Shown one piece after another: positions 1-37,376 of a DNA stretch of 37,376 nucleotides. The notes under the pieces are model-generated. The model was not told the origin of the DNA. It ran no database searches and saw only the letters and a program-made list of their open reading frames with translations. A program made the position numbers and the translations under genes. How positions within the stretch are numbered: position 1 is the first letter of the stretch; every line of letters begins with the position of its first letter. Source of the DNA: Macrostomum lignano (lineage: Eukaryota); the NCBI GenBank assembly GCA_002269645.1, contig NIVC01000105.1, positions 1 to 37,376 on the forward strand, given 5' to 3'.

Positions 1-218
1 CAGCCAACAATGCTAAACATAATAAGACAATAGAAAGCATTGAACGGCAAAAACTAGAAGAGTGAAAAAGGCTCAAGGGAGTGGAGTATTAGTTGATGCG
101 GCTAAAAGAGTCGAACAAAGTACCAGCCGCAGAAGCAGTCAAGGTGGCTGCTAAAGACGTTTAAAGTTGAAAAGAGAAACAGGGTAATGGGATAATTCTT
201 AGACCTCATGAAGCTTAG
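1..218 (+). pseudogene. C-terminal part of a Polinton core protein (pX/'cupiennin'-like), frameshifted
   Basis: Manual translation across shifts gives ANNAKHNKTIESIERQKLEE / KAQGSGV / KEKQGNGIILRPHEA*. This resembles the Maverick core-protein pattern 'RHNKTME...GKGLYLKP' and has GxG adenain-type sites. Confidence 0.55.
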
Positions 219-237
219 TTGAAATTTCTCTTATAAA

Positions 238-1609
238 ATGTGAGAACAAAAAGGATATACTGAGCATATATGAGGACATGAGAAAAAAAACTTTTAGCTT
301 TTTTCAAAAGAAAGAAGACTATATTAAGATTTCTCCAACTCCAGGTAGCACTAATAATCTCAATGTTTAGGAGGTCAAATAGTTCATGAAGTCAATTCAA
401 AGAGTCATACATTCTCATGTCAGAGGCATCGGCGTTGTATAAAATACTCATAACACAACGAGATAACACCGACTTGAATACGAACATTACTCTAGAACAT
501 AATTGGCCTATGAGACTTTTCCTCAACTCATAGTTGACATTGGGAGGAACAAAAAAGTCTATAATGATCCTGGAGAATATGACACAATCTTAAAGTCCGT
601 AATGTACTCAAAATTAATGAATGAAGTTGGAGAAGCATACGGATGGATTCCAGACACTGGAGATGCTGGGACTGTTTCTGATATACCCTAGCAAACAACG
701 CAGATGCTGAAGCTGTGAGAAACTGCAGCAATCGCTATGAAAAATAGACTCAATAAGAAGGATTCGAATACTGGATACATTAGGAGGCTTGAAAATTATA
801 ACAATGTCACTAATGCTCCAAACAGAGGTGGAACAATCAAACTATCATTAACACCTCTCATTGGGTTCCTTGATTGGCAGAAGATTAGCAAAGGAATTAA
901 ATATAAATTCACATGGACAAGAAAGACTAACGATGCTGAAATTTTCTTTGGAGCTGCCGGGACGGAAGCTAAGTTAACTATTAATAGCTTTGAGATTTGG
1001 ATCCCTGCTATTACTTTGTCACCCAGTGCTGAAGCAGCTTTTCTAAAATCACTCAACAAGGACATTACAGTATCATTTCCAGAGAGGGTAACGGTTCCAC
1101 CACAACTCATTCAAGGAAGTCCATATACATGGAACATAGCCAACATCTCCAATATGCCACTTGCAATCTTTGTAGCTTTCAAATATGACGTAAACAACCC
1201 ATCATATATAGTTAATGATCACAAGTATGTGTCTTACAAAACTGGAGCAAATTCAGTGAAAATAACCCAGCTTCAAGTCAGATTAAATCAGGTGATGTAT
1301 CCGAATGATTATGTTGAAATTGATCCAGTAGCTCAAGACATTCACAGAGCGTATGAAATGTACGAAGACATCTGCAGCCGTTTCGGTGTAACTCCTCCAT
1401 TCAATAAACAAGACTTTCTAACCATCTATCCAATCTTTTGCTTTGATCTAACAGCTCAAGATGAGTTTCTGGTCAAGAGTGGAGTGAATATTCAATTATT
1501 TATCAAGAAGTCAACAAATGTTGAGCTGACTGCTTTTGCACTAATTCTTGAACAAACAAAGAATGTAATAAAAGTTACCAGTGAATATCAAATGACCCGC
1601 GTCGAATAA
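238..1609 (+). pseudogene. Double jelly-roll major capsid protein (MCP/PY), disrupted
   Basis: ORFs 503-691 and 737-1609 plus upstream shifted fragments (EDYIKISPTPGSTNNLN, ESYILMSEAS, ITLEHNW) give the Polinton MCP pattern: YGWIPDT, NTGYIRR, LIGFLDWQKISKG, QLQVRLNQVMYP, AYEMY, YPIFCFDLT. Several frameshifts and stops in the 5' third. Confidence 0.85.
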
Positions 1610-1630
1610 GGTCATTTTTTCTTTTTTTAA

Positions 1631-2401
1631 ATGCCCAAAGTAAAATTTCAGCATGATCCTATTTTCCCTAATCCTCTTTTATGTTGTATTATCGGCGCTA
1701 CAAATACGGGTAAAACATATTTACTATTCCATATTCTTACAAGTCCTGAAAAACTAGTTGACTTTAATGAGTTAGTTTTATATGTTCCCAGAGCATCTCA
1801 AATGGATCCAGAGTATCAGTTTCTAAAATATGGCTTTGAAAATGGTCTCCCACCTTCTCTTATCAACTCACTCTATCATGTCTACCAGGTGAGTGAGGAT
1901 GCATCTCCTGAAGATATTAACATATTTGTCGAGAGGCAGCCACCCTGGTGAGTGCAAAGCACATCAGAAAATTCAGAAGTAATAGAGAAAATTTCTGTCA
2001 CTCTTTCCCATACTCCAAATGAAGAAATTTTTCATAATGGACTAAAGACATGTGTGATATTGGACGATGTTTTGGGAGAGGCTAATCAAACATTTCAGGA
2101 AAGTCTGTTTCAGAGAGGCAGGCATGGAAACTGTTGTGGTTTTTATCTAGCTCAAAATTTTACCAAACTAGATCGCAATACTGTCAGGGAGAATACGACA
2201 TGTTACATAATCTTTAAACAAAAAGATACAAACTTAAATCACATTGCTAGAAATATAGAAACGAATTATGAACCCGCTATATTCAAGGCTAAATGTAGAG
2301 AGGCTTGGAAAAAGAAGTATGGCTATATCTATATAAATACAAGAGCTGATGAGGATGAGCAAGATTTGTATAAGGATGTTCTAACTAAAATCCCATTGTA
2401 A
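1631..2401 (+). pseudogene. A32/FtsK-like genome-packaging ATPase with one in-frame TGA
   Basis: Walker A GATNTGKT, Walker B CVILDD, and RGRH and LAQNF motifs. ORFs 1631-1951 and 1952-2401 are in the same frame, separated only by TGA at 1949-1951. Confidence 0.9.
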
Positions 2402-2403
2402 AA

Positions 2404-3132
2404 ATGACTAATGAATATATAAGAGAACTCATTAATTTAGCAAAGCAGCGAGAAATGTACAAATCCAGAAATGATGCTCAACGCTATTTGAAAATTGGAG
2501 AAGAGAGTTTATATGCAAGAGTGGCTCCATTAGCTCAAAAACCTGTCACAGAAAAGCTCGATGAATTTATTGATTTCAATGCCAACCTTGTTGATAAACT
2601 TCAGAATCAAAAAGTTCCAGTTCCGCAATCAAGTACACCAAAAGGCGATTTGAACCCTGAAGTATTTGACAAAATAATTGAAGAAATTGGAAAGATTCCA
2701 ATAACTCAAAGACCAGCGCCTAGTATACGGATTCAAAAAACTGATGCTGGATATATATTTGGATCATCTGTAATAGAGGTTGAATTCCATGAACAAGGTC
2801 GGACATCATTGTCAACGAATTCCGAATGCCATTTTCTGAAGATCTTGAAGAGTTGTTCAAAATGCCTAAAGTAACTGAAAATGGTGAAGAGCTGAAGCAA
2901 TTCAAGATGCAAACATTGCAGGATTATGTTAACCTCATTGAACACTTGTAAAAATCCAGCGGCCAAATCAAGTGGGAATTATAAGCAAGCAGTAAGGATA
3001 TTGAAAGATAATCCACCAGGATATCGAGTAAAACCGGGATCTGGACTCAGTGAAAGAGTGTTGACATTACTAGCCGCAAAAGCAGAGGGACATAACAATG
3101 TTGATAAAGAGCTAGTAGAATTACTTGCTTAA
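2404..3132 (+). pseudogene. Conserved Polinton protein (PZ/'GasderminX'-like), two frameshifts
   Basis: N-terminus LKIGEESLY...KPVTEKL, a shifted middle segment SDIIVNEFRMPFSEDLEELFKMP, and C-terminus GSGLSERVLTLLAAKAEGHNNVDKELVELL, which resembles the Maverick 'L.RL.LL.AS..AGN...NEI' motif. Confidence 0.6.
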
Positions 3133-3164
3133 AAAAAAAAGAAATAGAAAAAGTCAACATCCTC

Positions 3165-3923
3165 TTGAGTAAAAAGTTTCAACGCACATTTGACTTCTTT
3201 TCAATTAAAAACCCATTTCGACAAACTCTAGGCACTCCGATAAATTTGTATGAAGATCGAGAATACGAAGCTGGTATAAAAAAGTTTGCAGTCTTTGATG
3301 CTATTAACAATATTGAAGGAGGCAATAATGAGTTGCGATACTCGAGGGATAGTGGTAGAACATGGAAGAAAATAAAGATTCAAGCAGGATCTTGGGAAGT
3401 TAAAAGTCTGTCAAGCGAGATTCAAAGATTGCTAACAGCTGCAAATGATTGGAAAGAGGGGGCTATTGTTTTCAGTGCAAGCCTAGACACGCGTAGGGTT
3501 GAGTTACGGTTAGCCACAGAGTATCAAGTTGATTTCAGGGATGCACATTCCAATAACTTTAGAAGACTGTTGGGATTCAATTCGGAAGTGTATTTGAAAC
3601 CATTTGAGAGAGCTCCAAATCCAGCTCGGATAGACGGAGCTAGAAGTGCGATCATGGTTCGTTGTCTCAATATCAAAGGGGGTTTTATCACTGATCCAGC
3701 CAATGGAAATCATTTAATTGATAAGCAAATACTTCTTTCAATTCCATCGTTCTCTGTCCCAATGGGAAGTAAAATTATTCAAGAGCCTGCAAATCCTGTG
3801 TACCTACCACTAACTACAAACATGTTGAGCACATTCGACTTTGTCATCGAAGATGAGTCTGGTGTTCTATACGACTTTGATGGCGAGGAAATATTTATAA
3901 ATCTACACGTACGACAAATATGA
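3165..3923 (+). CDS. Minor capsid protein (penton, single jelly-roll); ORF open but ATG missing
   Basis: Polinton penton motifs GSWEVKSLSSEI, RRLLGF, IMVRCLNIKGG, VPMGSKIIQEPANPVYLPL, DESGVLYDFDGEE. The frame is open upstream through an A10 run (3131-3140) but has no ATG. Confidence 0.85.
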   Translation: MSKKFQRTFDFFSIKNPFRQTLGTPINLYEDREYEAGIKKFAVFDAINNIEGGNNELRYSRDSGRTWKKIKIQAGSWEVKSLSSEIQRLLTAANDWKEGAIVFSASLDTRRVELRLATEYQVDFRDAHSNNFRRLLGFNSEVYLKPFERAPNPARIDGARSAIMVRCLNIKGGFITDPANGNHLIDKQILLSIPSFSVPMGSKIIQEPANPVYLPLTTNMLSTFDFVIEDESGVLYDFDGEEIFINLHVRQI

Positions 3924-3932
3924 GTGTTAAAA

Positions 3933-4362
3933 ATGAGCGAAGCTGAGACATGGAATGCATTTAAACAAAAGTTTGGGACTGACACTACGACTAATATTGA
4001 TCTGATAAATTGGGCAAAATATCTCAAGTTAAAACCATTTCGCTATGCCATGAGAGATGAAATTGTTGATTTACCACAGTATGGTTACTTTATGACAAAT
4101 ATTCACACTTCGAAAGAACGGGGTATACATCATTCAGCTATCTTTTCAGCTCATGATAAGGTTTATTTTTTTGATTCCTATGCACTACCGCCCACTGGAA
4201 ATTATGGAAAAGTTTAATCACACAAAGAATAGAATATGTGGAGACATGGAAGAACAAATTCAAACTTTAGATAAGAAATTTTGTGGTCAAATGTCGCTGT
4301 ACTTTTTACATCGAATCGATAAAGGAGATAGCTATAATGAAATTTTGCAGCAATTAAAATGA
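3933..4362 (+). pseudogene. Adenain-family cysteine protease, frameshifted near 4190-4200
   Basis: Catalytic His (RGIHH), Asp (YFFDSY) and Gln/Cys (QIQTLDKKFCG) are split between ORFs 3924-4217 and 4153-4362. Confidence 0.88.
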
Positions 4363-5720
4363 GTTACAAGAATACTGCCAATCAATTTGGTTACTCGTCA
4401 AATTCAAATGATATAGCACCTGGAATAACAATAGCGTTAGCTGATGATCGATACATCAATGAAAATGAAGGATATAAGAGAGAGGAAATAGATAATTTAT
4501 TGTTAGCAAAGAGAAATGTTTCAGACTCTTATTCAAAGGAAGATAGTGACGCAATGAATATCACCATGCTACAATTAATTGACGATGCTCATGGGCGCGT
4601 AAACAATGTCTACACAAAAACCGAAACTGACACTAAGATGTATTCTAAAACCGAAATTGACACTAAGATGTATTCTAAAACTGAGATTGACACTTTGTTA
4701 GCAGAAAGGCAAGGTACTGTGGGGGGTACAGAGAGTTCGAAATTAGTCAATATTCTTTCATTACTGACTTCAAACGCTTCCGATCCTGACATGAAAGTGA
4801 CCGCTTCTCATAACTCTTCAGCAGCATATCATGTTGCAGATTCAAACCCAGCTTCAGAATGGAGCAGTGTAGATGACTCAGACAAGTGGATACGAGTTCA
4901 ATTTCTGAAAAGAGCTAGGAAAGTTGTAGAGATAAAGTTGGAAGGAGAGGTGTGGCCTGGTTGGTCTGTTAGTGTGAGCCTAAATGGAACAAACTGGACA
5001 CCTGTTGAACAAAGTGCACCCATTGAACTACGAAGGGGCAATGCACATCTTAGGAAAAAAATACCCAATCCCTCATATTATTTCCATTATTCTCTTAATT
5101 TTTCTGGTTCCGTAAAGCTTACAAAAGTTGAATTACTTGAGAGACAAACAGTGGTTAATGATTTAGTGTGGCCTATAGATAGACTTCAAGCTGTACCAAA
5201 GCTATACGTAGACAATGCACTTGAATCAGTGGAGCTGCGACTAAGGCGGGGACTAGGTTTCAAATCTTATACAGGATATATTCCCCACTAGCAACACGTC
5301 AAAACTATAGAGAAAGGGGTTTCAATGTAGCGTCATCAGGAGCATTTGAAACGTCAGATAATTGGGGTTATATAGTATCTAATTCAGAATGGGCATCGAG
5401 AATGAACCCAATTCTTACATTGAAGTACAACTTCCTGAATCTATTCAAATTTGGAAATTCGGATTGAAAGGAACCAAAGCAGTGGTAGTGAAATTATAAA
5501 AAATCAACCAAAAAGTTTTATTCTGAAAGGAGCAATAACAAGAGAGACTTTAGAATATTTTTTCTACCGAAAATGCTGGTTTAGTTCCTGGAGTGATGAA
5601 GTATTTTGAAGTAGCTTCCACGAAAAATTCTCCGTTATAGAGTGCATATTAATTCAGCCACTGAAGGATCAACTGTTCTTATTGTTTCAGGCTTTCAACT
5701 TTATCCGATTTTAGACATAA
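4359..5720 (+). pseudogene. Fibre/receptor-binding-like protein: YxKxExD repeats plus two F5/8-type-C (discoidin-like) domains, the second one frameshifted
   Basis: ORF 4359-5291 has 10-aa repeats (YTKTETDTKM YSKTEIDTKM YSKTEIDTLL) and a VTAS..AYHV..EW..KWIRVQF..WSVSVSLNGTNWT domain. Downstream shifted fragments (GFNVASS, SEWAS, SYIEVQLPESIQIWKFGLKG, FQLYP) form a second such domain. AATAAA lies near 5797. Confidence 0.6.
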
Positions 5721-5827
5721 TTGTCACATAATTAGACATAATACCATAGTCACCATTAAAACACACAACATAAGCACAAAAACTCCCAACGGGGTCAATA
5801 AACAAAAATTACTATCTTAGGAAGCTG

Positions 5828-6308
5828 GCAAGTAGGCAAACTTCACTCAGTGACTAACGCAGGAATTCGGGTTGTATATTTTTCATCTACTTTTGCTACA
5901 CACAGAAGCAATCTCGCAGAGCAATAATATGGTCGGCTATTGTCCAACCACCGTAGCAAAGCAAGTAGGCAAACTTTACTCAATGAGTAACGCAGGAATT
6001 CGGGGTTGTATATTTTTTATCTTATACTCTTGCTACACAGAAGCAAGCTCGCACCGCAACAATATGGTCGGCTATTGTCCGACCAAGATAGCAAAGCAAG
6101 TAGGCAAACTTCACTCGATGACTAACACAGGAATTCGGGGTTTTATATTTTTCATCTACTCTTGCTACACAGAAGCAAGCTCGCACCGCAACAATATGGT
6201 CGGCTATTGTCCGACCAAGATAGCAAAGCAAGTAGGCAAACTTCACTCGATGACTAACACAGGAATTCGGGGTTTTATATTTTTTATCTTATACTCTTGC
6301 TACACTGA
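5828..6308. repeat. Tandem array of ~3.6 units of 132-135 bp, each with two short hairpins
   Basis: GCAAGTAGGCAAACT recurs at 5828, 5961, 6096 and 6228. Units contain CTTGCT-N7-AGCAAG and TGGTCGG-N7-CCGACCA (perfect in units 2-3, imperfect in unit 1). Confidence 0.95.
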
Positions 6309-6313
6309 GTCAT

Positions 6314-6414
6314 GCATTCCATTCAGACCAAAACGCGAGACCAAAACGCGAGAAGAAAATTTCGAAAAATAAAAAGATAAAAATTGGTCTCGTGTTTTGG
6401 TCTGAATGGAATGC
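6314..6414. repeat. 30-bp inverted repeat (1 mismatch) with 41-bp A-rich spacer
   Basis: 6314-6343 GCATTCCATTCAGACCAAAACGCGAGACCA pairs with 6385-6414 TGGTCTCGTGTTTTGGTCTGAATGGAATGC. Confidence 0.95.
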
Positions 6415-6522
6415 GGGGTCTGACGTTTTGTCATAAAAATATATAAATGAATGGCCACGAGCGGCAAGGTCTAGTAATTTTTCTCTACTAACTTTACCTT
6501 CTTACAAAATATCATTCCTACA

Positions 6523-7099
6523 ATGCCTTCTTTCTCGAATTTGCACGAGAGGCTTACTGCCGCTAGAGCAACTCTTAGAATTCGTGAGCGAAATTTGCGA
6601 CAACACCATAGGAACTCAATGTTTAGAGATATTGCCATCAACATCTTTTTGGAGTATAACCCACAAAATTTGGCTAATGAAGAGCGCTTCTTTAATCAGC
6701 TAAAGGTTAGTTAAAAAGTGTTTTTACATTATAAGGTTTTAAGTTTACAAAAATCATATACGAGCGCACCAAACCCTTTCCTAGAACTACTATCTTCAAA
6801 AACGTCGCGTTCAAGAAGCAGAGAGGCGCTTGGTTGCTTATCGCCAAGATATGGAGCACCAACTAGCTGATATTCAACCAGAGGATAACCCGACTCAAGT
6901 ACAGAACCATCCAGCTCAGCCGGGGAATAATCAAGGGCTTTGTCCAATCTGCCAACACGAACCACGGCCACCAAACGTTACCATGGCATGTTGTCGAGCT
7001 GTGGTTTGTGAAATATGTTATCGCACCGGAATTCAAGAGGGCAACATGGTTAGGTGCCCAACATGCCGCGCTGATATAGAACCATCTAATGCGCCATAA
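6523..7099 (+). CDS. RING-finger protein (putative E3 ligase), predicted 2 exons: 6523-6705 and 6785-7099, ~165 aa
   Basis: C-terminal CPIC-x10-CCRAVVCEIC-x12-CPTC RING-like motif. A 79-bp GTTAGT...CCCTTTCCTAG segment joins ORF 6523-6714 in frame to ORF 6830-7099. Confidence 0.7.
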
Positions 7100-7263
7100 T
7101 TATCAACATGACTTGATATCAAACATTTATTAAGGTAATAATTTAAACAAATATATCATCGCTTTGAGCAGGCCACATTTAGCCCAATGGAGTTTGGCCT
7201 TTGGTGTCTGAAAGTCTTTTTCTGTTCCTGTGTTTATTTTTCTGTTTCTAAAAATAGACAAAA

Positions 7264-7480
7264 ATGTGCCCCGTTACAGATCCACGCAAGCTAAGAGAGT
7301 ATACAATAGGTGAGCCCCTAGAGTACAATGGAGAAGGTATTTTGATACTAGAAGCACCATTCCAACTTACTAAAAGACAATCTACCTCTCATAAGACAGG
7401 CAGGTGCTGCCGGAATCGCAAAGGCAGTCAATAATAAAAAAGCTGCCAATGAAGTAGGCGCAAAAGTAGCGAAAATTTAA
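7264..7480 (+). pseudogene. Second, degraded core-protein-like fragment
   Basis: FQLTKRQ followed, after a shift, by AGAAGIAKAVNNKKAA, matching the Maverick core-protein motif 'GAAGIAKAVN..KAA'. Confidence 0.45.
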
Positions 7481-7494
7481 GAAGACAAAGTATA

Positions 7495-7920
7495 ATGATA
7501 CACAGAAAATGCTAAAGTTGGATTATCTATAGAAATTTGCCCAAAAGAAAGCAAAAATGTTAAATTTTTCATAGAAAAATGGAAGCTAACCCAAATGTTC
7601 GAAATGCACTGCCACAAAAGTATATATGATTCTATTATAAATTTCTCTCAATAAAAACACCAACTCGAAAGGCTCGACTAATTGAAGAAATTGATAAAGC
7701 TTACGATGAATATAAAGCAGAAATATTAAAACACAGCGATTGTAAATGCCCCCCATATTTGTATTCATTCAGAGTATATCTTGCACATGTTGATAAATGG
7801 GCATTGATTTCGAGACAGCACATAAGGAATGATGAATTTTTCGTCATGCTTAAGTTGAACATTTTCAAACTCCCCATAACCCTTGAGAAGTACATTGAAA
7901 CTGATGAATTATATTGTTAA
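7495..7920 (+). pseudogene. Frameshifted hypothetical viral ORF
   Basis: Two consecutive open frames (TENAKVGLSIEICPKES... and TRKARLIEEIDKAYDEYKAEILKH...) joined by a shift near 7650; no recognisable domain. Confidence 0.3.
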
Positions 7921-7936
7921 ATTTATTTTAAATAAA

Positions 7937-10400
7937 ATGGAAAGAAAAAATCAAAACGATTCAAGTTTCTCTCCTGTGATCGTACAGGATCCGCTTCAAA
8001 ACCATGATGTCCCACCACCAAGATTGACAAATTTAAAACAAACAAAATCGTACGATAAACTAATTAATCTCTATGAAGAACTTAATTTTAGATTCGGAAG
8101 TTGCAGTGTAACATGGAATAGTAAAACAAAGAAAAAAATACCATCAGGAATGCCAACCAAAGCAGATAGGAATTCAACCTCACCACCATTTCGACCAGAT
8201 GTAGACAACATGATTTGGATAGATACTAGAAACTCAAATATAACCGTAATCGATATTGATAATGCTGACCTATGCCCTGAGTTGAATGAACTGTGTATGA
8301 CTCATTGTGATTGGGTTGTTCAGACAAACAAGGGACACCACTTTTACTTTAACAAAGTAGATGGATTGAAAGTAACGATTCAACAAAGTGTGGGTTTTGA
8401 TATTCCGCCTTAGTATTTGCTCCACCAGGTTTCTATTATGTCGATGGTGAAATTAGGGAATACAAACGTACAAAGTCCAAATGTTTAATAGACATGCGAG
8501 ATGTAATTCTTGATGAGATAAATAGATTAATAAAGCCACAGGATAAAAAAGAAAACCAAGAACCCGATAAACAGGCACTAAAAAGCACCGTTCCACCACC
8601 CACTTGTGAAGGAGCTTCAAAGTTGTTAAGTATAATACAACACAAAAACCAAGACTATGATTCTTGGTACAAGGTAGCACTTATACTCCGCGACATAGAC
8701 AGTGGTGATGAAATGTACAAAGTATTCACTGATTGGTCAAAAGTAAATTATGATAAGTTCGATTCCGAATCATGTAAAAAGGTGTGGAATAGCACCAGTA
8801 CCAGCTCTGCTGATGCACAGGACAGACTTACTATCGGTACACTAAAGAAATGGGCAAGTGAAGAAAACTATAACAAATATAAGGAATGGAAAAGCAAATA
8901 TGATTATTATGGTAGGATTGAGTTTCTTGATGATAATTTCACTGACGTTAATATAACCAACTTTGTTTATGAATATAAGAAGAATAATATAATTTACAAT
9001 AGCGATGGTATTTACTATTTTGATGATGATAAGTGGAGAGAACTAAGTAGTATAAATGACATATTTCTTAAAATATCACACCTTGTCAGCAGTGAGTTAA
9101 ACCACCGAAAGACTAGACTCGAAATTGCAATTAAGAAGGCGGCTGATGATAAAGAGAAGTTAAAAGCACTTGAAAAGAAACTACAGAGTACAATAAAGAA
9201 TATAAATTCAATACAAGGAGCCAACAAACTCAAACAGGTAACTACTTTGTTCAAAGAGAGGTTTACTAACAATGAAATTGAATTCGACATGAAATGGAAT
9301 TTGCTAGGGTTTAACGATGGAGTATACGACCTCCTTACAGGTGAGTTTCGCGAGTATAGATATGACGATTACGTTACTAAATCGGTGGGATATAATTACT
9401 CGGATGTACTTGGAGTGAGTGATTACGACTATGGCTTCATTGTTAATCTGCATAACCAAATTCATCCCGATCCAGAAAATAGAAAAAGTTGGGAATCCGT
9501 TATAGCCACAGCTCTAATGGGTAAGAATGTTGAAAACTTTATAATGTTTGATGGCGCTGGTGGAAATGGCAAGGGAGTTGAGGACAACCTACTTCTTAGA
9601 ACTCTAGGGTCTGATTATGCAGCACCACTGAGTCCTGATGTTTTGAATTTACCAATAAGAATAGACAGGCCACAACCAGCCCTAGCACAAATTAATAAAA
9701 AGAGGTTGGTTATCAGTCAAGAAGTAAGTGGTGTCTTGAACAATGCATCAATAAAATTACTAACTGGTGGTGGGGTTATCCAAGCTAGAAATTTATATTC
9801 AAGCCAGTGTAATGTCGTTTTACACACAACTCTGATAGTCGAATGTAATAACAAGCCTGACTTTAGACAAAATATTGGAGATGCAGAAAAAAGACGAATT
9901 ATAAATATTAATTACCCATGTAAATATACAGCAGATACCGACATCATTGATCATGCGAAACACATTTATAAAGCCGATTCATATCTTAAGACCGAGGAGT
10001 TTAAGAATAAATATAAGTTTGCTGAGATGAAACACCTACTAGAAATTTTCAAGCAAACAAAGGGTGAAATATATCGATCGAAAAGCGTAATTGAAAACAC
10101 TAATGAATTCATACAGAATTGTAATTGGTTTGCTCACTTCTTTGAAGAGAATTATGAATTTTTAGAAACTGAGGAAAAAACATTTTGCTTATTAGAGAAA
10201 TTTACACTGCCGCAACAGAGAGTGAATACTATAGGACTCTAGCCCAACGTGAGAAACGTGAATTCCAACAACAATACATAACAGATTTCTTCAAGAATCA
10301 CAATGACTATTGTAAGTATTATAAGGATAGATATAGGCGTAGGATAGATGGTAAACAGCAAGAAACTAGAAATGTTCTGTTTTACTGTGTAAAAAAATAA
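7937..10400 (+). pseudogene. D5-like primase-helicase: PrimPol (AEP) + PriCT-2 + D5_N + SF3 helicase + C-terminal domain; two frameshifts
   Basis: AEP motifs VIDID and TNKGHHFYF; shifted LVFAPPG; PriCT-2 DYDSWYKV..WS..KVWNS..TIGTLKKWA; D5_N LLGFNDGVYDL..GEFR; Walker A GAGGNGKG, Walker B ISQE, motif C VECNN. Shifts near 8410 and 10190. Confidence 0.9.
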
Positions 10401-10421
10401 ACGAAGATGTTATCAATGAGA

Positions 10422-13397
10422 TTACATTGGCTGATGAGGAATAGATCTGATAGGATCCAAATAATATCTTTTATCATCTAACGGACTCATTGTTTGTTTC
10501 ATAATCTCACGAATATATATTTTATTTTTTTCAGATACAGTCATACTTACTCTACCTCTTTGAATATCTTTGTAATCTGTCAATAGTATGTTTTTAAAAG
10601 TTTCAAAATTTATATTTGTACTGCTTTTATCAACCCCCTTGATCGTAACACATTCCCCTGAAACTGTAGTGAAAGCATACTCCTTTGACCGCAGGAATAC
10701 AGCTTCGGAAATTATTGAGCCATTCATTTCATCTTTCAACTTTCCAATAACTTTCTTGTTCGTCTCGGAGTATAGTGGATGCTCTCTTGGATAATCCGAT
10801 GTGTCTAAGTGTTCTTTAATTTTTTCAAGATCCTTATAAACATCTTGAGTAATCACTGAGAATATTAGCGAATCACAATCAGAATAGTGCAATTGACAGC
10901 TGTTCCAATTCTTCTCAATAAAATTGTAATAGCAATCGTACATTAGCATTTTTGCATAATCCAGAATAGCCATTCCTAAATAAATTGGCTTGTCACACGC
11001 AATTGTCTTTTTGTACATTTGGACACCAACTGCATCCTCACTAAACATAATGAAATCTTTGAAACTTGGTTTGGAAAAATAACGCCTTGCAGTTTTTTCT
11101 TCAGCTACAAGATGAAAGTTCGACCTATTCTTTACATTTTCGATTGTTTTACCGTAGAATGAATTGTTCAGTAGTTTCCACAGGTCTTTCTCAAATTTAG
11201 TTTTTGCTTCCATTCTCTGCCTGGTATTAAATTCGATGTATTTACTCAACCAGTTTGACTCTTTGAATGAAAGAATTCTATGAACTCTCATAACTCGCAT
11301 GCCCATCTTCTCATAAAACTCAAGTAGTCTGTGATGTAAAACATATTTCTCCTTGTTGTAAAATGTCAACATCAACTTGGATTGAACAAACTTTTTCTTT
11401 TCGACTTCGAGGTATTGCTTCTGTATATCAGATAAATCCTCAAACCTAGTTGTTCGTTTCTCAGGAGCCAGTGGATATTTACTTGTAGCTTTCTTACAGT
11501 CCTCTGTATATTCAAGGTCAACTTCAAGAAAACAACCCCTGCCATTAGGAATATTCTTGTGATACTCTAGATTATTTTCAAACTTGAAATCTCCCACAGG
11601 TAGATTTTTCATCATTGCTTCACCATATAAATTATTCTTGTCCAAGTATAGCATGTACGACGATTCAGAATTGCTGTCATAACTTTCTAAATACTTGTTA
11701 TTCATTTTTTTATATCGATCTCCAAGAACTCCAGAGAAACCGCCGCGAATACCACTTTCTACCATGGATATCATTTCTTTATCACCAAGTAATTCCAATT
11801 CCACATTAGTATATTTCAACCCACATGCCCACGATAATCCAGAAAGGGAAAAGCAATACGCAGGATCTATCTTGAAATATTTCAAAAATGTTGATCGAAA
11901 CTTCTCAAAAGCGTTGACAAATGAGTAAATCTTTCTAATTACTGCTGTTGTATCACTGGGTGGCAAATATTTTATTTCTTCTTCAGAGAGTGTAAATGGT
12001 GGTTCCAAAAACCTAGATCCATCTAAAAACACAACACCACTGGTATAATTCCCCCACTTAATTGCAACATGGTCTTCCGATGTTTTAGAAATGAAATCCA
12101 ATTTATAAGCTGTATTCTTTATTCGTGTTAATGGAACTATCAAATAGTTTAGATCTTTTCCAGATTCATTCAGGAGAAACAACGGTACCGTTTGATTCGC
12201 CTTGCCCTCCTTGGTATTACATGATTGACATGCTGCGCCGCGATATTTACCATTGTAGTGATTATGCTCTCGAATTTTTTTACTATCTACAAATGGCCTT
12301 GAGCAGAGAAAACATTGTTCTGCCGCTTTGTAATCAGTCTCTTCGACATCACTTAATCTTGGATGTTTATATCTATCCATTTCATTTTTTATATGCTCAA
12401 ACTTTTTTATTACGGTTTCAACGAATGATTCCACTGTAGTATTTAAAATAATATTTGATTTTATAATGTCCTCATAGTCGGAACTAGTAAAAAGTGTCCA
12501 TTGTGATAGCTCTAGTGATTTATCATCCATCGTTACATAATCTAATATTGCATAAAACACAAATGGTTTTCTTACACTCATGTGGTAGTTTTTAAACTTT
12601 AATATCCTCTTATCAATCTTTGGAACTTCAATTGACACTTTGAAGTCATTACAGATTGCTTTATGATTATCCAGTGCATCCTGGGAGTATTTGACTTGAA
12701 GACACTTTCGACAAAGAAAAACCCTGTTGTAATTTTGGGACGTGAGGAATAAACACAAGTCTGTTATTAAGCAATAATGATTTTCAACAAGTAGTAAATC
12801 AATAACATTGGGGTTGTCGTAATCTTCTGTCAGACGAATAGAATATATTGACTCTTTAGTATTTATATCCCTCAATCCAAACACATTTATATGAAGACTG
12901 TTCAACTTTTCAATCTCAGAGATATCTCGAATGTCCACTGGAAATTTAACGTCTCCTAAGTTTATTTCATTTATATACTGTGTATACTTACCAACTCTAT
13001 ATCTATGTTCCTTCACAGGATGGAGCTTTGCTAAAATAGACCAGAGAAAGCACCTATTGTCTTTAGTGTTCTTAACATTTACTAATGCGTTTGATTTAAT
13101 TGGAATTAGAATATAAGTTCCTCCTTTCAACTGATTAATGCCAACAACTTTCAACACAATCTTTACTAACTTAACAAAATAATATCCTGATCCCCTTTCA
13201 TTAAAACTATCCTTCCATCCATCGAATTCATCCAGAACATCCTGAATTGTACTTTCTATACTAGTTTCCACTTGGAGAAGATTTAACAAAGTTCGATACT
13301 TTGAATGATATTGGAACTCAATCCAACTGTCGGTAGTTCCTTTATAAAATTCTGCGACAAAGGAAATTCTGTATTTTATTGAATCTCTAGCCATCAA
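10422..13397 (-). CDS. Protein-primed family B DNA polymerase (Polinton group-2/betaadintovirus type) with vOTU-like and EndoVII-like Zn-finger segments; degenerate exonuclease
   Basis: 991-aa open frame with motif A YLDKNNLYG, motif B KLLNNSFYGKT, motif C YSDCDS, KVIGKLKDE, a TPR1-type insert LEVDLEY..YPLAPE, DDKRY, and CxxC..HNHYNGKYRGAACxxCN. The frame stays open upstream to an ATA at 13478. Confidence 0.95.
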   Translation of the reverse strand: MMARDSIKYRISFVAEFYKGTTDSWIEFQYHSKYRTLLNLLQVETSIESTIQDVLDEFDGWKDSFNERGSGYYFVKLVKIVLKVVGINQLKGGTYILIPIKSNALVNVKNTKDNRCFLWSILAKLHPVKEHRYRVGKYTQYINEINLGDVKFPVDIRDISEIEKLNSLHINVFGLRDINTKESIYSIRLTEDYDNPNVIDLLLVENHYCLITDLCLFLTSQNYNRVFLCRKCLQVKYSQDALDNHKAICNDFKVSIEVPKIDKRILKFKNYHMSVRKPFVFYAILDYVTMDDKSLELSQWTLFTSSDYEDIIKSNIILNTTVESFVETVIKKFEHIKNEMDRYKHPRLSDVEETDYKAAEQCFLCSRPFVDSKKIREHNHYNGKYRGAACQSCNTKEGKANQTVPLFLLNESGKDLNYLIVPLTRIKNTAYKLDFISKTSEDHVAIKWGNYTSGVVFLDGSRFLEPPFTLSEEEIKYLPPSDTTAVIRKIYSFVNAFEKFRSTFLKYFKIDPAYCFSLSGLSWACGLKYTNVELELLGDKEMISMVESGIRGGFSGVLGDRYKKMNNKYLESYDSNSESSYMLYLDKNNLYGEAMMKNLPVGDFKFENNLEYHKNIPNGRGCFLEVDLEYTEDCKKATSKYPLAPEKRTTRFEDLSDIQKQYLEVEKKKFVQSKLMLTFYNKEKYVLHHRLLEFYEKMGMRVMRVHRILSFKESNWLSKYIEFNTRQRMEAKTKFEKDLWKLLNNSFYGKTIENVKNRSNFHLVAEEKTARRYFSKPSFKDFIMFSEDAVGVQMYKKTIACDKPIYLGMAILDYAKMLMYDCYYNFIEKNWNSCQLHYSDCDSLIFSVITQDVYKDLEKIKEHLDTSDYPREHPLYSETNKKVIGKLKDEMNGSIISEAVFLRSKEYAFTTVSGECVTIKGVDKSSTNINFETFKNILLTDYKDIQRGRVSMTVSEKNKIYIREIMKQTMSPLDDKRYYLDPIRSIPHQPM

Positions 13398-13515
13398 ATA
13401 TTCGGAAAGAATTGGGGAGATTAAACCGCGAATTTCTTCAACGGAGTCGAGATCGAATTCATAAGAGGCCGCTGGTATTTTTTTTTTTTTTTTTAAGAAA
13501 AAAAATTAAACAGAC

Positions 13516-14256
13516 TCAAGCATAGGGGGGTGCACTTGGAGCATTTGATTGAAGATTGAGTGTTGCCGAGTACTCTTTTGGCTTATCAGCTAGACCCAAT
13601 TTTTCTCTCAGATCTTTCTCCAGCAGTTCCTTTTTAATTTTTTCCTTCGCTGATTGACCAAGTCTACTCTCTTTGAGGATTTTATCAACGACTTCCGAAT
13701 GGTTAACTTCTTTAGGCGCAACACAGGTGTCTAACAATTGGTCTCTTTTCTCTCTGTATTCTGAATAAATTGCAGCAGCTGCTTGAACCTCTTCAAGAGT
13801 TAATCTATAATCATCAACTGCTTTTTGGGAGTAAATATACAATCTCTCTCTGTATTGATTTGCCAGATCTCTGAGAACAATGTATTTTGCCTTCTGCTTT
13901 TGGCAATGCATTTTCACAGTTGCAAACAACGACGTGGATTTTACAGCTTCAAAACCACTCATTGCCCCGATTACTACTCCAATAACTAAGGGATTCAATG
14001 TCAGTATCGATGTTGCTATGCCAATTCCTGTAGCAGCCAAGAGACTTACATTTCCTGTCACAATGTTGATCCAATTTATCCTGCTACTTTGTCGTTTGTA
14101 CTTTTTTACCTTTTTGCTATAAATTGTAAGATCTTTCGTAATGCATTCAATACTGCCTTTGATTTCACCCTTTCTCTGATTGAAATAGTCCCGCTCCCTC
14201 AAATCTGCTTCATGCAGCTCAACCACAGGATAGATGTGTTCATTTTTTTCATTCAT
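13516..14256 (-). CDS. Polinton membrane/coiled-coil protein with C-terminal PSAP motif
   Basis: Intact ORF (likely ATG at 14256, MNEKNEHIYP...). Hydrophobic hairpin INIVTGNVSLLAATGIGIATSILTLNPLVIGVVIGAM, a basic coiled coil before it, and terminal PSAPPYA. Confidence 0.7.
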   Translation of the reverse strand: MNEKNEHIYPVVELHEADLRERDYFNQRKGEIKGSIECITKDLTIYSKKVKKYKRQSSRINWINIVTGNVSLLAATGIGIATSILTLNPLVIGVVIGAMSGFEAVKSTSLFATVKMHCQKQKAKYIVLRDLANQYRERLYIYSQKAVDDYRLTLEEVQAAAAIYSEYREKRDQLLDTCVAPKEVNHSEVVDKILKESRLGQSAKEKIKKELLEKDLREKLGLADKPKEYSATLNLQSNAPSAPPYA

Positions 14257-14774
14257 TTTTATATGGCGATTATGCCTAATTGTCAATTATGTCTATACCT
14301 GACTGAATATCTAAGGCATTTCCTAGAAATATTGGTTTACTGAAGGCCATTTTATATATATATAATTTACTATCGTTGAATTGGATGACACTTTCATTTT
14401 GTATATACCTGAAATTGCATTAAATTGACCCGAGGATCCAACTTTTCTCATGGTTTTTGAGCTGGAATCGTGAAAATTGCACTTTTTCAAAATTTTTGAA
14501 AATCACAAAAAATCGCTGTTTTCAGACCATTTTCACCTGTTTTTAGTCATTTTTCACTTATTTTTAGTGATTTTCAAAATGAGTGAGGGCATGAGGGCGA
14601 GGGCACCCCCCCTTTTTAAAAGTATAAAAATTCCGGAAATTCTGTGTTCTGTGAAATATTCCACAGGCCAATGCCCCCACATGCCCTCACCCTCAACACC
14701 CTCACTCACAGATATATGTATATTTATATATTTTTATATTTATCACACACACACTTGAATCCATGACCACCTGC

Positions 14775-14875
14775 TAGTAGTAGTATGTTATAAGGGGCTG
14801 AGTCATCCAGCGAGCTGGCGCGTAATGCGCCCGAGCAATAAGTGTGGCGCAGCCCCTTATAACATACTACTACTA
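14775..14875. repeat. Perfect 26-bp inverted repeat (101-bp hairpin); candidate right terminus of the Polinton
   Basis: 14775-14800 TAGTAGTAGTATGTTATAAGGGGCTG is the exact reverse complement of 14850-14875, with a 49-bp GC-rich spacer. Confidence 0.9.
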
Positions 14876-15310
14876 ATCTCTTTTGTTGTTCTTGCGAATT
14901 CTGCTCAACCCCAGGGCACAGGACTCGCACACACCCAGCTTCCAACTAGTAGATAGGCAAAACATGAGGGACTCCATAAACTGAAGCTGAGTGGGGAAGC
15001 TGGAAAGATTGCTCTAGAGACATTTTGAGCAGTTCGACTTAGGGAATGAGGAAGCAGAGGAGGCTGGAGCTGGACTGTTCCCCAATGCCCGCTAATGCCC
15101 AAGAGGCGGCCGGCCACTCCACCAGCGCGCAGAAGTTCTGGCTCGTTTCTGGGGACGAAAATTTTTAGACTGCTAAGCCGGCCATTCATTATGCCGTTGG
15201 CTCTTTATTAGATTAGTGCCATGCAGAATGGGCCTCCGTGCGGTTGGCGCTCCGGCCGCGGCGGCAGATGAGCCTCGCCTCTGTCTTATACTGCTCTTTG
15301 ACTGCGGCTG

Positions 15311-15732
<422 letters not shown>

Positions 15733-16031
15733 CTGGCTGTCGGTCCATCTTTATTGTACTTCTTCAGTCCCGATGCCTATGATTAGATTAAGGCAATTTA
15801 CTGATTTCGAAATACTAGAATTGTTCTGTTTTATTGCGTTAGCATTGATCCAAAAGACATCGACTTTTCCTTAATCAGTTTGCCCCATTTAGTCTGTGGG
15901 TGTCTCTTTTGCTCAAATAGTTACTATGCGCAGTGCCTATTTAGCTCTGAATTGATCGAAACTATTTTGTCCAGCACTGCCTCATTTGGGTTCTGTTGCT
16001 CTGCTTGCTGGACAGGCGACTGCGAGCGGTG

Positions 16032-16146
16032 CAGACAGACAGACAGACACACAGACAGACAGACAGACAGACACACAGACACACAGACAGACAGACAGAC
16101 ACACAGACAGACAGACAGACAGACACACAGACAGACAGACAGACAC

Positions 16147-16193
<47 letters not shown>

Positions 16194-16213
16194 CACAGAC
16201 AGGCAGACAGACA
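16032..16213. repeat. (CAGA)n/(CACA) compound microsatellite
   Basis: Direct inspection. Confidence 0.97.
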
Positions 16214-16955
16214 CGCTGCCGGTTGGTTTGCATCAGCAGCACAAGGACACAGTTGCCAGTTGCCCATGTCCCGCTACCTCAGCCAGTTGCTATTCCATCA
16301 GTTGGGCTCATAATCCAATTTATCTAGAGAGGAAGATGGGATCTGTGGAAATGGCCAAGTCCTCAGTGCATGGATGTACGCAGACGCATCGCTAACCCTC
16401 CATATATAGGTCTGTCTGAGTCCCTGTCTCCTCACGCCTGTGTTTAGCTGCCCCATCAAAGTCGAGGTAGTCTCTACCCCCCCCCCGAGTCTTCTCCTTG
16501 AGGATATTCTTGAGGAAAGAGATTTCGGGCAGGAAGAGATATCTAGAACTCGAGGGCTTTTTGGCGAGCCAAGGCAAAGAGAAAGGAGAGAAAATATAGA
16601 GGGATGCAGCGAGACGGGCTTTAAGACTAAAGCCGCGGGACCGAACTCAATTTATTGCTGCATAATTAATTTCATTATACAGCTGGACCCACCTTATAGA
16701 CTGTCGGGATTTGGGCGGAATCTCCTTGCCATTGGGAGAAATGAGATAGCTGGCTATCAAAATCTTCCCTTAGGATCTATCGATTTGCTATTCCGAACTC
16801 AATACAATCATTTCCTAAGCTGACTGCAAAGCTCTCAACTCTCCCATTTGTTTATCACTTCCGCACTGCCTGCCTGAAGTTCCTTTAATATTCCACCACA
16901 AAATCGAAGTTTTTTTACGACCTGCGTTTACGAGAGAGTGGGTGCGAGCGGGTAT

Positions 16956-17168
16956 TACCCTCTCCTGATCCTTCCACTGCTACCCTCTCCTGATCCTTCC
17001 ACTGCTTACCCTCTCCTGATCCTTCCACTGCTACCCTCTCCTGATCCTTCCACTGCTTACCCTCTCCTGATCCTTCCACTGCTACCCTCTCCTGATCCTT
17101 CCACTGCTACCCTCTCCTGATCCTTCCACTGCTTACGCTCTCCTGATCCTTCCACTGCTGCCCTCTCT
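16956..17168. repeat. 25-26-bp minisatellite (TACCCTCTCCTGATCCTTCCACTGC), ~8 copies
   Basis: Direct inspection. Confidence 0.95.
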
Positions 17169-17633
17169 CCGGGCCCTCCCCTCCAATAAGCTAAAACAGA
17201 GTCACGGGTTGTCGTTCTCATGGAAATCCAATTTACAAATTGGAAGCCACAACGTCGCATTCCGGAAGTTTGCATCTCACTCATCTCAAATGAGAAATGA
17301 CCATAAAAAGGGGAACTTTGTTACCGCCAAAACAACTAATCTGGTAATTGGTCTCGTTCTCATTGAGCCCCAGTTTCATTATTTCGACATCAAAACAACG
17401 GCGATGGCGCAAGTCTTTATTCATAAATAAATATTAGCAAACGTGACCTCAAATAGGACACGTTTTCTGTTTTAATTTGCTGCAGGCTATTTCCTGAAAA
17501 AATATGGTAAATACAGTGTTGGCTTATGGCTAGATTATCAGCATAACAGATAGTATAATTTGTTATAGTGGCTTAGGCTGATCCATCAAACACAGTATTA
17601 GCCATGGGTTAGTTGATCAATCTTGCGAGCAGT

Positions 17634-17635
<2 letters not shown>

Positions 17636-17692
<57 letters not shown>
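17636..17692. repeat. (AG)n microsatellite
   Basis: Direct inspection. Confidence 0.97.
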
Positions 17693-17693
<1 letters not shown>

Positions 17694-17835
17694 TATTCTC
17701 CATCATCCCTCTCTCTGGCTTGGCCCTATTAATTCACTTCAGTAGCATGTGAAATAAGTATGAAACGAGTTAGTCACCAGCTGTGACAGTTTTACGTTAA
17801 AATTTTACATTTAACATTGTTACTGCGATGTGGTT

Positions 17836-18219
17836 GCCATTTCAGGCATTGAGAGTGCCATTTCAGACATTGGGAGTGCCATTTCAGGCATTGAGAGTGC
17901 CATTTCAGGCATTGAGAGTGCCATTTCAGGCATTGAGAGTGCCATTTCAGGCATTGAGAGTGCTATTTCAGACTAAGGAGTGCCATTTCAGGCATTGAGA
18001 GTGCCATTTCAGGCATTGAGAGTGCCATTTCAGACATTGAGAGTGCCATTTCAGGCATTGAGAGTGCCATTTCAGACATTGAGAGTGCCATTTCAGACAT
18101 TGAGAGTGCCATTTCAGGCATTGAGAGTGCCATTTCAGGCATTGAGAGTGCCATTTCAGACATTGGGAGTGCCATTTCAGACATTGAGAGTGCCATTTCA
18201 GACATTGAGAGTGCCATTT
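17836..18219. repeat. 21-bp minisatellite (GCCATTTCAGGCATTGAGAGT), ~18 copies
   Basis: Direct inspection. Confidence 0.96.
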
Positions 18220-20095
18220 TACTATATGAACTTTTCAATTCATTAAGGTTAAAATCCTGTAAAGAACCAAGCCGACAAACTGGAGTAACTGCAGGGTTGT
18301 CTGAAAATGGAGAGTTTAGGCTGGGGAAAGAGGCTTTGGCTGAGGCTTTGGGCAGTTGGTCTCTCCTCTCTTCTCTCTCTCTCTCGGATTCTCTGCATTA
18401 ATTAATTTTCTCCCCAATTTCTCCCAGCAGTGAGGCAGGCAGTCATCGTTCATTTCTTCCTTACTAGCGAAAGCAAAAAAGCTAACGGGGGGGGAAGCAT
18501 AAGCTCGTTTTGTCAGATTTCTAGGCGGTATGGAGCTGTATATTTATTCATAAACTGGGTTAATATGGTGCAGGATGGTACCAGTAGGCAGTATAGTGCT
18601 GATGTTCACGCACTAGGCAGAGGTGTCACGTGACTTCAGTGGGTTTCATTTGCTCAGAAGGTCAGATTAAGGAGATTAGGCGTTTTACATTTGTGCGTGA
18701 AGCTAAGAAACATTTGACATTGCGGCTTGACATCAAGGATCGCCTTGATTAAATTCTGATTCAAATAAGAGAATTTTAAATCGGGGATTGTCTTGACTGA
18801 CTGACGGAATTCAAAAAGTGCGAAGTGATTTTTTTCGAGCAGGGCAATCAATATAATTGCAGCCCAACTCGCGAGCTGCCCATGAACTCAGTTGGGTGGG
18901 ACGAAGTCCAATTTGAATCCCAAGTGGGGGGATCTTGCAATTTTAAAAAGCTCCTCTCTAAACTAAATCCCCTAAATCCTTGGATGCCCCGAGTTGAGAC
19001 TTGTGAGGAAAGTTAAGGACGAGAATGTATATTTGAGTGAGGCGCCAAGTTTTGACTCAATGTCACATCAGCCTCGCTGGAAATTCATGCGGGAGAAGAG
19101 CTTGTCAAAAAATTTGGCGGATCACGAACTTGCAGGAGTATAAGTGTGTGTGGGTGCCCCTGAGCCAGTCGGGGGCTCAAGTAGGGAGGACGAAGAACGC
19201 CGAAGCGAGGGGTTAGTTAGGAGTCGCATTGGGTCCGAATTCGACGGAAACCTCCAGAAGCGATTTTTTTACTACTGTCAGTTCATTTCTGTTCCCCTAA
19301 TATATATGGGCCAGCATGCCTGCTAGCACTGGATGAGGCTCTTCCAGCAGATGAAGCTGAGAGGGAGAGAGAGGGAAGCTGGACTTGCCTGACTGGTGTG
19401 TGTGTGTGCTGATGCTGAGCGAGTCTGCGAGGGAGCCCAGCTAAAGCCTCAGAGAGTAGTGTGTGTGTGCCGTGTGTGTGTGTGGAAGAAGAGTTGAAGT
19501 GGAAGAGGAAAGCGCAAGGCTGCAGGACTCCCAATACACACAGCGAGACAGACAGACAGAACTGACTGACTGAATGAGGGTCCCTATCTCTAGTGGGGGG
19601 GGGGGTAGGGTGGTGGTGCAGCTGGAGGGGGTGCAGGGAGTGCAGATTGGCATATATAGGGATTCTGCCCATTTGATCATTCGGTAATCGTACTCAGTTT
19701 TCTGTGGGGAGTTGATGGAGAGGGAGGAGAGAGAGAGAACCCAAGCTGGAGCTTAGTGCTGGTTGGCTGGGCATCTGGGGTCCGAGGAGCTTGCTTCCCC
19801 CTTCATCTTTCGAATCGAGTTTTTCTGTATGCGCGCCTGTATAAATTGGATTGCACAGCCCTACGAACTGCGCTTCAATAGGCTTATTCTATTCAGGATC
19901 AGAGATTGACCGAATTTTGCTGTCGAACAACTGACTGGACTATAATTACTAAGGCCATGATTGAATTCGTACGGCTTCTCAAGTGACTCATTTTTGAAAT
20001 TTTTAGTCAAATTGGAAACAAGTCCAATCCAAAGTAGCTCGTCGAACTAGCAAACGAAGAAACGATAGAAATATTTTGTAGCATACAAGCTATCT

Positions 20096-27818
<7,723 letters not shown>

Positions 27819-30771
27819 TTCGAGTTTTATCTATATACGACCTAGATCATCCGATGAACTTGATTTTTGGTATGGGCAATGCTAATTCTAATATTGCAGG
27901 GTTAGGTTTAGTCTTATATAATATTTCAGTCTTAGGAATATATTTTTCATCCATAATAATATTGCAGTTTTCCTCAATTTAAAACGTTATAAATTTTTGT
28001 TAAATTCGGGCTTGATATTTGACTTTCGTTTAATGGCAAATACGATAGGCCCTCCACTGCCCGGCCAATCACTTCTCGAATAGAGTGAAGTTTCAATTTT
28101 TGTTTAACCGTTACTCTTAAATCCCACTATTAAAGTCTCACGACAGCCTTCCCTCAAACAGCAAGAAACATTTTTGTAAGTCACTGATATGTCTGAATGC
28201 CCATCTGCTCACGTATTTCATGTAATTTACGTTTTCAAAAAGCTCTGCTGCCGCACAGTGCCTATTTAAAAATGAATGAAATGAATTATAATTCTTTTTA
28301 GCGATGCAATTCTTACTAATAAAAGCCAATGAATTGTGAATGCCTCTGTTTAACTATAGCTAGATGAGTATATTGGCAGTATTAAATTTTTATAAACATT
28401 TTTGCTTCAATTCTGTAGTTAAAAGCACTCACTTTTGCACTATTTATATTTAAAAAATTGTTTTATTAACTTTGATTGCACATAAATATTTTTCAATCTC
28501 TTTTGTCCATTCATTTCAGTTTTTTATTGTTTTAATTTAAAACTGCATTCTCCAGCTAACTTATAATGCTGCAAAAGCAACTCTCCCTAACTCAATAAAA
28601 TTTTAGAATTGCTACTCTCAGTATAAAATGGGCACTTTTATAAATTTCTAACTTAGTGTACTATAAACACACTGTACATGTATCTTGCCCCCATTCAGAA
28701 TGTTTCTTTAAACCTGCTATACTCCAATTGAGCTATAATTGTGAGCAGAAGTTCGTTCCTTTTTTGTCATCTAATAATCTTTTTTTCTTTTAGAATTGAG
28801 GCTTACGACGTAAAATGTAGAAGTCAATTACGACGATAATGTCTGTTATAGATTTTTGGAGCGCTCACAGTTCCCTGGTGCAGTGTAAATACATGTATGC
28901 ACTATTTATTGCAAAACGTTTTACCGAATTTGAATTTTCCTATAACTTTGTAAAACTAAATAGGTACAGAAAGTTTTTATTCACTCACACTGTCTATAAT
29001 TTTTCTTTAAAAAACTGCCATTTAAAGTAGCTTGAGTTAACATGTATCTTTCTGGTATATAAATAAATCTCAAATATACACTTACATACATCTGTGCATG
29101 TATCTTCAAGCGAAACTGCTTAAAGAAGCGAATTCAAGTGCAATATAATTAGAAACATGTACCAATTTTTAGCGCACATTTTGAACTTTATTTAGTTCTT
29201 TATCAGCTAGACATTGTTACTTGCACTAAATCCAGCTAGAGGGTCGTTTTAATGCAAAACTAATGGAGATCTCAGACTGACTAAAATATAGGATCGTACT
29301 ACAAATCATATGGTACGGGGAGAGTAATGTAAAGTTCAGCTAGTATTACCACATCAGGTGCATAAATTCTAGGCTCTTTTTAATAGATTTATTTTGACTT
29401 ATAAACAAGCGTTTTTACTCACTTTAAAGTTCATTATACAAAGTCAACGAATTTACTGTGTACTCTCCAGATTGGTAAAGCAATAAAGTGCGTGTGCATT
29501 TATACAATTGATACATTACTTGTCTATGCACGTGTCCATACGTGTGAATTTTTGTAACTAAGCGGGGTTAATAAATTATAATAACCATAAGCTGCATCCT
29601 TCCTACAAGCTTTAAGAACGATTAACTCACGAAAATTTTGAAAGTTCACGGCACATAATTTATCGTGACGTTTAAAACAAAATAATTTATCATTCTTGTC
29701 AATTAAGCTTTAGCTGTGTCTAAATACTTTATTATATGTTTTAAGAAAGTACTTTTGTGTAAAAAACGTTTGAAAACTTTAACTTTAGTTCTGTATCTAA
29801 GCAAAGAAAGAGTTTAATTTTAACTTACGTAGTTTATTTTCTTTTAAATGCAATCGAATTCGGCTTTGACCGTTATTCGTATGCTTACGGACCTATCCAC
29901 GGTCTAAGCAACCTTTATTTCTTATTTTATTATTTTTTAGGTGCATTGTTACTATAATATTATTAAATCATTCTTAATTTTAGCATACCTTACAAAGTAA
30001 TCAAATTAAACTTTGAACCTTGTTTGAGATCGAGACATTGCATCGCCTATCTTTTAAGGTTTAAGCAAAAATGGGATTCGATGAAACTATAAAAAATAAA
30101 CTTAATTTTAGGCATGGTATTTGATAAAAATATAAAAACTATTTTACAATTCAGGTCGAGTGAAACTTCTTGCTACTGCTTTTCTATAACATTTTAGCAG
30201 AAACTTCGCTCTATTACGGCAAAAATAGAGCTGAATGTGCTGAAGCCTTCTGTTATATTGAAATTCAACCTACATATCAATTCATATTGTGCTAGTATTT
30301 TTAACGATTATACATATTGCGAGAAAATTCATATATTTTTGCTTTTTAAATAACTTCAACAAATGTCTATTTCCATACTTATATGACTTTTAGAGTAATT
30401 ACAGTGTTGCCTACTTTTACTGCCATAATTTAATAAGACAATGAGTAGACTACCTTCCTTAGAATAATAGTATTGCTTGCTTAAAATTTGATTGCTAAGC
30501 TTGCAAAAAATATAACAAAAAAATGTTTTAGAGACAATAATCATTTTCTGTTTCTTAATTGATATTTAATGGATTTTTAGTTTAAGACAAAATTATTTGT
30601 TTTGGAAATAGTTCATGAGTAACTCAGCATGCTGTAATCGAAAAAAGAATTGTAGAAGACTTTTGAGTATTAATTTAAAGCGTGTAAGGAATAATAAAGC
30701 CGCTCTTTACAAAATGGACAGAAATGCAAGTCGATTATTTTTTTTGCCAAACCCTCAGCTCTTCAATTAAA

Positions 30772-33700
30772 ATGAGACGCTCTTCATCGGACTGGAGCAA
30801 CCTGGGCTCAGACTATGACGAGGCCCGTCGCAAGGCTAACCAGGTCATCATCAATGTCAACCAGTTCTTTCCATTGCTGGATAGCGAAATTCGCGTCTAC
30901 AAGGACAAGATGTCCTATTTGGGAGATAACAGCGTCGGCAAACCGCTGAGACCGTTTCCCAATGTTGAAGGAGCGATAGAAAAAGCTGGCACACTGCCAA
31001 GTATCAAAGAGGAAGAGGTCCCACCTGCAGAAGCCCCTGACACCCAGACCGAAGACTCGACACTTTTTGCCACCGAACTTGATGGCGAGCAGCAGCAGCG
31101 GCAGCGGCAGGCTACTTCGACGCCAAAGTCCGCCGCCACCGGGTCTCACGACGATGAATGGACGGCAGATCGAAAAAGAAAAATTCTCACAATGAAGCAG
31201 ACAGTTGAAGAAGCAGTGGCAAGGTATGTCAAGCTTTCATGCAGAGACGCCGTTGCATGTGAAGAAGCGCCATTTTATTTGAGGGTGCATCAAATCATTG
31301 TTGAAAACCGCCTGAGAGTGTTGTATCTCGGTTAACAACTCATGAGGGTTAATTACAAAAGCACAGAGAGTGTACATGACTGGCAATATTGACGCGCTTG
31401 CATCAAGGACTACTTAACTAGAAGAACACTAAACTCTAAAATGATGGCAAAATAGTTGAAGGCCGATTTTTATTTTCCCCATAAATTTTGATAAGTGCAT
31501 GTATGAAGATGATGTTTTGACTCGGAAGCGCAGAATTTATTCCTCTTTCAACCAAATTGTTACTCGTGTCTGTAGCTTCAGGTGTTCCAAAGAATAGTGT
31601 ACAGTAAAGTACACGTAGCCCCAATTCAGTAACTTAACTACTTAACTAGAAAAGCTTAAAACAATATAGAGGATTCATGTTCTATAAGATCGGAAAATAT
31701 CAAGTAGCCATTTACTATCGAAATCTTAAAGGAAGCCGATCTCGTCATGACCATGTTGTGACTCTATAGAGTGAAATCAACCACTGAAGGAACTCCTGAC
31801 TACACCACTCAAAAATTCCCATCTAGTTAATGCATTTTTTGTCGAAAATCGGCCTTCAACTATTTTTCCACGAATCATGAGTTTTACGTCCTCTTATATG
31901 CTAGTGGTACTTGGCTTGCTTGAGCTCAGGAGTCAGTGGAGTCAGAATCGGTAGAATTGTGTGGTGTTCTTATCTGTAGATTGCGTCCCTATTTTATTTC
32001 ATCCGCATTCAACTCCCCTCCCTAAAAACGCTACTCCACCGCAGGCACTATCGCGACGCGATGCTCGCCTTGAAACAGGGCGACGATTTGACAGCCATGC
32101 GAAAGCTGCACCGCTGCATCGCCCTCCGACCAGACGATGCGGATTTCTATCACCACCGAGCCGAGCTGTTTGTCCGCCAGTGCGACTTCCGATCAGCCAT
32201 AGCCAACTACCGGAAGTGCATGCGACTGCAGCCGGAAGCGGCTGGCTCGGCGGGCTACTGGGACCGATTGGCGTTTCTGTATTTGTTCTACGGTCAGACT
32301 CTGTTTGATCAGGGCTACTACGCTGAAGCGTTGGAGAACTTTGCTAAGGTAAATAATAGTAAAAATAGCTTGCTTAATTCATATAGTTAAAACAGTCATT
32401 TTTGATAACCAACTAATTAACGAGCACCTAATTAGTGAGAAAGAGAAGAGCAATCTACGTGCAAAAAGCAATTCAAAAACAGATATCTAGATGAGTTATT
32501 TCTTAATACAATAAACATCGATTTGTTTAGTTAGACTTTATAAGAAACCGCTTGATCATGCTGAATTCAGATAAAGTAGAGAAGAGATGAGAGAAAAGAG
32601 GAAAGGATAAAGAAAGGAGGGAGACGAGAGAAGAAAGTTAAACGGACCGGATCGCCATTGAGAAGTTTCAAAGAACCCAAGGGCCGGATAGAGGGATGCC
32701 GTAGCCAGTGGTCTGGCGCTCTTATGTACCAGCGGCCCAGGCTCGATTCCAAGTGCAGTCACATTAACTTGGACTAAATTGGAACTTCGGCTTGGCTCTG
32801 CTCGCGCTAGTAACGGTCTTGAGACCCGACCCCCAAAGCACAGTGAAGTGTACATGCCTAACGATAAATAAAGTTAGGGCCGCTGTACACTCCTGTGTGA
32901 CTGTGTGCCTGTGCGTATGACTGCGTACGTATCCGCGCGCTTGTGTGCCTGCTCAGGGAAGTTGTGAGAAAATGTCGCTTGAAGTGCGCCAGAGTGCACA
33001 CAGCCCCCTAAATATGGGGGCCGGATACAGAGGCTTCGTGGGTCGTATTTCTTCGATGTCTTTACAGTCTCTCATGCCGAATCTCCACAGGCTTCGGAAA
33101 TGCAGCCTGACAATGTTGCGTACCAAACTCGCAGCATCGCTTGCCTCACAGCGCTGGGCAGACACTCCGAATGTCTGGCCTTGGTCAACAAACGCTTAGA
33201 AACGAACAATAGTAATCCTGATTTGTACGTGATGCGAGCTAGGCTGCATTTCATATTCAAGAGCTACACTTTGGCTTATTACGATGCCAAGGATGCGTTG
33301 GCCATTTCGCCCGGGCATTCGGGCGCCGCTCAGATGAGGGACTATCTGTTTGAGTCGGCGAGGAACTATGGAAGGTGAGGTTTTTTGAGGTATTTAGGAG
33401 AGAAGTAGACAGGATCAGGTCTGGTTGTATATTGCAGGAGAGAAGTAGACAGGATGAGGTCTGGTTGTACATTGCTGGAGAGGAGTAGACAGGAAGAGGT
33501 CTGGTTGTATATTGCTGGAGAGGAGTAGACAGGATGAGGTCTGGATGTACATTGCTGGAGAGGAGTAGACAGGATGAGGTCTGGATGGACATTGCTAGAG
33601 AGGAGTAGACAGGATGAGGTCTGGATGTACATTGCTGGAGAGTCGGGATGTACATTGCTAGAGAGTCGGGATGTACATTGCTGGAGAGTCGGGATGTACA

Positions 33701-34830
33701 TTGCTAGAGAGTCGGGATGTACATTGCTGGAGAGTCGGGATGTACATTGCTGGAGAGTCGGGATGTACATTGCTGGAGAGTCGGGATGTACATTGCTGGA
33801 GAGTCGGGATGTACATTGAAAGGAAGTTGAGAAACCTAACGCACTCTATTCCATCCAACACTTCGTTCCCCTCAGACAAGCTGTCGAGCTGGCCATCAAC
33901 GGTCGCCTTCGAGAGGCGCACAAGAAGGCCAGCCTGGCAATCGACATGGACCCATCCGTTGCCGAGTTTCACGTTCGTCGAGCCGCTTTAAATCGTCGGC
34001 TTGGCGATTTCAACGCCGCCGTGGAGGACTGCCTGATGGCCATGGACAAGTGCGACCACGATCCAGCGTCTAAGCCTTTTACGGACGCGCAGCGCCAACT
34101 GCTGTTGACGTTCAACGACTTCGCCGTCGAGTGCTACATGAAAGGCTTCTACGAGGAGAGCGTCGGACTGTTAGAGAAAGCGATCAAAGCTGAGAAAGAA
34201 GAGAAAGCGCTCTATATTAATAGGGGCGACTGCTTCTATCGGCTTGGTCGGCTGCAATTCGCTCAGTTAGACTACGAACAAGTGAGGGCTTGAAGTCCTG
34301 TGACTGGGCAAATGCTGAACACGAACACGGGGGTGTAACAGTGTTATTGTCTTTAAATTTGTCAGAGCGCTACATAATCTCTATTACAGGGTCTTAAAAG
34401 TTAATGAATCAATTTGTTTAGAAAACAAAACATTAAATTTTTAGGCCTGGGATTTGGATCCCAACGATTCGTCCATTGGCCTCCGTCTATCGCTGGTTCA
34501 CCACCGGATGGGCCAGGCCGCCTTCCAAGAGAAAGATTTCGCCAAGTCGGTTGACTGCCTGACTCGCGCCATCGAGCGCAATCCGCTCTGCCACCACCTG
34601 TGGACCGCCCGGGGTCGGTCGCGCTACTTTCAAACTGACTTGAAGAATGCTCAGGTGGACCTGGCTGTTGCTTTGCTGCTCAAAGCCGAGCTCGACGAAG
34701 CGATGAGAACCCTGCTAACGAGGCTGTTTCCTAGTGTGCCCACGGATAAAATTCTGACTGGAACTACCGGGCTAAGACAAAAGGCGGAGAAGGAGCTGGC
34801 CAGGTTAGTTCACTAGTGGAATTAGTTAGC

Positions 34831-34868
<38 letters not shown>

Positions 34869-34951
34869 GTTTGTTTGTTTGTTTGTTTGTTTGTTTGTTT
34901 GTTTGTTTGTTTGTTAGTTAGTTAGTTAGTTAGTTAGTTAATTAGTTAGTC

Positions 34952-34982
<31 letters not shown>

Positions 34983-35017
34983 CAGTTAGTTAGTTAGTTA
35001 GTCAGTTAGTTAGTTAG

Positions 35018-35058
<41 letters not shown>

Positions 35059-35065
35059 CAGTTAT

Positions 35066-35098
<33 letters not shown>

Positions 35099-35119
35099 CA
35101 GTTATTTAGTTATTAGTTG

Positions 35120-35166
<47 letters not shown>

Positions 35167-35215
35167 CGTTAGTTAGTTAGTTAGTTAGTTAGTTAGCTAG
35201 TTAGTTAGTTAGTTG

Positions 35216-35254
<39 letters not shown>

Positions 35255-35370
35255 CAGTTAGTTTAGTTAGTAATGCAGATTCGCCCGTGAAAATCATGTG
35301 AGCAAACCACTTCTTTCGCTCGCAGATACTACCAGCCACCACAGCCAGAGTCACCGGCTGGCGCTGCCTC

Positions 35371-35417
<47 letters not shown>

Positions 35418-35653
35418 CCGACAGCCCAGACGGTCTAAAAGCCGGCAAAGAGCGTCGCAGACGCAAGAAACGCGCTCCGAAATCCAGCATACCCAGCGTC
35501 GCCGAGTGCGCCAAGGATCGCCAGCTGAACTGCGATCTGGTCCGCGACAAGTCGCGCCTTGGTCGAGCTGTTCAGCGAATGCTTCGCGAGCCTGGCCCGC
35601 CAATTCCGCCGCTCAGGGTGCTGCCGAGCTTGCAGCCTGCCACAGGGAACTGA
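30772..35653 (+). CDS. TTC16: Tetratricopeptide repeat protein 16; exons 30772-31223, 32045-32348, 33091-33374, 33876-34281, 34445-34803, 35326-35653 (~710 aa)
   Basis: TPR repeats with TTC16-typical segments RAELFVRQCDFRSAI, GQTLFDQG, AQRQLLLTFNDFAVECY, KALYINRGDCFYRLG and LLTRLFP. All junctions are GT-AG and phase-consistent. Confidence 0.88.
31449..31866. repeat. 22-bp perfect inverted repeat ~375 bp apart in TTC16 intron 1 (possible MITE/DNA-transposon relic)
   Basis: 31449-31470 AAAATAGTTGAAGGCCGATTTT pairs with 31845-31866 AAAATCGGCCTTCAACTATTTT; no TSD identified. Confidence 0.5.
32693..32875 (+). mobile_element. Probable tRNA-derived SINE relic in TTC16 intron 2
   Basis: A-box-like TAGCCAGTGG (32702-32711) and B-box-like GGCTCGATTCC (32740-32750) at tRNA-like spacing, followed by a non-tRNA body ending in an AATAAA-containing tail. 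Confidence 0.5.
33397..33816. repeat. Compound minisatellite: 40-bp units followed by related 23-bp units (TTC16 intron 3)
   Basis: 40-bp period at 33421/33461/33501/33541, then GAGAGTCGGGATGTACATTGCTG repeats. Confidence 0.92.
34821..35270. repeat. (TTAG)n/(TTTG)n microsatellite (TTC16 intron 5)
   Basis: Direct inspection. Confidence 0.97.
35372..35413 (+). repeat. Pure (CAG)14 encoding poly-Gln in the last TTC16 exon
   Basis: In frame in the predicted exon 6 (…GAAS-Q14-HTDSP…). Confidence 0.85.
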
Positions 35654-36072
35654 GATGAAGAAAGTACACTTGATTTGAGACTCATAGTAGTGCGCTAAAA
35701 ATGTCTTTGAACCAAACGAACGCATCAAAATAAAGTTCCATAATCAGCTCTCATTGTTCGTCATTATGCTCTGTGAATGTTTCCAAAAAAGATTGTGCAT
35801 TGAAGTTGACTTATTGGATTTTGTTATTTTTCAAGCAAAATCAACTGGATAGTCCATACGGTAGGAATTGATGTCAACTGGGACGCCTGCGTCAGCCAGC
35901 AGGCAGTCGTAGGGTGCATGCAGCGAGATTTTAACCAACGTTACTTTCGAAACATGTCTTGACCATAGAATCCATGCTTGTAGAGATTAGTTCATTAATT
36001 AATACATCAATATGCTTAATTATTGTAACATACGCGCATTATAAACAGCTATGCGATGCAGATAGTGGCCAG

Positions 36073-37376
36073 TTTTAACAAATGCTTCGACTGAAATACA
36101 AGGTCAAATCGGGGACAATGACGCCAAACTGAGTCTGGCCAGACAGTTGAACGAATGGACCCGCGCTCTACTGCACTTGAAAGCCTGGCGTCTCGTCTTT
36201 CTCATACCGTCAGCTGTGCTGCTGTTCTCCGGCGCTTACCTGTCAATCATTCTGAGCAGATTCGATCTGGACGCTGACTCAGAGCTGCGTTCTATCGGAC
36301 TGTGGATATTGGAACTGCCTGGAAACTTCAGGGGGAAAACAGGCCAGCGAAAGCGACACTCTGCAGCTTGAAACCGTCAGTGGCATACGCTGGGACAGTC
36401 AGCTTGACCTCTTCTGCACTGTTCCGGCAAGGACTTGCATTGAGCAGTTGCTAACCAGAGCGAATAATAACAAAGGTAAACTACTTCTGCAGACAGTTGC
36501 CAAGGCTAAGTCTTCCCCAATAATGCTGGAGTGCTTAGCAGAGAACTCCAGCAGCTTTGACTGCAGTCTTCTCTACCAGCCGAAAAAAGCCAAACCTAGT
36601 CAGCTAAGCGCGCTGAAAGAAATCAATCTGCTTTACTTTGAAACTTATGCCAACGGTAGTGTGAACAGCACTTACAGAAATCCGCAGGTCCCAGTTGCAA
36701 CCGACACTGTACCAGCTAGGCCCCAAGCGAAAGAGACCAAGCAAAAGTTATGCAACTCAAGCAACAAGCTGTTTCGCACAGTTGTAGCAGTTTCTTTCTC
36801 GATCAGTACCATGGCTGTAATTCTCTACTTCAGCTTATCCACAGCGTACTGTATCCATCGGCTTAAAATGCATAATTTTCTAAAGCTACAACACCTCAGC
36901 GGTTTGTGCGCGACGGCTTTCTGGCTACCAACGTTTGTCATCACTATCGTCGAGTGTCTGGTACTGTCAGGCGTGTTTGTGGCTGGCCAGGTTATTCAAT
37001 GCCCAGAATTGAGACTGGCATCTCATAGGGCTTTTCGAGTATTGATTGTATACTTTTTGCATAGCATTAGCCTGGCTATGCTGGCAATACTTTGCGCTAC
37101 AGTTTTGACTTACGCAGCGGCTTGCACTCTGATGATGCTGCTGAACATGGCATTGATAGGGAGTTTCGCGTACGCGCCAGGCCTCCTCGAAAGCGGAGCC
37201 ACCGCTGTCCTGTACCTTTACCCGCCTATTAGCAGTCTGCAAGTTGTGGAAAGTCACGTAGCATCCGATGGAATTGAGCTGCTGACCATCAGGCTGCAGC
37301 TCATCACAGGAGCATTTTTCCCTGCATGTTCGCGACACCCATCATAATAGCGATTGCTATTCTTTACCTGGACTTC
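36073..37376 (+). CDS. ABCA-subfamily-like transmembrane domain, with two apparent homopolymer frameshifts; runs off the window; 5' end uncertain
   Basis: TM1 (WRLVFLIPSAVLLFSGAYLSIIL), a luminal loop, then LKLQHLSGLCATAFWLPTF (like the ABCA 'K.LQ..SG...YW..F' motif) and several TM helices. The frame changes at GGGGGAAAA (~36331-36339) and TTTTTCCC (~37314-37322). Confidence 0.6.

Follow-up and report, generated by a model that had tools for sequence, protein, structure and literature searches.

Loss of the 3′–5′ exonuclease from protein-primed family B DNA polymerases (pPolBs), a domain conserved in other family B polymerases, is described in passages of PMC11161782 as accompanying helicase gain in mavirus and in PLVs, and the same passages propose that acquisition of the helicase compensates for the missing exonuclease, the two cases being highly diverged and coming from protist viruses. 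In mavirus-like virophages the polymerase with its terminal protein (TP) and vOTU adjoins a separate SF3 helicase gene (S3H; passages of PMC11161782), and in PLVs carrying Tlr1-like helicases exonuclease loss likewise goes along with an SF1 helicase (S1H), fused to pPolB in a single protein (parts of PMC11161782 and PMC5499653). Since OmPLV, according to a passage of PMC12721341, combines an SF1 helicase fused to pPolB with full exonuclease, helicase gain does not force exonuclease loss. At group level exonuclease motifs are conserved in 20,702 pPolB1 and 1,331 pPolB2 homologs (a section of PMC10748475). The combination of pPolB with a primase-helicase is called “not common” in one passage (PMC3671162), and Polintons with D5-like primase-helicases as well as multi-replicase polisuviruses harbor pPolB and S3H or AEP-S3H within one element (passages of PMC4405056, PMC3671162, and bioRxiv 10.64898/2026.10.13.758929). 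The last of these sources describes genomes with two replicases, repeat brackets, and mobile AEP-SF3 genes, the word “exonuclease” being absent from its text portion, and for D5-bearing Polintons and polisuviruses in general neither exonuclease loss nor a flatworm family is reported in the text passages, figures and supplements aside. Besides, a Prim-Pol/SF3 protein can be the sole replicase in PLVs (parts of PMC11296320 and bioRxiv 10.64898/2026.06.19.733378). Here, we consider an animal Polinton in which pPolB and a D5-like primase-helicase stand tail to tail. The first-pass annotation of this DNA, made from the letters alone, had emphasized the pairing as such, whose novelty turns out to be smaller than suggested, pPolB with a D5-like gene being already in print for some Polintons; what merits follow-up is that, in a multi-copy family of an animal, the exonuclease has been lost selectively next to a primase-helicase that is intact.

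The window (the whole analyzed stretch of 37,376 nucleotides) is occupied from its base 1 to position 14874 by a Polinton with GC content of about 35%, whose left end lies beyond the window. Like animal Polintons/Mavericks (adintoviruses), for instance those of the Parasteatoda house spider and Mytilus edulis, it possesses a PF21738 DJR capsid, A32 ATPase, protease, and AGT-type end, and its polymerase belongs to the same endonuclease VII-bearing pPolB family with about 40–50% identity over the polymerase half. The capsid module proposed earlier was corroborated by Pfam matches and similarity to ORFs of polinton loci. On the + strand it includes the DJR major capsid protein (MCP, 242–1609; PF21738 with E 7.6e-14, extent by tblastn), the profile of which matches 7 fetched loci (best 9e-40), and an A32-like packaging ATPase with an in-frame stop near 1950 (1631–2401; Pox_A32 with E 1.4e-4, and 2e-28 to an ORF of polinton locus L002). 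They are followed by a probable minor capsid protein (3108–3923; E 1e-22 to 1e-28 to ATPase-adjoining ORFs in L001, L002, and L004), so labeled from its position, without a Pfam match, and by a probable capsid maturation cysteine protease lying in two frames in this copy (3924–4362; E 8e-8 to an ORF of L112 and about 1e-4 to L002 and L004). Both were labeled by their similarity to polinton loci that carry no annotation, and the protease also by His, Asp, Gln, and Cys motifs recognized by eye. A fibre-like protein with F5/8 type C domain (4341–5291, +; PF00754 with E 1.2e-6), the domain being present in polinton locus L001 as well, precedes about 3.5 tandem copies of a 132–135 bp unit and a hairpin with 31-bp arms (5828–6414; arms 6314–6344 and 6384–6414), which separate the capsid module from the replication arm and may serve as a candidate internal origin or module bracket. 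The element further contains a RING finger ORF (6785–7099, +; PF13920 with E 7e-5) and a 246-aa ORF with a hydrophobic hairpin, weakly SLATT-like (13516–14256, −; SLATT_1 with E 0.026), for which look-alikes without a named family were met in viruses and molluscs (score 0.92, recognition below threshold). No integrase was seen in the visible part of the element, and comparison of the window with ORFs of 17 polinton loci, one of them an rve integrase, gave no such match. The animal host, assumed previously, was confirmed by the MCP, which is 100% identical across 296 aa to a sister-copy protein assigned by name to Macrostomum lignano; four accessions of this kind are listed for Macrostomum lignano, therefore several copies of the Polinton family exist, and the element is a member of a multi-copy, recently mobile Polinton/Maverick family of this flatworm. 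An MCP scan of viral_contigs and genome_contigs gave no match.

The Prim-Pol/PriCT-2/D5_N/SF3 gene, which had been recognized on the + strand from the letters, is supported at about 7904–10400 by Pfam and homolog matches. In this copy the frame is broken close to 8400 and again close to 10180, and the three resulting pieces match successive parts of unbroken homologs, for example P0134. The Prim-Pol (AEP) piece (7904–8413, the start at 7937 chosen earlier being its second ATG) matches PF09250 with E 8.8e-4, which is below Pfam’s cut-off, and the N-terminus of P0134 with 4e-29; the piece 8401–10242 matches PriCT_2 (8e-12), D5_N (4e-13), and DUF5906; the C-terminal piece in another frame (10176–10400), detected by tblastn of P0134, P0135, and P0283, stops at 10398–10400. 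A profile built of the window piece and 7 homologs matches the structures of ASFV C962R, vaccinia D5, and mpox E5 at about 1e-23. Primase motifs DxD and TxKGxH and the third Asp are intact upon alignment with 21 other Prim-Pol domains, and positions of helicase Walker A, Walker B, motif C, and arginine finger are kept, as are 37 of the 46 helicase columns conserved in 150 homologs. Thus AEP, PriCT-2, D5_N, and SF3 domains with catalytic motifs, i.e. the full set of a D5-like primase-helicase, are all found, the AEP by a match of the above sub-threshold kind.

In the tree of 148 rows this protein falls into a clade of 9 environmental sequences (support 0.995), the best members of which are 40–46% identical to it and are unnamed or termed just “primase”. 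Three clade members come with DNA, namely L026, which ends at the gene, L027, and L032; in the latter two, ORFs lying tail to tail with the primase-helicase (L027:1967–2884 and L032:1081–2247, 70% identical mutually) show recombinase-like motifs by eye. Searches of Pfam, PHROGs, NCBIfam, and PDB sequences gave no support for the recombinase label, and a poor model of an ORF of this type (pLDDT 45) placed Xer recombinase at rank 3 with E 1.3. The layout resembles the PLV end module of AEP-SF3 and tyrosine recombinase described in a passage of PMC11296320, the convergent partner in the window being pPolB, and nothing in the window matches either of the two recombinase-like ORFs. Since the nearest primase-helicases reside on small environmental contigs beside a recombinase-like gene, the donor of the gene was probably a PLV-type replicon. 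Accordingly, of the affinities considered in the first-pass annotation (NCLDV, virophage, or PLV), the PLV type is suggested, while the NCLDV core D5 is not. A further PLV arrangement, with AEP-S3H in place of pPolB, usually tyrosine recombinase, and no protease, differs from the window, where both pPolB and a protease-like gene are present.

On the opposite strand, pPolB (10422–13505) converges with the primase-helicase as had been noticed initially, the stop codons being divided by a spacer of 21 bp (10401–10421). Its open frame extends between 13505 and the stop at 10422–10424 and comprises 1027 codons, or 990 aa if counted from the first ATG at 13394, before which no in-frame ATG exists in this copy, a homopolymer run occupying 13478–13494. 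The product is composed of TP, vOTU, zinc finger, an eroded exonuclease with endonuclease VII insert, and polymerase; thus the protein-primed PolB with TP and vOTU typical of Polintons is present, and vOTU Cys152 and His243 are kept. Totally, 699 relatives were found, and for the structural model (mean pLDDT 58), which is weak in the eroded region and C-terminus and was used for fold class only, phi29 DNA polymerase accounts for each of the nine top fold matches (best E 1.6e-7). Motifs A and B and both motif C aspartates are preserved, with Cys in motif C instead of Thr found in 135/135 homologs, and 36 of 42 conserved columns are kept in the thumb region, a value as low being met in only 5/127 homologs, so that the polymerase half is somewhat more worn than in most homologs. 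In the tree of polymerase halves (134 of 137 rows kept) the protein is sister to P0044 (support 0.96) inside an exonuclease-intact clade, with a branch length of 0.71 substitutions per site. The 55 closest pPolBs could not be traced to any locus, the close pPolB clade has no match in viral_contigs, and exact sequences of PolB, both primase pieces, and the 246-aa ORF are absent from the protein collection. Nine contigs of GTDB bacterial MAGs (L106–L114) carry Polinton-type PolB genes, one of them, L112, with matches to MCP, ATPase, minor capsid, and protease as well; they probably represent eukaryotic DNA binned into bacterial MAGs. Judging from loose ends at 10463–10499 in three sequencing runs, the organism seems to harbor another Polinton family, which has only about 36 bp of the PolB 3′ end in common with this one.

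As judged from alignments, this pPolB has lost its 3′–5′ exonuclease selectively and through in-frame changes, a loss overlooked in the first-pass annotation. Relative to 11 homologs, ExoI is converted from YxDFE to YAILD, ExoII is partly altered, and KGxxPY together with the ExoIII stretch is missing, everything in frame. The eroded region spans 11868–12599 (−), and the exonuclease halves are shortened to 87 residues vs a median of 106.5 before the endonuclease insert and to 107 vs 178 after it. If a column is considered conserved when at least 90% of homologs are alike, 15/34 exonuclease columns are kept compared to 104/117 in the polymerase (Fisher p 2e-7 with columns treated as independent; p 0.008 for 15/23 ungapped ones), while conserved columns of other parts are preserved completely: 14/14 in vOTU, 5/5 in zinc finger, 9/9 in endonuclease VII, and 2/2 in TP. 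Intact ExoI–III motifs are typical of Polinton pPolBs but are not found here. In the alignment of the window protein with 120 proteins and 16 locus ORFs, all five scored exonuclease residues are kept in 116 of 131 region-spanning homologs, i.e. in the animal Polinton relatives, the other 15 consisting mainly of fragments, records with gaps, and single changes. One contig of run X1, the sole spanning one among those listed, covers 10869–13558 with 25 other letters and 1 gap, therefore the erosion is not private to this copy. An assembly artefact as the source of exonuclease loss was rejected on the same grounds, the spanning contig being independent. The nesting of pPolB among exonuclease-intact homologs implies that the loss is derived, and an open frame of 1027 codons on so long a branch argues for long selection on the remaining parts.

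To what extent the pair is a trait of the family follows from sequencing runs, 20 of the 24 listed (7 studies, one organism) holding 60–69% of the words of 6500–14900, one of which may be the source of the window. Four of them (X1, X3, X4, and X15) were compared with the window at 85% likeness, 32 of 2146 pieces being listed. Listed contigs of X1, X3, and X15 (3/4 runs) bridge the junction between the two genes, and the listed X4 contig ends at 10418. Depth of the listed contigs over primase, helicase, and PolB amounts to 881/960/802 in X4 and 146/154/122 in X3 against 106 and 28, respectively, on the flank, bearing in mind that contig depth is no copy number, as the tool itself warns. Junction-bridging contigs and the like depth demonstrate that sister copies carry both genes, so the one-off insertion initially admitted as an alternative is set aside. 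The frame breaks of the primase-helicase are unlike in the listed contigs (the first in 3/4 runs, the second in 4/4); not being common to the runs, they are private to this copy or its assembly. Over 6500–7650 the listed contigs show lower depth than over the replication arm and many indels, and the part with the RING ORF is probably variable cargo present in only some copies. Third positions account for 10/18 copy differences in the helicase frame, 2/8 in PolB, and 1/4 in primase, among the 40 listed of 453 differences. In X1, by guess an RNA run, depth drops over the terminus, which was not counted as evidence. Within the pPolB family at large the pair is not the norm, in agreement with the initial expectation: none of 26 related loci, of which 12 extend at least 2 kb downstream, has a D5 or Prim-Pol gene, and PolB of this family was detected at none of 88 primase-helicase loci by the family profile, which could miss distant pPolBs, many of the contigs being short.

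Thus, the claim of two replication-initiation systems in one element stands in that the pair is real, and fails with respect to pPolB as an ordinary self-sufficient enzyme, its exonuclease domain being lost. Compared to mavirus-like virophages, the window pPolB retains much of the exonuclease scaffold, Prim-Pol and PriCT-2 are joined to the helicase, the capsid belongs to the Polinton type (PF21738, as in L001, L002, and L004), and the host is an animal; judging by the nesting of pPolB in the tree, built of its own homologs without mavirus, the exonuclease-less state appears to have arisen separately. Unlike the fused PLV protein with its SF1 helicase, the window encodes two convergent genes with an SF3 helicase. 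It is possible, although less likely than not, that the locus represents a third independent origin of the replisome made of exonuclease-less pPolB and a helicase, and the first one known from an animal Polinton, with the exonuclease scaffold half gone and with TP and primase priming on one genome. If true, it would be the intermediate required by the Polinton-to-giant-virus scenario, in which D5 was gained before pPolB was replaced, and it would be available in a multi-copy family of a laboratory animal. No literature report of an exonuclease-less pPolB in an animal Polinton, or of the Macrostomum family, was found in mostly open-access text, gene tables in supplements being relevant too; the text parts of PMC8502044, PMC11131425, PMC10120064, PMC4642659, PMC11071296, and PMC5499653 contain nothing on the pair of pPolB and primase-helicase. 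Polinton insertions in a flatworm are mentioned in passages of bioRxiv 10.1101/2025.04.19.649669, where gene content is given in a figure and may depict the same family. The locus provides a concrete case of replicase change in Polintons and of a D5-like primase-helicase joining a protein-primed genome (PMC4405056), and many close exonuclease-intact relatives (about 50% identity) make the loss mappable residue by residue and the proposal of PMC11161782 testable by comparison.

The exonuclease domain of phi29 polymerase serves strand displacement as well. The reading we prefer, with a probability of about 0.5, is that both genes form one cooperative replisome, in which exonuclease-less pPolB primes at the ends and the helicase unwinds. 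An ancestor with complete pPolB would have gained the Prim-Pol/SF3 gene from a PLV-type replicon, whereupon the hexameric helicase could take over unwinding and the exonuclease domain would be freed to erode. During replication, vOTU would release the terminal protein, which would prime at the AGT-repeat ends; the exonuclease-less polymerase would then follow the helicase, and the primase might prime the displaced strand or restart stalled synthesis. The replisome would thereby work like that of mavirus, where exonuclease-less pPolB is accompanied by a separate S3H, except that this state would have arisen independently and that the helicase bears a primase. The coupling of exonuclease loss to helicase gain is seen here in a single family, therefore the two changes could also be independent.

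Exonuclease loss indicates either dependence on a helicase or replicase turnover, and the latter, with Prim-Pol/SF3 as the real replicase and pPolB decaying slowly, exonuclease first, and perhaps retained merely as a source of the terminal protein or for completing the ends, deserves consideration as the main, albeit unlikely, alternative, because such an order of events is proposed for PLVs in a passage of PMC11296320 and group 2 Maverick-Polintons often swap pPolB for helicase or AEP-helicase genes (passages of bioRxiv 10.64898/2026.06.19.733378). Some wear in the polymerase half and the unusual motif C would agree with decay, but the wear is strongly limited to one domain and stays in frame, motifs A and B, both aspartates of motif C, and vOTU Cys/His persist, the long pPolB branch bears no stop, and the recombinase-like gene adjoining the closest primase-helicases has no counterpart in the window. 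Even if turnover were true, the locus would be a rare snapshot of replicase change in an animal.

It is quite improbable that the two proteins represent separate initiation modes, as envisaged in the first-pass annotation, pPolB acting from linear ends and the primase-helicase at an internal origin at 5828–6414 in another state of the element (episome or the factory of a helper virus). In favor of this view, neither initiator domain is damaged, a repeat array with a hairpin that resembles an origin is located inside the element, and repeats bracketing the second replicase are reported in passages of bioRxiv 10.64898/2026.10.13.758929; nevertheless, this leaves the selective exonuclease loss unexplained, the origin is a look-alike only, and, as depth to the left of about 7600 is below that of the replication arm, the array may be missing from some copies. 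The same preprint, in part, proposes mobile AEP-SF3 genes and collaborative homing, whence the primase-helicase could be a selfish passenger, possibly helped by endonuclease VII in the adjoining PolB, with exonuclease loss being unrelated. We consider this very improbable: the closest relatives of the gene do occur in another gene context, but with depths so similar for the two genes few copies without the primase-helicase are to be expected, no repeats flank the gene, and its codon use fits the element, correlating with PolB and capsid genes (r 0.83 and 0.85) and not with the host (−0.4).

By definition, Polintons are bordered by terminal inverted repeats with AG...CT ends and accompanied by target-site duplication. 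The right terminus with its local hairpin (14775–14875) ends with ACTACTACT at 14874, where the ACT repeat terminates, and flank contigs start at the next base, 14875. About 50 bp further in lies a perfect inverted copy of the terminal 26 bp, and the two together give a local hairpin (DNA fold −36.1 kcal/mol, z −7.8). A comparable AGT hairpin was not seen in 17 polinton loci, most of which are without their ends. Among the 24 loose ends listed of 267 in all, at least 5 differing ones, from run X15, fall at 14874, and in X15 and X4 the flank contig from 14875 continues into about 800 letters of non-element DNA; since these contigs lack the element, they may be read as an empty-site allele, hence a recent and possibly polymorphic insertion. 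A chimeric origin from two elements is not favored, as AGT/ACT terminal repeats occur only at 14776 and 14866, the reads having been compared over 6500–14900. It may be added that a single strand of the right-terminal hairpin could fold back and self-prime at the element end, and that this hairpin and the one at 5828–6414 each span 101 bp, with no sequence likeness between them. In the flank, host exons are recognized for a TPR protein (31980–34816, +), with host-like GC3 of about 0.66, and for an ORF with ABC-2 membrane domain (36256–37347, +).

Follow-up and report, generated by a model that had tools for sequence, protein, structure and literature searches.

The reading that we favour, and consider probable, is that a Polinton family in the flatworm Macrostomum lignano has lost the catalytic residues of its polymerase exonuclease and survives by way of an acquired primase-helicase that would unwind the template. 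The adjoining primase-helicase, which a first-pass annotation of this DNA did not mention, is the likely reason why the exonuclease loss is tolerated. The stretch analysed here (the window) opens contig C105 and comprises 37,376 nucleotides of a 764-Mb genome.

Element organization

Window bases 1-14874 correspond to the right-hand part of a Polinton of about 18 kb (Table 1). The opposite end lies past the contig start, as does the integrase gene, which was recognized in the copy on contig C2232 (rve, E=5.9e-10). Both terminal inverted repeats of about 600 bp are present in the C67 and C2232 copies, and a 6-bp target-site duplication flanks the C2232 copy and is not evident at C67. The element therefore has the features that define Polintons/Mavericks: a protein-primed PolB (pPolB) with a retroviral-type integrase, terminal inverted repeats, a 6-bp duplication, and a DJR capsid, ATPase and putative protease. 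The full gene set consists of integrase, DJR capsid, A32 ATPase, putative minor capsid and protease, fibre-like protein, RING finger, primase-helicase, PolB and membrane protein. The capsid and ATPase domains were identified by Pfam (PF21738 and PF04665), the ATPase being broken by one stop in the window copy. The putative minor capsid protein was assigned from position and similarity to sister elements, and the putative protease, which has no Pfam match, from position and 63-67% identity to the same elements.

Table 1. Positions of element features in the window
Feature	Position	Strand	Description
Virion module	719..5291	+	DJR capsid, A32-type ATPase, putative minor capsid and protease, fibre-like protein
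RING-finger gene	6851..7099	+	Present in only some copies
Prim-Pol / PriCT-2 / D5_N / S3H primase-helicase	7904..10400	+	Pfam; convergent with PolB
Polinton pPolB	10422..13394	-	ORF, 990 aa
Polymerase motif C	10869..10886	-	YSDCDS
Polymerase motif B	11148..11177	-	KLLNNSFYGK
Polymerase motif A	11625..11648	-	YLDKNNLY
ExoIII position	11931..11945	-	Residues 484-488; AVIRK, without Tyr or Asp
Linker	11946..12008	-	21 residues in place of ~97; ~75 aa deleted, including KGx[FY]PYEY
ExoII	12153..12173	-	Residues 408-414; HNGSxYD changed to LNESGKD
Endonuclease VII-like domain	12189..12326	-	PF02945, E=1.7e-7; inserted in exonuclease domain
ExoI	12540..12554	-	Residues 281-285; YAILD, DxE changed to ILD
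Putative vOTU-like region	12765..13061	-	Cys (DNRCF) and His (HYCLI) motifs
Membrane-protein gene	13516..14256	-	~97% nt shared with exonuclease-intact family C
Terminal inverted repeat	14278..14874	.	~600 bp, AGT-type tip

Several further features of the element were recorded. The tip of the terminal repeat (window 14776-14875) contains an imperfect internal inverted repeat (~76% over 100 bp), and three to four direct repeats of 132-135 bp each occupy the gap between the fibre and RING genes (5828-6315). A small ORF 5' of the primase-helicase (7630-7917, + strand) has no Pfam match and is conserved in the diverged lineage B described below (69% over 51 aa). The block containing the membrane gene, PolB and primase-helicase (7456-14279) is inverted among copies of the family, with the window and C67 copies in one orientation and the C2232 and C412 copies (L037-L040) in the other. 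The left arm carries an Eco47II-like restriction endonuclease gene (L040:7105-7548, - strand; Pfam E=2.2e-6). The C67 copy (L041:3398-7666) directly follows the PolB of another Polinton that bears the exonuclease segment, in a nested or tandem insertion. From position 15200 to 37376 the window consists of host DNA, which contains arrays of microsatellites and minisatellites along with exon-like ORFs (e.g. TPR-like, 32061-34816).

Loss of the exonuclease motifs

The first-pass annotation had claimed that PolB appears to have lost the catalytic Asp of ExoI and the Tyr/Asp of ExoIII, that ExoII reads LLNESGKD and that a segment after FLDGSRF is deleted, while polymerase motifs A, B and C and the reading frame are preserved. 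All of these claims held up in an alignment of 272 sequences, 247 of which cover the exonuclease region. Twenty chosen homologues read Y[AC]DFE at ExoI, HNGSxYD at ExoII and YxxxD at ExoIII. The ExoI Asp is found in 234 of the 247 sequences, the rest being 11 gaps, one Asn and the Ile of the window pPolB, and the ExoIII Asp in 245. At ExoII, Asn and Asp are retained and His and Tyr are gone. Of the four metal-binding acids, the window protein thus has D>I and E>D at ExoI, D>K at ExoIII (in ungapped register) and only the ExoII Asp unchanged. The canonical Polinton combination of ExoI DxE, ExoII NxxxxD and ExoIII YxxxD is absent from it. While 17 aligned sequences lack one or more of the four acids, most of the others do so through gaps in fragments or gene models, and the window pPolB is the sole one of 247 with substitutions at ExoI plus ExoIII loss.

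The spacing from FLDGSRF to ExoIII is 21 residues compared to 89-182 (median 97) in the 182 homologues for which both motifs were found, and the distance from the ExoII Asp to the motif A Asp is 171 residues compared to a median of 246 (n=262). The deletion junction is bridged without insertion by contigs assembled from four runs, each belonging to a different study, and we therefore reject an assembly error. Two Mytilus gene models (P0059 and P0282) lack nearly the same segment and keep ExoI, ExoII and the Asp of ExoIII; their gap may come from spurious intron calls.

The catalytic residues of motifs A, B, C and KxY are all retained, with a Lys in motif A (2/247) and a Cys in motif C (2/241) being rare. 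The frame is open from 13505, with a homopolymer run at the 5' end in the window copy, and a sister protein is 32 residues longer at the N-terminal side. A protein 95-96% identical to the N-terminal half is recorded for Macrostomum lignano. In that half, a region that appears vOTU-like by analogy with section 8 of PMC11161782 has C228 among its conserved residues. PF03175 has no match in the window pPolB and matches several homologues. The Endonuclease VII-like insert is constrained (70% amino acid identity between lineages A and B) and is also found in exonuclease-intact relatives.

Predicted structure

The AlphaFold2 model of pPolB is confident (pLDDT 87.4); the exonuclease-intact control, folded without an alignment, failed (pLDDT 30). 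The model has the same predicted fold as phi29 DNA polymerase (PDB 2pyj), with Z 26.2 and rmsd 3.4 over 506 residues, the superposition spanning residues 276 to 971. At the ExoIII position a helix is predicted (residues 484-507) with neither Tyr nor Asp. The prediction is thus that the core strands of the exonuclease remain, as does the ExoIII helix, but stripped of their catalytic side chains. The top viral Foldseek matches are bidna-like and adintovirus PolBs, and a sequence search among solved structures with pPolB gave no match.

The lesions are shared by the family and predate its divergence from lineage B

Searching the genome with the exonuclease region gave at least 180 matches, of which at least 14 extend over the full length with identities of 93-100% (132 of 1035 candidates were scored). 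All 25 of the 25 copies scored, the window and 24 loci (some of which may be allelic or duplicated), agree in ExoI, ExoII and the deletion junction except for point changes. For variants found in at least three copies, pN/pS is 0.10 in the N-terminal part, 0.17 in the exonuclease remnant and 0.13 in the polymerase domain. Singleton variants have a pN/pS of 0.36-0.63 and include 12 stop codons. The low ratio of shared variants compared to singletons fits selection during replication followed by decay after insertion.

A diverged lineage, B, is represented by one relic on contig C2974 with 68.5% nucleotide and 62-65% amino acid identity to this family, which we call family A. The relic carries AILD, LNES and a deletion 12 residues longer, and has a Gly at the motif A Asp. 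Across the N-terminal, exonuclease-remnant and polymerase regions, pS between A and B is 0.63-0.71 and pN 0.19-0.21, corresponding to a dN/dS of about 0.12-0.16 with near-saturated synonymous divergence and with codons in windows below 50% identity dropped. The polymerase-domain value (~0.12) derives from 213 codons and one broken copy. The earlier suggestion that the proofreading residues were lost while the virus was still replicating is thus borne out, and since all 25 copies and lineage B share the lesions, copy-specific decay is rejected.

The missing segment has no match in 78 family A/B loci except for the PolB of a neighbouring unrelated Polinton. In the C620 copy, 1.2 kb of sequence (L015:298-1502) has been inserted at the junction; this insertion was considered as the missing segment and rejected as unrelated.

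A primase-helicase adjoins the polymerase

The primase-helicase is in three pieces in the window copy and forms a single 833-aa ORF in another. Its helicase part has D5_N, DUF5906 (weak), Walker A/B, a sensor and an Arg finger, so that family A, like mavirus, has a separately encoded S3H helicase. Among 19 copies, almost every covered one has intact primase and helicase motifs, and the shared-variant pN/pS is 0.25. Lineage B has an orthologous primase-helicase in the same arrangement (53% amino acid identity, pS 0.70, pN 0.29). The polymerase and the helicase alike are under purifying selection. The helicase was gained and the exonuclease lost before A and B separated, in either order.

The nearest database relatives of the primase-helicase show 25-37% identity, with giant-virus MAG contigs accounting for many of the best loci. 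None of 79 loci with D5 relatives has a pPolB match beside them, and accordingly these loci yielded no second case of exonuclease loss with D5. D5 had no match in four elements of the exonuclease-intact sister family (Exo motifs verified in three). A screen of 117 related loci from viruses and metagenomes with one D5 query was likewise negative; this set was found partly with exonuclease-motif patterns and so is biased to intact motifs, and 49 of its loci are at least 8 kb long.

Relatives and a probable recombinant family

In a FastTree phylogeny, from which mavirus and alpha-class reference sequences are absent, the window PolB nests among exonuclease-intact Polinton PolBs. Its sister clade is an exonuclease-intact family of the same genome (support 0.99-0.995). 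Single-protein scans gave no close relatives outside this genome; the best PolBs from elsewhere are 52-58% identical over the polymerase part. Because the window PolB nests among intact Polinton PolBs, its exonuclease loss is independent of the mavirus case.

Another set of copies, family C, is found on contigs C781, C25 and C1449 (L267-L272, L063-L064 and L317-L324). The C781 and C25 copies share 8,388 bp, from integrase to membrane gene, with a family A copy at 98.4-98.7%, and the C1449 copy shares 6,647 bp at 98.3%. The family C PolB (1,276 aa) is 45% identical in the polymerase domain, has intact ExoI-III and groups with a metagenomic protein, not with the window pPolB. Family C has no helicase match, and no terminal repeats were found in the stretches examined. 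We infer that the exonuclease-dead cassette was recently exchanged for a proofreading one without a helicase; the direction is provisional, as it comes from an unrooted comparison.

Explanations for the tolerated loss

Every exonuclease metal-ligand substitution described for adenovirus in the accessible part of PMC3061072 failed to support replication, and phi29 mutants of these ligands are defective in strand displacement (PMC6351526). From this biochemistry, the exonuclease metal ligands of protein-primed PolBs would also serve strand displacement, so that their loss would normally be lethal. Exonuclease loss accompanies helicase gain in mavirus and PLVs, a relation termed compensatory (PMC11161782). 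In family A, an acquired S3H helicase would take over unwinding and remove the need for strand displacement by way of the exonuclease; the catalytic site and the subdomain of 75 residues would then be free to decay. What is left of the exonuclease core would remain as a scaffold that probably supports the template tunnel and the Endo VII insert, and the primase might serve repriming or lagging-strand synthesis. The presence of terminal repeats and vOTU-like motifs suggests that protein priming persists.

As there is one evolutionary event only, exonuclease loss and helicase gain could have come together by chance. It is conceivable that the two are unrelated, with a polymerase that displaces strands by itself and tolerates errors on an 18-kb genome and a primase-helicase that is a passenger. 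The linkage of the traits in one lineage only, the highly mosaic replicase genes of these viruses (10.64898/2026.10.13.758929) and the exonuclease core fold and inter-motif polymerase segments kept in the model would agree with this. We nevertheless regard it as unlikely given that the helicase evolves under purifying selection and was already being inherited jointly with the polymerase before A and B diverged, that polymerase and helicase appear to have been swapped out together in family C, and that adenovirus and phi29 mutants behave otherwise. Still less probable is an ongoing replicon replacement (Barth et al., PMC11296320) with an AEP primase-polymerase/helicase taking over and PolB decaying. 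Although the Prim-Pol motifs are intact, AEP-S3H fusions are the sole replicases in PLVs (PMC11161782), and PolB shows rare residues in motifs A and C as well as the Gly in the B relic, the polymerase domain is the most constrained (dN/dS ~0.12 between A and B, shared-variant pN/pS 0.13) and almost every covered copy retains the PolB catalytic residues.

We give an equally small chance to the idea that the genome is not copied in an error-prone manner at all, being replicated in trans by co-resident Polinton polymerases or edited by host repair or the Endo VII insert. Exonuclease-intact families are abundant in the genome, no acceleration is seen outside the exonuclease region and the Endo VII domain is constrained. 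Replication in trans, however, would not hold the family's own polymerase under selection, Pfam found no stand-alone exonuclease among 92 ORFs of at least 75 aa, and Endo VII is not a specific compensation because intact relatives have it too. The most improbable explanation is residual exonuclease activity through the shifted ExoI Asp and the ExoII Asp. These two acidic residues are invariant in the copies covered and the remnant is no less constrained than other parts of the protein, but loss of two ligands (D12A/D66A) already abolishes phi29 editing, the ExoIII Tyr/Asp, the ExoII Tyr and about 75 residues are gone as well, and the exonuclease region evolves faster than in the intact sister.

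Is the polymerase error-prone?

The family A polymerase is predicted to lack 3'-5' editing and to have lower in vitro fidelity. Its polymerase domain evolves about 1.2-1.5 times faster than that of the intact sister, mostly not significantly: its depth is 0.58 compared to 0.38-0.41, and relative-rate tests find A faster in 21 out of 21 cases, significantly in 4 (three with one outgroup). The exonuclease region evolves 2-2.7 times faster than in the intact sister (4/4 tests), and the N-terminal part has fewer lineage-specific changes (4/4 tests). Since protein rates are a weak proxy of mutation rate, these tests neither show nor exclude a mutator. Diversity in the shared gene is 1.46% among family A copies and 0.20% among family C copies; we rejected this difference as evidence for a mutator because it is confounded by the age of the expansions.

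We only tentatively suggest, and consider somewhat doubtful, that family A is an animal mutator virus without proofreading, which has given up phi29-style replication with self-unwinding for replication driven by its helicase and primase, and whose cassette alternates on one capsid/integrase body with a proofreading, helicase-free cassette within a single genome. If true, the two would provide a matched pair for the trade-off between exonuclease and helicase.

Comparison with known systems

Family A resembles the alpha-class adintoviruses and group-2 Polintons, as defined in PMC8502044, in its integrase, DJR capsid, ATPase, terminal inverted repeats, 6-bp duplication, OTU-like Cys/His motifs and PLA2-like domain. 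Jeong et al. report, in the accessible part of PMC10748475, that the exonuclease motifs are conserved in 20,702 pPolB1 and 1,331 pPolB2 homologues linked to an integrase, across all taxon groups. In contrast to the group-2 Polintons described there, family A has lost these motifs and added a primase-helicase, which is at odds with the general statement that the polymerases of animal Polintons retain them. No exonuclease-dead animal Polinton was found in the literature covered; most subscription papers, Repbase and the supplements of PMC10748475 (fig. S7 and tables S2-S3, which could include the family) were outside its scope.

Exonuclease-less pPolBs are known from mavirus-related elements (PMC13215967, PMC12721341). 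The polymerase had been called unusual in the first-pass annotation; this needs qualifying, because exonuclease-less pPolBs of mavirus and PLVs are already published (PMC11161782). As in the mavirus pPolB with its stand-alone S3H helicase and the Tlr1/transpoviron pPolB-S1H (PMC11161782; PMC13215967), exonuclease loss in family A goes with a helicase and the palm is kept. Two differences from mavirus are the animal host and an AEP primase fused to the helicase. The window pPolB does not belong to the mavirus type, with its remnant domain and mavirus clade: mavirus keeps a domain remnant only, whereas in family A selection maintains the Endo VII insert and the greater part of the exonuclease fold, and the sister group of the window pPolB is intact Polinton PolBs in a tree without mavirus. 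The family A exonuclease is thus an intermediate stage of loss. Krupovic et al. 2024 proposed a mutual compensation of exonuclease loss and helicase gain on the basis of ancient cases (mavirus, PLVs), to which family A adds an independent one at an intermediate stage. Because a proofreading sister PolB and family C share the genome, this hypothesis can be tested directly with natural enzymes.

Mosaicism of replicases and second replicases have been described (PMC11296320; 10.64898/2026.10.13.758929). As in nematode Polintons (PMC10748475), one virion/integrase body is combined with two polymerases in one genome. The nematode pPolB1 and pPolB2 both keep the three Exo motifs, while the alternatives here are proofreading without a helicase and non-proofreading with a primase-helicase. 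Laboratory ligand mutants of the phi29 and adenovirus polymerases are crippled or non-viable, whereas the natural variant in family A kept propagating.
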